Assembly (NCBI GenBank): GCA_017616785.1
Contig: JAFZXK010000009.1
Span: 1,612 to 65,611, forward strand
Length of the DNA stretch: 64,000 nucleotides
Direction of reading: 5' to 3'
Origin: Alphaproteobacteria bacterium
GTDB lineage: Bacteria > Pseudomonadota > Alphaproteobacteria > Rs-D84
The stretch's first letter is position 1. Each line of letters opens with the position of its first letter. Below, piece by piece: positions 1-64,000 of this stretch. A program made the position numbers and the translations under genes. A model generated the notes under the pieces. That model did not search any database, was not told where the DNA came from, and worked only from the letters and a program-made list of their open reading frames with translations.

Positions 1-94
1 GCTGCTAACATCTTGTCACACTGAAGCAAAAACGGATAGTCACCCGTCGCGGCACGCCGCGCCGCGGTCGTAACGGACTTTCACTAACCGCTTT

Positions 95-1153
95 CTAAAA
101 CACATACTTGAATTCGGCACCGCCGTTCCAGCCGCTGCGTGCGCCATCGTGGCGGCCAAGGTTTATGTTCAATGTGAACCCGTCAAAGTTCTGCGCTAAA
201 ACTATACCATATTCAAAATAATCCTTTGTTTCCAATTTTGGAATCTTGACATAGTTTACCTTGGACCGACCGCCGTTTTCAAAATTCATGATATAACCGA
301 CATGCGCCCCAACCGAAAGGCCATCACCAACATCACCGAAAATATCAAGTGCCGGCGTCAATTCAAAGAAACCAAAATCTTCGTTCGCGATATTATCGCC
401 ACCCGCCGCAACATAATTCGCGGAATTTACCCATGTATATCCCGCGCGCAGTGCCGGACGAAAGAATACATCGCCATCAAAACTGTATGTATATGCGGCA
501 TTGGCCATAATTCCGGCATAGAAATTATTGAAATCATCGCCATAAATCACAGATGTCATATCGTTCACCGCAAGGCCAAAATCCGCCATAGCCGAAAGTT
601 CCAAATCACCGAATTTCTTGCCGAACGACGCACCAACAAATGCGCCGTCCGAGTCTAAATCCATCGCACCGTTCTTTGTGTGCGCGCCCGAATATCCACC
701 AAAGAATTCGACCCTTGTCGCATTAAATTCGTTGCCGTATGCGACAAAAGCCAAATCAGATGTGCTTTTTGCGTGCGGATTTGATTTGAATTTTACATTA
801 TCAGAAAAATGTTGCCACCCTATGCGAAAATGTTCATCGTTTGCCGCATCGCCGCCACTGCGTCCCGTTACCAATGGCAAAACGCCAGTATCGTCACCAA
901 ATTCACCATAATAAAGCATTTCGCCATACGCATCCGGGTCATCATTGTTGGTGTTTGTTTCCACAACGGTTTTCTGGGGCACAGCCGGGGTAATTGATGT
1001 TGCCTTGCCCATTGGTGTAAAGACACGATTTGCAATTTCATGCTGGGCCGCGGCAATATTGTGCGCGGAAACAGAATTGGCATACAAACCGAAATCCGCC
1101 GAATGTGCGACAGAAGTTATCAAAATTCCAATCAATGCATATTGTGCTTTCAT
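95..1153 (-). CDS. outer-membrane beta-barrel protein (porin / autotransporter beta-domain-like)
   Basis: 352-aa ORF with an N-terminal Sec signal (MKAQYALIGILITSVAHSA), an alternating beta-strand pattern, and an aromatic C-terminal signature ...AEFKYVF typical of BAM substrates. Confidence 0.6.
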   Translation of the reverse strand: MKAQYALIGILITSVAHSADFGLYANSVSAHNIAAAQHEIANRVFTPMGKATSITPAVPQKTVVETNTNNDDPDAYGEMLYYGEFGDDTGVLPLVTGRSGGDAANDEHFRIGWQHFSDNVKFKSNPHAKSTSDLAFVAYGNEFNATRVEFFGGYSGAHTKNGAMDLDSDGAFVGASFGKKFGDLELSAMADFGLAVNDMTSVIYGDDFNNFYAGIMANAAYTYSFDGDVFFRPALRAGYTWVNSANYVAAGGDNIANEDFGFFELTPALDIFGDVGDGLSVGAHVGYIMNFENGGRSKVNYVKIPKLETKDYFEYGIVLAQNFDGFTLNINLGRHDGARSGWNGGAEFKYVF

Positions 1154-1248
1154 AATCTCTCTCCCTTGTTTCTTTATATTATACCACTAAATTCGCCATA
1201 AAAAAGTTTTTATTGTGGCAAGCAAAAAATTTTTTTAATATAGCGTTT

Positions 1249-1809
1249 ATGAAAAACGAATTAAAGATTGATAAACCGATTGTAATGGTCGGCCTGATGG
1301 GGGCCGGAAAGACGAGTATTGGGCGCGCATTGGCGCATCATTTGGGCGTGCCGTTTGTCGATTCGGACAAAGAAATCGAACGCGCCGCCGGGTGCAGTGT
1401 CGTTGATATATTCGCAATGTATGGCGAAAAAGAATTTCGGCGTGTGGAACAACGCGTGGTGTGCCGTCTTTTAGATTCTGAACCGCGGGTAAAGGTTTTA
1501 TCCACCGGCGAAGGGGCCTTTATCACGCCCGAAATTCGCGAAAAAGTTTTGAATGACGCAATCAGTATTTGGTTAAAAGCGGACCTTGATTTACTGGTAA
1601 AACGAACACAGTTTCGTAACACGCGACCGCAACTTTTGCACACAGATAGTAAAAAAATCCTTGCCCAATTGATTGCAGAGCGGTATAACACATATGCAAT
1701 GGCAAACATAACCGTGGAAACTTTTGACGAAAATTTGCGCAAAACGCTTGGAACGGTTTTGGACGCGTTGCATGAACACATCAACCAAAAGGAAAATAAA
1801 AATGAGTAG
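1249..1809 (+). CDS. aroK: shikimate kinase
   Basis: P-loop GLMGAGKTSIGRALA followed by VPFVDSD and EFR motifs. The ATG at 1249 is preferred over the upstream TTG at 1213. Confidence 0.9.
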   Translation: MKNELKIDKPIVMVGLMGAGKTSIGRALAHHLGVPFVDSDKEIERAAGCSVVDIFAMYGEKEFRRVEQRVVCRLLDSEPRVKVLSTGEGAFITPEIREKVLNDAISIWLKADLDLLVKRTQFRNTRPQLLHTDSKKILAQLIAERYNTYAMANITVETFDENLRKTLGTVLDALHEHINQKENKNE

Positions 1810-2323
1810 TTTTTTAAAGGAATTTCGTAATTTTGCAGAACGCGGTAATGCAATCGATATGGCCATCGGTATCATCGTTGGTTCTGTTATGACTGCGGTG
1901 GTCAATTCGTTGGTCGCCGATGTTATTATGCCACCGATTGGGCTGTTGATTGGTGGCGTTGATTTTTCACAATGGTTCTTTGTGCTTTCGGGTGGCGCGG
2001 GTCAAAGTTTCAACACGATTGCCGAAGCCCAGGCCGCCGGTGCAACAACACTGAATTTGGGTGTGTTTTTGAATACGGTAATCAGCTTTATTATAACTAT
2101 GTTCGCGGCGTTTTTAATTGTGCGTACCGTCAACAAGATGAAAAGCAAAAAGGCCGTTACAACGCGTGCATGTCCGTATTGCAAGCAAACGGTTGATATA
2201 ACCGCTACAAAATGCCCTCATTGCTGTTCGGCATTGGAACCCGAAGAAATCAAACCCGCCGAAGAAAGCGACATGGCAAAAGGGTTAAAGAAATTAAAGA
2301 AAATTGTAAAGATAAAGAAATAA
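1802..2323 (+). CDS. mscL: large-conductance mechanosensitive channel MscL with a C-terminal CxxC...CxxC tail
   Basis: MSSFLKEFRNFAERGNAIDMAIGIIVG... is the canonical MscL N-terminus/TM1. The ATG at 1802 overlaps the aroK stop. The extra C-terminus reads CPYCKQTVDITATKCPHCCS. Confidence 0.9.
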   Translation: MSSFLKEFRNFAERGNAIDMAIGIIVGSVMTAVVNSLVADVIMPPIGLLIGGVDFSQWFFVLSGGAGQSFNTIAEAQAAGATTLNLGVFLNTVISFIITMFAAFLIVRTVNKMKSKKAVTTRACPYCKQTVDITATKCPHCCSALEPEEIKPAEESDMAKGLKKLKKIVKIKK

Positions 2324-2328
2324 GAATT

Positions 2329-2353
2329 CACCGCCCGTTTGGGCGGTGTTTTT
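2329..2353 (+). terminator. rho-independent terminator after mscL
   Basis: Hairpin CACCGCCC-GTTT-GGGCGGTG followed by TTTTT. Confidence 0.7.
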
Positions 2354-2882
2354 ACTTGGTTTTATTTTGTTCCGAATAATTTATATTTTGCGTTAGTAAT
2401 AAACGTTTTTTGATTTTATCCAACTGGTCTATCGTTTCTTGGATTTCATTGTTTTTAATTGCCTTGTCATCCGCATGCATCAATTCTGTTAGATAAAATT
2501 GAAGGTCATATACACTGTCGTTGATTATTTTTTCAAATGGGTTTTCAAATTTTTTTCCGTCTAATTTGGCCCGCACCGCATTGGATAAAGCAACATAATC
2601 TTTATCAAGACCGAACAAACGTTTTGTAACACGAATCGTTTTATAAGACGTTGTGCCTAGTTTTGTGAACACCGATTCTTCGCTATAACCTTTAATAAAC
2701 TGTTGACTGCGCGACACACTTGTATGTTCAAGTTTATATGGCCCAAATGTATAAATGGTTGTGAAATCATGGTCGTATCCATGCGCATGATTAAAATCAC
2801 CGGCGTATATCTGACCATCAGGATATGACACCACAACAGGATATTTTTGCAGCGCAGCATACATACTAATAAGTTGTTCCAT
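2352..2882 (-). CDS. hypothetical protein
   Basis: 176-aa ORF in an AT-rich patch with no motif I recognise. Confidence 0.5.
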   Translation of the reverse strand: MEQLISMYAALQKYPVVVSYPDGQIYAGDFNHAHGYDHDFTTIYTFGPYKLEHTSVSRSQQFIKGYSEESVFTKLGTTSYKTIRVTKRLFGLDKDYVALSNAVRAKLDGKKFENPFEKIINDSVYDLQFYLTELMHADDKAIKNNEIQETIDQLDKIKKRLLLTQNINYSEQNKTK

Positions 2883-2989
2883 AATGTGTCCTTTTTATTT
2901 GACTTATTTACATTATGTATCATTTTTGGCTGATGTAAAGAAAAATCTTGAAAACGGGATATTTTAATGTTAAACTGCCTTTCGCACAT

Positions 2990-3067
2990 GGCGGATGTAG
3001 CTCAGCTGGTTAGAGCGTCGGTTTGTGGTACCGAATGTCGCCGGTTCGAATCCGGTCATCCGCCCCA
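2990..3067 (+). tRNA. tRNA-His (GTG)
   Basis: Full cloverleaf. The anticodon loop TTGTGGT gives GUG. An extra G-1 pairs with C73, and CCA is encoded. Confidence 0.95.
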
Positions 3068-3080
3068 TTAAAAATTAAAT

Positions 3081-3104
3081 GCGCCACGGGCGCGTTTTAT
3101 TTTT
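3081..3104 (+). terminator. rho-independent terminator after tRNA-His
   Basis: Hairpin GCGCC-ACG-GGCGC followed by GTTTTATTTTT. Confidence 0.6.
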
Positions 3105-3335
3105 AATGTACCGGCGGTTCGGATGAGAACCGCAGGTTCGACGCGATAGCCGGTTTTGCAAACGGAGTGTGGCGAAACCGTTGCGTGCGGAAAGGGGCCC
3201 ATCTCGCCAAAGGCGGATGGGAATATACAATCCGGTCATCACACTTCGTTAAAACTTCGTGTGATAAATCCGTCTTCGCTTCACTACGTCGAGACCGGTC
3301 CGCCCCATCCGTCTTTGCTGTTGGCAAAGCCGCGA
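3105..3335. other. GC-rich structured intergenic segment made of scrambled tRNA-His fragments (decayed att repeats or an unknown ncRNA)
   Basis: Contains GGCGG-TTC-GGATG, GGTTCGA, GGCGGATG, AATCCGGTCATC (12/12 identity to the tRNA T-arm/acceptor), AATCCGTCTTCGC and CCGGTCCGCCCCAT. Several strong local hairpins are present, along with 5'/3' long-range complementarity. Confidence 0.3.
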
Positions 3336-3407
3336 TTTGTATTTGACTTTTATATATTGTGTGCTACATTGCGAACATAACAACCTACTAAGAAACAAGG
3401 CAAAAAG

Positions 3408-3914
3408 ATGCCAGACATACCAGATACAGAATATATTACGGTAAAAGCAGACGGAGTTTTTGTTGGTGGCAAACCTGCTACACATTACCGTGGTGTGAAA
3501 ATAGGTTATCGCAAATCTATAAATATAAATTTTCAGGATATTTTAAAGAAATACCCAAACATTCAAGAAATGCGTTTCTTAACATCGGAAACAGGCGGAG
3601 TGTATCACACAAATGGAAATCCCGTTGCAGAAAACGGTTCGAATGCATGGGCTTGTGTGAAGTTTGATGATGGTTATGTGTCGCCTTAGACTCTTATTTT
3701 TGAACATTATCCTTATGATTTTTTTGTGAGTCATGAAATATGCCGGAAATTACGTCTTATGGCTGATGAATATTGTTTTCTGAAACCAGTATTGGGACGC
3801 TATCAGGATGTGACATTCAGAATAAGTCTACAAAACATGGATGGGAAATCGTTCGAGTTGAATGGTTATAGGATTACGATCGAAAAGATTTCAGAACGAC
3901 AAAAAGGCAAATAA
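3408..3914 (+). pseudogene. hypothetical ORF interrupted by a single in-frame TAG (3687-3689)
   Basis: ORFs 3408-3689 and 3726-3914 are in the same frame. The 12 codons between them contain no stop. Confidence 0.4.
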
Positions 3915-3918
3915 AATC

Positions 3919-3939
3919 CCGGTCGTTTGACCGGTTTTT
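3919..3939 (+). terminator. rho-independent terminator
   Basis: Hairpin CCGGTC-GTTT-GACCGG followed by TTTTT. Confidence 0.6.
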
Positions 3940-3985
3940 CTTTTCCCTTGCCTTGGGGTTGGGAAATCGTGTATTTTTATAATGT

Positions 3986-6037
3986 ATGAAAAAAGAGTTG
4001 TTTGATTTTCTGACGACGGACCTGCAATTTATTCGCGGGGTTGGGCCGGTTTTGGCGGCACGGTTCTTTGATTTGCTGGGGAATCGGCGGATTTTGGATT
4101 TTTTGTTACATATACCCGTCTATGTCAAGGAACGCGGTGTAATCGACAGTGTTGCAACCGCAATGCCCGGCGAAATTGTCACGACCATGGTGCGGGTGAA
4201 ATCCCATAAAATTGCGCGCAATTTCGGTCGGCGGCGCGCGCCTACGCGTATTACCTGTGTTGATAAAGTTGGGCAAACGGTTGTTATTCAATTCTTTAAT
4301 TCAAATTTTTTGGATTATTGGCTGAAAAAATTGCCGATTGGCGAATGGCGCATGATAAGTGGCAAATTGGAACAAACATCAACGCCGACAATCAATCACC
4401 CTGAATTTATCGAAGAAGTGCAAAACGCCGATAAAATTCCAAAGATTCAGGCAATTTATCGTTCCGGCGAAGGGATAACACAGAAAACCTTTACAAATAT
4501 CCGCGACCAGATTTTTGCGGCATTGCCAGACAAACTCATTGGTGAAGATGAACATTTGGTGGAATTTTTTGATGCGTTGCGCAATGCGCATTATGCACAA
4601 AGCAACGATGAATTGCAATCTATGTCTGATACGATTGTAAAATTGGCGTATTTCGAATTATTGGCGCACCAGGTTGCAATCGCCGCAAACCGCCGCACGC
4701 GTAAGGACGAACGGCATCGGCGAACGCCACGCGCAAAAAAATATGATTTGTTGCCGCGCTTCTATGAATCACTGCCGTTCAATTTGACGGGCGCGCAAAA
4801 ACGCGCGGTCGATGAAATTGCGCACGATATGTCCAGCGATTTTCCGATGATGCGCCTTGTCCAGGGGGATGTCGGTTGCGGGAAAACAATGGTTGCAATG
4901 GCAGCAACGGTTATGATGGCGGAATTTGGTGCACAAACGGCGTTGCTTGCGCCAACCGATACATTGGCCGCACAACATTATGCGAAACTTAAACCGCTGT
5001 GTGAAAAACTTGGTTTAGTGTGCGATATTTTAACCGGACGCGACAAGGGCGCGGCGCGGCGCGAAAAGTTGATTTCGCTGCGTTCGGGGCGGACACGGTT
5101 GGTTGTTGGAACGCACGCACTTTTTTCCGACGATGTGGAATATAAAGATTTGGGGCTTGTGATAATTGATGAACAACATCGCTTTGGTGTCGCGCAACGC
5201 GAAGCATTACGCGCAAAGGGAAACAATCCGGATGTGTTGGCGCTTTCCGCAACGCCGATACCGCGAACTTTGTCAATGACGATTTACGGCGATATGGATG
5301 TTTCGATTATAAATGAAAAGCCCGCGGGGCGCATGCCGATAAAGACAACCAAGTTACCAATTTCGCGCATCGATGCATTGATAGACCGATTACGGGTCCA
5401 AGTAGTTAGTGGCGCAAAAGTTTTCTGGATTTGTCCGTTGGTTGTGGAATCCGAAGAATCCGACGCAACCGCCGCACAACATCGATACGAAGAATTAAAA
5501 AAAGTTTTCACATGTGTTGGTTTGGTGCATGGGCAAATGTCCAAGGATGAACGCGACAAAGTTATGGCGGAATTTGCGCGGCCGGGTTCGGATATAAAAA
5601 TTCTTGTTGCGACGACGGTAATCGAAGTTGGAATCGATGTTCCCGATGCGACAATAATTGTAATTGAAAACGCGGAACGATTTGGACTTGCGGCGTTGCA
5701 CCAATTGCGTGGGCGTGTTGGGCGCGGGGCGGCACAATCGTTTTGTATTTTGCTTTATGGCGATAATGTTTCGCCCGATGGAATCAAACGTTTGGACGTG
5801 CTGACCGAAACGAATGATGGCTTTGCAATTGCGGAACAAGATTTGATGATGCGTGGCGTCGGCGAATTACTTGGCACGCGGCAATCGGGATGGATAAATT
5901 ATCACTTTGTTGATTATCGTGGCCACAGGGATTTGTTCAAATTGGCCGCGCGTGCGGCGTCTGATATGGTTAGGGTCGAACCGTGGGTGAATGATTTAAT
6001 GTTTATATTTGATAGAACATTAAAGATAGGTGTCTAA
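3986..6037 (+). CDS. recG: ATP-dependent DNA helicase RecG
   Basis: 683 aa with Walker A GDVGCGKT, DEQH(RFGV) and QLRGRVGRG helicase motifs, plus an N-terminal wedge region. Confidence 0.95.
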   Translation: MKKELFDFLTTDLQFIRGVGPVLAARFFDLLGNRRILDFLLHIPVYVKERGVIDSVATAMPGEIVTTMVRVKSHKIARNFGRRRAPTRITCVDKVGQTVVIQFFNSNFLDYWLKKLPIGEWRMISGKLEQTSTPTINHPEFIEEVQNADKIPKIQAIYRSGEGITQKTFTNIRDQIFAALPDKLIGEDEHLVEFFDALRNAHYAQSNDELQSMSDTIVKLAYFELLAHQVAIAANRRTRKDERHRRTPRAKKYDLLPRFYESLPFNLTGAQKRAVDEIAHDMSSDFPMMRLVQGDVGCGKTMVAMAATVMMAEFGAQTALLAPTDTLAAQHYAKLKPLCEKLGLVCDILTGRDKGAARREKLISLRSGRTRLVVGTHALFSDDVEYKDLGLVIIDEQHRFGVAQREALRAKGNNPDVLALSATPIPRTLSMTIYGDMDVSIINEKPAGRMPIKTTKLPISRIDALIDRLRVQVVSGAKVFWICPLVVESEESDATAAQHRYEELKKVFTCVGLVHGQMSKDERDKVMAEFARPGSDIKILVATTVIEVGIDVPDATIIVIENAERFGLAALHQLRGRVGRGAAQSFCILLYGDNVSPDGIKRLDVLTETNDGFAIAEQDLMMRGVGELLGTRQSGWINYHFVDYRGHRDLFKLAARAASDMVRVEPWVNDLMFIFDRTLKIGV

Positions 6038-7344
6038 TGAAAAAAATCTTTGCGATAATTTTTGCGATTTTGTTTGCAATGCCGGCGCGCGCAGAATCAC
6101 TTATTAATGATACCGAGGTCGAAGCGGTATTGTCCGAACTTGTTACGCCACTTGCCATCGCGGCAAAGATTTCGCCAACTCGGATGCACATTTACCTTGT
6201 TGATGATGACGGTTTTAATGCGTTTGTCATTGGTGGCGAAGATATTTATATCTATACCGGACTTCTTAAACGCGTAACAACGCCGAATGCTTTGCGCGCG
6301 GTTGTTGCGCATGAATTGGGGCATACGCTTGGTGGGCACATGGCGCAACTTTCGGCGCAAATGGAAACAGAAATGCGGCGCGCAATGATTATTCAGGCGT
6401 TGGGTGTTGGGCTGATGGTGCTTGGTGGGAACCCATCACTTGGTGCGGGGGTTATGGCGGGTGCGACCGGAATTGCGCGACAATCGTTGATGTCTTTTTC
6501 GCGCGACGAAGAACGCGTTGCCGATGATTTAGGTTTTAACCTTATGATGGATGCCGGATATAACCCAAACGGGTTTATTGAAATTTTTACCCAGATGAAC
6601 GAAATGACATCGCCAATTGAATCCCGCGTGAATAAAAATTCTATCAATCACCCCGTAACCGCAGAACGGTTGAAAAATGTCCGTGAAAAATTGGCGGATA
6701 AAAAAATCAAAGATAAAAAATTCAAAAATGACGACGCGGCAATGATTGAAAAATATAACCTGGTGCGTGCAAAATTGGTTGGGTATTTGGATGATTACAC
6801 GCGAATTAAAACCCTTTATCCGTATTCTGATAAATCAGATGCGGCGATTTATGCGCGTGCGATTGCGAACATGCGCGGCGGGAACTTGGCGGGCGCGGCA
6901 ACGGGCACACGAACACTGATTGCGCGGCAACCAAAGAATCCATATTTTTATGAATTGCTTGGCGATATTGAATATCAATTTGGGCATTATGATGACAGCA
7001 TTAGCGCATATGAACACGCGATAAATTTGCGAAAAAATTCGCCACAAATTGAAACCGCGCTTGCGTTGGTGTTGTCTGAACGCGGAACGGATGCAGACCG
7101 TGCGCATGCGATTGAACTTTGTCGGCATACAATTTTGGTGGAACCAAAGCCGCTTGCATACTGGGTTTTGGCACGTGCGTTTGGTGACGAAGATGGCCGT
7201 GCCGATTGGGCGATGGCGGAATTTTATACTATGCAGAAACAACCCCAAAAGGCCAAGGAATACGCACGGCGCGCAAAAACAAAACTGCCACACGATGCGC
7301 CGGAATATATAAAGTCCGATGACATTTTGAATCAGAAAAAATGA
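6037..7344 (+). CDS. periplasmic M48 metalloprotease with C-terminal TPR region (BepA/YfgC-like)
   Basis: Signal peptide, HELGHTLGGH zinc motif, and TPR-like C-terminal half. Confidence 0.8.
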   Translation: MKKIFAIIFAILFAMPARAESLINDTEVEAVLSELVTPLAIAAKISPTRMHIYLVDDDGFNAFVIGGEDIYIYTGLLKRVTTPNALRAVVAHELGHTLGGHMAQLSAQMETEMRRAMIIQALGVGLMVLGGNPSLGAGVMAGATGIARQSLMSFSRDEERVADDLGFNLMMDAGYNPNGFIEIFTQMNEMTSPIESRVNKNSINHPVTAERLKNVREKLADKKIKDKKFKNDDAAMIEKYNLVRAKLVGYLDDYTRIKTLYPYSDKSDAAIYARAIANMRGGNLAGAATGTRTLIARQPKNPYFYELLGDIEYQFGHYDDSISAYEHAINLRKNSPQIETALALVLSERGTDADRAHAIELCRHTILVEPKPLAYWVLARAFGDEDGRADWAMAEFYTMQKQPQKAKEYARRAKTKLPHDAPEYIKSDDILNQKK

Positions 7345-7347
7345 TTT

Positions 7348-8064
7348 TTATTCCAAAACTTTCTTTTGCAATTCGATAAGTTTCTTTGCGGCGTTCCCCG
7401 CCATATCCATGATTTCACCAAGTTGCGATTTATCGAACGGATGTTGTTCGCCGGTGGATTGCACTTCGATAAATCGACCATCTTCGGCAACAACAAAATT
7501 CGCATCCATTTCGGCATTGCAATCTTCGGCATAATCTAAATCTAAAATCAATTCATTGTTCCAAAGACCCGCACTGACCGCCGCAATATGTTCACGAATT
7601 GGGTTTTCAGACAAATGTTCATTTTCCATCATCCATCGTACCGCCAAACTTAGCGCGACAAACGCGCCCGTTATCGCGGCACAACGCGTTCCGCCGTCCG
7701 CCTGAATCACATCGCAATCAATATAGATTGTGTTTTTGCCAAGCGTTTCCATATCAACAACACTGCGCAGGGCGCGCCCAATCATACGGGAAATTTCCAT
7801 ACTGCGTTTATCGTTCATCAATGATTCGCGCGATTTACGCGTATCTGTGGCGCGCGGCAACATTGAATAGTCCGCCGTTACCCAACCACCAGTTTTATGT
7901 TGCATACGTTTCCATGTCGGCTGATTAAAATCAACCGACGCAGTGCAAATAACATGTGTTCCACCAATTTTTATCAAACATGAACCTTCGGCCCATTTGT
8001 TTATTGCGGTTTCCATTGAAACCGGGCGCATTTGATTCGGCTTTCGCAAAGATGGACGCAACAT
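7348..8064 (-). CDS. rph: ribonuclease PH
   Basis: 238 aa with RPSLRKPNQMRPVS..., GGTRCAAITGA and other RNase PH family blocks. Confidence 0.95.
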   Translation of the reverse strand: MLRPSLRKPNQMRPVSMETAINKWAEGSCLIKIGGTHVICTASVDFNQPTWKRMQHKTGGWVTADYSMLPRATDTRKSRESLMNDKRSMEISRMIGRALRSVVDMETLGKNTIYIDCDVIQADGGTRCAAITGAFVALSLAVRWMMENEHLSENPIREHIAAVSAGLWNNELILDLDYAEDCNAEMDANFVVAEDGRFIEVQSTGEQHPFDKSQLGEIMDMAGNAAKKLIELQKKVLE

Positions 8065-8204
8065 TTTTTATCCTTTGGTAATTCATCAATGTGGAAAGTA
8101 TATTAAATTGTTTCCGGATTGCAATTTTTTTTTTACAAACAAAAAACACCCAACCGCGCGGGTTGGGCGTTTAACAACATAACAAACAAGGAAGGAAAAA
8201 TAAA

Positions 8205-8531
8205 TTATCCGTTGCAGCGACCGCAACCAGGGTTGCGAATCACACGGCGTTCTGAATACACACCCGCCGGTTCGTAAACAGTAACAGGACGATAGACCTG
8301 ATAATGATCAACGACTTCGGTATGTGTCTTCACGCGAACCGGTTGCGCACAAGAATTGCAAGTATATGCAACCGTGGCACGTGGCGCCGGTTCCGCATAG
8401 TTCACAGTATTCGTATTATAACGAACATGATTTGTGTATGTTTCGGTTTCGCTGTATACGCCACCATCAGATGCAAATGCACATGTGGCAACAAACGCGC
8501 CGAATAAACCAGTCAAAATTGTTTTTTTCAT
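8205..8531 (-). CDS. small secreted protein, unknown function
   Basis: 108 aa with signal peptide MKKTILTGLFGAFVATCAFA and Cys pairs (CNSC, CGRC). Confidence 0.5.
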   Translation of the reverse strand: MKKTILTGLFGAFVATCAFASDGGVYSETETYTNHVRYNTNTVNYAEPAPRATVAYTCNSCAQPVRVKTHTEVVDHYQVYRPVTVYEPAGVYSERRVIRNPGCGRCNG

Positions 8532-8736
8532 TTGTGTCCCTTTTGGTTATTCTGTGGAATTATAGGACACAAAATTCGGTTGTCAAGTATTTTGTGAAAT
8601 TTTTTTCTAACCTTCACTTTTCTCATAGATAGGGTGTACATAGGTATTTGTTCGTATTGTGAACGGGGCGCGGACGCGGTATAATAGTACTGTCTTGATA
8701 AAAGACATCCATCAACAACAATTATGGGAGAAAACA

Positions 8737-8940
8737 ATGAAAGGATTAACTGATTACATACTTGCACCGTTGACATTTATCGGCGCATTAAACTGGGGCT
8801 TGGTCGGCATATTCGGCTTTGATTTGGTCGCGTGGCTGTTCGGACCCGCCACATTGGTCAGCAATATCGTCTATGCCATCATCGGCATTGCCGCGGTAAT
8901 TTGGCTGATATTGATGTTTGTGGAAAAGCCGATAAAATAA
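8737..8940 (+). CDS. DUF378-family small membrane protein
   Basis: IGALNWGLVGIFGFDLV motif. The ATG at 8737 is preceded by GGGAG. Confidence 0.7.
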   Translation: MKGLTDYILAPLTFIGALNWGLVGIFGFDLVAWLFGPATLVSNIVYAIIGIAAVIWLILMFVEKPIK

Positions 8941-9009
8941 AACGAACTTTTTGCACCGAACCTTTCCCCCGTCGGCACAAATCGTATAACCGGCGGGGAT
9001 TTTTATTAT

Positions 9010-12787
<3,778 letters not shown>

Positions 12788-12864
12788 TCAGAAAAATAAT
12801 ACAATTGGAAAAAGTTATTAAAATATGATACAATATGAATACAATCATAAAAAAGGAGAGAGAA

Positions 12865-13254
12865 ATGGCAATGATTTATTGTCGTGATTGCGGGTATAAA
12901 CATTCCGATAGGGCCAAGGCATGCCCAAAGTGCGGACGCGTTGTTTTTGACGCGGACAAATCCGTGGTTATCTATCTGATTTTGTTGTGGTTGTTTGGTG
13001 TGTTCGGCGCGCACAGGTTTTATGCCGGCAAAACCGGTACGGGGCTTGCGATTTTAATTATGTTCTTGTTCGGTTTATTTTCGTTCCCGATTTTGGCCGC
13101 GTTTGCGAGTGCCGGGGCGGATGTGGGGGTGATGCTGTTTATGGGATTGGGGTTGATTGCGTTCTTTGCGGCATGCATTTGGGTGTTTGTCGATTTCATT
13201 GCCGCGCTCTGCAATATACGACATCCGGAGAAAATATTCGCAAACAAAAAGTAA
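12865..13254 (+). CDS. zinc-ribbon + TM2 domain membrane protein
   Basis: CRDCGY...CPKCG followed by the TM2 signature GVFGAHRFYAGK. A strong AGGAGA RBS precedes the ATG at 12865. Confidence 0.75.
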   Translation: MAMIYCRDCGYKHSDRAKACPKCGRVVFDADKSVVIYLILLWLFGVFGAHRFYAGKTGTGLAILIMFLFGLFSFPILAAFASAGADVGVMLFMGLGLIAFFAACIWVFVDFIAALCNIRHPEKIFANKK

Positions 13255-13258
13255 TCTA

Positions 13259-13290
13259 AAACCCGCAAACGCGGGTTTTGTTTTTTACTG
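13259..13290. terminator. bidirectional rho-independent terminator (TM2 gene / fabI)
   Basis: AAAACCCGC-AAAC-GCGGGTTTTGTTTTTT lies between convergent genes. Confidence 0.7.
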
Positions 13291-14097
13291 ATTATCCAGT
13301 GCCTTTAATAAAGTATCTTTCAAATCGTTTGGCATCATGCCGGTGGTGGAATATCCACAATCTACATGGTGGATTTCACCCGTAACACCCGACGACAGGT
13401 CGGACAGCAAATACAATGCCGCGCCCGACACATCGTCCAATGTCATATTACGGCGCAATGGCGTTTGCCACGCGTTCAGGCGCAACAATGACTTCATCCC
13501 ACCAACACCACTGGATGCAAGGGTTAAAATCGGTCCGGCACTAATCGCGTTGATACGAATTTTATCGCCCCCAAGGTCGGCCGCCAAATACCGCACCGAT
13601 GAATCCAGTGCGGACTTTGCAACACCCATAACGTTATAATTCGGTACGGACTTTTCGCCACCAAAGTATGTCAGTGTTACAATTGACCCGCCATTTGTCA
13701 TCAGTTTCGATGCACGACGCGTTAAATCAACAAGCGAATAAACGGAAATATCCATTGTGTTTTTGAAATTTTCGCGCGTTGTATCGACATAGCGCCCCAT
13801 CAATTCGTTTTTATCGGAAAACGCAATCGCGTGCAACATACCGTCAATGTGCCCCCATTCGCGTTCAATATTTGCGAACAAAGAATCCATTTGTTCATCG
13901 TTTTGCACATTGCATTCTTGGACAAATTTTGCGCCGATTGATTCAGCCAAAGGCCGCACACGCTTTTCCAACGCCGGCATAGCATACGGCATTGCGATTT
14001 CCGCACCGTTTTCATGTGCGCGACGCGCGATTGCCCACGCCATAGACCAATCGTTCGCGACACCGGTGATAAGAATTTTTTTACCTTTTAATAACAT
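13285..14097 (-). CDS. fabI: enoyl-ACP reductase FabI
   Basis: MLLKGKKILITGVAN..., with SDR Y/K motifs. The start at 14097 is chosen over the long ORF extension to 14247. Confidence 0.9.
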   Translation of the reverse strand: MLLKGKKILITGVANDWSMAWAIARRAHENGAEIAMPYAMPALEKRVRPLAESIGAKFVQECNVQNDEQMDSLFANIEREWGHIDGMLHAIAFSDKNELMGRYVDTTRENFKNTMDISVYSLVDLTRRASKLMTNGGSIVTLTYFGGEKSVPNYNVMGVAKSALDSSVRYLAADLGGDKIRINAISAGPILTLASSGVGGMKSLLRLNAWQTPLRRNMTLDDVSGAALYLLSDLSSGVTGEIHHVDCGYSTTGMMPNDLKDTLLKALDNQ

Positions 14098-14153
14098 ATC
14101 TTTTTCCTTTTGTTGTTTACGTGGCGGATTGTAGCACCATCGCACGCAATAGG

Positions 14154-14197
14154 CAACAGAAAAGTGGATAGTGTTAGTGGGTAGTGTTAGTGAATAG
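14154..14197 (+). repeat. TTAGTG hexamer/heptamer array (family member R1)
   Basis: CAACAGAAAAGTGGATAGTGTTAGTGGGTAGTGTTAGTGAATAGC. The first 26 nt are identical to 14706-14731. Confidence 0.8.
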
Positions 14198-14220
14198 CAA
14201 AACGGCGCATTGCGCCGTTT
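14197..14220 (-). terminator. rho-independent terminator after rpsU
   Basis: Hairpin AACGGCGCA/TGCGCCGTT followed by TTTTG on the minus strand. Confidence 0.55.
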
Positions 14221-14246
14221 CACTAACAACTTACACAAAACCAACA

Positions 14247-14453
14247 TTAGAATCCAAAGACCATACGTTGTTTCGATTGACGTTTCTTTTCGTTACGAAC
14301 GGCCTCTTCTTTCAGACGTTTGCGCTTTGTTGTCGGCTTTTCATAACGTTGACGTTCCTTCATTTCGCGATACAGTCCCTCTTTTTGCGATTTGCGTTTT
14401 GCAACACGCAATGCCTGTTCGACGTTGTTATCACGAACCAAAACTTTTACCAT
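14247..14453 (-). CDS. rpsU: 30S ribosomal protein S21
   Basis: 68 aa: [40 protein letters not shown]... Confidence 0.95.
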
Positions 14454-14586
14454 AAACTATTCACCCCCTTTGGCGATGTTCGATGTTTATTATCTGGAAT
14501 AATGCCCGTCTTCGTTTGCGTTGCAAACTCCGGCGAGACACTCAATTTTCTTAATCGTGCGCTTTGCGCGCAATAACGAAAATTGG

Positions 14587-14663
14587 TGGTGGAGCTGATG
14601 GGACTCAAACCCACGACCTCCTGAATGCAAATCAGGCGCTCTAATCAACTGAGCTACAACCCC
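14587..14663 (-). tRNA. tRNA-Ala (TGC)
   Basis: GGGGTTGTAGCTCAG...; anticodon loop TTTGCAT; G3:U70 identity pair; CCA encoded. Confidence 0.95.
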
Positions 14664-14705
14664 AAAACTTAGCCCGCATATTTTATGCACTTTTATAGCA
14701 AAAGT

Positions 14706-14747
14706 CAACAGAAAAGTGGATAGTGTTAGTGCAGGTGGTTAGTGACC
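14706..14747 (+). repeat. TTAGTG hexamer/heptamer array (R2)
   Basis: CAACAGAAAAGTGGATAGTGTTAGTGCAGGTGGTTAGTGACC. Confidence 0.8.
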
Positions 14748-14955
14748 GTGTTCGTTGTTACATAATCAATGTTTTTTTGGCACAAAATAAAAATTTCTTT
14801 ACATTTATAAAAATACCGTGCATAATGGCAAAGAAGTGCGTACGATTTGCAAAAAATCTTTATTGTGATGGTGCGACCATAAATGAATTTACGGGCGCAC
14901 CTTTCGCGGTGCCCCGTTCTTTTTAACCAAAAAGGAAAAGTTAGAGGCGTCTAAA

Positions 14956-16548
14956 ATGTCAACAAACAACATAGATTACAGTCAAGTGAACACGTGGCCA
15001 TTTCAAGAGGCGCGCAAAATTTTGGAACACATTGGTAACAAGGTTCCAGAAAAGGGCTATGTTTTATTTGAAACAGGGTATGGTCCATCTGGGTTGCCAC
15101 ATATCGGAACTTTTGGTGAAGTTGCACGTACAAGTATGGTTCGTTGGGCTTTTTCAAAAATATCTGATATCCCTACGCGGTTAATTGCTTTTTCCGACGA
15201 TATGGACGGATTACGCAAAGTTCCATCCAATATTCCAAACCAACATGAAACTGAAAATTATATTGGATGCCCACTAACAAGTGTTCCCGATCCTTTTGGA
15301 AAATATAAAAGTTTTGCAGATCACAATAATGCCATGTTATGTGAATTTTTGGATCGATACGGTTTTGAGTATGAATTCAGAAGCTCCACAGAAATGTATA
15401 AATCTGGGGCGTTCAATGATGCTTTGAAAAAAGTGTTAAAAAATTATGATAAAATTATGGAAATTATGTTGCCATCACTGCGCGAAGAAAGACAAAAAAC
15501 ATACAGTCCTATTATGCCGATTTCCCCGTCAACTGGCCATGTATTACAGGTTCCTGTATCGGTGATAGATGCAGATGCCGGAATTATCGCTTTTGAAGAT
15601 GAAGACGGAACACATGTTGAACAATCTGTATTAAATGGTATGGCGAAATTACAATGGAAGGCCGATTGGGCTATGCGGTGGCTAGCATTGGATGTTGATT
15701 ATGAAATGTGCGGTATGGATTTGACCGATTCATACAAATTGTCTGGACAAATTGTAAAGGTTCTTGGTGGACATATACCAGACAACCTTATATACCAATT
15801 ATTCGTTGATGAGCAGGGGCAAAAGATTTCCAAGACCAAAGGTAATGGTATTAGTATTGAGCAATGGTTGACCTATGCTAATCCCGAAAGTTTAGCATTG
15901 TTTATGTACACAAAACCCACAACCAGTAAACGGTTATATTTTGACGTTATTCCGCGCAATGTTGATGAATATTATCAATATTTGAATGCCTATGATAAAC
16001 AAGATGACCTAGCAAAGATGTCTAATCCAGTGGTTTATATACATCGCGATAAAGGCGTGCCAAGTGGTCGTATGCCAATATCTTATAACTTGTTGTTGAA
16101 TTTAGCCAGTGCCGCGAACACGGAACGTTTACAAGATATGTGGGGATATATAACCGCATATAATCCGAATTTTAGTCCAGAAAAAAATCCGGATTTAAAT
16201 CTGATGGCAAAATGTGCGGTGCAATACTATCATGATTTTGTTAAACCAAACAAACATTATCGTTTGCCAACAGATCAGGAAAAGATAGTTTTGAAAGATT
16301 TATCAGATGGTTTAACGCAATTCATCGGTAAAACAGGCATAGAAAAAGATATGGAAACGTATTGCTATGATATCGGGAAAAAGTACTATGGCACCGAAAA
16401 ATTGCGCGATTTCTTTGGAATGTTTTACAATGTGTTGTTGGGACAAGAAACAGGCCCCAGATTGCCAAATTTCATAATGATTTATGGCATAGGTAAAACC
16501 CAAGAAATGATAAATAAAGTTTTGAATTCAAATGTATCAACCGAATAA
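14956..16548 (+). CDS. lysS: lysyl-tRNA synthetase, class I
   Basis: 530 aa with HIGH-type motif (PHIGTFGE) and KMSKS-type motif (KISKTKGNG). The length and architecture are those of class I LysRS, not class II. Confidence 0.9.
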   Translation: MSTNNIDYSQVNTWPFQEARKILEHIGNKVPEKGYVLFETGYGPSGLPHIGTFGEVARTSMVRWAFSKISDIPTRLIAFSDDMDGLRKVPSNIPNQHETENYIGCPLTSVPDPFGKYKSFADHNNAMLCEFLDRYGFEYEFRSSTEMYKSGAFNDALKKVLKNYDKIMEIMLPSLREERQKTYSPIMPISPSTGHVLQVPVSVIDADAGIIAFEDEDGTHVEQSVLNGMAKLQWKADWAMRWLALDVDYEMCGMDLTDSYKLSGQIVKVLGGHIPDNLIYQLFVDEQGQKISKTKGNGISIEQWLTYANPESLALFMYTKPTTSKRLYFDVIPRNVDEYYQYLNAYDKQDDLAKMSNPVVYIHRDKGVPSGRMPISYNLLLNLASAANTERLQDMWGYITAYNPNFSPEKNPDLNLMAKCAVQYYHDFVKPNKHYRLPTDQEKIVLKDLSDGLTQFIGKTGIEKDMETYCYDIGKKYYGTEKLRDFFGMFYNVLLGQETGPRLPNFIMIYGIGKTQEMINKVLNSNVSTE

Positions 16549-16596
16549 AAAAGGAATAGATAATTTTATTCCCGATTATGAAATAACGGTGAAAGT

Positions 16597-17997
16597 ATGG
16601 TAAAGAACCCCGTCCCAGATGTTGATATTTTGACCGCCGACCATGATCGGCACAATATTGAATTTATCACAAAGTCATGTAACGATGGTCGAATAAACGA
16701 TGAAACGGCGGACTATATGCGACGGCTATATTCTGATGGTATGGCGTGTTATCGCGATGTGTTTCATGTTTTGGGTAAATGCTTTGGCTCGCCGAAAACG
16801 GCCGTTACGGAATATGACCCAGCAACAGATTTATCGGTCAACAAACCGATAAAAATTGTTGATATAAATCCGCTTTGTTCATATCTGGTCAATCATCGTT
16901 TGGATGCGGACCCGATGCGGAATCAGTTTTTTACTTGTCGCGCATCGCATAAAATTGATTTGTCGGTGTCGTCGATTGTTACCGTTATTGTTGCCGCCCA
17001 GAAAAATGTTGAACGCGCAATCGAAAAGGTAACGGGTAAATACTATAAGTTCTTTGTTGATGATATTGTGTCGGCGGTAAAAGGTGTGTTTACCGAAATG
17101 GGTAATAATACCGGTATCAAAAAAATCGAAGAAAAAATTCGTAAAAGATTTTCGACGAAATATGTAACCAACGCCGCCGAAGAAGTTTTATCGATACTTG
17201 GGCAAAGCGAAGATGAACTTGTTGTGAAATTGGTGCGCGCACTTGATAAAATCAAAAAACCATATTTGCACCTAAACGATGTATGGCGTGTTAAATGTTT
17301 ATTCGATTTAATCCCCCAGGCGCGAACTTTTATCGAACGGCTGCGTGATGTTATGCCAGAACGTATTATATCGGTCCGCGATAAATTCTATGACATTACG
17401 AATCCGCGCAACTATCGTGATTCCAAGGTGATTTTGAACATCGGTACGCCGGACAAGATTATCCCAATGGAAATTATATGCCAGGTTCGAACTTTTTTTG
17501 AATTTGAACGCAAAACACATGATTACTATGCCGCGTTGCGCGAAAATCCAAATATGAAAAACGCAAAAATTGAAAGCGAAGCCGCCGAACTTATGGAAAG
17601 CGGCATTGAACAATATAATAAAATGATATGTCAATGTTTGGACGACTTGCTTGAACGCGTTGGTTGGAATATTCTTTACAGTCGTGGCAATGATGTTTCA
17701 TTATTCGAAGGTTTCCCGCGCGAATGCAAACTTTATTACCCACACGAAATTGTTGAAAAAATTATGAACAAATTGGATGCCGCGGTTAAAAATGAAATCT
17801 TTGTTGTGAACAATTCTTCATCAAAGTTGGATAAAACACAAGAAATCGCGATATTCCGTTTTATGGCGCGGTTTGTTTTGGTTTCCGCGATGCCGTATAA
17901 TCGTGCCGGGTATCGTGTGTCGGGCGATACACTTGCGGTGCGACTCTTTAACTTTGTGATGAACGAGGTTTCACGTTATTACAGTCCAAAGGCGTAA
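16597..17997 (+). CDS. hypothetical protein with a central divergent RelA/SpoT-like (small alarmone synthetase-like) nucleotidyltransferase core
   Basis: NDVWRVKCLF-(27 aa)-VRDKFYDITNPRNYRDSKVILNI-(8 aa)-PMEIICQVRTFFEFERKTHDYY matches, in order and spacing, the DxxGxR / KDYIxxPKxxGY / EIQIRT...H..Y blocks. The match was made by eye only. Confidence 0.45.
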   Translation: MVKNPVPDVDILTADHDRHNIEFITKSCNDGRINDETADYMRRLYSDGMACYRDVFHVLGKCFGSPKTAVTEYDPATDLSVNKPIKIVDINPLCSYLVNHRLDADPMRNQFFTCRASHKIDLSVSSIVTVIVAAQKNVERAIEKVTGKYYKFFVDDIVSAVKGVFTEMGNNTGIKKIEEKIRKRFSTKYVTNAAEEVLSILGQSEDELVVKLVRALDKIKKPYLHLNDVWRVKCLFDLIPQARTFIERLRDVMPERIISVRDKFYDITNPRNYRDSKVILNIGTPDKIIPMEIICQVRTFFEFERKTHDYYAALRENPNMKNAKIESEAAELMESGIEQYNKMICQCLDDLLERVGWNILYSRGNDVSLFEGFPRECKLYYPHEIVEKIMNKLDAAVKNEIFVVNNSSSKLDKTQEIAIFRFMARFVLVSAMPYNRAGYRVSGDTLAVRLFNFVMNEVSRYYSPKA

Positions 17998-18127
17998 TTA
18001 TATGCGGGGACAAATGTCCTTTTTGGCATATGCGTTATTTTCTTGATTTTACTTTTTCGTTATGACAAAATCAAAATAGATTTAATCGAACGATTGAATC
18101 ATAAACAAGGTAGTAAAGGAAAAAAAG

Positions 18128-18460
18128 ATGCGCCAAGGTAAAGTAAAATGGTATAATGGCAAAAAGTGTTATGGCTTTATTGCGCCGGATACACCGAATG
18201 CGGATGGTAACACGGATGATGTATTCGTTCATTCAAGTTCATTGAAAAATGCGGATTTGCGATATCTAAACGAAGGGGATATTGTTGAATTTGACGAAGA
18301 AGTTCGTAATGGCAAATTGTCGGTCACGACGTTGAAACTTGTTCAACGCGATGAGGAATCCGCCAAAAGGTTTCAGGAACGTCGCGCCGAAAGGCGGCGT
18401 GCACGCGAAGAAAGCAAAAAAGAAGAAAAACATTCTGGGTTTGCTTTCTGGAAGAAATAA
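18128..18460 (+). CDS. cold-shock domain protein with basic C-terminal tail
   Basis: GKVKWYNGKKCYGFI (RNP1-like) and VFVHSS (RNP2-like), then a Lys/Arg/Glu-rich extension. Confidence 0.85.
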   Translation: MRQGKVKWYNGKKCYGFIAPDTPNADGNTDDVFVHSSSLKNADLRYLNEGDIVEFDEEVRNGKLSVTTLKLVQRDEESAKRFQERRAERRRAREESKKEEKHSGFAFWKK

Positions 18461-18465
18461 AAAAA

Positions 18466-18488
18466 TTCCCGCAACCGCGGGAATTTTT
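18466..18488 (+). terminator. rho-independent terminator after csp gene
   Basis: Hairpin TTCCCGC-AACC-GCGGGAA followed by TTTTT. Confidence 0.75.
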
Positions 18489-18590
18489 AGTGTCAGTGTT
18501 AGTGATTAGTGCAAGTAGTTTCTGGAATCAATCATCAATTATAAGATAATTCCAGTACATTACTAATCACTTTCCACTTACACTAAGCAC
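18487..18590. repeat. inverted pair of TTAGTG arrays around a small internal palindrome (R3)
   Basis: Left arm TTAGTGTCAGTGTTAGTGATTAGTGCAAGTAG. The right arm is the reverse-complement type, TACTAATCACTTTCCACTTACACTAAGCAC. An internal CTGGAAT...ATTCCAG palindrome lies between them. Confidence 0.7.
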
Positions 18591-18652
18591 TTTTATTTTG
18601 CTTTTGATATATTATTTGTGTAAAATTAGAATAACCAATAAAGGAGTTTTCT

Positions 18653-19204
18653 ATGTGGACGGCGATCGGTATTGTTGCGGTTTTAATTTTATATTTTATT
18701 GCGGTTTATAATGGTCTAATTGCCCGCCGAAATCAGGTTCGCGAAGCATGGGCGACGATTGATACCCAACTTAAACGGCGTTACGATTTAATTCCAAATT
18801 TGGTTGAAACGGTGCGCGGCGCGGCGGCACATGAAAAAGATACTTTGTCGGCGGTGATTGCGGCGCGCAATACGGCAATGTCCGCACGCGGTGTTGATGA
18901 TAAATCGAACGCGGAAATGGGTTTGTCGGGCGCGCTGAATAAATTGTTCGCATTGGGCGAAGCGTATCCGACACTGCGTGCAAACGAAAATTTTCTTGAA
19001 TTGCAACACGAATTGACCGATACGGAAACGAAAATTCAATCTGCGCGTCAATTTTATAATACTGTGGTCATGGGATTGAATACGCAAATAGGCCAATTCC
19101 CGACGAATATTGTTGCGCGTATGTTTGGAATCACACCCGAAAAATTATTTGAAATTGATGAAGCCGAACGTGCAAATCCGCGCGTTAGTTTCAAACAGGT
19201 GTAA
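18653..19204 (+). CDS. LemA family membrane protein
   Basis: N-terminal TM helix plus LIARRNQVREAWATIDTQLKRRYDLIPNLVE, a LemA signature. Confidence 0.85.
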   Translation: MWTAIGIVAVLILYFIAVYNGLIARRNQVREAWATIDTQLKRRYDLIPNLVETVRGAAAHEKDTLSAVIAARNTAMSARGVDDKSNAEMGLSGALNKLFALGEAYPTLRANENFLELQHELTDTETKIQSARQFYNTVVMGLNTQIGQFPTNIVARMFGITPEKLFEIDEAERANPRVSFKQV

Positions 19205-19206
19205 AT

Positions 19207-20193
19207 ATGCAAATGATAGGGCGATTTGATGCACGCAAAATCTTGCGCAATGTGGGCATGCCGGAAAATTTGTCGGATGCGATTGCGTTGAACTATGTCG
19301 TTCCCGAAAATGTTATAAATTATGCAGTGAAACTCTGGACACACGGTATGCGTGGAGAACAAATTATAACGCTTCTTGAAAATTCAACCGGAACGACGGA
19401 AATATTGGATGTACGCAAATTCTTTCGGGAACTTGGTCCGTTGGCAATGCGCTTTGGCTTTACACCTGGGCAAATCGAAAATGATATTGGTGAATTTGAT
19501 AAAGATATGAATGAATATGCATGCGAATTGATTGGACCACGTAAGCTGCATGATATTTGCCAAAGTCCGTTTATGTTGTTTGAAAACACTGATCAAATGG
19601 TTGATATGTGCGCGGCGGGGCATGGCAAATATTATCGCGCAGGCGTGGAATTTATTGAATGGGCAAAGCGCGGATACGAATCAAATGAAAAAATAACGGC
19701 AATATTGAATCGCTGCATTGATTCAGATGGTATCAACATTAAACGGTTATTGCGGATGACCACCAAGGGGACGGGAAATACGGTTTCACGTACAGACGGC
19801 AACCAAATAAAGCCACACATACGCATGAGTAATATAAATTATGCGCGCGATGTGTATTATTTCTTTTATGAAAATGCGGGGTATATTCGTAAAATTGCGC
19901 GGCAATATACCGATATTGATTTTATATCGGCGTTTTATAATCTTTGTGTCAATTGGCCGGCTTGGTCATGGCCGATTGTATCGGATACAATTAGAATTCC
20001 TGATTATAAGGCGACTTCGCGCGACGGGATAGAAATTGTTATGGGGGCGATTACATCCAGATTGCCAATTGATGCACGGCAAATGATTGTGAATATTGCA
20101 ACACACGCTTTCACAGAAATTGTTCCCGCCGCCGGATATGAATATTCATGGGAACAACTTACACGCAGAATGGACCCAAAACAGCAACGGTAA
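19207..20193 (+). CDS. hypothetical protein (translationally coupled to the LemA gene)
   Basis: 328-aa ORF starting 3 nt after the LemA stop. No recognised motif. Confidence 0.55.
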   Translation: MQMIGRFDARKILRNVGMPENLSDAIALNYVVPENVINYAVKLWTHGMRGEQIITLLENSTGTTEILDVRKFFRELGPLAMRFGFTPGQIENDIGEFDKDMNEYACELIGPRKLHDICQSPFMLFENTDQMVDMCAAGHGKYYRAGVEFIEWAKRGYESNEKITAILNRCIDSDGINIKRLLRMTTKGTGNTVSRTDGNQIKPHIRMSNINYARDVYYFFYENAGYIRKIARQYTDIDFISAFYNLCVNWPAWSWPIVSDTIRIPDYKATSRDGIEIVMGAITSRLPIDARQMIVNIATHAFTEIVPAAGYEYSWEQLTRRMDPKQQR

Positions 20194-20238
20194 AAAATAT
20201 GCCGCCCAATCGGACGGCTTATTTTTCAGATATTCTTT

Positions 20239-20643
20239 TTAATCATCGTCACGTTCACGGTGTTCGCGCATTTTTTTATGCATTGACTTTTTCACCGAAT
20301 CAAATTCAATACTTGTAATACAGCCATTCATATCAGTATCGGCAAACATCAATTCATGTTGCATTTTTGGACATTTTATCGAATCCATAACCAGGCAACC
20401 GTTTTCGAATTTCGGCTGTATCCTTGGCATATGGCGATGACCGCGGCAACATGTGATTTTCGCAACCGCAAAGCCCAAGATGAACACAATCAACAACACA
20501 ATAAACTTTTTGAATTTTCCGCAGTGGCAACCGCACCCACATGAAGTGCCGCATTGACATTCGTGCATTTCCGGTGCCCGAACGGTCGCCATGTGTGGCG
20601 CCGCGCGTTTTGTAGTTTTTTTAACAGATGATTTTTTTTGCAT
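20239..20643 (-). CDS. Cys-rich single-pass membrane protein with an EF-hand-like loop
   Basis: CQCGTSCGCGCHCG cluster, a TM helix, and DTDMNGCITSIEF (DxDxNGxIxxxEF). Confidence 0.5.
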   Translation of the reverse strand: MQKKSSVKKTTKRAAPHMATVRAPEMHECQCGTSCGCGCHCGKFKKFIVLLIVFILGFAVAKITCCRGHRHMPRIQPKFENGCLVMDSIKCPKMQHELMFADTDMNGCITSIEFDSVKKSMHKKMREHRERDDD

Positions 20644-20751
20644 TTTCCTTCCTTTTTGTTTTGCGATTTTATTGTATAGAAATTAAATTTTGATGTCCAG
20701 TAATTTTTATATTTATTATTGACTAGTTTTGCGAAATATAGAGATTGTTGT

Positions 20752-21780
20752 TTATATCGCTGGCCCGGCGGTAAAGTCATCACCACTGGTCGCGGCGTTC
20801 GTAAATAACGTGCCAGACACCGTATCATACATACCAAGGACATTATCAGAAATTCGTTTGCAAGGGATTAAATCTTGTATTATTACACCATCTTTTTCTA
20901 CAGTATGATGGTAAATTTTACCACTTGCTTCGTTTCCTGCTGTGCCACTATTATTACGCGCAAATAAGTAAATCGAGAGGGTATTCGCTGTAAATGTTTC
21001 AGGAGATGGTATCGTCATATTTCTCACTACTGTTCCGTCTATTGTCGCCTTCCAATTATTAGAGTTGTTAGTAGTATAAACTTTGCTAACAAATGTATGT
21101 TTATTTGTATCTTGCGGGACATCAGAAACAACTGTGGCATTAACACTAAACAAATATTGCGATGCATACGACGCTAATGTCCAACGTGGTAATGTACCAG
21201 AACCCATATAACCACATATACATAAAGGTGTTGAAGTTGAATTAACGCTATCAAAACTCGCTACTGTGGTTATTGTATAATCAAATGTTTTAGGTACAAT
21301 CCCCGTATCAATATACTGTGTCCCCGTGGATTGTATGTATTCCAACCGTGTATATCCATCGGGTAATTCACGGGCATACGCCGTTTGGTCGACGATGGTC
21401 CAAAGGTCACATATGCCCGGGTTTGCACATTCCAATTTTGTTGTGTCCGTCGTTGGTAAATTTGTAAATGTGGCGTTTAAGGCCGACGCAGTGATAAGTT
21501 TATCGCCATCCATGGCTGCATTATAACTACTCGCATCACTATACAACCCGCGTTCACCAATTTCGCCATTACCATTCGCGGTATAGGTCATTACTGTTTC
21601 ACCCGCACCACCGTTTGTTTGACCCGCCGCAGGTATCTTTAATTGTTTTGTCGCAACCTGTGTATCAACATATGCCTTGGATGATACGGTTTGAAGGTCC
21701 TCTGGCGTTGGTTCCGCAAACACACCAATAATCGTCATGAACGTACACAATACTGATGTCAATAATACCTTTTTTAGCAT
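20752..21780 (-). CDS. secreted modular protein A2 (shared N-module + variable C-terminal domain)
   Basis: Signal peptide. The N-module ...VSSKAYVDT..KIPAAGQTNGG..GERGLY..DKLITASAL..LPTTDTTKLECAN is shared with three other ORFs. C-terminal blocks YTRLEYIQSTGTQYIDTG...GMYDTVSGTLF...FTAGPAI. Confidence 0.7.
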   Translation of the reverse strand: MLKKVLLTSVLCTFMTIIGVFAEPTPEDLQTVSSKAYVDTQVATKQLKIPAAGQTNGGAGETVMTYTANGNGEIGERGLYSDASSYNAAMDGDKLITASALNATFTNLPTTDTTKLECANPGICDLWTIVDQTAYARELPDGYTRLEYIQSTGTQYIDTGIVPKTFDYTITTVASFDSVNSTSTPLCICGYMGSGTLPRWTLASYASQYLFSVNATVVSDVPQDTNKHTFVSKVYTTNNSNNWKATIDGTVVRNMTIPSPETFTANTLSIYLFARNNSGTAGNEASGKIYHHTVEKDGVIIQDLIPCKRISDNVLGMYDTVSGTLFTNAATSGDDFTAGPAI

Positions 21781-21806
21781 ATTATCTTTCCCCCCGTTTA
21801 CGGTTT

Positions 21807-22244
21807 TTAATCGCCACTGTTATTATTATCTTCATCGCCGTATACCTGTTGATCTTGGACCGTCCATAAACTGCATGTTGGGCTGTTCGCACAGGTCAAT
21901 TTTGATGTGGTCAATGTTGGCAAACTTGATACACTTCCCTTTAATGCGGATGCCGTTACCAATTTATTCGCATCTGTGTTTGCTGTATAAGTGCTTGGGT
22001 TATCGTATATTCCGCGTTCACCAATTGTACCGTTTCCGGTTGTTGTATATGTGACGACCGAAACGCCGGGCGTTCCGCTATTTGTGTTTGCCGCGGGTAT
22101 TTTGGCCTGTCTGGTTTCAACAGATGTATCAACATATGCCTTGGATGACACGGTTTTACGGTCCGTTGCCGTCGTTTCCGCGTATGCAATTCCGCCCATA
22201 AACACGCATAATGCAAATGCACATAATTTCCCAGAAATTCGCAT
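21807..22244 (-). CDS. secreted short protein A1 (N-module only, Asn/Asp-rich tail)
   Basis: Signal peptide and the same N-module as A2/B1/B2. GGGGAG RBS. It is the first gene downstream of switch A. Confidence 0.7.
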   Translation of the reverse strand: MRISGKLCAFALCVFMGGIAYAETTATDRKTVSSKAYVDTSVETRQAKIPAANTNSGTPGVSVVTYTTTGNGTIGERGIYDNPSTYTANTDANKLVTASALKGSVSSLPTLTTSKLTCANSPTCSLWTVQDQQVYGDEDNNNSGD

Positions 22245-22303
22245 GGTTCTCCCCTTTTTTCCTATGATTTACTGGCATACAAATCCGCTATTAAAAGTGT
22301 ATC

Positions 22304-22322
22304 AAAAACCAAGGTTTTTTTT
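22304..22322 (+). repeat. hix-like recombination site A-left (core AA at 22311-22312)
   Basis: GTATCAAAAACC-AA-GGTTTTTTTT. The gene-proximal half TATCAAAAACC resembles the Hin hix half-site. Confidence 0.75.
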
Positions 22323-22417
22323 ACACCACCACGGCGAAAAGTGCGAAATTTGTAATCTATTGTTTTTACTATGAAAAAAATTTTTGATTTTTTGAAAAAA
22401 GTGGTTGACTAAAAACC
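22313..22417 (+). promoter_or_regulatory. invertible cassette A; -35 TTGACT (22405-22410) faces away from operon A and toward the invertase gene
   Basis: The interior is the reverse complement of cassette B (1 mismatch over ~85 nt), while the outer flanks are collinear. Confidence 0.75.
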
Positions 22418-22429
22418 TTGGTTTTTTTT
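22411..22429 (+). repeat. hix-like recombination site A-right (core TT at 22418-22419)
   Basis: AAAAACC-TT-GGTTTTTTTT, inverted relative to A-left. Confidence 0.75.
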
Positions 22430-22538
22430 ATACCACTTAAAAAACGATGAAACCCTTATTATATCTTGCCTGTAACACAGGTGCCGATGTTTTTTCAGAC
22501 GCCTATTTTTAAGTCATTTTACACAAAAGGATAACACA

Positions 22539-23138
22539 ATGATTTATGGATATTGTCGCGTTTCAACCACGCATCAACACGAAGAAAATCAACATTTTGT
22601 CATAGAAAATTTTGCAAAGCAAAACAACATCAATATCGATTCTTGGATTGAAGAAAAAATTTCAAGTGGGCGAAAATTGCAAGACCGCAAGTTGGGCGCG
22701 CTGTTAAACGACCTTCAATCCGGCGACATATTGATTACCACAGAAATATCACGATTGGGGCGCAGTTTACTAGAGGTAATGGGAATTTTGCAAATGTGTC
22801 TTGAACGCGATTGCCAAATATGGACATTAAAAGAAAATTTTCGTTTGGGTACGGACATACAATCAAAAGTATTGGCATTTGCGTTTGGACTTTCTGCGGA
22901 ATTATCGCGTTCTTTGTTGCGCGACCGTGTGCGCGAAAGTTTGGCGCGCCTAAAAGCGGGCGGTAAAAAATTAGGACGTCCAATCGGCGCACAATCAAAG
23001 TTTTTGAAACTTAGTAAAAACAATGAACGAATAAATCTGCTAATAAGCCAGGGGATAAGTAAAAGTAAAATCGCGCGAATTATGCGCGTAAACAAAGTAA
23101 CACTTTACAATTATTTGCGAAACGCCAGTCAAATGTAA
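22539..23138 (+). CDS. small serine recombinase, Hin/Gin/Cin-type DNA invertase
   Basis: 199 aa with MIYGYCRVSTTHQ (catalytic Ser), ISRLGRS, and a C-terminal HTH (KSKIARIMRVNKVTLYNYL). Confidence 0.85.
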   Translation: MIYGYCRVSTTHQHEENQHFVIENFAKQNNINIDSWIEEKISSGRKLQDRKLGALLNDLQSGDILITTEISRLGRSLLEVMGILQMCLERDCQIWTLKENFRLGTDIQSKVLAFAFGLSAELSRSLLRDRVRESLARLKAGGKKLGRPIGAQSKFLKLSKNNERINLLISQGISKSKIARIMRVNKVTLYNYLRNASQM

Positions 23139-23199
23139 AAACCTAGATTTTATTGGCTTTATCGCTTGACATTTATATTATTTTGTCTATACTTTCCGT

Positions 23200-24237
23200 A
23201 TGCAAAATACAGAACTTTCTATTATTATTCCCGCCTATAACGCCCAAGATTATATTGTGCGCTGTGTGGGCAGTATTATTCGGCAAAGGGGCGCAGACCA
23301 GCATGAAATTATCATTGTTGACGATGGTTCAACCGATGACACACCGAAAATCTTGGATGCCGCCGCAGAAATATATAAAAACATTCGCATTATTCATCAA
23401 AAGAACGGTGGCGTTTCGGTTGCGCGCAATGTTGGAATTGCGGCTTCGCACGGAAAATATCTGACCTTTGTCGATGCCGACGATATGGTGGGCTTGGATG
23501 TTGCGGCATTCGATAAATATTTTGATCAAATTTCACGCAAACATATTGGATGTTTGGATACCTTTTATAACCCCATAAGCGTTATCAATCCATCAAAAAA
23601 ATATTTTGGAGATAAATATTTTGTAAATATGTTGCAGGTCGCATACGATACAAAAGCAGATGTTGTTCTTGGGGGTAAAATCGCAATGCATTATGATGAC
23701 CACTGTATGATCCGATACACTTATGATTCAAAAATTGTTCGAGATTCAAATGCTAAAGATGAACTGTTATTTGAGGCGGATGCGCGCGAAAGCGCGAACT
23801 TTGCATTATACAGTCGTCAAATGTTGAATAAACATAACTTGCGATTCTTGGCAAATATGAACTTAGATGAAGATATGTTATTCTGTATGTTGGCGGTATT
23901 ATATGCACCAAAAGTTGCAACTGCTCCTGATGCAACATATTTTTATAATCGTCACATGAATACATTATCCAATATACCCAACAAAAATATTTATAAATTA
24001 AAACACGAAATTGCACAAGTTCAAAGATTTTCCGTTTTATTAAATGAAATTGCAAAAATGCCACAATATATGATCAAGGAAATTTTTGGATACTGGACAC
24101 CCTACTATATTAATGCCGCCGATATCAAAGGTATAGATTGCAATTATTATACTTGTACACAAAAAGATTGTACCAACTGTCCTGTGGCAAAATCTGTTTT
24201 GACACACTGCAAAAAGACCATTGAAAAATCTCTATAA
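23200..24237 (+). CDS. family 2 glycosyltransferase
   Basis: LSIIIPAYNAQDYI...IIIVDDGSTDDT...DADD, the GT-A/GT2 signature. Confidence 0.8.
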   Translation: MQNTELSIIIPAYNAQDYIVRCVGSIIRQRGADQHEIIIVDDGSTDDTPKILDAAAEIYKNIRIIHQKNGGVSVARNVGIAASHGKYLTFVDADDMVGLDVAAFDKYFDQISRKHIGCLDTFYNPISVINPSKKYFGDKYFVNMLQVAYDTKADVVLGGKIAMHYDDHCMIRYTYDSKIVRDSNAKDELLFEADARESANFALYSRQMLNKHNLRFLANMNLDEDMLFCMLAVLYAPKVATAPDATYFYNRHMNTLSNIPNKNIYKLKHEIAQVQRFSVLLNEIAKMPQYMIKEIFGYWTPYYINAADIKGIDCNYYTCTQKDCTNCPVAKSVLTHCKKTIEKSL

Positions 24238-24279
24238 AAAATACCGAACATGCTGGTATGTAAATTTTCTTAACTAAAA

Positions 24280-24301
24280 ATCCCGCATTCGCGGGATTTT
24301 T
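24280..24301 (+). terminator. rho-independent terminator after GT2 gene
   Basis: Hairpin ATCCCGC-ATTC-GCGGGAT followed by TTTT. Confidence 0.7.
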
Positions 24302-24316
24302 ACTAACGAAAATTCA

Positions 24317-24393
24317 TGGTGCGAGCAAAGGGGCTCGAACCCTCGACCTCAACCTTGGCAAGGTTGCGCTCTAGCCAACTGAGCTACGCTCGC
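24317..24393 (-). tRNA. tRNA-Gly (GCC)
   Basis: GCGAGCGTAGCTCAG...; anticodon loop TTGCCAA; CCA encoded. Confidence 0.95.
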
Positions 24394-24454
24394 ATTGCCT
24401 GCACATTTTTACACACAAAAATCCAATTTGCAAGCGAAAAAATAAACCCAATGG

Positions 24455-24474
24455 AAAAGCCCCATTTGGGGCTT
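24455..24474 (-). terminator. rho-independent terminator
   Basis: Hairpin AGCCCC-AAAT-GGGGCT followed by TTTTCC on the minus strand. Confidence 0.6.
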
Positions 24475-24477
24475 TGT

Positions 24478-25452
24478 TTAGAACCACTTCCATGGCTGCA
24501 GCAGTTTTAGCATACTCATCGCTGTACGTTTATCCGCAAACGCATGACCACAACGCGGACATACGATAAACGGTGCGATTGTCGCTTTGTATTTGCCACG
24601 CATAAACATCCAGATATAAAGACCTAGTAACCATGCCGCGATTACAAATCCCCAAATGACATAGCCGAAATACTTGTTCACTGTTTTGATGATCGTCTGA
24701 ACAAAGTCCAAATTAGAATTCACCAATTCACGATAAATTTTGCGCGCGGTTGGCCAAGACGACGGTTCCCACGGGTACACATGTTTCAAATCATATTTCG
24801 TGAACAGCATCGCAACGGCCGAATCCATTTGGCTTTTGATTGCGGCATCGATTACTTTATCAACCTCTAACTGCGTCACTTTGGTCAGTTCTTTTTCAAC
24901 GCCGTCCAGTTTTTCATTTACCATTTTTGCGACATTATCAACCCGATCAACGGCCGCATTTGCTTTATCCACCGCACCGTCCGCGGTATTCAACGCGTTA
25001 TCGACCGCGTCAGTATTGATTCCAAACCGGTTGGCAAGTCCCGTTAGGCCCCGCACACCGGATGTTTGTTCCTTTACCTTTGCGGTTTGTTCTTTGGCTT
25101 TGGATGTTGTGTCGGTTACTTTGTTCACCTGATTTTCAACCATTTTAACCTTGTCAATCGCAATCGCAACGGGCTTTTCAAGATTTATCGCGTTTTTAAT
25201 TCCGTTCAGCATTCGTTCGTATTGTTCCGCGACATTGCGTTGCAAGTCATAGAAAATTGCAACAACGGTTGACTGCTTTATTGAATCAGAATATTTGTTT
25301 TTGACATGCAACGGGAACCACACCACGAACGCAAGCCATATTATCGAAACGATGATAAAGATGCGTTTCGCATGTGTCACCACAGATGTTTTCTTTGCGA
25401 CGGTTTTCGCACCACCGCGGTCGATTACTTCGATTTCTTTTTTCTTTGCCAT
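24478..25452 (-). CDS. membrane protein with long coiled-coil region and C-terminal CxxC
   Basis: 324 aa with an N-terminal TM helix, Ala/Val/Asp/Lys heptad-like repeats, a second TM helix, and FIVCPRCGHAF. Confidence 0.5.
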   Translation of the reverse strand: MAKKKEIEVIDRGGAKTVAKKTSVVTHAKRIFIIVSIIWLAFVVWFPLHVKNKYSDSIKQSTVVAIFYDLQRNVAEQYERMLNGIKNAINLEKPVAIAIDKVKMVENQVNKVTDTTSKAKEQTAKVKEQTSGVRGLTGLANRFGINTDAVDNALNTADGAVDKANAAVDRVDNVAKMVNEKLDGVEKELTKVTQLEVDKVIDAAIKSQMDSAVAMLFTKYDLKHVYPWEPSSWPTARKIYRELVNSNLDFVQTIIKTVNKYFGYVIWGFVIAAWLLGLYIWMFMRGKYKATIAPFIVCPRCGHAFADKRTAMSMLKLLQPWKWF

Positions 25453-25498
25453 GTTGAATCCTTTCGTTTTACGATTGGATTCTTTAACATTTACAAAA

Positions 25499-25538
25499 TA
25501 AAATCAACAGGCAATTTTGCATGCCTGTTGATTTTTTA
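25499..25538 (-). terminator. rho-independent terminator
   Basis: 12-bp stem AATCAACAGGCA/TGCCTGTTGATT with T-rich tracts on both sides. Confidence 0.6.
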
Positions 25539-27464
25539 TTACATGTGTTTTTCTTGGTTAGTGGCAATTATATGCGGAAGTATTTCATCGACATAATCGG
25601 TGTGAATAACACCAGATACTTGTCCGGCTTTATTAAACAACAAAATATTTTTTAAATAACAGGTAATACCATCCGAAACCTGCCCTTTTTGATCCCGCGA
25701 TAAAACAAGAAAGTATGAATCATATCGTGATTCTCGTATCTCATAATGGTCGCATTTGATTGGGGACATTTTTTTAGGATTTAATACCATTATACCATTA
25801 TAATCAACATTGGCACGCATAACTTCTATTTCCATATCTGTGACATCTTTGGAAAATAATTTTGATGGTTCCCATTTAAGATTACCATCCTGCTGCATAT
25901 CTTGCACATCATCCATCAAATAGTCCAAATTATACCCCAAATCTTTCCATGGATATGGGAATTTGTATGTAGTTTCTAATTCATCTTTTGATTTTGTTTT
26001 TTTGTATTTTACACGGGTCTCTGTATAGTCATAATATATGCCTGCATCTTCGTCAACAAAATCATAGGCAACGCCGATATCGCTGTTTATTATTCTTGTG
26101 GTCCCGGGGCTTTTCATATATATTGTTGGGAATTCTATACGACCCATATTACTCCACAACAATCTTGTTTTTAAATCCGTTGGGAATATTGCCGGATCTT
26201 CCGTGACTTCGGGTTCAATTTGTTCCGTTTTTGTGTTCAGGCTTGATATTGTATGAACATTACCACAATATACAAATCGCAAAACGTCAAAATCAGGACG
26301 TTGCGCCCAATATTTTATATGCCCCAGTGTACCGTTCAAATGCATTTGACGGTTTCGAATATAACCTTCATCATCAAAGAAATGAAGAGTTGAGCCAACT
26401 TTATATTTATTAAATTTCTGTATAAATTCTGGGTCCGAAAAATCTGGCATCATGGACCAATGTTGTTTTCCAAATTTACCATTCTTAACCAGTTCTGCGA
26501 TTTCTTGTCCGAAAACATTTAGAAATCTATTATATATTGTCTTGCCATCATGATGTATGGTACGATAGCTAGTTTTGTAGAACTGACAAGAGCGACCACC
26601 CCAACACTCTAACTTTCCAACGCCCCATGCACGCCAAGCCCTAGGACAAGACAACCCTCTGCTTATAACCGGACAATCACTGGGTTCCCACTCTAGTTCT
26701 TCTTTATAAGTATATGTTTCAAAATTCTTTTTATAATCTGGATTCGTTATTTTTTCCTTAATGTGATTGGCATATTTTTTATACTCGGCCGCGTGTTCGC
26801 GTTTATATTTAATGGATTTCTGATTATAACACGCCCCATCATAACACAATGAAACAGGTTGCCATTGTTTGGGTAATGGTTGCCCCGAACCAATAAATTT
26901 TACATTGTAATTAAACAAGTCGGCATCTTCCGTGCCATCATTTTTTCTTTCAACAGCCACCGCCAAATATAATGGATGGCCATTTTCGTCATACATTTTA
27001 TATTGTTCATAGAAAAAACATGACCCCAGTTTTAATGGTTGCTTGGTATCTATTTCGGATATATCGAATGGAATATCTTTGCGAATATCTTGGCTTTCGG
27101 GACGATTATAAAAATACATCCACCATGCACGGTCCTCTTCATTTCCCAAAGTTTCAATTTCTTTTTTGAAGTTGTATAAACTTGTGCCGAGATTATTATT
27201 TTTGTTATTAATTTTATCATAAACGGTACAATATATTTGGAAATTTGAAACACGGTTCAATAAACGGGTCAAAACCTTGGCCTCGTACGCACTGTTCACA
27301 AGGTAAGAACATTTGTGCAGCACGCCAAACCAATTGAACGCAAAATTACATTCATTTCTTCGCGGGTCATCATAATAACAATAACGACCATAATAATCAA
27401 TTTTACCAATTATGGGGCCGTTATAATTCACGGGGTCCCATTCAACAACAAATGCCTTGCTCAT
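25539..27464 (-). CDS. large orphan protein (641 aa), no signal peptide
   Basis: AT-rich and Tyr/Trp/Cys-rich. The ATG at 27464 is preceded by AAGGA. No recognised domain. Confidence 0.55.
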   Translation of the reverse strand: MSKAFVVEWDPVNYNGPIIGKIDYYGRYCYYDDPRRNECNFAFNWFGVLHKCSYLVNSAYEAKVLTRLLNRVSNFQIYCTVYDKINNKNNNLGTSLYNFKKEIETLGNEEDRAWWMYFYNRPESQDIRKDIPFDISEIDTKQPLKLGSCFFYEQYKMYDENGHPLYLAVAVERKNDGTEDADLFNYNVKFIGSGQPLPKQWQPVSLCYDGACYNQKSIKYKREHAAEYKKYANHIKEKITNPDYKKNFETYTYKEELEWEPSDCPVISRGLSCPRAWRAWGVGKLECWGGRSCQFYKTSYRTIHHDGKTIYNRFLNVFGQEIAELVKNGKFGKQHWSMMPDFSDPEFIQKFNKYKVGSTLHFFDDEGYIRNRQMHLNGTLGHIKYWAQRPDFDVLRFVYCGNVHTISSLNTKTEQIEPEVTEDPAIFPTDLKTRLLWSNMGRIEFPTIYMKSPGTTRIINSDIGVAYDFVDEDAGIYYDYTETRVKYKKTKSKDELETTYKFPYPWKDLGYNLDYLMDDVQDMQQDGNLKWEPSKLFSKDVTDMEIEVMRANVDYNGIMVLNPKKMSPIKCDHYEIRESRYDSYFLVLSRDQKGQVSDGITCYLKNILLFNKAGQVSGVIHTDYVDEILPHIIATNQEKHM

Positions 27465-27517
27465 AATCGTGTCCTTTTGCGTGCATAATAGCATAACACT
27501 TTGCTTTGTCCAGTTTT

Positions 27518-28627
27518 TTATGCACCGGTATAATTTTTTATAAACTCTGCCTTAAACTCGGCAAAGCGGCCCTGCTCTATTGATTCGCGGATGCCGCGCA
27601 TCAGGTCTTGATAGAACCAAAGGTTATGCCCGGTAAGCAGGGTTGCACCCAAAATTTCATTGCACTTTATAAGGTGGTGCAAATACGCACGTGAAAGTTT
27701 ACATGCCGGGCAGCCGCATTTGTCATCCAAAGGCGCACTGTCGTCGCGATATTTTGCGTTGCGCATATTCATTGTGCCATGGCGCGTAAATGCCATTGCG
27801 GTACGGCCCGCACGCGTTGGCATAACACAATCGAACATATCAACACCGCGTTCGACCGCGCCCAATATATCAAGTGGTGTTCCAACACCCATTAAATAAC
27901 GCGGTTTGTCCGTCGGCAACATTGGCGCAACCGTCGCAATCATATCAAACATAACACTTTGTGGTTCGCCGACCGCAAGGCCCCCAATTGCATACCCGTC
28001 AAAACCAATTGCCGTAAGGTCCCGTGCAGATTTTTCGCGTAAATCCGTGTAATCCGCACCCTGAACAATGCCGAAAATTCCATATCCGGGGCGGTCAACA
28101 AATGCATCTTTGCTGCGGCGCGCCCAACGCGTAACCATATCAACATTTTTCTCGGCGCGGGCACGCGTTGTCGGCAATTTCAAACACTCGTCCAAAACCA
28201 TCGTAATGTTCGAATCTAGTTTATGTTGAATATGAACGGAATCTTCGGGGCGCAAGAAATGTTTAATTCCGCCGTCAATGTGCGAAGTGAATTCCACGCC
28301 GTCTTCCCGCATCTTTACCAAATTCGAAAGCGACATAACCTGGAACCCGCCACTGTCGGTCAAAATTGGCCCATGCCAACCGCTAAATTTATGCAGGCCG
28401 CCCATTTGTTCCACCAAATCGCCACCGGGGCGCATCATCAAATGATATGTGTTGCCCAAAATAACCTGGGTTCCCGTCGCCGCCACTTGGTCCATGGTCA
28501 GTGCCTTGACCGTTGCGGCCGTTCCAACCGCCATAAACGCGGGCGTTTGAAAAGTTCCATGTGCGGTTTCCACCGCGCCCCGCCGCGCATTTCCATCAGT
28601 TGCTAAAAGACAAAATTTTAGTGACAT
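27518..28627 (-). CDS. tgt: queuine tRNA-ribosyltransferase
   Basis: GTFQTPAFMAVGT, ILTDSGGFQV, and the zinc site CGCPAC...H. Confidence 0.95.
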   Translation of the reverse strand: MSLKFCLLATDGNARRGAVETAHGTFQTPAFMAVGTAATVKALTMDQVAATGTQVILGNTYHLMMRPGGDLVEQMGGLHKFSGWHGPILTDSGGFQVMSLSNLVKMREDGVEFTSHIDGGIKHFLRPEDSVHIQHKLDSNITMVLDECLKLPTTRARAEKNVDMVTRWARRSKDAFVDRPGYGIFGIVQGADYTDLREKSARDLTAIGFDGYAIGGLAVGEPQSVMFDMIATVAPMLPTDKPRYLMGVGTPLDILGAVERGVDMFDCVMPTRAGRTAMAFTRHGTMNMRNAKYRDDSAPLDDKCGCPACKLSRAYLHHLIKCNEILGATLLTGHNLWFYQDLMRGIRESIEQGRFAEFKAEFIKNYTGA

Positions 28628-28632
28628 GTTAA

Positions 28633-29064
28633 TTATCTCCCTTCGTCTGCTTTGTCGTACCATAACTCTCTGACAAATTGATCCAAATTACTTGTATATT
28701 CTCTTCGGACTGTCATTTCCCTCTCTTCTAACCATAGAAGTGCTTGGGTCCAATCGCCTGAATCTTGGCTATCATGTATTCCTTTCATGTGCGCCGTAAA
28801 AACCTCTATATATTTTCGTACACCGTCCGGACACTGTGGGTCAGACAAAAATTTTGACAAAAAAACGCCTACAACTCCAATATCTAGGTGATTTTTGACA
28901 GCGGCACCCCATAATTTATGTGTTTTTATTTTTGTTCTTATATAATTATTGTCTTTATCATCAAACCATACACCGAAATGAGCCGCATATCCAAATGGTG
29001 TCCCGGCATATAAATTTTTCTGTGTTCTGTCTTGAGCTAGTGTGACATTTTTTGCATTAATCAT
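28633..29064 (-). CDS. hypothetical protein wedged between queA and tgt
   Basis: 143-aa AT-rich ORF whose start overlaps the queA stop by 8 nt. Confidence 0.5.
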   Translation of the reverse strand: MINAKNVTLAQDRTQKNLYAGTPFGYAAHFGVWFDDKDNNYIRTKIKTHKLWGAAVKNHLDIGVVGVFLSKFLSDPQCPDGVRKYIEVFTAHMKGIHDSQDSGDWTQALLWLEEREMTVRREYTSNLDQFVRELWYDKADEGR

Positions 29065-30841
29065 ATGACGAATCCTTTCTAAACAATAAACAACAATCGC
29101 CGTAACTGAAAAAGCGGTATTTTTCGGCGACGGCGTGGGCGTATGCGGCTTTCATCTGCTCAAGTCCACTAAATGCCGACACCAACATAAAGAGTGTGCT
29201 TTTGGGCAAATGAAAATTCGTTAGCAGTACATCGACCGCGCGGAACTTGTAACCTGGGGTGATGAAAATATCCGTCGTTCCACAAAACGGCATGATACGT
29301 GGGGCGACACCCCGGCGGGTTTCACCCGCCACCCCTCTAGCCACCAGAGGGGAATTTTGGGCATCATCACAATACGAATTATGTTCTGTTGTAACTGTGT
29401 TGTCATATTCAGGTGCGATAAGTGAAGCGACACCCCGGCGGGTTTCACCCGCCACCCCTCTAGCCAGAGGGGAACTGAGTGTCGATGTTGCCGCCGCCAC
29501 CTCCGACAGAGGGGAATTTTTGGCATCTTCGGAATGCTTTGTTTGAAAACCAAAGCAAGTTCCCCTCTGGCTAGAGGGGTGGCACGAAGTGCCGGGGTGT
29601 CGCGATATCATATCGACAACGTTTGATACATCTTTCAAAATATCCGCGGCGGAAATATGCAATGTTGTAAGCCCCAAAGAAACCAAAAAATTTTCGCGTT
29701 TTTCGTCGTATGCACCTTTGATATCATGTGATGATTTATCGTCTATTTCAATTACCAGACCGGTTTTAGGACAGAAAAAATCAACAATATAATTACCGAT
29801 TACTGTTTGACGATTAAAATTTAATCCGTTAATTTTTTTACCGCTTATTGCACGCCACAATAACGCTTCGGGTAAACTGCCCGCTTTACGCAGGTCGCGC
29901 GCGCGTTGTTTTAGGTTTTGATTTGCTGGTAATGTTTTATAATCGACACCCCGGCGGGTTCCACCCGCCACCCCTCTGGCCAGAGGGGAACTTGCGGCGG
30001 ATTCAAGGGCGCGCAAGGATGTTGTGCCAACGGCGATTACCCGCGTGGCATTGTTGATTATGTCCGCTTGGTCGGGCGTGATACAGAACCATTCACTATG
30101 CATTTTATGTTCAGACAAATTTTCGGTCTTGACCGGCATCCAAGTTCCCGCGCCAACGTGCAAAGTTATCTTTACAATTTGTGCGCCGCGATTTTCAATT
30201 TCGTTCATCAATTCATCGGTAAAGTGCAACCCCGCCGTCGGCGCCGCCATTGACCCCAACGGATCGGCATAGACCGTTTGATAACGCGTGCTGTCGGCAA
30301 CTTCGGCTTCGCGCTTCATATACGGCGGCAGTGGCATTTTGCCCACGCGATTCAATACATCAAAAACATTATCGCAATTAAAGCACAACAACAGGCCGCT
30401 TTCGCTGTCTTTCTTTTTGACGGTTATCGTTGTTCCGTCCGTCATCGTCAATGTGTCGCCGACCTTTATTTTGTTAAATTTACGGCACAACCCCCACCAA
30501 GTTTTATCATCGACCGCGGTGTGCAATGTGATTTCGTGCGCGACACCCCGGCGGGTTTCACACGCCACCCCTCTAGCCAGAGGGGAACTTTTTATTGCGT
30601 CAAACCGCGCCGGAATAACGCGCGAATTGTTAAAGACAACAACATCACCGGGCTGCAAATAATCCAAAAAATCCCGAATATGTTTATCGGAAAGTGCGAC
30701 ACCCCGGTGGGTTTCACCCACCACCCCTCTGGCCAGAGGGGAATTTACAACCAACATGCGGGATGCGTCGCGGCGTTCCAATGGGTGCGATGCGATTAGT
30801 TCCGGCGGTAATTCAAAATCAAAATCTGATGTGTGCAGCAT
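29057..30841 (-). CDS. queA: S-adenosylmethionine:tRNA ribosyltransferase-isomerase QueA carrying in-frame palindromic-element and DUF559 insertions
   Basis: QueA blocks are present in order: FDFELPPELIASHP, FNNSRVIPAR, MPLPPY, YQTVYA, APTAGLHF, LHVGAGT, VIAVGTTS, TNFHLPKSTL, YRFFSYGD. The ORF is 594 aa, versus about 340-360 aa for typical QueA. Confidence 0.85.
   Translation of the reverse strand: MLHTSDFDFELPPELIASHPLERRDASRMLVVNSPLARGVVGETHRGVALSDKHIRDFLDYLQPGDVVVFNNSRVIPARFDAIKSSPLARGVACETRRGVAHEITLHTAVDDKTWWGLCRKFNKIKVGDTLTMTDGTTITVKKKDSESGLLLCFNCDNVFDVLNRVGKMPLPPYMKREAEVADSTRYQTVYADPLGSMAAPTAGLHFTDELMNEIENRGAQIVKITLHVGAGTWMPVKTENLSEHKMHSEWFCITPDQADIINNATRVIAVGTTSLRALESAASSPLARGVAGGTRRGVDYKTLPANQNLKQRARDLRKAGSLPEALLWRAISGKKINGLNFNRQTVIGNYIVDFFCPKTGLVIEIDDKSSHDIKGAYDEKRENFLVSLGLTTLHISAADILKDVSNVVDMISRHPGTSCHPSSQRGTCFGFQTKHSEDAKNSPLSEVAAATSTLSSPLARGVAGETRRGVASLIAPEYDNTVTTEHNSYCDDAQNSPLVARGVAGETRRGVAPRIMPFCGTTDIFITPGYKFRAVDVLLTNFHLPKSTLFMLVSAFSGLEQMKAAYAHAVAEKYRFFSYGDCCLLFRKDSSYD
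29304..29358 (+). repeat. palindromic element copy 1 (in queA)
   Basis: GCGACACCCCGGCGGGTTTCACCCGCCACCCCTCTAGCCACCAGAGGGGAATTT. Confidence 0.85.
29427..29476 (+). repeat. palindromic element copy 2
   Basis: GCGACACCCCGGCGGGTTTCACCCGCCACCCCTCTAGCCAGAGGGGAACT. Confidence 0.85.
29496..29521 (+). repeat. partial/degenerate element copy
   Basis: GCCACCTCCGACAGAGGGGAATTTTT. Only the second-hairpin half is retained. Confidence 0.6.
29558..29603 (-). repeat. palindromic element copy 3 (inverted orientation)
   Basis: AAGTTCCCCTCTGGCTAGAGGGGTGGCACGAAGTGCCGGGGTGTCGC is the reverse complement of the consensus, with a variant first hairpin. Confidence 0.85.
29943..29993 (+). repeat. palindromic element copy 4
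   Basis: TCGACACCCCGGCGGGTTCCACCCGCCACCCCTCTGGCCAGAGGGGAACTT. Confidence 0.85.
30539..30592 (+). repeat. palindromic element copy 5
   Basis: GCGCGACACCCCGGCGGGTTTCACACGCCACCCCTCTAGCCAGAGGGGAACTTT. Confidence 0.85.
30706..30746 (+). repeat. palindromic element copy 6
   Basis: GCGACACCCCGGTGGGTTTCACCCACCACCCCTCTGGCCAGAGGGGAATTT. The first hairpin carries compensatory changes. Confidence 0.85.
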
Positions 30842-31735
30842 TTATTTCTTAAACTCTAAACCTTGGTCGGTGTAGTTTTCGGCGGTATTTTCCCAATCGG
30901 GTTCAACGCGTACAAACAGGTGAAGTCGCGCATTTACGCCCCATTGATCTTGGATATCATGACGCGCCGCCGTCCCAATTTTCTTCAGTTGCGCACCGCC
31001 CCGACCGATAACAATCTTTTTATGCGCATCATTTGCAACAACAATTTTTTGATAAATATCCAAAACACCCGCGTCATCAACATCCACGCGTTCCGTTACA
31101 ACGTTTATGTGATACGGTAATTCTTGGTGAACAAATCGATAAACCTTTTCGCGCGTCAATTCCGCAAGGTATAAATTATCCGGCACATCGGTTGCGTCCG
31201 CCGCGTCAAACAAATATGGCGATTCCGGCATAACGGTTGCCATCGACGCCAGCATTTCGGCGACACCATCGTTTTTCATGGCGGAAATCATAAAGATTTC
31301 ACGAAAATCGGCCATTTCGTTTAGTTCCGCCGCGATGGGCAATAAATCGCTTTTCTTTACCGCGTCCGTTTTATTTAACGCAACAAACAGGTTTTTATGT
31401 TCACGAATTTTTTCAACTATCCCGCGTACCGTATCGGTAATTCCATGTGTTGCGTCAATAATCAGCAAAACCGCGTCCGCGTCGACAAGTGCCGTCATCG
31501 CCGCGGAAACCATTGCGCGGTCAAGCCGACGCGCCGCGCGAAAAATTCCCGGTGTATCAACGAATATCAACTGACGCGCGCCAACCATTTTTATCGCACG
31601 CAGGTTCGTTCGCGTGGTTTGAACCTTATGCGAAACGATTGATACCTTGCGCCCCATGATTTGATTCAACAGGGTGCTTTTGCCGGCATTTGTTGGCCCA
31701 ACAATGGCGATAAAACCAGAATATGTCTTGCTCAT
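30842..31735 (-). CDS. era: GTPase Era
   Basis: SGFIAIVGPTNAGKSTLLN (G1), DTPG (G3), NKTD (G4), and a C-terminal KH domain. The start at 31735 (MSKTYSGF) is preferred over 31756. Confidence 0.95.
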   Translation of the reverse strand: MSKTYSGFIAIVGPTNAGKSTLLNQIMGRKVSIVSHKVQTTRTNLRAIKMVGARQLIFVDTPGIFRAARRLDRAMVSAAMTALVDADAVLLIIDATHGITDTVRGIVEKIREHKNLFVALNKTDAVKKSDLLPIAAELNEMADFREIFMISAMKNDGVAEMLASMATVMPESPYLFDAADATDVPDNLYLAELTREKVYRFVHQELPYHINVVTERVDVDDAGVLDIYQKIVVANDAHKKIVIGRGGAQLKKIGTAARHDIQDQWGVNARLHLFVRVEPDWENTAENYTDQGLEFKK

Positions 31736-31820
31736 ACCACTAACCATAGCACACATATTTCAAAAGTGAATAAAAAAATCCCCATCTTGCGACGGGGATT
31801 CGGAGGTACACACAAACTTT

Positions 31821-32717
31821 TTAGATGCTGTCGGCATTTATCCAGCGGCCATTCTTTAACAGACCCGGCGCCATACCTTCGCTGTTACGCAACGCATCAA
31901 TCACACGACGCGCACCCGCGGCATCAAGATTCACTATACGAACCTTGTACATATCGCCTTCTTTGACGACAATTGCATCGCCATAGTTGCGCATTTTTTG
32001 CAATAATGTATTCGCACTGTCTTCGGCATAGAAAGCCGCAACTTGGACACTGTAATCGCCAGACGCAACCGGTGCCGGTGTCACAGTTGCCGTTTCCACG
32101 GTTGTTTCCTGTTTCGCGACCGGTTCTTGGACCACCGTCGCCCCCGCGGTTTTGCCAACCGTTGCGGTTTTTACCAGCATTGTTTGTTCCGGCATAACCT
32201 GAACCTGGACCTTGGATTGGTTGGTTATACCAAGTTTTTCCGCCGCCGCCGCAGACAGATCCATAATACGCGTGTTCACGAATGGCCCACGATTGTTTAT
32301 ACGAACAACAACCGATTCACCATTTTCTAAATTTGTAACCTTGGCAATAGTGGGAAGCGGCAAAGTTTTACTTGTCGCCAACATTTGGTTCATGTTGTAT
32401 GTTTCACCGTTGCTTGTTTTCGTGCCGTTCAATTCAGTTGGAATTATGCCGGCCATGCCAACCTGGTTATAAGTAAAATCTTCGGCCGGAATGTATTGAA
32501 TATCTTCGACCTTGTACGCATTACCAACATAGTAGCGCGGTGCCGCCGCAAGCAAATAAGAATTATCTGTTTCCGGTGCCGTCGTGGTTTTTGTTTCTGT
32601 TGTTAATGTTTCTTCGCCGATGCCATCAGAACCGTAATCTGTTCCACTTGTTTGGGACAAATCCGCACACCCCGCGACCAGTGCAGTTAAAACCGCCAAA
32701 GATACCAATTTCTTCAT
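31821..32717 (-). CDS. rlpA: septal ring lytic transglycosylase RlpA family lipoprotein (DPBB + SPOR)
   Basis: Lipobox LVAGC. DPBB block ATSKTLPLPTIAKVTNLENGESVVVRINNRGPF. C-terminal SPOR-like YSVQVAAF... Confidence 0.85.
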   Translation of the reverse strand: MKKLVSLAVLTALVAGCADLSQTSGTDYGSDGIGEETLTTETKTTTAPETDNSYLLAAAPRYYVGNAYKVEDIQYIPAEDFTYNQVGMAGIIPTELNGTKTSNGETYNMNQMLATSKTLPLPTIAKVTNLENGESVVVRINNRGPFVNTRIMDLSAAAAEKLGITNQSKVQVQVMPEQTMLVKTATVGKTAGATVVQEPVAKQETTVETATVTPAPVASGDYSVQVAAFYAEDSANTLLQKMRNYGDAIVVKEGDMYKVRIVNLDAAGARRVIDALRNSEGMAPGLLKNGRWINADSI

Positions 32718-32791
32718 TGATTACTCCTTACATTTTACATTCTTTATGACGGTATTATACCATATAAAAAAGGTGGTTTCAACTTTTTATT

Positions 32792-34276
32792 TTATATTTT
32801 ACGATTTATCAAAAATGCGATTGGCATATAGACAATTCCATAGGCCGCGATTGCAATAAACAATGCAAAAATACTGTGTATCGGCACAAACCATAATCCA
32901 AATCCCAATGCGCCCGCAAGCAGTCCAAACACGCAAATTGCACGAACCGTTCGACCATCAATCTTGCTAAGCCCGCGGCGACGACATGCGCGCGCAAGCA
33001 GGTAATTTTTCACATAACCACTGACCACCACGCCGATTGGTATCGCCAAATAACCCACAAACCAAAACAGTCCCAAATATATCGCCGACGCAATGCCAAG
33101 CGATACAATACTTGTCTTGACCGGTGTTTTGACATCTTGGGACGCATAGAGGGTTTTACTGAAAATCTGGCTGACCAGCATGGCAGGCAAAACAAAAACC
33201 TGAATCATTATTGCGACCGCGACCGCGTGTGTGGAATGCGACGTCCATGCGCCGTATTCAAACAAGTATTTAATTATCGGTTCCGCCAAAACAAACAACC
33301 CCGCAACGCATGGCATAATAAGCATCATTGATTGGCGCATCGAAGAATTCTGTTGAATATGAACACTGCGCATATTTTTTTCGGCCAACGCATTTGATAT
33401 TGACGACATTAAAACCGTTCCAACCGCAAGGCCAATCATTGCGAACGGCAATTGAACAATTCTATCGGAATAATACAGCCATGACACCGCGCCACTTTCA
33501 AAACTTGCCACCAAAGTTCCAATGATAATCGTTATCTGATAAAATCCATTGCCAATAATACTGACACCGAAACGTTTGAACATTGTCTTTATTGCCGGTG
33601 TCCATCGTGGAATTACAAGGCGCAAACCAAAATGTTTTCGCCGTATTCGCGACATTAGGACCAAGCACTGAATTATCCCGGACAAAACGACCGTTCCCGC
33701 CATTATGTATAGAACGGTATCCGATGCGCCAATGTACATCGAAAACAATAGTGCGCCAATCAACATAATGTTTAATAAAACCGGCATAAACGCCGCAAGC
33801 ATAAATTGCGAAAAAGCGTTCAATACCGCGCTTAAAAACGCCGCCGCGCAAATGAATATTACATAGAAAAACATTATGCGCGATATGACGACCGTCAATT
33901 CCATCTTGCCCGGCACATCTGCAAACCCAGGTGCCAAAATCCACACAACCAATGGCATAAAGATTTCAAAAACCACGGTTATGCCAAGCAGCACGACCAT
34001 CAACCAAGAAAAAACATTTTTTGCAAATGGTTCATCGTGCTTTGAATCCGCATACATTGGAATAAAAATTGCGGAAAGCGCGCCTTCGCCCAATAAATCA
34101 CGAAATAAATTCGGCAACTTGAACGCGGCAAGAAAAATATCGGACAACCGCCCCGCCCCCAAAACACGCGCAATCAGCATATCGCGAACGAATCCGAATA
34201 TGCGACTTATTCCCGTCATAAGACCAACGCCGAAAATATGTTTGCCAAGTTTCATAGTTTGGATTATACTAAACAC
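32792..34276 (-). CDS. murJ: lipid II flippase MurJ
   Basis: SRIFGFVRDMLIARVLGAG..SDIFLAAFKLPNLFR and a polytopic membrane profile. The true start may be an internal Met. Confidence 0.9.
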   Translation of the reverse strand: MFSIIQTMKLGKHIFGVGLMTGISRIFGFVRDMLIARVLGAGRLSDIFLAAFKLPNLFRDLLGEGALSAIFIPMYADSKHDEPFAKNVFSWLMVVLLGITVVFEIFMPLVVWILAPGFADVPGKMELTVVISRIMFFYVIFICAAAFLSAVLNAFSQFMLAAFMPVLLNIMLIGALLFSMYIGASDTVLYIMAGTVVLSGIIQCLVLMSRIRRKHFGLRLVIPRWTPAIKTMFKRFGVSIIGNGFYQITIIIGTLVASFESGAVSWLYYSDRIVQLPFAMIGLAVGTVLMSSISNALAEKNMRSVHIQQNSSMRQSMMLIMPCVAGLFVLAEPIIKYLFEYGAWTSHSTHAVAVAIMIQVFVLPAMLVSQIFSKTLYASQDVKTPVKTSIVSLGIASAIYLGLFWFVGYLAIPIGVVVSGYVKNYLLARACRRRGLSKIDGRTVRAICVFGLLAGALGFGLWFVPIHSIFALFIAIAAYGIVYMPIAFLINRKI

Positions 34277-34309
34277 GAATAACCAAAATCAAGACAGGAA
34301 TAAACAGAA

Positions 34310-35041
34310 ATGAGAAAATTATTTTTACCGCTTTTATTGGGCGCAATTGTTGCCGGGTGCAGTGGTGATGCCGATAAAATTATTACAAATAAATCGCTTG
34401 CCGAATTGTATGACGACGCATACGGCGAATTTGAAAAAAAAGATTATGACGATGCCGCCGAAAAATTTATGGTGGTGGAAACCCAATACCCGGCAAGTCC
34501 GTGGTCGGCGGACGCGTTGATTATGGCGGCATATTCGCAATACTTGGACGACGATTTTGCCGGTGCAATTCTTACCGCCGACCGGTTTATGCGGTTTCAC
34601 CCGGGGCATAAGGATGTTCCGTATGTGCTTTACCTGCGCGGGATGTGCTATTATCGCCAGGTAAGCGATGTTCGCCGAGAACCAGGTATGTCGGTGTATG
34701 CCCTGCAACAATTTCAGCAAATTGTTGACCGTTTTCCGCGTTCGCCCTATGCCGAAAACGCAAAAAATAAAATCAATATCCTAAAAAACTATATCGCGGG
34801 CAAGGTTATGTATTCCGCACGCAACGATATGCACAAAGAAAATTGGGCAAGTGCGATTACAAAATTTCAATCGGTTATTACCGATGCGCCGGAAACCGTT
34901 ATGCCCGAAGAAGCAATGTATCGTTTGACCGAGGCATATACCGCAATCGGCCTGACCGAGCAAGCCGATGGTTACGCCGAAATGTTGAAATTGAATTTTC
35001 CGGATGGCCGGTGGGCGAAAAAGTTAAAGGATAAAGAGTAA
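34310..35041 (+). CDS. bamD: outer membrane protein assembly factor BamD
   Basis: Lipobox IVAGC, TPR-like repeats, and FPxSPYA motifs typical of BamD/YfiO. Confidence 0.85.
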   Translation: MRKLFLPLLLGAIVAGCSGDADKIITNKSLAELYDDAYGEFEKKDYDDAAEKFMVVETQYPASPWSADALIMAAYSQYLDDDFAGAILTADRFMRFHPGHKDVPYVLYLRGMCYYRQVSDVRREPGMSVYALQQFQQIVDRFPRSPYAENAKNKINILKNYIAGKVMYSARNDMHKENWASAITKFQSVITDAPETVMPEEAMYRLTEAYTAIGLTEQADGYAEMLKLNFPDGRWAKKLKDKE

Positions 35042-35042
35042 T

Positions 35043-35414
35043 ATGCGAAACCTTACTGACCGAGATATTTCTGATATGATTGGCGCAGATTTTTCACCAG
35101 ACAATGATGATGTGCGCCGGCGTGTGCGAACCGAATTGCACCTGTCAACGCGGATACCAAAACCGATAAATGTGCCGGAAAGTGCGACACTTGATTTGCA
35201 TATGAAAACAATCGAACAATCGTGGAATGAAATTATGGAACTTGCAACATCGGGCGTGAAAAACGCAAAAATCATCACGGGCGCAAGTGGAATATTGCGT
35301 ATCAAATTCCAAGAATGGGTACGCGACAGTTTGCTTTCGCCATACATCGTGTCATGCACGCCAATAAATAACGGAAGTTTTGCGGTCAAATTCCGCAGGT
35401 TAAATAATGACTAG
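35043..35414 (+). CDS. Smr domain protein
   Basis: LDLHM...A...IITGASG... resembles the Smr LDLHG/IIHGKG pattern. It starts 2 nt after bamD. Confidence 0.65.
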   Translation: MRNLTDRDISDMIGADFSPDNDDVRRRVRTELHLSTRIPKPINVPESATLDLHMKTIEQSWNEIMELATSGVKNAKIITGASGILRIKFQEWVRDSLLSPYIVSCTPINNGSFAVKFRRLNND

Positions 35415-36286
35415 TGACACATTTTGTGCCCGGGTTCGATAAAATTTTTAGGATTTACAGAGTAACCGTTTTTCTTTACTGCATAATGCAGGTGTGGCCC
35501 GGTGGTTGCGCCGGTATTTCCGGTTTTACCGATAAGACAACCGGCGGAAACTTGTTGGCCCCGGCTTACGGAAACCTGATTCAGGTGACAATAGTTTGTT
35601 GAATATCCGTTCGCGTGACTGATGCTAAGTCCGCGACCGCAGCGCGTTCCACCCGTATAAATCGCCGTTACCGTTCCCGCCGCGGGCGCATAAATCGGCG
35701 TTCCGATTGCCGCACGCAGGTCAATCGCGTAATGCACCCCTGTGCGACCATTTATGTTACGCCGAATTCCATAGCCCGATGTTATACACGATATGAACCC
35801 AAGTGGACTGCGATACGGAATTGCGTGATTTTCAAATGAGCTATTGCGCACCGCGCATTCGGCGTTCGCGACAAAGTCGCCACCCTGTATTGAATTGTCA
35901 TCCGGGAAAGGAATTTCCCAATCGTCTTCGTCATAGTATTCTTCGTCATCGTCCACGTATTCCGGTGCGGTAATTGTGCCGTCATCGTTTTCGGTATAAT
36001 TGTAATTCTCAACTAAGTCCTTTTTGACCATCGCATTTATGCGTTCCATCGCCGAAAGTTCATCTTCCAGATTCATTTGAACATACGAACACCCGGAAAT
36101 GCACTTTCCGTTTTCATCATATTCGCTTTCATATGGTTCATATCCGGCGGCATTTAGTGCCATACGGTCAACAAAAGAAAGGTCGGCCGCAACCTTTGGA
36201 AAGGTTACCGGTTCCAAAAATCCCGCGTAAAGCGCGGACGAAAACAAGCCCGAGATTATAAAAGAGCAGAATATTTTTCCCTTCAT
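35411..36286 (-). CDS. M23 family metallopeptidase
   Basis: HYAIDLRAAIGTPIYAPAAGTV ... GNTGATTGPHLHYAV; signal peptide. Confidence 0.85.
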   Translation of the reverse strand: MKGKIFCSFIISGLFSSALYAGFLEPVTFPKVAADLSFVDRMALNAAGYEPYESEYDENGKCISGCSYVQMNLEDELSAMERINAMVKKDLVENYNYTENDDGTITAPEYVDDDEEYYDEDDWEIPFPDDNSIQGGDFVANAECAVRNSSFENHAIPYRSPLGFISCITSGYGIRRNINGRTGVHYAIDLRAAIGTPIYAPAAGTVTAIYTGGTRCGRGLSISHANGYSTNYCHLNQVSVSRGQQVSAGCLIGKTGNTGATTGPHLHYAVKKNGYSVNPKNFIEPGHKMCH

Positions 36287-36364
36287 TGTATTAACATTTT
36301 ATCACATTTGCGGGGAAAAATAAATCTGTTGAATCCAATAATTTTTTTTAATAGCATTTTTATT

Positions 36365-37300
36365 ATGAAAAAAGTCAAAACTGTTTATGACCATATACGC
36401 GCGAATAATATCAAGACCGCGATTTTGGTTGTTTTGTTTCCGATCATATTTATCGCACTGGTTTTCCTTGGTGTTTGGTGCGTGCAACCATTAAATGACG
36501 CGATAAACACGACAACGATGGTCGCGATTCCGACAATTGTTGCGTGTGTTATTTGGATGCTGGTATCGTGGGCGTTTGGTGATTCAATGATGCTGAATAT
36601 GGCGGGCGCGAAACAGATAAATGACACCGACCCCGATTATCGCTATGTTTATAAATCGGTCGAAAATATTGCGTTGGCCGCCGGATTGCCCACACCGCGG
36701 GTTTATGTTATCGAAGATACTGGACTCAACGCATTTGCAACTGGGCGCGGCCCGCGCGACGCAACGGTTGCATTGACGCGCGGAATTATACAGAAATTGG
36801 ATAGGTTAGAACTGGAGGGTGTAATCGCGCACGAAATGTCGCACATTGGAAATCGTGATATACGGCTTAGTATGTTTATTATTACGGGCATCGGTGTTAC
36901 GGTCTTTATTGCGGATATGTTGGCACGCAATATGATGTATGTGCGTTCCGACGATAGTGAAAAGAATAATGGCGCGGCGGTTATAATGATGGTGTGGTTG
37001 GCGTTCACTATTTTCAATTTCGCAATTTCGCCAATTTTGCGTATGGCAATTTCACGCCGTCGTGAGTATGCGGCGGACGCGTGCGGTGCACAAATAACAC
37101 GAAACCCGCGGGCGTTGGCGGATGCACTGCGCAAGATTTCGGAAAATTCGGTTATAAAGAAACTGGACGGACAAAAGACGATTGCAACAATATGTATAGC
37201 AAACCCAATGCGGGCGCGCGCATTTATGTCCGAAATTTTTGCAACCCACCCGCCGATTAAAGAACGCATCCGGCGGTTGGAAGAAATGCAATCTTTTTAA
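36365..37300 (+). CDS. htpX: protease HtpX (M48)
   Basis: HEMSHIGNRD zinc motif, four TM segments, and C-terminal ATHPPIKERI. Confidence 0.9.
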   Translation: MKKVKTVYDHIRANNIKTAILVVLFPIIFIALVFLGVWCVQPLNDAINTTTMVAIPTIVACVIWMLVSWAFGDSMMLNMAGAKQINDTDPDYRYVYKSVENIALAAGLPTPRVYVIEDTGLNAFATGRGPRDATVALTRGIIQKLDRLELEGVIAHEMSHIGNRDIRLSMFIITGIGVTVFIADMLARNMMYVRSDDSEKNNGAAVIMMVWLAFTIFNFAISPILRMAISRRREYAADACGAQITRNPRALADALRKISENSVIKKLDGQKTIATICIANPMRARAFMSEIFATHPPIKERIRRLEEMQSF

Positions 37301-37307
37301 TATTCTT

Positions 37308-38333
37308 CTATTGTTGTTCTTGGGGAATGTAGACATTTATTGCAGGTCCAGCGGTAAATTCACCGGTACCGATGTTAAGTTTAAATGTGTCACTAACTGT
37401 ATCATACATACCAACACTGTTTCCGGACTTTGCTGGCACACCGTTAAAGACAAGCACGTTATCTAAATAAATTTGAAATTTATAAACCTTCATTTTTGCA
37501 GGAGAGTAGTCAGCAGTATATCCAGTAAATAACATTATGTTTTTGTCTCGTCCTATATCATCTTCCATATACGTGTAGGGTGCTTCATAAACACCTTCAT
37601 CAAAAAGCAAACTAATGTTTGCATCCGATGGTGTTAGACCAGCATCAAACGTCACCACATGTCGATTTGTGTCAAAAGGGATTCTTATCTGGCTACTTGA
37701 CGAAACTGTTCCGCCCATAGAAATCCTAAATTGATTTGAATATAACCATATGGTTCCAGTTCGTCTGCCGCCCATTCCACCCCAAAGTCCAGAGACGGTG
37801 TAATCTTTCATTTTAAAATCAGCAATATATCTTACATGTTCACTTGTTCTGTATTTTATACCCGTATTAATATATTGTGTACCCGTGGATTCAATATATT
37901 CCAACTGTGTGTATCCCGCGGGCAAAATGCTATACGCACTTTGGTCGACGATGGTCCAAAGGGTGCAATCTTGATTCGCACATTCCAATTTTGTTGTGTC
38001 CGTCGTTGGTAAATTTGTAAATGTGGCGTTTAAGGCCGATGCAGTTATAAGTTTATCACCATCTGTGTTGGGGTTATAACTACTCGCATCACTATATAAC
38101 CCGCGTTCACCAATTTCACCATTACCATTCACGGTATACGTCATTACTGTTTCACCCGAACCACCGTTTGTTTGACCCGCCGCGGGTATCTTTACCTGTT
38201 TTGTTGCAACCGCTGTGTCAACATATGCCTTGGATGATGCGGTTTTAAGGTCCTCTGCCGTTGGTTCCGCAACCGCACCAAAAATCGTCATTACCGTGCC
38301 CAATATCGATGTTAGCAATACCCTTTTAAACAT
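37308..38333 (-). CDS. secreted modular protein B2 (paralog of A2)
   Basis: Same signal peptide and N-module as A2. YTQLEYIESTGTQYINTG. Divergent C-terminal domain ending GMYDTVSDTF...FTAGPAI. Confidence 0.7.
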   Translation of the reverse strand: MFKRVLLTSILGTVMTIFGAVAEPTAEDLKTASSKAYVDTAVATKQVKIPAAGQTNGGSGETVMTYTVNGNGEIGERGLYSDASSYNPNTDGDKLITASALNATFTNLPTTDTTKLECANQDCTLWTIVDQSAYSILPAGYTQLEYIESTGTQYINTGIKYRTSEHVRYIADFKMKDYTVSGLWGGMGGRRTGTIWLYSNQFRISMGGTVSSSSQIRIPFDTNRHVVTFDAGLTPSDANISLLFDEGVYEAPYTYMEDDIGRDKNIMLFTGYTADYSPAKMKVYKFQIYLDNVLVFNGVPAKSGNSVGMYDTVSDTFKLNIGTGEFTAGPAINVYIPQEQQ

Positions 38334-38368
38334 GCTACCTTTCCCCCCGTTTCCGTTACTTTGAAATC

Positions 38369-38830
38369 TTAATCATTGTTATTATTGTTACTATTATTGT
38401 TGTTACTGTTGTTATTCTCGTCACCGTATACCTGTTGATCTTGGACCGTCCATAAACTGCATGTTGGGCTGTTCGCACAGGTCAATTTTGATGTGGTCAA
38501 TGTTGGCAAACTTGATATACTTCCCTTTAATGCGGATGCCGTTACCAATTTATTCGCATCTGTGTTTGCGGTATAATCGCTTGGGTTATCGTATATTCCG
38601 CGTTCACCGATTGTCCCGTTTCCGGTTGTTGTATATGTGACGACCGCCGTCCCAAGTGTGCCGGAATTAGTGCCAGCCGCGGGTATTTTGGCCTGCCTGG
38701 TTTCAACCGATGTATCCACATACGCTTTGGACGATACGGTTTTGCGGTCTGTTGCCGTCGTTTCCGCACATGCGATTCCACACACAAACACGCATGTTAT
38801 AAATACAAATAAATTCCTAACGATTCGCAT
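38369..38830 (-). CDS. secreted short protein B1 (paralog of A1, poly-Asn tail)
   Basis: The ATG at 38830 is preceded by GGAGGA. The gene is near-identical to A1 over long DNA runs. Confidence 0.7.
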   Translation of the reverse strand: MRIVRNLFVFITCVFVCGIACAETTATDRKTVSSKAYVDTSVETRQAKIPAAGTNSGTLGTAVVTYTTTGNGTIGERGIYDNPSDYTANTDANKLVTASALKGSISSLPTLTTSKLTCANSPTCSLWTVQDQQVYGDENNNSNNNNSNNNNND

Positions 38831-38891
38831 GGTTTCCTCCCCTTTCTTCCTTTGATTTATCTGCATACAAATCCGTTGTTAAAAGTGTATC

Positions 38892-38905
38892 AAAAACCAA
38901 GGTTT
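38892..38905 (+). repeat. hix-like recombination site B-left (core AA at 38899-38900)
   Basis: GTATCAAAAACC-AA-GGTTT. Confidence 0.75.
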
Positions 38906-39005
38906 AAAATCAACCACTTTTTTCAAAAAATCAAAAAATTTTTTCATAGTAAAAACAATAGATTACAAATTTCGCACTTTTCGCCGTGGTGGTGTAAAAA
39001 AAACC
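38901..39005 (-). promoter_or_regulatory. invertible cassette B; -35 TTGATT (38908-38913, minus strand) faces operon B and pairs with fixed TGnTACACT (38884-38892)
   Basis: Minus strand reads TTGATT-18 nt-TACACT with TG at -15/-14. The RBS and B1 start lie ~55 nt downstream. Confidence 0.65.
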
Positions 39006-39016
39006 TTGGTTTTTTT
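38996..39016 (+). repeat. hix-like recombination site B-right (core TT at 39006-39007)
   Basis: AAAAAAAACC-TT-GGTTTTTTT. Confidence 0.75.
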
Positions 39017-39032
39017 ATACCACCCCTAAACA

Positions 39033-39057
39033 CAAAAAAACCGCAGATTTATGCGGT
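39033..39057 (-). terminator. rho-independent terminator after the HAD gene, insulating switch B
   Basis: Minus strand reads CCGCA-TAAATC-TGCGG followed by TTTTTTT. Confidence 0.65.
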
Positions 39058-39065
39058 ATTGACGC

Positions 39066-39097
39066 TGCTAACACTAACCACTTACACTAACACTTCC
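39066..39097 (-). repeat. TTAGTG array (R4, reverse orientation)
   Basis: Plus strand is GCTAACACTAACCACTTACACTAACACTTCC. GCTGCTAACA is also found at window positions 1-10. Confidence 0.75.
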
Positions 39098-39689
39098 TTG
39101 GCATTCCTGTTTTCGGATTTATCCATATTTGCTCATCGGCAATGTTCATCATTGGTAAATCAGATTTACTGTCCGAATATGCACGCACGACATGCGGAAT
39201 AAATTTATGCGCCACCGCCCATTCGTCCATCGCAATAACTTTGTTATTTCCCCAACAAAGGAAATCATATCTCCACGGTTTCATCGCATCCATTTTTGAA
39301 CAAATCACCGCATCAAACGGTAAATCGCGCACAAGTTTATTCACTAAATAATCCGGCGATGCAGAAATCAATAAAACTTTATTTCCGCGCGCACGTTCAT
39401 ACTCAATCCTTTCGGCGACCCAGCCAAACCGATTACGAATATGTTCACGAACAAATCTCGGAACAAATTTCTTTACCATATCGGCGGTTATAAACCGGCG
39501 TATATTTTTCCGCCACCAAAGTCCGCCACGATTAAACAACCGTGCAACAAAGCACACACCAATCAACGGCAAAAACAGCCAAGGCCGCAAACTGTGCCGA
39601 AAACAATAACGTCCAAAAGACATATTCGAATCAGGCCAAGACAGCGTTCCATCAAAATCAAACAAAACAACATTAACCGGTTTTAACAT
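39087..39689 (-). CDS. HAD-superfamily hydrolase (subfamily IB-like)
   Basis: VVLFDFDGTLS motif I; SASP motif II-like; DSKSD motif. Confidence 0.7.
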   Translation of the reverse strand: MLKPVNVVLFDFDGTLSWPDSNMSFGRYCFRHSLRPWLFLPLIGVCFVARLFNRGGLWWRKNIRRFITADMVKKFVPRFVREHIRNRFGWVAERIEYERARGNKVLLISASPDYLVNKLVRDLPFDAVICSKMDAMKPWRYDFLCWGNNKVIAMDEWAVAHKFIPHVVRAYSDSKSDLPMMNIADEQIWINPKTGMPRKC

Positions 39690-39792
39690 AATATTCCCCT
39701 ATTTGCGGCATTATATCAGCCCGAAAAATTATTTGCAAACAAATATAGAATACTGTATATTCCGATTGTCAACTTAACTAAAAGGAAAAGGA

Positions 39793-40782
39793 ATGAAAGC
39801 ATATTTAGATATTTGTAACCATATCCTAGAAACAGGAAAATGGTCCGAAAATCGCACAGGAGAAAAAGTAATCCGTGTCGCCGCAGGCGAAATATTTGTT
39901 CACGATATGGATATGGGATTTCCGTTAATAACAACAAAAAAAATGGGACTTACAAACATTGCAACAGAACTTGAATTTTTTATAAAAGGGATTACCGATA
40001 AAAGGTGGTTGCAAGACCGTGGCTGTAACATATGGAACAAATGGGCCAGTAAACCCAAATGGGAACCGGTATATAATTTAACAATCAAAGAATTTCCCGA
40101 AACCTTTGGACGTGAACCAACAGAAGGAGAAAAGAAAGAAATCGAGAACAGATGCATAGACAACGAACGTGATTTAGGACCCGTATACGGTTTTCAATGG
40201 CGGCATTTTGGTGGTGAGTATCAATTTGACACGGCGCACATAGCAAAAGACCCAACAGACAATTTTAATCATGAAAAACCAGGATTTGACCAAATCGCTG
40301 ATATTTTGCGGGTTCTTAGGTTACCAACTGATATTCGTGTTAAAGATGACAAAGCGCGCCGTATGGTCGTATCTGCTTGGAACCCATTGGAAGAATCAAA
40401 AATGGGATTACCTCCATGTCATTTTGCCTACAACTTATTACTTGATAATGACCGGTTAAACCTTACATGGACACAACGTTCATGCGATATGTTCCTTGGC
40501 GTGCCATATAACATTGCATCGTATGCGTTGTTGCTTATGCTCTATGCCAAAGAGGCCGGATTAAAACCAGGAATCCTTAAAGGTGAATTACACGATGCGC
40601 ATATTTATGAAAATCACATTCCACAAATGCGCGAACAAATTAAGCGCACGCCTTATCAATTACCAACCGTTGAAATACCTGATGAAAATTGGAAAGGTAT
40701 GCTTGCATGGAATGCGGCAAATGGATTCAAATTACAAAATTATAAACATCACGATAAATTGTATGGCGCAGTTGCGCGTTAA
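39793..40782 (+). CDS. thyA: thymidylate synthase (long form)
   Basis: NRTG, FPLITTKK, PPCH active-site Cys, QRSCDMFLGVPYNIASY. Confidence 0.95.
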   Translation: MKAYLDICNHILETGKWSENRTGEKVIRVAAGEIFVHDMDMGFPLITTKKMGLTNIATELEFFIKGITDKRWLQDRGCNIWNKWASKPKWEPVYNLTIKEFPETFGREPTEGEKKEIENRCIDNERDLGPVYGFQWRHFGGEYQFDTAHIAKDPTDNFNHEKPGFDQIADILRVLRLPTDIRVKDDKARRMVVSAWNPLEESKMGLPPCHFAYNLLLDNDRLNLTWTQRSCDMFLGVPYNIASYALLLMLYAKEAGLKPGILKGELHDAHIYENHIPQMREQIKRTPYQLPTVEIPDENWKGMLAWNAANGFKLQNYKHHDKLYGAVAR

Positions 40783-40785
40783 AAG

Positions 40786-40810
40786 ACGGGGCAAAACGCC
40801 CCGTTTTTTA
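40786..40810. terminator. bidirectional rho-independent terminator (thyA / NADAR gene)
   Basis: Hairpin ACGGGGC-AAAAC-GCCCCGT followed by TTTTTT, with an A-run upstream. Confidence 0.7.
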
Positions 40811-40820
40811 TTTGCTCTTT

Positions 40821-41279
40821 CTATTTTGAAAGTTCCGCACGAATTCGCATTAAAACTTTTCCTATACGATTTTCACCACTGCCTTCACCAAAACCACATT
40901 TATAACACACCGGACAAGATTTGATTAGAATCGCATCACCTGTGTTCTTTAACATTTCCGCCGCATCGGGATTTTGCGCAAACTTTGCACGCAAACCGCA
41001 CTCCATAATAATATATTTTCGTTGGTCAAAATTTTTCCTGCGTCCATCTCTATATTCAGGTTCCTTTGTTAAAAGTCGTGCTGCATCGGGGTCATCTTGA
41101 TTCAAAATAATACGAAAACGTGGATCCTGTACATAAAATTTCATTGCCTGGTAATAATGTTCCACCGTTGGAAAAGTAAAATTTTTACCATCCACGGACA
41201 TCTTTATTGGAAACGCCGCCAATGGACTTAAGAACCAATAGTCACCTTCGGGCTTACAAAATCTAATTTCTTTTACCAT
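40821..41279 (-). CDS. NADAR (YbiA/DUF1768) family protein
   Basis: FLSPLAAFP...FPTVEHYYQAMKF... pattern. Its start codon abuts the RND pump stop codon. Confidence 0.7.
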   Translation of the reverse strand: MVKEIRFCKPEGDYWFLSPLAAFPIKMSVDGKNFTFPTVEHYYQAMKFYVQDPRFRIILNQDDPDAARLLTKEPEYRDGRRKNFDQRKYIIMECGLRAKFAQNPDAAEMLKNTGDAILIKSCPVCYKCGFGEGSGENRIGKVLMRIRAELSK

Positions 41280-41280
41280 T

Positions 41281-44200
41281 TTACTTTTTTCCTTTTAATC
41301 TTTGGCGCAATCTTTCCATCGCAAAGAACAACGCCGGTGTTAGTGTAAATGTCCAAATAAGCGATGCCAACATACCACCAATCATAACCGCCGCCATCGC
41401 ACGCTTCATACCGTCGGCACTCCACAGTTGCGGCAACATACCCGCCATAACCGCAATAGATGTCATAAGCACCATATTCTTTTTATTATTCAGTTCTGTC
41501 CACAACGCAAGTTTTATATTTTCGCCTTTGCTAATTTTATTTATCGTTGGTTCCAACACCAAAATATTATTGTTCACAACCAAGCCAACCAACATAACAA
41601 ACGCAAGCATCGCACCAACATTTGTCGATGCACCCGATAAAAACAGCAATATAAACACGCCGGCGAAACTTGTAATAATAGATGTCGCAATGGTAAGCGG
41701 GTGAATCAAAGAATTCAAAATCGCGGCCAATAACATAAAGGTTAAAACAGTTGCCAACAAAAACGCAGTTCCGATTTCGCCCGTCGTTTCACTTTGGATT
41801 TCCGCCATACCGCCAAAAGAATATCCATAGCCCTGTTTCCAATCCATTTTATTCAGTTCAGAAACTATTTTTGATTGCACGGGTCCACTTGTTGACTTTC
41901 CAATATTGATATCGATTTCTGTAATACGACTTTTATCCAAACGGTAAATATTTGGTGTCGCTGGTTCGGTCTTTATCGTTCCAATTTGCGACAACGCAAC
42001 CATACCCTTTTGCGAATTCACAAGGACATTTTCAAACATTTTTTGATTCTTGAACGGCCGCGCAAATTCCAACACGATTGGATATTCTTCACCGTTTTCT
42101 TTGTATTTGTAAGTATCATTTCCATAAAGCGCCGTTCGCAGTGCCGCCCCAGCATACGAATTCTTTATTCCCCAAAAATCCATTTGCTCTGGGTCCGGAA
42201 TAAATCTTGTTTCATTGCCTGGCACTTGTTGTGCAAAGACCGCGGTTTGAACTTCGGGTATATTATTTATCGCATTTAATGCACGCACAGCATATTCTTG
42301 ACGCAGCGTATCATCATCACCATGTATATTCAAAACAATATCAGACGAAATTGATGATGACACGCCTTCGCCTGCACGAATTTGAATTTCCGCATCTGGG
42401 ATTTTCGAAAGTTCCGGTAAAATTTGACGCGCGATTTCTTTATCGCTGTGCCGACGCCGACCTTTATCAACCAATTTAATTTTGACCGCAATATTTTGTA
42501 ATCCGCGTTCACCAATTTTAACCGATGACGATTTTACTTCAGAAAAGTCGGATAAAACTTTTTCAATATCACGCGCAATGGATTGAGATTTTTCGTATGT
42601 CGCACCCATCGGCGCACGCGCGGTAATATTTATTTCGTTTGCATCTGTTGACGGACTAAACTCATTTCCCGTAAAGCGCATCAGCATCGCACTTGCCACC
42701 AAAGTAAGAACCGCAAACAATATCACGCGTCCCGAATGTTTATATTGATATGCAAACCACTTTTGCATGAGCGATTTTTTATTCATATTTATCGAAATAT
42801 GCCGTTCTTTGGTTATGCGCAAAATCTTTGCAATCATCATCGGCGTTAGTGTGAACGAAAACACCAACGATAGCAAAGTTAAATACACAACCGTCATACC
42901 AAACTGTGTCATAAATTTACCGGCAATTCCGCCCATAAACGCCAGCGGTAAAAACACAACAACATTTGTTCCGACACCGGCCAATACGGACACAGCAACT
43001 TTTTTTGTTCCGTCAATTGCGGCATTTTCCGCCGATTTTCCATTTCGCATTTCTTGCAACGCCGATTCTATCAAGATAATCGCATTCGACACCAATGTCC
43101 CCAGTGCCGACGAATACGCCAACAATGTCATAACATTTATCGTGAAACCACTTGCATTAACAAAGAAGAGTCCCGCAATCAACGACGCCGGAATCACGAC
43201 GCCCGCAACAATGGTTGAACGCCAATTTCGCGTGAATGCCAGCAATACCAAAATAGTAAATATAACACCGATTAAAATTCCAACTATGGTTCCCGATGTT
43301 TCGTTTGAAATGACAATCGAAGAATCAGAAATTATCTCCATCTTGGCACCAGGAAACCGCGCGTTCAGGTCGGCATTAAATTCAGGCAACTTTTTGTTCA
43401 ACGCGCGTGCAACCTTTATCGCATTACCATCGGACGCCTTTACAACCGACGCAATAACAACATCTGAACCATTAAACCGCGCACCTGTGTCAATATCACG
43501 CGCCGAATCAGTAACAGTCGCGACGTCGGAAAGTTTGAACCTTTGCCCTTCGGCGGTCGTTATATGCAAATTTTTAATTGCATCCACAGATTCAAATTCA
43601 CCGATAAAACGGACATTGGATGAATCGGCACCAACCTCTATCTTTCCACCCGGCACATTTATATTATTCGCCCCCATCGCCGACACAACATCCATAATCG
43701 TTATACCGTATGCCGCCATAGTTTCCGGATTTAGCGCAACGCGAATCGCGCGTTTTTCACCACCAAACACCGACACACTTGCGACACCATTAATTGATGT
43801 AATTTTATTGGCAAGTGTATTATCGGCATATTCTTGTAAGTCACGCAACGACGAACCATAAAGCACGATATCGACAACCGATGTCTGTAACGGATTTAAC
43901 TTTTCAATAACGGGCTGTTTCAAATCAGACGGAAATTCCGAAGCAAGTGCATCAATCTTTGATTTAACTTCGCTTGCCTTGTCATTAACATTGACGCCCA
44001 AATTAAATTCCGCCATCACATAGCCACCGTTTTCAAACGCCTGGGATGTAATTTTTTTAAGTTCCGGAACTTGGGAAATTGCGTCTTCGGCTTTCTTTAT
44101 AACCTGCGATTCAATTTCCACAGGCGCCGCCCCCGGATAAACAAAGGTCGCGGTAACCATCGGAAAATCAAGCGCCGGCGTGCGTTCCACATTCATTTTT

Positions 44201-44283
44201 GGAAACGCGACAATTCCCAACACAACCCACAGCAACACAAACATAACTGTGGTAACCGGCCTTTTTACAAAAAACTTTAACAT
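41281..44283 (-). CDS. RND efflux transporter permease (AcrB family)
   Basis: 1000 aa with a 12-TM pattern and two large periplasmic loops. The N-terminus is MLKFFVKRPVTTVMFVLL. Confidence 0.9.
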   Translation of the reverse strand: MLKFFVKRPVTTVMFVLLWVVLGIVAFPKMNVERTPALDFPMVTATFVYPGAAPVEIESQVIKKAEDAISQVPELKKITSQAFENGGYVMAEFNLGVNVNDKASEVKSKIDALASEFPSDLKQPVIEKLNPLQTSVVDIVLYGSSLRDLQEYADNTLANKITSINGVASVSVFGGEKRAIRVALNPETMAAYGITIMDVVSAMGANNINVPGGKIEVGADSSNVRFIGEFESVDAIKNLHITTAEGQRFKLSDVATVTDSARDIDTGARFNGSDVVIASVVKASDGNAIKVARALNKKLPEFNADLNARFPGAKMEIISDSSIVISNETSGTIVGILIGVIFTILVLLAFTRNWRSTIVAGVVIPASLIAGLFFVNASGFTINVMTLLAYSSALGTLVSNAIILIESALQEMRNGKSAENAAIDGTKKVAVSVLAGVGTNVVVFLPLAFMGGIAGKFMTQFGMTVVYLTLLSLVFSFTLTPMMIAKILRITKERHISINMNKKSLMQKWFAYQYKHSGRVILFAVLTLVASAMLMRFTGNEFSPSTDANEINITARAPMGATYEKSQSIARDIEKVLSDFSEVKSSSVKIGERGLQNIAVKIKLVDKGRRRHSDKEIARQILPELSKIPDAEIQIRAGEGVSSSISSDIVLNIHGDDDTLRQEYAVRALNAINNIPEVQTAVFAQQVPGNETRFIPDPEQMDFWGIKNSYAGAALRTALYGNDTYKYKENGEEYPIVLEFARPFKNQKMFENVLVNSQKGMVALSQIGTIKTEPATPNIYRLDKSRITEIDINIGKSTSGPVQSKIVSELNKMDWKQGYGYSFGGMAEIQSETTGEIGTAFLLATVLTFMLLAAILNSLIHPLTIATSIITSFAGVFILLFLSGASTNVGAMLAFVMLVGLVVNNNILVLEPTINKISKGENIKLALWTELNNKKNMVLMTSIAVMAGMLPQLWSADGMKRAMAAVMIGGMLASLIWTFTLTPALFFAMERLRQRLKGKK

Positions 44284-44298
44284 ATCCGCACCCCGCCT

Positions 44299-44901
44299 TT
44301 ATTTGCTTTGAATATTTATTTTTTGTCCGGAAACAACCTTGGACAGGACGATAATATCGCCATCTTTGATATCACCCGTAACACAAGAAAAATCTGAATC
44401 ACCCGCATTTACATTAACCGGAACGGCGGCCACAACACCCGATTCTGCACGCATAATTACACCTTCGCGCACCGCATATGTCGGAACAAAAAAACCGTTG
44501 CATTCTGCCTCGGCAAACGCAACACCATCATCAACATTTTTTGTTTTAACGATATACATACCGGTATCTAAATCTAAACTATTTGCAACATAGACAATTT
44601 CACCATCGCCAACTTTCTGTCCGACTTTTAGGCCGCGCCGATGCCCCGCCGAAACATACGCGCGATTATTTTCAACCGAAAGAGGCGTTTTTATAATACC
44701 CGTTTTCTGTTCCGCAACAATTGTTTCAACAACGATTCCTTTTTGTTCTGCATCACGCACCGGATTAAAAACATCCATACGCGATTCAATCGCAACCATA
44801 ACAAAACGATATATAAACCAAAGTATCAATACGCCTAAAACCGCCGTATAGACGTTTTTCTTTACCTTTTTATCATTAAATTTTTTGCCAAATATTTTCA
44901 T
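44299..44901 (-). CDS. short membrane-anchored periplasmic adaptor-like protein
   Basis: 200 aa with an N-terminal TM helix and beta-rich remainder. It sits in the adaptor slot between the TolC and RND genes but is about half the usual length. Confidence 0.45.
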   Translation of the reverse strand: MKIFGKKFNDKKVKKNVYTAVLGVLILWFIYRFVMVAIESRMDVFNPVRDAEQKGIVVETIVAEQKTGIIKTPLSVENNRAYVSAGHRRGLKVGQKVGDGEIVYVANSLDLDTGMYIVKTKNVDDGVAFAEAECNGFFVPTYAVREGVIMRAESGVVAAVPVNVNAGDSDFSCVTGDIKDGDIIVLSKVVSGQKINIQSK

Positions 44902-44903
44902 AT

Positions 44904-46223
44904 TTATTCACCCAATTTTTTTATCGATTCCGCCGACATTAAAATTTTATATTTTGCATTAAGAAGCGCCATATCTAATTGATAAAGTCCATTGGATACA
45001 TCCGCCAATTCCACCGCCGATGTTTGTCCGGCCGCAAATCTATCGCGTGAAAATCCATATGCCTTGGCCGCCAAATTTCGCGCATTGACAAGACCTTTTA
45101 GATTATCGCGCAAATGATTGTATTGCTTTATCGCATTTGTATATTTTTCCGAAGTAATCTTTTTAGATTTTTCAAAATCTTGACGCGCCGCTTCGGCGTT
45201 CATCACATCAACTGTGGCATTCGCCCGATTGACACCACCACTAAAAATCGGAACTTTCAACGCCAACCCCAAATATGCCGATTGCGTTGCATCACTGTTA
45301 AACATAGTTTTGAAATCTTTATCCATTGTCACATAGTTATAAGAACCGACCGCCGCAAGTGTTGGATATCCATTGGCGCGTTGTGCCGATGCCTTGGATT
45401 CATACATTTTTACTTGCTGGTCTAAAACCTGCCATTCCGGTGTATTGCCAAGTTTTTTATTTCCCATTTCCGGGAAATTTTCCGGGAATTCATCGGTCAA
45501 ATTTAACGGTTCATCAATATCAATTCCTGCCAAAATTTTTAGCATTCTGTGCGCCGTATCACGATTAAATTCGGCATCAGACAAATTGATTTCTTTTGTT
45601 GCAATATCCGATTCAATTTTAACCAAGTTGCCGCGATTCGCGCGCCCTGCCCCGGTCAGTTTCTTTTTTGCCGACACCGCGTCATTCAAATTTTTCCGTG
45701 CAATTTCGACAATTTCATCGGTCATTTTTGCGGTCCAATACAAATCCACCGCGGCATAGCGCACTTCGCGCAAAACCATTTCTTTGCTATATTCACTCAT
45801 TTTTATGGCATTCCGCACACTGTCAACCGCATTACCAATTTTTCCAAAAGTATAAATCGGCTGTGTTACCGTAACACCCGCCATAAAAATATTGTCCGGC
45901 ACATCTATATTTTCCACCCCGGCCAATTGCGGCACCAATCCACCAAGTTCCGGTGGCAACTTAACATTGAACGAATCAAATGGCTTTTCCACATTGATTA
46001 AATTCATATACGATGCCGAACCTTCGATATTAAACCACCGATTCGAATTTGCCACATCCAATGACGCCTGGGCTTTTTTTACATTGGCATCGGCCTTTTT
46101 CAAATCGTGTGATTCGGCGGTAATTTTTTGCACCGCATCATTCAAAGATAAATCCATCGCAAAACCGTCTATACGGCAAAATCCGGCGTATAGCGCAAAA
46201 AGACACCCCAAAAATTTACGCAT
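44904..46223 (-). CDS. TolC family outer membrane efflux protein
   Basis: 439 aa with a signal peptide and two tandem coiled-coil/beta repeat halves. Confidence 0.85.
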   Translation of the reverse strand: MRKFLGCLFALYAGFCRIDGFAMDLSLNDAVQKITAESHDLKKADANVKKAQASLDVANSNRWFNIEGSASYMNLINVEKPFDSFNVKLPPELGGLVPQLAGVENIDVPDNIFMAGVTVTQPIYTFGKIGNAVDSVRNAIKMSEYSKEMVLREVRYAAVDLYWTAKMTDEIVEIARKNLNDAVSAKKKLTGAGRANRGNLVKIESDIATKEINLSDAEFNRDTAHRMLKILAGIDIDEPLNLTDEFPENFPEMGNKKLGNTPEWQVLDQQVKMYESKASAQRANGYPTLAAVGSYNYVTMDKDFKTMFNSDATQSAYLGLALKVPIFSGGVNRANATVDVMNAEAARQDFEKSKKITSEKYTNAIKQYNHLRDNLKGLVNARNLAAKAYGFSRDRFAAGQTSAVELADVSNGLYQLDMALLNAKYKILMSAESIKKLGE

Positions 46224-46665
46224 TTTTATTCTCCATTTTCGAAAGAATTTCGTTCATAGTTTTAAAAGAACGAATCAATTCTTCTTCATCTTTCTTGTCA
46301 ATATCTTTGAACATTTCACAAATTGCGTTATGTAACATTTCGATAATTTGACCGGCAACCTGGGCCCCGCGTTCACTAACCGAATACCAAGTATTCCGGC
46401 GGTCATCTTCATCAACCGCCCGCACAACCAAACCATCGTGTTCCATTTTACGAAACGCCGTACATAAATTCGGCGCCGGCACAAATTCGCGCGCCGCCAA
46501 ATCTTTCAACCGCACCCGTCCCCCAAGGTACAGACGAATCAACAACTGCATCTGGGTCCGGGAATAATCGTTAAAAGACATCTGACTACGGTTTATGCGT
46601 TCAGACAACTTCGCGAACGACAATATATTTTTCCACATTAACGAAGCCAATTCTTTATGCGCCAT
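46216..46665 (-). CDS. MarR family transcriptional regulator
   Basis: Winged-HTH pattern ...TQMQLLIRLYLGGRVRLKDLAAREFVPAPNLCTAFRKMEHDGLVVR..DEDDRR. It is the first gene of the efflux operon. Confidence 0.85.
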   Translation of the reverse strand: MAHKELASLMWKNILSFAKLSERINRSQMSFNDYSRTQMQLLIRLYLGGRVRLKDLAAREFVPAPNLCTAFRKMEHDGLVVRAVDEDDRRNTWYSVSERGAQVAGQIIEMLHNAICEMFKDIDKKDEEELIRSFKTMNEILSKMENKNA

Positions 46666-46756
46666 ATTTGCCCCCTATACTTTATTAAAATCGACAATTA
46701 TTATAATTTTTAACAATTAAAAATCAAGTCCTAAAACAACAAAAATTATTTTATTA

Positions 46757-46784
46757 TTGCAAAAAGGCGAAAAACTACTATAAT
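46757..46784 (+). promoter_or_regulatory. sigma70-type promoter for tRNA-Gln
   Basis: TTGCAA-16 nt-TATAAT ends about 12 nt upstream of the tRNA 5' end. Confidence 0.55.
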
Positions 46785-46796
46785 CCACACTGTTTT

Positions 46797-46870
46797 TGGG
46801 GTGTCGTCTAATGGTAGGACAAGAGATTTTGGTTCTCTTTATCATGGTTCGAATCCGTGCGCCCCAACCA
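46797..46870 (+). tRNA. tRNA-Gln (TTG)
   Basis: TGGGGTGTCGTCTAATGG...; U1:A72; anticodon loop TTTTGGT; CCA encoded. Confidence 0.95.
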
Positions 46871-47112
46871 CATTAAACAGATTTTGAACAAGAGCAAAAA
46901 TTCTCATATTTTCCAATAGTTTCACGAGTTCGAAAGTTAAAATTCGATTTTTTGTCTTCTCAAACACACTTTCGAACTACTTATAAATCGCTAAAAACAT
47001 TCGAACCGACAACAATCTTATAAAACTAATAAAAATCTGCTCTAACAGGTCTTTTTATTCAAAATGGTTGTGGGGTGCTGGCAAAACGAAATACAATTTC
47101 ACAATACAAACA

Positions 47113-48849
47113 TCACTTTCTTCTTTGTGGTAGCCAAGATTCTTTTATATCAAGAGTCTTTGACAAACTTAATATATCTGTTATTGCTTGCTTAAATTTT
47201 TGCTTGTTAAAAAAACGACGCATGCATTCAGGCATATATTTTGTTTTTCTTAATTTCGATATACACAATTCTCTAAAGGACTTGTTATTTGAAAAACAAC
47301 AGTTTCCCAATTCTTCTAATTCTGGAGCATTTAATTTTTCGATATTTTTACTATGTCTAAAACAACCATTCCCCATTTTCTTTAATTTTGGCACATCTAT
47401 TTCCTTTATCTCTTCCGTACATTCAAAGCAATCGTCACCCATATCTGTTAATTTTGCCGCAAATAGTTTCTCAAAAATTCTATTTTTGCAAAAACATGCA
47501 TTACCCATAACTTTTAATTTCTGTGCTTGTAGCTCCTTTAGCCCGCTATTATGCATAAAGCAATTATTTTCCATTTTTTCTAATTCCGGTATATTTAACA
47601 CTGTGAGAATTTCATTTTCAGCAAAACACCCCATTTCCATTAACTTTAATCTTTGAGCGTCCAATCTCATCAAACATTTATTTCCAATAAAACAACTGCT
47701 CCCCATATTTGTTAATTCTGGTATCCATAATTTTTCGAGCATCTCAGCATTTCTAAAACACGCGTACTTCATTATACGCAACTTTGGAGCATATAATTCT
47801 CTTAACACATGATTAAAAGCCAAAAATCTTGGGGCAAGAATCTCCGCTTTATACAAATGCAAACTTGTTATACATCCTTTTTTGACCCTACACAATTCCC
47901 CTACATCTCTGTTTTCATTTATTAAATTTACTATTGTCTCACCAGTTTCAATATCCTTCTTTATTTGTATTTTATTGTTTGATATTTCGTTTTGTAATAC
48001 TTCTGGTTCATCTCTGATCAATACACTGTCTTTAACTACACTTCTTATACTTCCGTTCCGAACATCTAAAACAACCCAATCTAACATTATCTCATAACTT
48101 GTTTTCAAAGGTGTTATTTCAGAACCAGTAAAATAATATTTTTCATCAAAGTATACATTATCTATTTCATAATTAAACCTACATAATTGACCATTTATTA
48201 ACCGATAATTATCCGGCATCTTTGCTTCAGATGTCATAAAATTAACACTAAACTTACTCTGCAACGATGCCGTTAACCCAGATATTATATTATCAGGATT
48301 ATTATTAAATGTTGCATCTGGATTATTAATCGTATGATTATATCTATTTTTTATTGATATAAAACCACCAGTTTTAGCAATTTGTATAGATATAACAGAC
48401 GTTCCGTATTTATCTTCTCTCTGTGGATTTCTGCTACGTTTTATATTTTTAACATCTTTTTTTACTGCATGAATAATATAATATTGTTTATATCTATCCG
48501 GATCTTTAAAAGTACATAACTCTTCATTTGGTGCAAAATACTTTTTTATACTATTTTGTTGTTTCAACGTTTGCACATAAAAAGCATCATAACCAGCATC
48601 AGACAATAGTTCTATGGGATCTTTATTTACTTTTGGTTTTGCTCGTACTTTTTGCGCTTTTGTACGTATCTCTCTTAACACACTGATTAAATTATGCGCA
48701 TCTTTTGGATCTTTACCCGCATACTTTAATATATATTCCAAATTTGGTACATCTAGCAAAACATTTTCACGTAATATTTTTGCAAAATCTTCACCATTTT
48801 GTTTTTTTATGTTTTTATACATTTTTTCCGTATCTATAACTATAGACAT
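47113..48849 (-). CDS. BspA-type leucine-rich-repeat protein with unknown N-terminal domain
   Basis: The C-terminal ~230 aa form about 10 repeats of ~23 aa (xLxxLxxPxLxxMGxxCFxxxxx). Very AT-rich. The ATG at 48849 is preceded by GAGGA. Confidence 0.75.
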   Translation of the reverse strand: MSIVIDTEKMYKNIKKQNGEDFAKILRENVLLDVPNLEYILKYAGKDPKDAHNLISVLREIRTKAQKVRAKPKVNKDPIELLSDAGYDAFYVQTLKQQNSIKKYFAPNEELCTFKDPDRYKQYYIIHAVKKDVKNIKRSRNPQREDKYGTSVISIQIAKTGGFISIKNRYNHTINNPDATFNNNPDNIISGLTASLQSKFSVNFMTSEAKMPDNYRLINGQLCRFNYEIDNVYFDEKYYFTGSEITPLKTSYEIMLDWVVLDVRNGSIRSVVKDSVLIRDEPEVLQNEISNNKIQIKKDIETGETIVNLINENRDVGELCRVKKGCITSLHLYKAEILAPRFLAFNHVLRELYAPKLRIMKYACFRNAEMLEKLWIPELTNMGSSCFIGNKCLMRLDAQRLKLMEMGCFAENEILTVLNIPELEKMENNCFMHNSGLKELQAQKLKVMGNACFCKNRIFEKLFAAKLTDMGDDCFECTEEIKEIDVPKLKKMGNGCFRHSKNIEKLNAPELEELGNCCFSNNKSFRELCISKLRKTKYMPECMRRFFNKQKFKQAITDILSLSKTLDIKESWLPQRRK

Positions 48850-48967
48850 TTTTATCCTCACTTTATACGCAAACTATAACACAAAACAGCATATCTTTCA
48901 AACTCGCGTTTCGCCCACACACCACAACCACACTTCGCGTCTGCGACGCTTCGTGTGGCAGGCCTTA

Positions 48968-49870
48968 TCAATAATAAATATCAATTGGCACGTTGTGGCC
49001 CTTGCAGAAATTTATAAAGAAATCAACAAACGCACGCACTTTCGGTGATTCGGCGATTTCCGTCCTGCACATACACTGTGTTTCCATTTCATATTCAAAA
49101 TCCAGATTATCTAAACAAACAAGGTTTTCACTGCTTTCATGAAACCACGACGGAAAAACCGTAATACCATCACCATCGTTCACCAACCTATATATCAACG
49201 CCAACGAATCGGATATAGTATTTAGGTGCTTTGCTCGTTTTATAATACTTTGGCATTCAGGCAAATTCATATAGCGGTAAACCATACACAAATCATGAGT
49301 TTCTAATAAATCATTTATATTTTGTGGGGCGCCATGCGTGGCCAGATATTTCTTGCTGGTATAAAACTTTAAGTGCGTTTTGAATTTGAACAAGACAGTT
49401 CCGTGAATATTTGGATGCAACTTTGGTTTAATAATCAGAACATCCATCTCTGATATATCCGGTTCCTTGCGCATCAGTAATTCCAAACGAAGTTTTGGAT
49501 ACTTTGCATAGAATTCGGACAAATCTTTCATAATAAAACTGCCAAACAAACCTTCTTCGGTCCACACAGACATAGCCCCAGACAAAGAATCTATATCCAA
49601 AAAATTTTCCGAGATTTTATTAAGCAATTCTTCTATGGCGCATATATCACTATATATAATCTGGGCGGAATTTGTTGGCAAACTTCCATCAAAACCGCGG
49701 TTGATAAGTTTAGTATCAAATCTATCTTCTAAATCCTTGATCAACTGGGACATATTAGAATTTTTTATACCGTTTTCGTTGGCGGCAATTTGAATACTAC
49801 CCTTATCAACAACCTCTCTCAGTGCAAGTAATTCTTTCAATAAAATAAGTTTTGTTTTTAATGTCGACAT
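48968..49870 (-). CDS. LysR family transcriptional regulator
   Basis: N-terminal wHTH (LLALREVVDKGSIQIAANENGIKNSNMSQLIKDLEDRF) plus a substrate-binding-like C-terminus. Confidence 0.8.
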   Translation of the reverse strand: MSTLKTKLILLKELLALREVVDKGSIQIAANENGIKNSNMSQLIKDLEDRFDTKLINRGFDGSLPTNSAQIIYSDICAIEELLNKISENFLDIDSLSGAMSVWTEEGLFGSFIMKDLSEFYAKYPKLRLELLMRKEPDISEMDVLIIKPKLHPNIHGTVLFKFKTHLKFYTSKKYLATHGAPQNINDLLETHDLCMVYRYMNLPECQSIIKRAKHLNTISDSLALIYRLVNDGDGITVFPSWFHESSENLVCLDNLDFEYEMETQCMCRTEIAESPKVRAFVDFFINFCKGHNVPIDIYY

Positions 49871-49913
49871 ACCTTTATATTATACAGATAAAACACTTTG
49901 TAAACAAAAATAT

Positions 49914-50141
49914 TTAATCGCGAATACATTTTACAAATTCTTCCAATGTTTTTCCAGTGGAATTCAATATTTTTGCGATACTGCCTGTGGACGGCCATCT
50001 TGGCTGACCATATTTCGACCAACGTTTGCTCTTGTTAAATGTTGTCGCATCCAACCCAGAAAATTTTGCCAGCCCCGAACAGGACATATTGTGTTGAAAC
50101 GCGAATTTATCGATTGCTTGCCATATATCTTGATGTGTCAT
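49914..50141 (-). CDS. small HTH (XRE/repressor N-terminal-like) protein
   Basis: IWQAIDKFAFQHNMSCSGLAKFSGLDATTFNKSKR pattern. Confidence 0.55.
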   Translation of the reverse strand: MTHQDIWQAIDKFAFQHNMSCSGLAKFSGLDATTFNKSKRWSKYGQPRWPSTGSIAKILNSTGKTLEEFVKCIRD

Positions 50142-50445
50142 ATTGAACTCCTTTTTTCTGTTTTGCACATAGACATTATATATATTCCTGGGAAATTTGT
50201 TTTATCCCGTTTTTGTGTATCGGGTTTATAAAAAGGGTAAATCATAGGAAACAAAATCACGCAACCCATTGTAAATCCGGAAAAAAATAGGTATAAAAAG
50301 ACAAGTATAAAAAAGTAAAACATTCCTATTTTTGCATATATTACCAAATGGTATCAGTGCGCATACATCACAAAAAAATCAATTTTTTTATTGATAAAAA
50401 CCCGCAATTCTGCGGGTGTTATCTAAAATCATTATATTTCTTGCT

Positions 50446-50739
50446 TTAATACGCCATATTCGACAAACCGTAATACAAATACACACTAAGCAAGATTGTG
50501 CAAACAACGGCAATTATTGCAAAAGCATTTTTACGCGACGGTGCCATCGCACGTATTATAAAGAACTCTACAATTGTCGTCAATGTGTACGGCAATACCA
50601 TTATGGTCCACCAACTTGCACCGACACCAAAAACCTTATAATACGCATACGGGACAAAGAACCAAACCACAACCCATACAGGCACCAATAAAATCCAACG
50701 AATTATATCAAAAACATTTGTATTTGCATCTGACGACAT
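50446..50739 (-). CDS. small membrane protein
   Basis: 97 aa with three hydrophobic helices. Confidence 0.45.
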   Translation of the reverse strand: MSSDANTNVFDIIRWILLVPVWVVVWFFVPYAYYKVFGVGASWWTIMVLPYTLTTIVEFFIIRAMAPSRKNAFAIIAVVCTILLSVYLYYGLSNMAY

Positions 50740-50817
50740 ATAAAACTCCTTTTTTTACAAAAGAATTATATCATAAAACATGCCATTTTTCAATTTTCAT
50801 ATGAACGAAGTAAAATT

Positions 50818-51708
50818 CTAGAAATTTCGCATTTCACCCTGTTCATTCCAACCTTCAATTTGTTCAATAGCATTCAGAAATTCACCCCACTCATATTCAT
50901 CAAGTTCGGACAATTTTTTATCAACATCCACACCCAATTTTTCTAAATCTCTTATATATTTTGGTGTATTATTTTCAAAACTCGGCGCATACAATGGTAT
51001 CGCTTCTCTTGGGGTTTTGTTTTGATATTTCTTGGCGTTTTCCAAAAGAAAACGAATCGCGAACCTGCCTTTTTCATAACTATCAAATGCCGCATACTTT
51101 CCACCCGGTTTCGTATCTATTAAAACACACTTATACGGACTATCACGTAAAGCCCCCGGATTAAAAAATCTCCACGCAATACTCCCCCCCCTGCGTGTAA
51201 ATCCGCCTATACCAGATTTGCTCGTATACTCAATATGCATTTGTGAACCATCAACTTTTTTAATTGAATACTCGCAATCTTTTTCACCAATTTCAGTAGT
51301 CACCAATCCTTTAGCAAAATCCAAACATTTAAGTTTACGTTTCAATTGCAACATAAGTATTGTATCAAAATCTTTTGGTTTTAAATCTTGAAAGGCCACA
51401 TCACATACATGATTTACGCCACTTATTGATACAAATCCGCCAGTTTTCGATAACATATCATTATATGCATCTATTACATTTTTTAACACAGTGACATCAT
51501 CCAATTCACTTATAGAAATACTTGAATATTCTGAAACCATATTTGCAAAATTTCTTTCAATTACAATGCGCGCAACTTCGGGTTCAACGTATATTAACCG
51601 ATCATCTCCGCCTTCACATAATGCTACACACGGCAATAAACACCACAAACACACAATTGATGCCACAAAAAAAGACCAAAAACTTTTCACCTTAGCGCCT
51701 CCGAACAT
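50818..51708 (-). CDS. secreted hypothetical protein
   Basis: 296 aa with a signal peptide. C-terminal block SIAWRFFNPGALR...YAPSFENNTPKYI. Confidence 0.55.
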   Translation of the reverse strand: MFGGAKVKSFWSFFVASIVCLWCLLPCVALCEGGDDRLIYVEPEVARIVIERNFANMVSEYSSISISELDDVTVLKNVIDAYNDMLSKTGGFVSISGVNHVCDVAFQDLKPKDFDTILMLQLKRKLKCLDFAKGLVTTEIGEKDCEYSIKKVDGSQMHIEYTSKSGIGGFTRRGGSIAWRFFNPGALRDSPYKCVLIDTKPGGKYAAFDSYEKGRFAIRFLLENAKKYQNKTPREAIPLYAPSFENNTPKYIRDLEKLGVDVDKKLSELDEYEWGEFLNAIEQIEGWNEQGEMRNF

Positions 51709-52658
51709 TTTTCTGTAACATCAACAAAATCTTTTATCACCTTTATCTGTGTTGCATTAAATATCGTTGCTGTGGCACTTGCCAAAGTACCACCAACAGC
51801 AAGCACATTTGCCGCGACATTTAAATTTTTTTCTTTTTGCCTACCTTGGTTACTATCATCTTTTCTAACTTTATCCGAATTCGCCAACACGCTTGTTATC
51901 ACACCAACAACGCCTGTTCCGGTTCCAACCGCCGAAGAAACCATGCCACCTTTGGCAAGGTTATTTATCCTTGCTATATTATCTGCATCAACATATTCAA
52001 GACCTTGGCATACAGACTCTATATTTATTGCTTCTGCGACATCGATACCATCTATTCTTGCTTGCGCAATTGCCCTACGCAGATTTTGTAAAGATACTTT
52101 GCAATTCTGTATTTGTTCCGACAAACTTATATCAACTTTATTTTTCCCACTAAGCACAACACCTGCAATATTCGTTGCAGTATTGCCAGCCATCAATCCC
52201 GTTCTCCAATTTCCAAGTTTTTTGCTCTTTTGATCAAGCGCACGTATTTGTTCAATTTGTTCATTTGAATCGTTATCAAGGGTACTATTTACTACAAATT
52301 CCGCATTATTTTCAGAACTTTCTTGAAAAATTTTTAACCATTCTTCCGAATCCAATGTTTCTACATCACCTGATGCTCCATAAGACAAATTTTCCAACAA
52401 CTTGTATTTTTCTTCAATCAACACATCAGTTTTTGACTTAACAATTCCAACAACTGTTGCACCAATTCCCATTGCGGTTCCGGCCCCCGCAACCGCAGTA
52501 CTTATACCGGCCTTGACCTTCATATCTTGTAAATAACCATCTATGCCAACACAATTGTTATATGTTGCACGTAATGCGCTTTCCACATCCAATACCGCCG
52601 CGTTCGCAACAGCACAACACAATATTCCGATCGCAAAAAAGATAAATGGTTTATACAT
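51687..52658 (-). CDS. secreted protein with four Gly/Ala-zipper hydrophobic segments
   Basis: Signal peptide. AGISTAVAGAGTAMGIGATVVGIV, GLMAGNTATNIAGVVLSG, GMVSSAVGTGTGVVGVITSVL, AANVLAVGGTLASATATIF. Confidence 0.55.
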   Translation of the reverse strand: MYKPFIFFAIGILCCAVANAAVLDVESALRATYNNCVGIDGYLQDMKVKAGISTAVAGAGTAMGIGATVVGIVKSKTDVLIEEKYKLLENLSYGASGDVETLDSEEWLKIFQESSENNAEFVVNSTLDNDSNEQIEQIRALDQKSKKLGNWRTGLMAGNTATNIAGVVLSGKNKVDISLSEQIQNCKVSLQNLRRAIAQARIDGIDVAEAINIESVCQGLEYVDADNIARINNLAKGGMVSSAVGTGTGVVGVITSVLANSDKVRKDDSNQGRQKEKNLNVAANVLAVGGTLASATATIFNATQIKVIKDFVDVTEKCSEALR

Positions 52659-52719
52659 TCTTTACAGAAAGTAATTATACCACAAAATTATATAAAATCC
52701 CACCTATTACCCACGATAT

Positions 52720-53430
52720 TTAATATTTTCTTAATGGTTCATGACATTCGCCATCGCCTTCCTTTGGACAGCACGCAAAATTCAGATGTTCAACCTGCTT
52801 AAATGTTTCGCCGGCACAGCATCCATATTGATTCGGTTTTGTGCCATCATCACACAAACCACCTGCACGATTTGCATCTATCTGCGCTTGGCGTGCAGCG
52901 GCGGCCGCGGCCTCTTCGGCCGCGATTTCTTCAGGTGTCTTTTCCGGCACCGGCGGTTCAGTTGAAATTTCTATATTCGGAACTTCAACATCCATTACCG
53001 GATTCACATTTCTATAATTGTGTACCGGACGCCGCGCCGCACGTGGTGCACACTGATTGCGTTGCCGCGACAACATATATTCCAAATCGGCTTTCAATTC
53101 CGGATAAGATTTTACATCTGCACGCAACTCATCAACACGCGTATTTATTTCATCACAAGACAACCGGTCGGCAACCGCGCGTGGCGCTGGAACTTCGGCC
53201 GCCGCATCATCCGATGTTTCCGATTCGATTGCGATTTCCACTTGTTCTGGTTCAACAATTTCAACACTGTCAAACATTTCTTCATCAATCAAATCTTCAA
53301 CATCATCAAATACTGCGGCTTCTTCGTATTCAAAGTCCAACGCATCATAAACATCATCCTCTGCACACACCAGTGACACCGCACATATAGCCCACAAAGC
53401 CGCAACTATTCCGATTATCTTAACCTGCAT
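52720..53430 (-). CDS. secreted acidic protein with Cys-rich C-terminus
   Basis: Signal peptide, Asp/Glu-rich N-terminal half, and C-terminal CDDGTKPNQYGCCAG...ACCPKEGDGEC. Confidence 0.5.
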   Translation of the reverse strand: MQVKIIGIVAALWAICAVSLVCAEDDVYDALDFEYEEAAVFDDVEDLIDEEMFDSVEIVEPEQVEIAIESETSDDAAAEVPAPRAVADRLSCDEINTRVDELRADVKSYPELKADLEYMLSRQRNQCAPRAARRPVHNYRNVNPVMDVEVPNIEISTEPPVPEKTPEEIAAEEAAAAAARQAQIDANRAGGLCDDGTKPNQYGCCAGETFKQVEHLNFACCPKEGDGECHEPLRKY

Positions 53431-53445
53431 AGCGAATTCCTTTGT

Positions 53446-54246
53446 TTATTCTTCTATGACCTTTTGAAGTTCCATTATGAAATCGATTCCGGGGTCTAAC
53501 ATCTTTTCAATTTTATTCAGGTAACGCCGTGCTTCGTTTTGCATCTGTAACTTTTTATATGTATTGATTGTGGACCGAACTTCACGCGGATTCACATCAC
53601 TTGCATTTATGCGCACACCATCCGCAATTTGCAATTCATCCAACGCGTTTTTGCGATACAGTTCAACATTTTCTTCGCATCCATCTTCGGCAAGTTTCGA
53701 ATATACTTCGGCATTATTCAAATGGCATTCCGAAACATACTGATTCGTATCGCATCCCGAAATAATACGACGACTCAATGCGCTTTCAATTTCACGACAT
53801 GGCCGTTCCACCGATTCGTTGTTTTTCTTTTGAATACCCGTCAAAGCATCCATATATATCCGTTCATTTGACGCCATTTCTGAAAAGTAATCACGATTTT
53901 CTACACAGCCCGTATTAAACAAACGTTTATAAATCAACATATTACTTTGATGCGCATTAAAAGCCCCGGGATGCGTATCATCTATATTTCTTGCAAGCCG
54001 AGTTTTCAAAACTTTTTCGTTTATTTGACATGGGGTCTGTGGTTCCGGGTCAACGATTTCGACAACTTTTTCTTCTTCCTTTACTTCGCCCTTTACGGCG
54101 GAATCCGTCGCATTCACGATTTTATGACCAACCGGCGAAAGCCCCGTCATAACCCCACACCCAAATATACCAGCCAATAAAACCCACGCCCATATTTTCT
54201 GTTTGCGTGAACAGATATAGCAATTTTCACAATTTGTGTTTTTCAT
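53446..54246 (-). CDS. membrane-anchored hypothetical protein
   Basis: 266 aa with an N-terminal CxxC cluster plus a TM helix and repeated Cys-containing helical units. Confidence 0.5.
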   Translation of the reverse strand: MKNTNCENCYICSRKQKIWAWVLLAGIFGCGVMTGLSPVGHKIVNATDSAVKGEVKEEEKVVEIVDPEPQTPCQINEKVLKTRLARNIDDTHPGAFNAHQSNMLIYKRLFNTGCVENRDYFSEMASNERIYMDALTGIQKKNNESVERPCREIESALSRRIISGCDTNQYVSECHLNNAEVYSKLAEDGCEENVELYRKNALDELQIADGVRINASDVNPREVRSTINTYKKLQMQNEARRYLNKIEKMLDPGIDFIMELQKVIEE

Positions 54247-54278
54247 TTTTCTTCTCTCCTTTTTTTGTTTAATTTTTT

Positions 54279-54989
54279 TTATTTAACTGTTCCGTTTTTG
54301 ATGGTTATGCGTCGGTCGGCACGATTGGCCAATGACATATCATGCGTAACGAACAACATCGCCATTTTATTTTTTCGCACCAAACTAAGCAACAATTCAA
54401 AAACCGCAATTGCATGATTTGGATCTAAACTGCCCGTTGGTTCATCGGCAAGCAATATATCCGGATTATTCGCAAGTGCCCGCGCCACCGCGGTCCGTTG
54501 CTGTTCCCCACCGGACATTTGTCCCGGCAAATGTGATGCACGATGCGCAACATTTGCGTTCTTTAACAAATCCATCGCACGCCGCGCCGCCAAATCAGAA
54601 TCAACACCATTTGCCAACATCGGCAACATAACATTTTCAAGTGCCGTAAAATCTGACAACAAATTATGCCGCTGATACACAAACCCCATTTTCCGCCGAC
54701 GAATCATCGTCCGCATTTCATCACTCATTTTATGTATCGGTGTCCCAGACACAATAATACTGCCCCCCGATGGTTTGTCTAATAAACCAACACATTGCAA
54801 CAGTGTTGATTTTCCCGACCCCGACGGTCCAACCAACGCAACAATTTCACCACGATGCAAATCAAACCCACCGCCGGTCAAAATATGCAATGGTTGCCCA
54901 CCCTCGATAAAGGTCTTTTTTATATCACGCACCGACAGGACGACTTCGCCCTTTTTCACCTTCGATAAAGAATTCAATATCGACGCCAT
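54279..54989 (-). CDS. lolD: lipoprotein-releasing ABC transporter ATP-binding protein LolD
   Basis: Walker A GPSGSGKST, signature SGGEQQR, Walker B LLADEPTG. Confidence 0.9.
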   Translation of the reverse strand: MASILNSLSKVKKGEVVLSVRDIKKTFIEGGQPLHILTGGGFDLHRGEIVALVGPSGSGKSTLLQCVGLLDKPSGGSIIVSGTPIHKMSDEMRTMIRRRKMGFVYQRHNLLSDFTALENVMLPMLANGVDSDLAARRAMDLLKNANVAHRASHLPGQMSGGEQQRTAVARALANNPDILLADEPTGSLDPNHAIAVFELLLSLVRKNKMAMLFVTHDMSLANRADRRITIKNGTVK

Positions 54990-55005
54990 TTATAAAATTT
55001 CCCCA

Positions 55006-56259
55006 CTATTCATTCCGTAAAACCTCTACTGGGTCGGTGTTTGCCGCTTTCCATGCCGGATAAATTGTGGCCAAGAACGCAAGCGCAATCGCAATCAGCG
55101 CTATTCCCACCACAGCCGAAAATTCCACACGCGACGGCAATTCCGACAAATAATATAACTCCGCCGGAAACAGGTCATGCCCCGTTATCCACTGAAAGAA
55201 TCGCCGTATCGGTTCGATGTAAATCGCAACAATAACCCCAAGTAATGTTCCAAACACCGCACCAATAACACCAATGCTTGTTCCCGACAAAATAAATATA
55301 CGCATCATCGAACGCCGCGAAACCCCAAACGTCCGCAACACCGCGATATCTTTGGATTTGTCCTTTACCAACATCACCAGTGATGAAACTATATTAAACG
55401 CTGCAACAATAACAATCAACATTAAAATTAAAAACATAACATTAGATTCAACTTGCAATGCGCCAACAAATCCACGATTCAAATCACGCCAATCACGAAC
55501 GATGTAACCATCAGGCAAAACATCAATCAACGCGTCACGCACCGCGTCTGTATCATCGGCATCGCGCAAGAACAAATCGATATGCGTAACCGCATCGCCA
55601 AGGTTCAGATATTTCTGTGCGGTAACCAGTGGCATAAATATATATCCCGAATCATATTCATACATACCCATAAAGAACGAAGTTTGCACCGGATACGACA
55701 TAACGCGCGGCATTGTTCCAAACGGTGTCGGCGTTGCATTATCGGCGGAAACAAGTGAAACACTTTCACCCATATGCACGCCCAAATTCCGTGAAAGCGT
55801 TGAACCAATTATAAGTTCCCCATCACGAATGTCCGCCAAATCGCGACCATACATACGCACCCCGCTGTTGGTTTTCGTCATCAAATCATCCATACGAATA
55901 CCGCGCACCATCGCCCCAGAATTTTTACCATTTGCGGTAACCATAACCTGACCTTCGGCGATTGGAACAACGGCGGAAACGGCCCGCGCGATATTTTTAT
56001 TTTCCATCATTTTTTCGGCCAAGAAATCATAGTCCGCAATTGCGCCATCTTGGTGATACACAACGACATGACCGTTCATACCAACAATCCGCGCAAGCAA
56101 TGTATCATGAAAACCGCCCATCACAGACATCACGACAATAAGCGTTGCAACACCCAACATAATTCCAACAAGTGATACCCACGACACAACCGAACCAAAC
56201 CCGCGACGCTTTGCGGCCAAATATCTAAATGCAATTTTTCGTTCCAACTTTGTAAACAT
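55006..56259 (-). CDS. lolE: lipoprotein-releasing ABC transporter permease (LolC/LolE family)
   Basis: MFTKLERKIAFRYLAAKRR..., FtsX-type 4-TM topology with a large periplasmic loop. Confidence 0.85.
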   Translation of the reverse strand: MFTKLERKIAFRYLAAKRRGFGSVVSWVSLVGIMLGVATLIVVMSVMGGFHDTLLARIVGMNGHVVVYHQDGAIADYDFLAEKMMENKNIARAVSAVVPIAEGQVMVTANGKNSGAMVRGIRMDDLMTKTNSGVRMYGRDLADIRDGELIIGSTLSRNLGVHMGESVSLVSADNATPTPFGTMPRVMSYPVQTSFFMGMYEYDSGYIFMPLVTAQKYLNLGDAVTHIDLFLRDADDTDAVRDALIDVLPDGYIVRDWRDLNRGFVGALQVESNVMFLILMLIVIVAAFNIVSSLVMLVKDKSKDIAVLRTFGVSRRSMMRIFILSGTSIGVIGAVFGTLLGVIVAIYIEPIRRFFQWITGHDLFPAELYYLSELPSRVEFSAVVGIALIAIALAFLATIYPAWKAANTDPVEVLRNE

Positions 56260-56261
56260 TT

Positions 56262-57605
56262 TTATTCCTTTAACCAATCGCGCAACGCATCACCAACCAA
56301 TGGCGAATCGTCCGGAACATCCGCCGGGTTCACAATAGAAACAATTCGCGGCGACATAAATATAACCAATTCCGCAAACGGGCTTATCAATGTTTCCGGT
56401 GTTGTTACAAACGAATGCGTCGGGATACCGATTATTACATAGTTATCACCGACACTGGACGGAATTGTGAACGAAGAAAGTTCCCCGTTACTTGTGCGCA
56501 AAACAATTTTTGCATCGATTTTATCTTTGCCACCAAAATCACCATACTTTGCGGTTGCACCGACAATCAAGTCCGTTTCCAACCTTTCTTCTTTTCCGCA
56601 TTGTCCAATATCAAAACGCGATTGCCAACCATCAGGCACAACAAAATGTCCCTGGGAAATCAAGACAACGTTTGCCTGTTGCGCCAAAAATTCTTGAAGT
56701 GTTTTGGTATTCACCTCTGGCCCAACAACCAAAGTCCGCCCAACGACACCCGGTATCGACATCTTTATATTCTTTTCACCGAACGCCGGCAACATATTCA
56801 TCCAAATAATTGGATTATCAGTGCGCGGGTAAACACGATACACATCCATATCCCACGCCATCACATATTTTTTTGATGCGATATCAGAAATTATACGTGC
56901 GACTTCGCGTTCGGTTTGATAGTTTCCTTCGAACACCAATGTATTGTCGGCCCAATCAACGATAACATTGCGCACATCCGCACCATGCATAGCGTCCAAA
57001 ATCGCCATTACAATATCTTCATTTTTTGGCATTTTAATAAGCCATTTTCCATGACTAAACAATTTTAATTCGCCAAGTTTTTCATCGTACGAATAATACG
57101 CACGCCCAAGATGAGTAATCAAATCGACCGCATCGGCAAGATTTCCACCAACAATAGCCCCAGATATTCTTTCAAAAATTTGTTCTTGTTCAATAACCGC
57201 GATATCCGTCCCCGCCAACAATTTATCCAAAGTATCACGCACACTTTGCTTTCTAAAATCATAATTCGACACAGTTAGTTCCGGCAACGGGTCCCCAACA
57301 TTCAAACGAACGATTTCAATCTTTTCATCCGGCACAACCGACACAACCGATTGCGCATCCCAATCAACCGTACACCGCCGCGGCAATTCAACTGAAAAAC
57401 GCCGCGCCGTATCGGTGGTAAGCGCCGCCTTTTTGGGAAAAATCGGTACCGAATTATCATCTATGACCAAATTATCAACAACCTGAATTGTATTGTATTC
57501 AACAAATTCGATATCATCCGGCTGTGCAACCTCCATACATCCGGCAAGCCCGATTGTGGCAAAAATCCAAATAAAGTATTTTAATTTTTTCATCTTTAAC
57601 CCCAT
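56262..57605 (-). CDS. lipoprotein, unknown function
   Basis: Lipobox GLAGC. 447 aa. Its stop overlaps the lolE region. Confidence 0.55.
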   Translation of the reverse strand: MGLKMKKLKYFIWIFATIGLAGCMEVAQPDDIEFVEYNTIQVVDNLVIDDNSVPIFPKKAALTTDTARRFSVELPRRCTVDWDAQSVVSVVPDEKIEIVRLNVGDPLPELTVSNYDFRKQSVRDTLDKLLAGTDIAVIEQEQIFERISGAIVGGNLADAVDLITHLGRAYYSYDEKLGELKLFSHGKWLIKMPKNEDIVMAILDAMHGADVRNVIVDWADNTLVFEGNYQTEREVARIISDIASKKYVMAWDMDVYRVYPRTDNPIIWMNMLPAFGEKNIKMSIPGVVGRTLVVGPEVNTKTLQEFLAQQANVVLISQGHFVVPDGWQSRFDIGQCGKEERLETDLIVGATAKYGDFGGKDKIDAKIVLRTSNGELSSFTIPSSVGDNYVIIGIPTHSFVTTPETLISPFAELVIFMSPRIVSIVNPADVPDDSPLVGDALRDWLKE

Positions 57606-57606
57606 G

Positions 57607-57930
57607 TTATATATTCATCGCCCGTTCAAATTCTTCGAGTGACATTTCGTATATCGGTTTCTGCGAAGCCGTTACCCACTCTTTAACACCGGCAAGTTGT
57701 TTTTTGAATCTGTTGATAACAGAAACGACATCCGGCGCGACATCTTTTTTTGATTTTAGCAAACGTTCACCATATTCCACAACAAATTCTAATACATCGG
57801 CGGCAAAGAAACGTCCGACATATTTTTCCATTGGAATTCCGCCCTTGTTCACACATATCGCAGACATGGTCTTTGCCATCTGATTATAAAAATTTGCCAA
57901 CTTTATAAAGTTCTGAACGGTAACTGCCAT
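57607..57930 (-). CDS. hypothetical protein
   Basis: 107-aa ORF that heads the long minus-strand cluster. Confidence 0.5.
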   Translation of the reverse strand: MAVTVQNFIKLANFYNQMAKTMSAICVNKGGIPMEKYVGRFFAADVLEFVVEYGERLLKSKKDVAPDVVSVINRFKKQLAGVKEWVTASQKPIYEMSLEEFERAMNI

Positions 57931-58006
57931 CTCTTTTCTCCCGATATAGTTTTACACATTATAAAAACTATTGCCACAAAAACGCAATTAAATTATAATG
58001 TAAAAT

Positions 58007-58387
58007 ATGAAAATATTAAAAGTGATTTTATTACTTGGTTTATGTGCCTGTGCATCCCCGAACGGGGGCAGTATTGATGACGCAACAATCCTAAATTGGG
58101 AAAATGAATCGGTTACAATGGAACAATTTGTTCGCGACCACAAGGCGTGTTTGGGAATAACCAAGCCGTCATATCTGCCGCGTTCACGGATTGCAAAGTT
58201 ACTTTCACCAAACCAAACCGTACGTATGCCCGATTGGGACGGACTTTGGGTAACATTCCAATCAAACGAGTATCGCGATGTGGGCCAACGGGCATTGCTG
58301 TCGGTTCCGCGCAACACAACATCGCGTTCGGTCGGTTCATACCGTAAATGTATGTTCCGTCGCGGTTATTTACTCCGCGCAACTTAA
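58007..58387 (+). CDS. lipoprotein, unknown function
   Basis: Lipobox LGLCAC; 126 aa. Confidence 0.55.
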   Translation: MKILKVILLLGLCACASPNGGSIDDATILNWENESVTMEQFVRDHKACLGITKPSYLPRSRIAKLLSPNQTVRMPDWDGLWVTFQSNEYRDVGQRALLSVPRNTTSRSVGSYRKCMFRRGYLLRAT

Positions 58388-58421
58388 AACTTACACTAAC
58401 CACTAACACTTACCACTAAAA
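58388..58421 (-). repeat. TTAGTG array (R5, reverse orientation)
   Basis: Plus strand AACTTACACTAACCACTAACACTTACCACTAAAA is the reverse complement of TTTTAGTGGTAAGTGTTAGTGGTTAGTGTAAGTT. Confidence 0.8.
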
Positions 58422-58439
58422 TGTGATATAATAGCCACC

Positions 58440-59120
58440 ATGAAACGGAATATTTGGTTTTGGCTATATTTCATAGTCGCAATTTTACTGGCAATTTATT
58501 TCGCCACACGTATAGTTATGACCTTTATCGGCTATGGCCCAACGGCAATGGTGCGCAACATATCCGTATCTGCGGATACAAATGATAAAGACCTTACCCC
58601 CATTATTGCGGCCGCGGGGATTGCACCTGGCACACATACACATGCAATAAAACTTGAACTGGTGAACGCACGCATTGCACAAACACCTGGTGTCCGGGAA
58701 TCTGCGGTGCGACGGTTGGCGAACGGAAACTTGGCCATCAAAGTAAACCTTTACCGCGCGGTTGCCGGATGGACCGACGGCACATATTACTATCCCATTT
58801 CGGCGGACGGAACAATAGTAAAAAATCCGTCTGAAACACGGGGCAATGGAACTGTTCTGTTTCGCGGGAATGTTCCAAACGAAATTGGCGAAATTACCAA
58901 GGCGGCAACCAATCTTATCGGCAATCTTGATTATTTAGAATGGATTGATGACCGCCGGTGGAATTTAATAACAACAGGCGGAATTACGATTATGTTACCT
59001 GAAAACGACCCTGTCGCGGCGATTGGAAACATTGTCGTATTGGACCAGAAATATAATATTTTATCCAAGGCGATAAAAGTCATAGATATGCGTGACGACA
59101 CAAGAATTTTGGTTAGGTAA
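58440..59120 (+). CDS. ftsQ: cell division protein FtsQ
   Basis: N-terminal TM helix, then POTRA-like (VRNISVS...) and FtsQ beta domain. It lies directly upstream of ftsA. Confidence 0.8.
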   Translation: MKRNIWFWLYFIVAILLAIYFATRIVMTFIGYGPTAMVRNISVSADTNDKDLTPIIAAAGIAPGTHTHAIKLELVNARIAQTPGVRESAVRRLANGNLAIKVNLYRAVAGWTDGTYYYPISADGTIVKNPSETRGNGTVLFRGNVPNEIGEITKAATNLIGNLDYLEWIDDRRWNLITTGGITIMLPENDPVAAIGNIVVLDQKYNILSKAIKVIDMRDDTRILVR

Positions 59121-59123
59121 AAA

Positions 59124-60914
59124 ATGCGAATGATTGATTCTTGTTTTTTGTGTCTTGATATCGGCACATGCGGTGTCCGCGGAATTGCGCACCGCATAAG
59201 GAACGCGATGATTGATAAATCCGCATATTATTCGGTTGATGATTTTGATACTGTATTGGCACTAAAATCTGTGGCGGACGAACTTGAACAACAAATGGGA
59301 ACACATTTTGATACTGCATACATAACTGGAAATTTTGGAACCGCATTTTTCAACATATCAACCAAAGAAACAAAATGGGCAAACGAACATAAAATCACAC
59401 CGTCCGATGTGAAATCTCAAATTGCACAAATTGATGCGCCCGATGATTTTTACCCAATGCACATAATACCGTTGCGATACGACACACCAAACGCAAGAAA
59501 TATTTTAACACCGATTGGACAAAATGATACAAAACTTACTTCAACAATTTCTGCACTTTTTTTTGAAAAAGACCGTATGCAAAAATTGCTAAGTTTATTG
59601 CGCCAATCGCACATACAACCGTCGGCCTTTTACGCACCGCAATTTCTTGAATCAAATGTTTTGCGTAAAAAGAAAACAAATGTAATGTTCGTCGATTTTG
59701 GTGCCGAACACACAACCGCATCAATTTGGACGGACCGCGGCCCGGTTTGGTACGACGGGCATTTTATTGGTGGCACTGATTTAACATCGGAAATATCAAC
59801 AAAACTTGATATACCTTTTGCCGAAGCCGAAAGGATAAAACGCAATGTTGCAAACCTTTATTCAAATGAAATGGCACGATTCAGCCCGGCCGACAGCGCA
59901 TACGCATTTTCTTGCGCCGATGTAAATGAAATTGTTGTTCCGTTTTTCTATAACCTTGTTGAACAAATAAAAAACGATTCGGCAAGGTACATTGAAAAAT
60001 ATCAGCCAACCGAAATAATCATAACCGGCGGTGGCGCACGGTTAAACGGAATTGTTGAATTGCTATCGCAAACATTTGAAATTCCAATAACACAAACAGG
60101 CCCCGACACAAATGTTCGCGCACTTGCAAAATACATATGGGAATCGGCACGCCCATATCGTCGCGCATACATTGCACGCCTTAGACGGTGGCAACGAATC
60201 ACAAATAAAATTTTCGGTGTTTTGAACCATCGCAAACCGAAACAGAAAAAACGCCAAACCATTGTTCCGATTATGCCAAGCACGCTTTGCTTTGATATGT
60301 CGCGACCGGAAACATATACAATGTTCCGCGCCGGCGGAATATCGGCAATACATGTTGATATTATGGACGGATTGTATGTTGATAAAATCACCGGCGGTAT
60401 CGAAGAGTTACGAAAAATTCGTGCAAATTGGGCGGGACATTTACATGTTCATTTAATGACCGACGCACCATCGGCATGGGCAACCGACGCAATCAACGCG
60501 GGCGCGGATACGGTTATACTTTCAACAAACACCGTCGGATTGCGACGTGCGGTTCAAATTGTGAAACACGCCGGCAAACGCGTTGGCATCGCATTAAACC
60601 CCGAATCTTCGGTATCATTGTTAAAAACTATTTTGCGCGATATCGATGAAATTATGGTTATGGGTGTACCACCCGGCGCCGCGGGTCAAAAGTTTAATAT
60701 GAATGTGTTAAATAAAATATCAGTCCTTGCGGGAACACGCAAAAAGTACGGACTTCGATTTGTAATATCTGTCGATGGCGGAATCAACGACGAAACCGCG
60801 CGCCTTTGTTGGGGTGCCGGTGCGGACGCACTGGTCAGTGGTTCATACCTTGCGCACGCACCCGACTTTCCACTTGCGGTAATGTCATTATTGCCATCGG
60901 CGAAAAGTATTTAA
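59124..60914 (+). CDS. FtsA fused in frame to ribulose-phosphate 3-epimerase
   Basis: N-terminal ~365 aa: LDIGTCGVRG, FVDFGAEHTT, GGTDLTSEIS, IIITGGGARL, and an amphipathic RRWQRITNKIFGVL. C-terminal ~215 aa: PSTLCFDM...IHVDIMDG...HLMT...LNP...MGVPPGAAGQKF...SVDGG. Confidence 0.8.
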   Translation: MRMIDSCFLCLDIGTCGVRGIAHRIRNAMIDKSAYYSVDDFDTVLALKSVADELEQQMGTHFDTAYITGNFGTAFFNISTKETKWANEHKITPSDVKSQIAQIDAPDDFYPMHIIPLRYDTPNARNILTPIGQNDTKLTSTISALFFEKDRMQKLLSLLRQSHIQPSAFYAPQFLESNVLRKKKTNVMFVDFGAEHTTASIWTDRGPVWYDGHFIGGTDLTSEISTKLDIPFAEAERIKRNVANLYSNEMARFSPADSAYAFSCADVNEIVVPFFYNLVEQIKNDSARYIEKYQPTEIIITGGGARLNGIVELLSQTFEIPITQTGPDTNVRALAKYIWESARPYRRAYIARLRRWQRITNKIFGVLNHRKPKQKKRQTIVPIMPSTLCFDMSRPETYTMFRAGGISAIHVDIMDGLYVDKITGGIEELRKIRANWAGHLHVHLMTDAPSAWATDAINAGADTVILSTNTVGLRRAVQIVKHAGKRVGIALNPESSVSLLKTILRDIDEIMVMGVPPGAAGQKFNMNVLNKISVLAGTRKKYGLRFVISVDGGINDETARLCWGAGADALVSGSYLAHAPDFPLAVMSLLPSAKSI

Positions 60915-61324
60915 TCTGCGACTTCTATTTTTCGCCCGTCTTGAAATTCGGTTATATATATATGAACTGTATCGGACGGCAAAAAATCTTTTGCAATATC
61001 GGGCCATTCAATAAGTGTAATATCATTTTGCACCGCGTGCAAAAGTCCGATTTCCACCAATTCCGAAACATCCGATACACGATATAAATCAAAGTGCGAC
61101 AATCTATCTTTGCCATTTTCATACGATTGAACAATTGTAAATGTTGGACTTGGCACAACGGTATCAGCCCCGCAAAGCGTTTGAATTATTGTTCGTGCAA
61201 TTTCTGATTTTCCAACCCCCAAATCACCATGCAGCGCAATCGTTACCGGTGCGTGCAAAGTTTTGGAAAAATCCGCCGCCCATCCTCGTGTTTCATTTAT
61301 ATCTTTTGTAATATATGTTTTCAT
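60911..61324 (-). CDS. tsaE: tRNA t6A biosynthesis ATPase TsaE
   Basis: ALHGDLGVGKSEIARTII P-loop and HFDLYR motif. Confidence 0.9.
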   Translation of the reverse strand: MKTYITKDINETRGWAADFSKTLHAPVTIALHGDLGVGKSEIARTIIQTLCGADTVVPSPTFTIVQSYENGKDRLSHFDLYRVSDVSELVEIGLLHAVQNDITLIEWPDIAKDFLPSDTVHIYITEFQDGRKIEVAD

Positions 61325-61327
61325 ATT

Positions 61328-63316
61328 TTACTCCAACAATAATAAGTCGTCTTCCATTTTTCGAATTGTGTCACGAATTTCCGCCGCCGTTTCAAAGTCC
61401 AAATTTTCCGCCGCATCGCGCATTTTTTTATTTAACTTCTTTATTTCTTTACGCAAAGTTTCGGCATCGAACACACCATCCTTGGTATAAACGAAACGAC
61501 GCTTTTTATCGGTCTTTTCTTTTACATCGGTAACTTCATCAAACACCGCCTTGGATACAGTTTTTGGTATAATCCCATGTTCTACATTATACAACATTTG
61601 TTTTTCACGCCGTCTGTTGGTTTCATCCAACGCCGCCCGCATAGATTCGGTTATAACATCCGCATACAATATCACACGGCCATTTGCATTTCGTGCCGCG
61701 CGCCCTATGGTTTGTATCAGCGACCGTGTCGAACGCAAGAAACCTTCTTTGTCCGCATCCATAATTGCAACCAATTCACATTCGGGAACATCCAAACCTT
61801 CACGCAACAAATTTATTCCGACCAATACATCAAACTTTCCCATACGCAAATCACGCAGCAATTCTATGCGTTCCAATGTTTCAATATCACTGTGCAGGTA
61901 TCGCGCCCGAACACCGTTTTCAACAAAATAGTCGGTCAATTGTTCCGCCATTTTTTTCGTAAGTGTTGTTACCAGTACGCGTCCCTTTATCGATTTTACT
62001 TCACCGAGCAAATCATCAACCTGATTTTTTATCGGCCGCACAATACATTCGGGGTCAAGCAAACCTGTGGGGCGTATCACCTGCTCTGCCACGATTCCGC
62101 CGGCCTGTTTCATTTCCCATTCGGCGGGCGTTGCCGAAACAAAAATTGTTTGTGGTCGCATTGAATCCCATTCATCAAAAGTAAGCGGTCGATTATCAAC
62201 ACACGACGGCAAACGAAAACCATATTGTGCAAGGGTTTCTTTGCGTGCCCTATCACCCCGCGACATTGCGGCGATTTGCGGAACGGTAACATGGCTTTCA
62301 TCAATAAACAGAATCGCCTCGCGCGGCAAATATTCAAACAGTGTCGGTGGCGGTTGCCCCGGCGCACGCCCAGATAAATACCGCGAATAGTTTTCAATTC
62401 CGCGACAGGTTCCGGTCGATTCCATCATTTCTATATCCATATTGACGCGTTCGCGCAGACGCTGTTCTTCGACATATTTCATATTGTCATGAAAGTATTT
62501 CAATCGTTCATTCAAATCTGCGCGTATATTCCCAATCGCCTGTAAAATCGACGGCATAGGCGTTGCATAGTGCGTATTTGGATAAACCACAATTCTATCA
62601 ATCTTTCGCAACTTTGCACCGGTCAAAACATCAAATTCCCAAAATTCTTCGATTTCATCACCCCAAAAAGAAACCTTCCACCCAATGTCTTGACTATGTG
62701 ATGGGAATATATCAAGTGTATCACCGCGGACTCGAAAATCTCCACGTTCAAATGCAATATCATTTCTTTTATATTGTATATCAACCAATTCGCGCATCAC
62801 TTCCGATTGTCCTATAATATCACCAACATGCAACACGACCTTCATTTCCGAATATTGTTCCGGCGTCCCAAGGCCATATATCGATGACACAGACGACACA
62901 ACAATAACATCGCGTTCTTCTAACATTGCGCGCGTTGCGCTGTGCCGCATACGGTCCAATTGGTCGTTTATCGATGCGTCTTTATCAATGTATGTATCGG
63001 TTGTCGGCAAATACGCCTCTGGCTGATAATAATCATAATACGACACAAAATATTCAACATGATTATGCGGAAAAAAAGATTTCATTTCTGTGAACAACTG
63101 GGCCGCAAGAATCTTATTCGGCGCCATAAGTAACGCCGGCCGCCCAAGTTCGGCAATAACATTTGCCATGGTAAAAGTTTTTCCCGACCCCGTTACACCA
63201 AGCAAAACCTGGGACCGGCGACCATCATTAATACCAGCAACCAAATCAGCAATGGCCGATGGTTGGTCACCCATCGGTTTGTAATTACTTTCAAGATTAA
63301 AAATTTTTTTGTTCAC
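61328..63316 (-). CDS. uvrB: excinuclease ABC subunit B
   Basis: GVTGSGKTFTMA, DESH, helicase motifs, and a C-terminal UVR domain (AAENLDFETAAEIRD). Confidence 0.95.
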   Translation of the reverse strand: MNKKIFNLESNYKPMGDQPSAIADLVAGINDGRRSQVLLGVTGSGKTFTMANVIAELGRPALLMAPNKILAAQLFTEMKSFFPHNHVEYFVSYYDYYQPEAYLPTTDTYIDKDASINDQLDRMRHSATRAMLEERDVIVVSSVSSIYGLGTPEQYSEMKVVLHVGDIIGQSEVMRELVDIQYKRNDIAFERGDFRVRGDTLDIFPSHSQDIGWKVSFWGDEIEEFWEFDVLTGAKLRKIDRIVVYPNTHYATPMPSILQAIGNIRADLNERLKYFHDNMKYVEEQRLRERVNMDIEMMESTGTCRGIENYSRYLSGRAPGQPPPTLFEYLPREAILFIDESHVTVPQIAAMSRGDRARKETLAQYGFRLPSCVDNRPLTFDEWDSMRPQTIFVSATPAEWEMKQAGGIVAEQVIRPTGLLDPECIVRPIKNQVDDLLGEVKSIKGRVLVTTLTKKMAEQLTDYFVENGVRARYLHSDIETLERIELLRDLRMGKFDVLVGINLLREGLDVPECELVAIMDADKEGFLRSTRSLIQTIGRAARNANGRVILYADVITESMRAALDETNRRREKQMLYNVEHGIIPKTVSKAVFDEVTDVKEKTDKKRRFVYTKDGVFDAETLRKEIKKLNKKMRDAAENLDFETAAEIRDTIRKMEDDLLLLE

Positions 63317-63364
63317 AGACCTAAGTATAATAAATTATAATGAAAAAACAAGAGGACCGAGAGA

Positions 63365-64000
63365 ATGCCACACAAACCACACCACAAACATATATTTTTC
63401 TGGACGATTTTAATAATCATTGCCGTTATCTTTGCGACCTTGTTAGTTGTGCCGACGTTTATGACATTGAACAGTGTTCGCGGACGACTTGAAACCGCAA
63501 TTGCGACGCAAACAGGCATGGATGTCGAAATAAATGGCGATGTAACATTCGGTATCGTCGGAAAGACAACTATTCTTGCAAACGATGTTGCAACACCATT
63601 TGGAAACATCAGTGAAATTTCTGTCCAAATACCTTTCCGCGACCTGTTCGATATTCAAAACGCAACACTTACGGGAACGATGCTAATATCTGGCGCACAA
63701 ATCAAAATCGATTCACTTGCGCCATTTATGCAAAATTATAACATTGCGGTCAAAGATTCAACTATAAACTTTATGGGCAAAAATTATCATGTGATAAACG
63801 GCGTTTTTCATGACGGAACATTTAACGGCCTTGTTCGCACCGGACAACACAAATACAACATAGAATTTCATGGCGACAAATTTACAATCACAAACAAAAA
63901 TGTCGAATTAAAAATTGTTGGTGAACTTTATCCGTCTGGCGGCGCATTTGGAACACTTTCAATTGAAACAGACAAAATAAATGCATGGTTTGAATTTTCT
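63365..64000 (+). CDS. AsmA-like membrane-anchored protein (5' partial; runs off the window)
   Basis: My own translation from the ATG at 63365 (GAGGA RBS): MPHKPHHKHIFFWTILIIIAVIFATLLVVPTFMTLNSVRGRLETAIATQTGMDVEINGDV... It stays open to the window end. This ORF is not in the supplied track because it has no stop. Confidence 0.5.
   Translation, partial: MPHKPHHKHIFFWTILIIIAVIFATLLVVPTFMTLNSVRGRLETAIATQTGMDVEINGDVTFGIVGKTTILANDVATPFGNISEISVQIPFRDLFDIQNATLTGTMLISGAQIKIDSLAPFMQNYNIAVKDSTINFMGKNYHVINGVFHDGTFNGLVRTGQHKYNIEFHGDKFTITNKNVELKIVGELYPSGGAFGTLSIETDKINAWFEFS

Follow-up and report, generated by a model that had tools for sequence, protein, structure and literature searches.

The window (the whole stretch of DNA that was analysed, 64,000 nucleotides) contains two operons, at locus A and locus B, each lying beside a 105-bp invertible cassette, and the question raised by these loci is how inversion of so short a segment could switch an operon on and off. 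The original prediction was that the -35 box is carried on the cassette, that the -10 box is fixed next to the operon and that the crossover falls in the spacer between them. Analysis of the window, together with about 35 related loci in alphaproteobacterial MAGs from gut and rumen ("Ca. Enterousia" and relatives), suggests that a split promoter of this kind, with the cassette providing the -35 box and the flank the -10 box, is probably present and serves as a phase-variation switch.

Organization of the proposed split promoter at locus B

Direct reading of the sequence found all the predicted coordinates and strings at loci A and B to be correct. The features of locus B are as follows.

38913-38908, minus strand: -35 hexamer TTGATT, carried by the cassette at 7 nt from the crossover core, read directly
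38914-38945, minus strand: A/T tracts G-A6-T6-GA-T6-G-A6-GTGG, on the cassette, directly upstream of the -35 hexamer
38907-38890, minus strand: 18-nt spacer between the hexamers, including the crossover core at 38899-38900
38887-38912, unstranded: operon-proximal recombination site, core 38899-38900, hybrid in the ON state and making up the promoter spacer
38892-38884, minus strand: fixed TG-A-TACACT, with the -10 hexamer at 38889-38884 and TG at 38892-38891, outside the cassette
38901-39005, unstranded: invertible cassette, 105 bp between cores, in the ON orientation
38989-39023, unstranded: distal recombination site, core TT at 39006-39007
38828-38883, minus strand: leader, with the RBS GGAGGA at 38840-38835 and the B1 ATG at 38830-38828
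39040-39057, minus strand: intrinsic terminator of the upstream HAD-hydrolase gene, insulating locus B from read-through

The minus strand of locus B reads ...GAAAAAAGTGG-TTGATT-TTAAACC-TT-GGTTTTTGA-TACACT. The A/T tracts upstream of the -35 hexamer are presumably UP-element-like. In the proposed mechanism the cassette would bring the upstream half of a promoter alone, namely the UP-like tract and a TTGAYT hexamer 7 nt from one core, and the fixed -10 hexamer TACACT would lie 9 nt beyond the other side of this core, beside the cargo operon. Since the core lies between the -35 and -10 hexamers, the 26-bp recombination site would double as the promoter spacer. In the ON state, as at locus B, the UP-like tract, TTGATT, 18 nt and TGnTACACT would be joined about 47 nt ahead of the start codon of B1, and we infer that RNA polymerase would initiate at this split promoter. 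No recombinase gene is present beside locus B, where the outer neighbour is the HAD-hydrolase gene.

Organization of locus A

The features of locus A up to the recombinase gene are as follows.

22296-22304, minus strand: fixed TG-A-TACACT (AGTGTATCA), identical to the fixed segment of locus B
22297-22329, unstranded: operon-proximal recombination site, core AA at 22311-22312
22313-22417, unstranded: invertible cassette, 105 bp, in the OFF orientation
22373-22410, plus strand: cassette A/T tracts and -35 hexamer TTGACT (22405-22410), pointing toward the recombinase gene
22401-22433, unstranded: distal recombination site, core TT at 22418-22419
22429-22434, plus strand: TATACC, the predicted candidate -10 toward the recombinase, 18 nt after TTGACT

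TGTAAA, the reverse complement of plus-strand positions 22320-22325, occupies the -35 position at locus A, and the state of the locus is therefore read as OFF. In this orientation the GC-rich end of the cassette would set TGTAAA at the -35 position, leaving the operon OFF or at most leaky by way of the retained TGnTACACT. The cassette also contains a mini-ORF of 13 codons (ATG at 22372), which was dismissed as it has no RBS and is not conserved.

Cassette inversion and crossover sites

Cassette A is identical to the reverse complement of cassette B at 101 of 105 positions, against 61 of 105 for cassette B as it stands, and the operon-side flanks of the two loci share 90% identity over 70 nt. 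The core motif AAAACCAAGGTTT occurs four times in the 64-kb window against 0.36 expected (four or more copies in 0 of 100 shuffles), and these four copies are exactly the four cassette ends. The window crossover sites are hix-like (AAACC-AA/TT-GGTTT); a further hix-like match near window position 5010 is ordinary coding sequence and was discarded.

Inversion is also seen among relatives. The loci L011 and L013, from closely related MAGs, have flanks identical at 999/1000 and 985/1000 positions, and their cassettes match (107/109) as reverse complement only. In the CAMVAR MAG one locus (L004) is ON and four (L001, L002, L003 and L005) are OFF. Comparison of A with B, of L011 with L013 and of the CAMVAR loci establishes that cassette inversion is real. 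The predicted states, ON at locus B and OFF at locus A, are supported as read from sequence, and L011 and L013 show inversion at an orthologous locus.

Among approximately 30 assembled loci, four were in the ON orientation and OFF predominated. Because assemblies are OFF at most loci, the ON-state junctions analysed below are mostly in-silico constructs. At core-family loci the OFF-state operon-proximal site is a "short" palindrome with ACC at positions 10-12 of each half, the OFF-state distal site is a "long" palindrome with ACCAC at positions 13-17, and in the ON state each of the two is a hybrid of short and long halves. This asymmetry may lie behind the strong OFF bias in assemblies.

The crossover dinucleotide varies among the relatives, some species having AA/TT as in the window. 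A symmetric TA crossover within AAACCTAGGTTT was found at L006, L016, L018, L019, L021, L023, L028 and L029, and the crossover AACGTT, apparently with a CG dinucleotide, at L035, L036 and L041-L044. With a symmetric dinucleotide, a serine invertase loses the sequence cue to site polarity. Core-to-core lengths cluster at 106-111, 130-133 (three loci) and 136-141 bp. A mutated core or half-site was observed in L114 (right core, CCTTGT for CCTTGG), L106 (distal site) and L008 (right site, GGAAT), and such cassettes may be switches locked in one state.

Some assemblies break at the cassette or run chimerically through it (L105, L087 and L001-L005), and the end of the L105 contig shows the fixed-side-like sequence GGTTTTTGAT beyond the distal core. 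Among other assemblies of locus A, L086 is likewise OFF and the L087 contig starts or ends at the core. The breaks in L087 and L105 fit mixed orientations or multi-copy repeats and prove nothing. For B1 and B2, no other assembly is on record.

Distribution among relatives

The protein search with the recombinase yielded 80 loci, nearly all from uncultured gut or rumen Alphaproteobacteria ("Candidatus Enterousia" and relatives), with remoter matches of about 50% identity in Bacteroidales and Treponema. The architecture of the window loci is shared by 25 core-family loci and by L008 and L026. A single metagenome scan added four rumen contigs with this architecture (L105, L106, L114 and L116), the remaining matches of the scan being mostly unrelated marine coding sequence. 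One rumen MAG contains the fixed junction five times, with 4/5 copies at contig ends. No comparable cassette was seen at the Treponema and Parabacteroides recombinase loci (L067 and L076), and the search for known RNA families gave chance matches only, far below gathering scores.

Promoter scores in the two orientations

Each cassette was placed in both orientations in silico and all sigma-70-like sites toward the cargo were scored with a weight matrix of approximate hexamer frequencies, so that the scores are approximate as well. The promoter at locus B scored 10.2 and that of locus A, flipped in silico, 12.4, both in the 99.99th percentile or higher among all positions on the two window strands. 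In the ON configuration the split promoter was the top site toward the cargo in 25/25 core-family loci, with scores of 8.8-15.0 (at least the 99.98th window percentile). All 25 sites have the same make-up: the cassette supplies TTGAC(T/A) or TTGATT, the core falls within a spacer of 16-18 nt, and the -10 hexamer lies outside the cassette. The split promoter is also the best fit at L008 and L026. OFF configurations gave lower scores at inconsistent positions, the exceptions being L006 and L029.

In the remoter CG-core relatives the split-promoter model discriminates poorly. With the crossover position assumed, ON and OFF scores were 13.6 vs 10.0 for L035 and 9.0 vs 9.9 for L036, and L041-44, under the same assumption, score 6.6.

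The window hexamers match the consensus at 4/6 positions each, and a consensus promoter scan with a threshold of 9/12 misses the locus B site since it reaches 8/12. The OFF junction of locus A still scores 7.2 (GTAAAA-17-TACACT with TG), so that the ON/OFF contrast may be modest and the OFF state possibly leaky.

Conservation of the predicted promoter elements

The GTTGA of the -35 box shows no variation among the species-level representatives (17/17), and among the relatives the -35 hexamer is always 7 nt from the core and comes after an A6 tract. Identity is 0.87 for the -35 end of the cassette and 0.81 for the fixed 15 nt. Cassette interiors (0.59, vs 0.55 for shuffled sequences) and leaders (0.61 vs 0.58) have diverged to background. 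The cassette TTGAC agrees with the alphaproteobacterial sigma-70 consensus CTTGAC-N17-CTATAT (PMC2873474).

Both hexamers overlap recombinase half-sites, and part of their conservation is therefore owed to recombination. Comparison of equivalent half-sites separates the two constraints. No variation is seen in the TCA that makes up positions 10-12 of the -35 end (the TGA of TTGAC), and in the equivalent outer-right half-site positions 11-12 are free and carry almost no information. The fixed-left half-site has T9, A10, A13 and T14 (TAnnAT), and its dyad partner reads AACCGC. The A6 tract abutting nTGG-TTGAC occurs at one of the four half-sites, namely the -35 cassette end. On the fixed side, a TAnnnT hexamer is found at the same place in all relatives, giving an ON spacer of 16-18 nt; the variants across species (TACACT, TACCAT, TAGAAT, TATACT, TATCAT, TAACAT and TACCGT) all keep T1, A2 and T6. 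These patterns support the view that promoter-critical bases are conserved beyond the needs of equivalent recombinase half-sites. At the loci without an adjacent recombinase (B, L001-L005 and L106), the sole partner available to the TTGAC box is the fixed -10 hexamer.

The 25/25 top scores, the invariant GTTGA and the half-site contrast support the predicted layout of a -35 box on the cassette, a fixed -10 box and a crossover in the spacer. The TG of the "extended -10" fared differently: it is present in the window, the CAMVAR MAG, L009, L014 and L035, and absent from most relatives. As it is not conserved and coincides with a hix-like half-site, it is not a defining feature of the switch. The A/T tracts might bend DNA for synapsis of sites 107 bp apart, instead of or besides a role as an UP element.

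The recombinase and its regulatory region

The features between the locus A cassette and the end of the recombinase gene are as follows.

22436-22515, plus strand: recombinase regulatory region, with decayed fixed -35 CTTAAA at 22436-22441, -10-like TATATC at 22460-22465, and hairpin(s) and T-runs ahead of the RBS
22487-22458, minus strand: opposite-strand promoter-like site TCGGCA-18-TATAAT, 10/12, score 9.6, reading into cassette A
22463-22458, minus strand: TATAAT opposite the recombinase -10, shared as a -10 with the recombinase promoter
22539-23138, plus strand: serine DNA invertase, Mpi-family relative, 199 aa, Pfam Resolvase and HTH_7

The protein matches Pfam Resolvase (2e-30) in its N-terminal catalytic part and HTH_7 (1e-4) in its C-terminal HTH. 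Against NCBIfam NF009949 "master DNA invertase Mpi family" it scored 258.2 bits (E = 4.9e-77, match 1-196) and narrowly missed the equivalog cut-off of 272 bits; judged by sequence, it is a close Mpi-family relative and no certified equivalog. Its nearest solved structure, by PDB sequence match, is Gin (45.6 bits, E = 8e-11). This Mpi-family serine invertase (22539-23138) would flip the 105-bp cassette at no fewer than two genomic loci. The sites recur at locus B, at a distance of about 16.5 kb, where a recombinase gene is lacking, and one MAG has five cassettes; the recombinase adjacent to locus A is presumably the responsible enzyme and would act in trans on locus B.

In the stretch from the cassette to the recombinase ATG, most relatives keep CTTGA(A/C)-N16-yTAnAT on the plus strand. 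At most loci a hairpin and T-run come next, ahead of the RBS, an order that looks like an attenuator holding the recombinase low. In 17/19 recombinase-adjacent loci the highest-scoring site toward the recombinase (8.0-13.8) has a fixed position outside the cassette and does not depend on orientation; in 15 of these 17 it is a conserved TTGA(A/C)A located +17 to +19 relative to the right core. The fixed -35 is CTTGAA or CTTGAC in relatives and has decayed to CTTAAA in the window only, so that TTGACT-18-TATACC is the best candidate remaining there, a weak one (7.5). TATACC (22429-22434) is itself weak, lacks the final T and is not conserved among relatives. The suggestion that orientation A feeds transcription into the recombinase gene can consequently be kept as a possibility for window locus A and not as a family feature, the promoter being fixed in 17/19 loci.

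An opposite-strand promoter-like site reading into the cassette was found at A, L009, L010, L012, L014 and L022, and none was seen at the other loci. Scores at L009, L010, L012 and L014 were 10.9-11.4, and these four loci show a perfect TATAAT as TGATATAAT. In the window and at these four loci the region between cassette and recombinase looks like a bidirectional promoter arrangement.

Cargo genes

The two cargo operons of the window are as follows.

37308-38830, minus strand: cargo operon B, with B1 at 38369-38830 (153 aa) and B2 at 37308-38333 (341 aa)
20752-22244, minus strand: cargo operon A, with A1 at 21807-22244 (145 aa) and A2 at 20752-21780 (342 aa)

A1 and A2 are paralogues of B1 and B2, and the products are signal-peptide proteins. 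All four share an N-terminal domain of about 135 aa, and A2 and B2 have an extra C-terminal part that is divergent and predicted, by a low-confidence model, to be beta-rich. A1 and B1 resemble free-standing versions of the domain with which A2 and B2 begin. Searches of Pfam, NCBIfam, PHROG and PDB sequences gave no convincing match for A1, A2, B1 or B2, and an AlphaFold2 model of A2 from the four-paralogue alignment was unusable (pLDDT 38.9). The tail of B1 is Asn-rich (NNNSNNNNSNNNNND), and A1 ends EDNNNSGD. Downstream of A2, a third gene (20239-20643, minus strand) codes for a Cys/His-rich protein of 134 aa (CQCGTSCGCGCHCGKF) that has a hydrophobic segment and no family match; it may belong to operon A.

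In most species the cargo is a single trimeric autotransporter adhesin (YadA_anchor) of 470-690 aa. The adhesin cargo (L007-L029, L008 and L026) has an unusual N-terminal extension, MxRQSKTTIKELSAQYR. Other cargo, assigned by eye, includes a prepilin-like protein (L024), an ankyrin-repeat secreted protein (L035) and, elsewhere, a small secreted protein. All of this cargo consists of surface or secreted proteins, as phase variation would predict.

Alternative explanations

One alternative is that TTGAC, TAnnnT and the A-tracts serve recombination alone, that they resemble a promoter by coincidence and that the cargo is controlled otherwise. In its favour, both hexamers lie within or beside half-sites. 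In addition, TACCAT is the reverse complement of ATGGTA, like the ACC(A/G) of other half-sites, TGATA is part of the Hin hix half-site consensus, and the tight length clusters (106-111, 130-133 and 136-141 bp) suggest a helical-phasing constraint. We consider this explanation improbable: the outer-right half-site tolerates change at the TG of TTGAC, the final T and the T at position 9 are missing in the dyad partner, and the A6 tract is present at 1/4 half-sites. Furthermore, the -10 hexamer varies by species and yet keeps T1, A2, T6 and a legal spacer, and no alternative conserved promoter was found upstream of the cargo in the loci scanned. Equally improbable is an arrangement like that of cwpV, in which a fixed outside promoter drives the operon and the cassette is an orientation-dependent terminator. 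The outside promoter it calls for is missing at most loci, including all those without an adjacent recombinase, and the HAD gene upstream at locus B is provided with a terminator; the invariant TTGAC and the fixed TAnnnT would also be left unexplained. It is favoured by the minus-strand promoter-like site into the cassette at A (9.6) and at L009, L010, L012 and L014 (10.9-11.4), and by the OFF-state distal site, whose palindrome gives a hairpin with U6, complementary to the cassette A6, directly behind it. The minus-strand RNA of this hairpin gave -12.4 kcal/mol (z -4.0) in the window (22450-22380) and -13.3 kcal/mol (z -2.9) in L010 (3855-3925), and in the ON orientation no U-run follows the distal-site hairpin. 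Against its role as the terminator, the hairpin is AU-rich with internal loops and was not called by the terminator scan. We can speculate that it gives the OFF operon secondary insulation from read-through.

The cassette -35 box could also serve mainly the recombinase, through pairing in the common orientation with the outer-right half-site, with any effect on the cargo secondary. We regard this as very improbable. TTGAC does face the recombinase in 22/23 recombinase-adjacent loci, and in the window, where the fixed -35 has decayed, TTGACT-18-TATACC is the best site left (7.5). However, the outer-right half-site holds no conserved -10 hexamer at a suitable distance (TGAACC, TAGACC, GCGACC and others), the best site toward the recombinase is fixed and orientation-independent in 17/19 loci and fits the alphaproteobacterial consensus, and cassettes distant from any recombinase retain the TTGAC box.

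The split promoter, our preferred reading, can be extended to a family of half-promoter invertons of about 105 bp, widespread in gut Alphaproteobacteria and served in trans by an Mpi-like invertase. The spacer would be the recombination site, so that recombinase and RNA polymerase would be mutually exclusive, and the A6/T6 tract would have two roles, as UP element when the switch is ON and, when it is OFF, as the U-run of a terminator-like hairpin at the distal site. This joint reading is conceivable but, taken as a whole, doubtful; if true, one 105-bp element would give activation, silencing and insulation.

Comparison with known systems

A close parallel is Mpi ("multiple promoter invertase") of Bacteroides fragilis with its invertible capsule and surface-protein promoters. 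Like the window enzyme, which scores just under the equivalog cut-off, Mpi is a small serine recombinase described by NCBIfam NF009949. In that system one enzyme acts on several short dispersed promoter cassettes, some without an adjacent recombinase, as is proposed here, and both switches control surface molecules in a gut bacterium. The hosts differ, Bacteroides in one case and an alphaproteobacterium in the other, and the crossover here is hix-like (AAACC-AA/TT/TA-GGTTT). Bacteroides Mpi cassettes are roughly 170-220 bp, so that the 105-bp cassette is about half as long. The Bacteroides-type inverted repeat is ARACGTWCGT, from which the window sites differ; the AACGTT crossover of L035, L036 and L041-L044 resembles it. 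According to a review (PMC12632263), the whole promoter region of the Bacteroides switches is enclosed by the inverted repeats; in the window the crossover instead falls between the -35 and -10 hexamers. The same difference separates the window switch from the classical inverton, which carries a complete promoter between its repeats: here none is conserved inside the cassette and the best site spans the crossover. The shared trait is a short non-coding repeat-flanked segment present in both orientations.

The Hin/Gin/Cin/Pin enzymes have the same architecture (Resolvase and C-terminal HTH) and use a pseudo-palindromic site with a 2-bp core. The fixed half-site GGTTTTTGATAC appears nearly identical to a hixL half-site, and the AAACC-AA-GGTTT core resembles hixL. 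The 26-bp hix and gix sites have an asymmetric 2-bp core, whereas relatives here use symmetric TA or CG. Hin inverts a segment of about 1 kb with the hin gene and the complete fljB promoter, unlike the 105-bp cassette, and Gin, Cin and Pin swap tail-fibre coding ends, unlike the window switch. The Hin/Gin/Cin/Pin enzymes need a Fis-bound enhancer. The window recombinase is far from Gin (45.6 bits) compared with the Mpi family model (258 bits).

The switches of E. coli fimS, Photorhabdus mad and C. difficile are likewise short non-coding ON/OFF elements for surface structures with the recombinase adjacent, as here. The fimS type, however, uses tyrosine recombinases, and its segment of 150-320 bp includes either a complete promoter or a post-initiation element. 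In the hybrid or circle-junction promoters of insertion sequences a mobile -35 is brought to a separate -10, as here, but these arise from transposition or circle formation and are no dedicated reversible site-specific switch. Simple-sequence-repeat switches (Haemophilus hif, Neisseria) also alter the relation between -35 and -10 and do not move the whole promoter; they change spacer length by slipped strands, whereas recombination would replace the -35 here. Conceptually, the window switch can be viewed as promoter inversion combined with the hybrid-promoter principle of insertion sequences. No natural crossover between -35 and -10 was found in the literature searched, and its absence there is no proof.

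Significance

If the split promoter is confirmed, natural invertons need not carry a whole promoter, as an UP/-35 half moved across a spacer crossover would suffice. The half-promoter design would roughly halve the size of the switch and is attractive as a compact part for synthetic recombinase logic. Inverton finders and annotations that seek a complete promoter between repeats would misread or miss this class. Confirmation would also extend the Mpi-type control of many promoters by one invertase beyond Bacteroidales to reduced-genome uncultured Alphaproteobacteria of gut and rumen, and the trimeric autotransporter adhesins and other surface proteins so governed would point to host or phage pressure on these bacteria.
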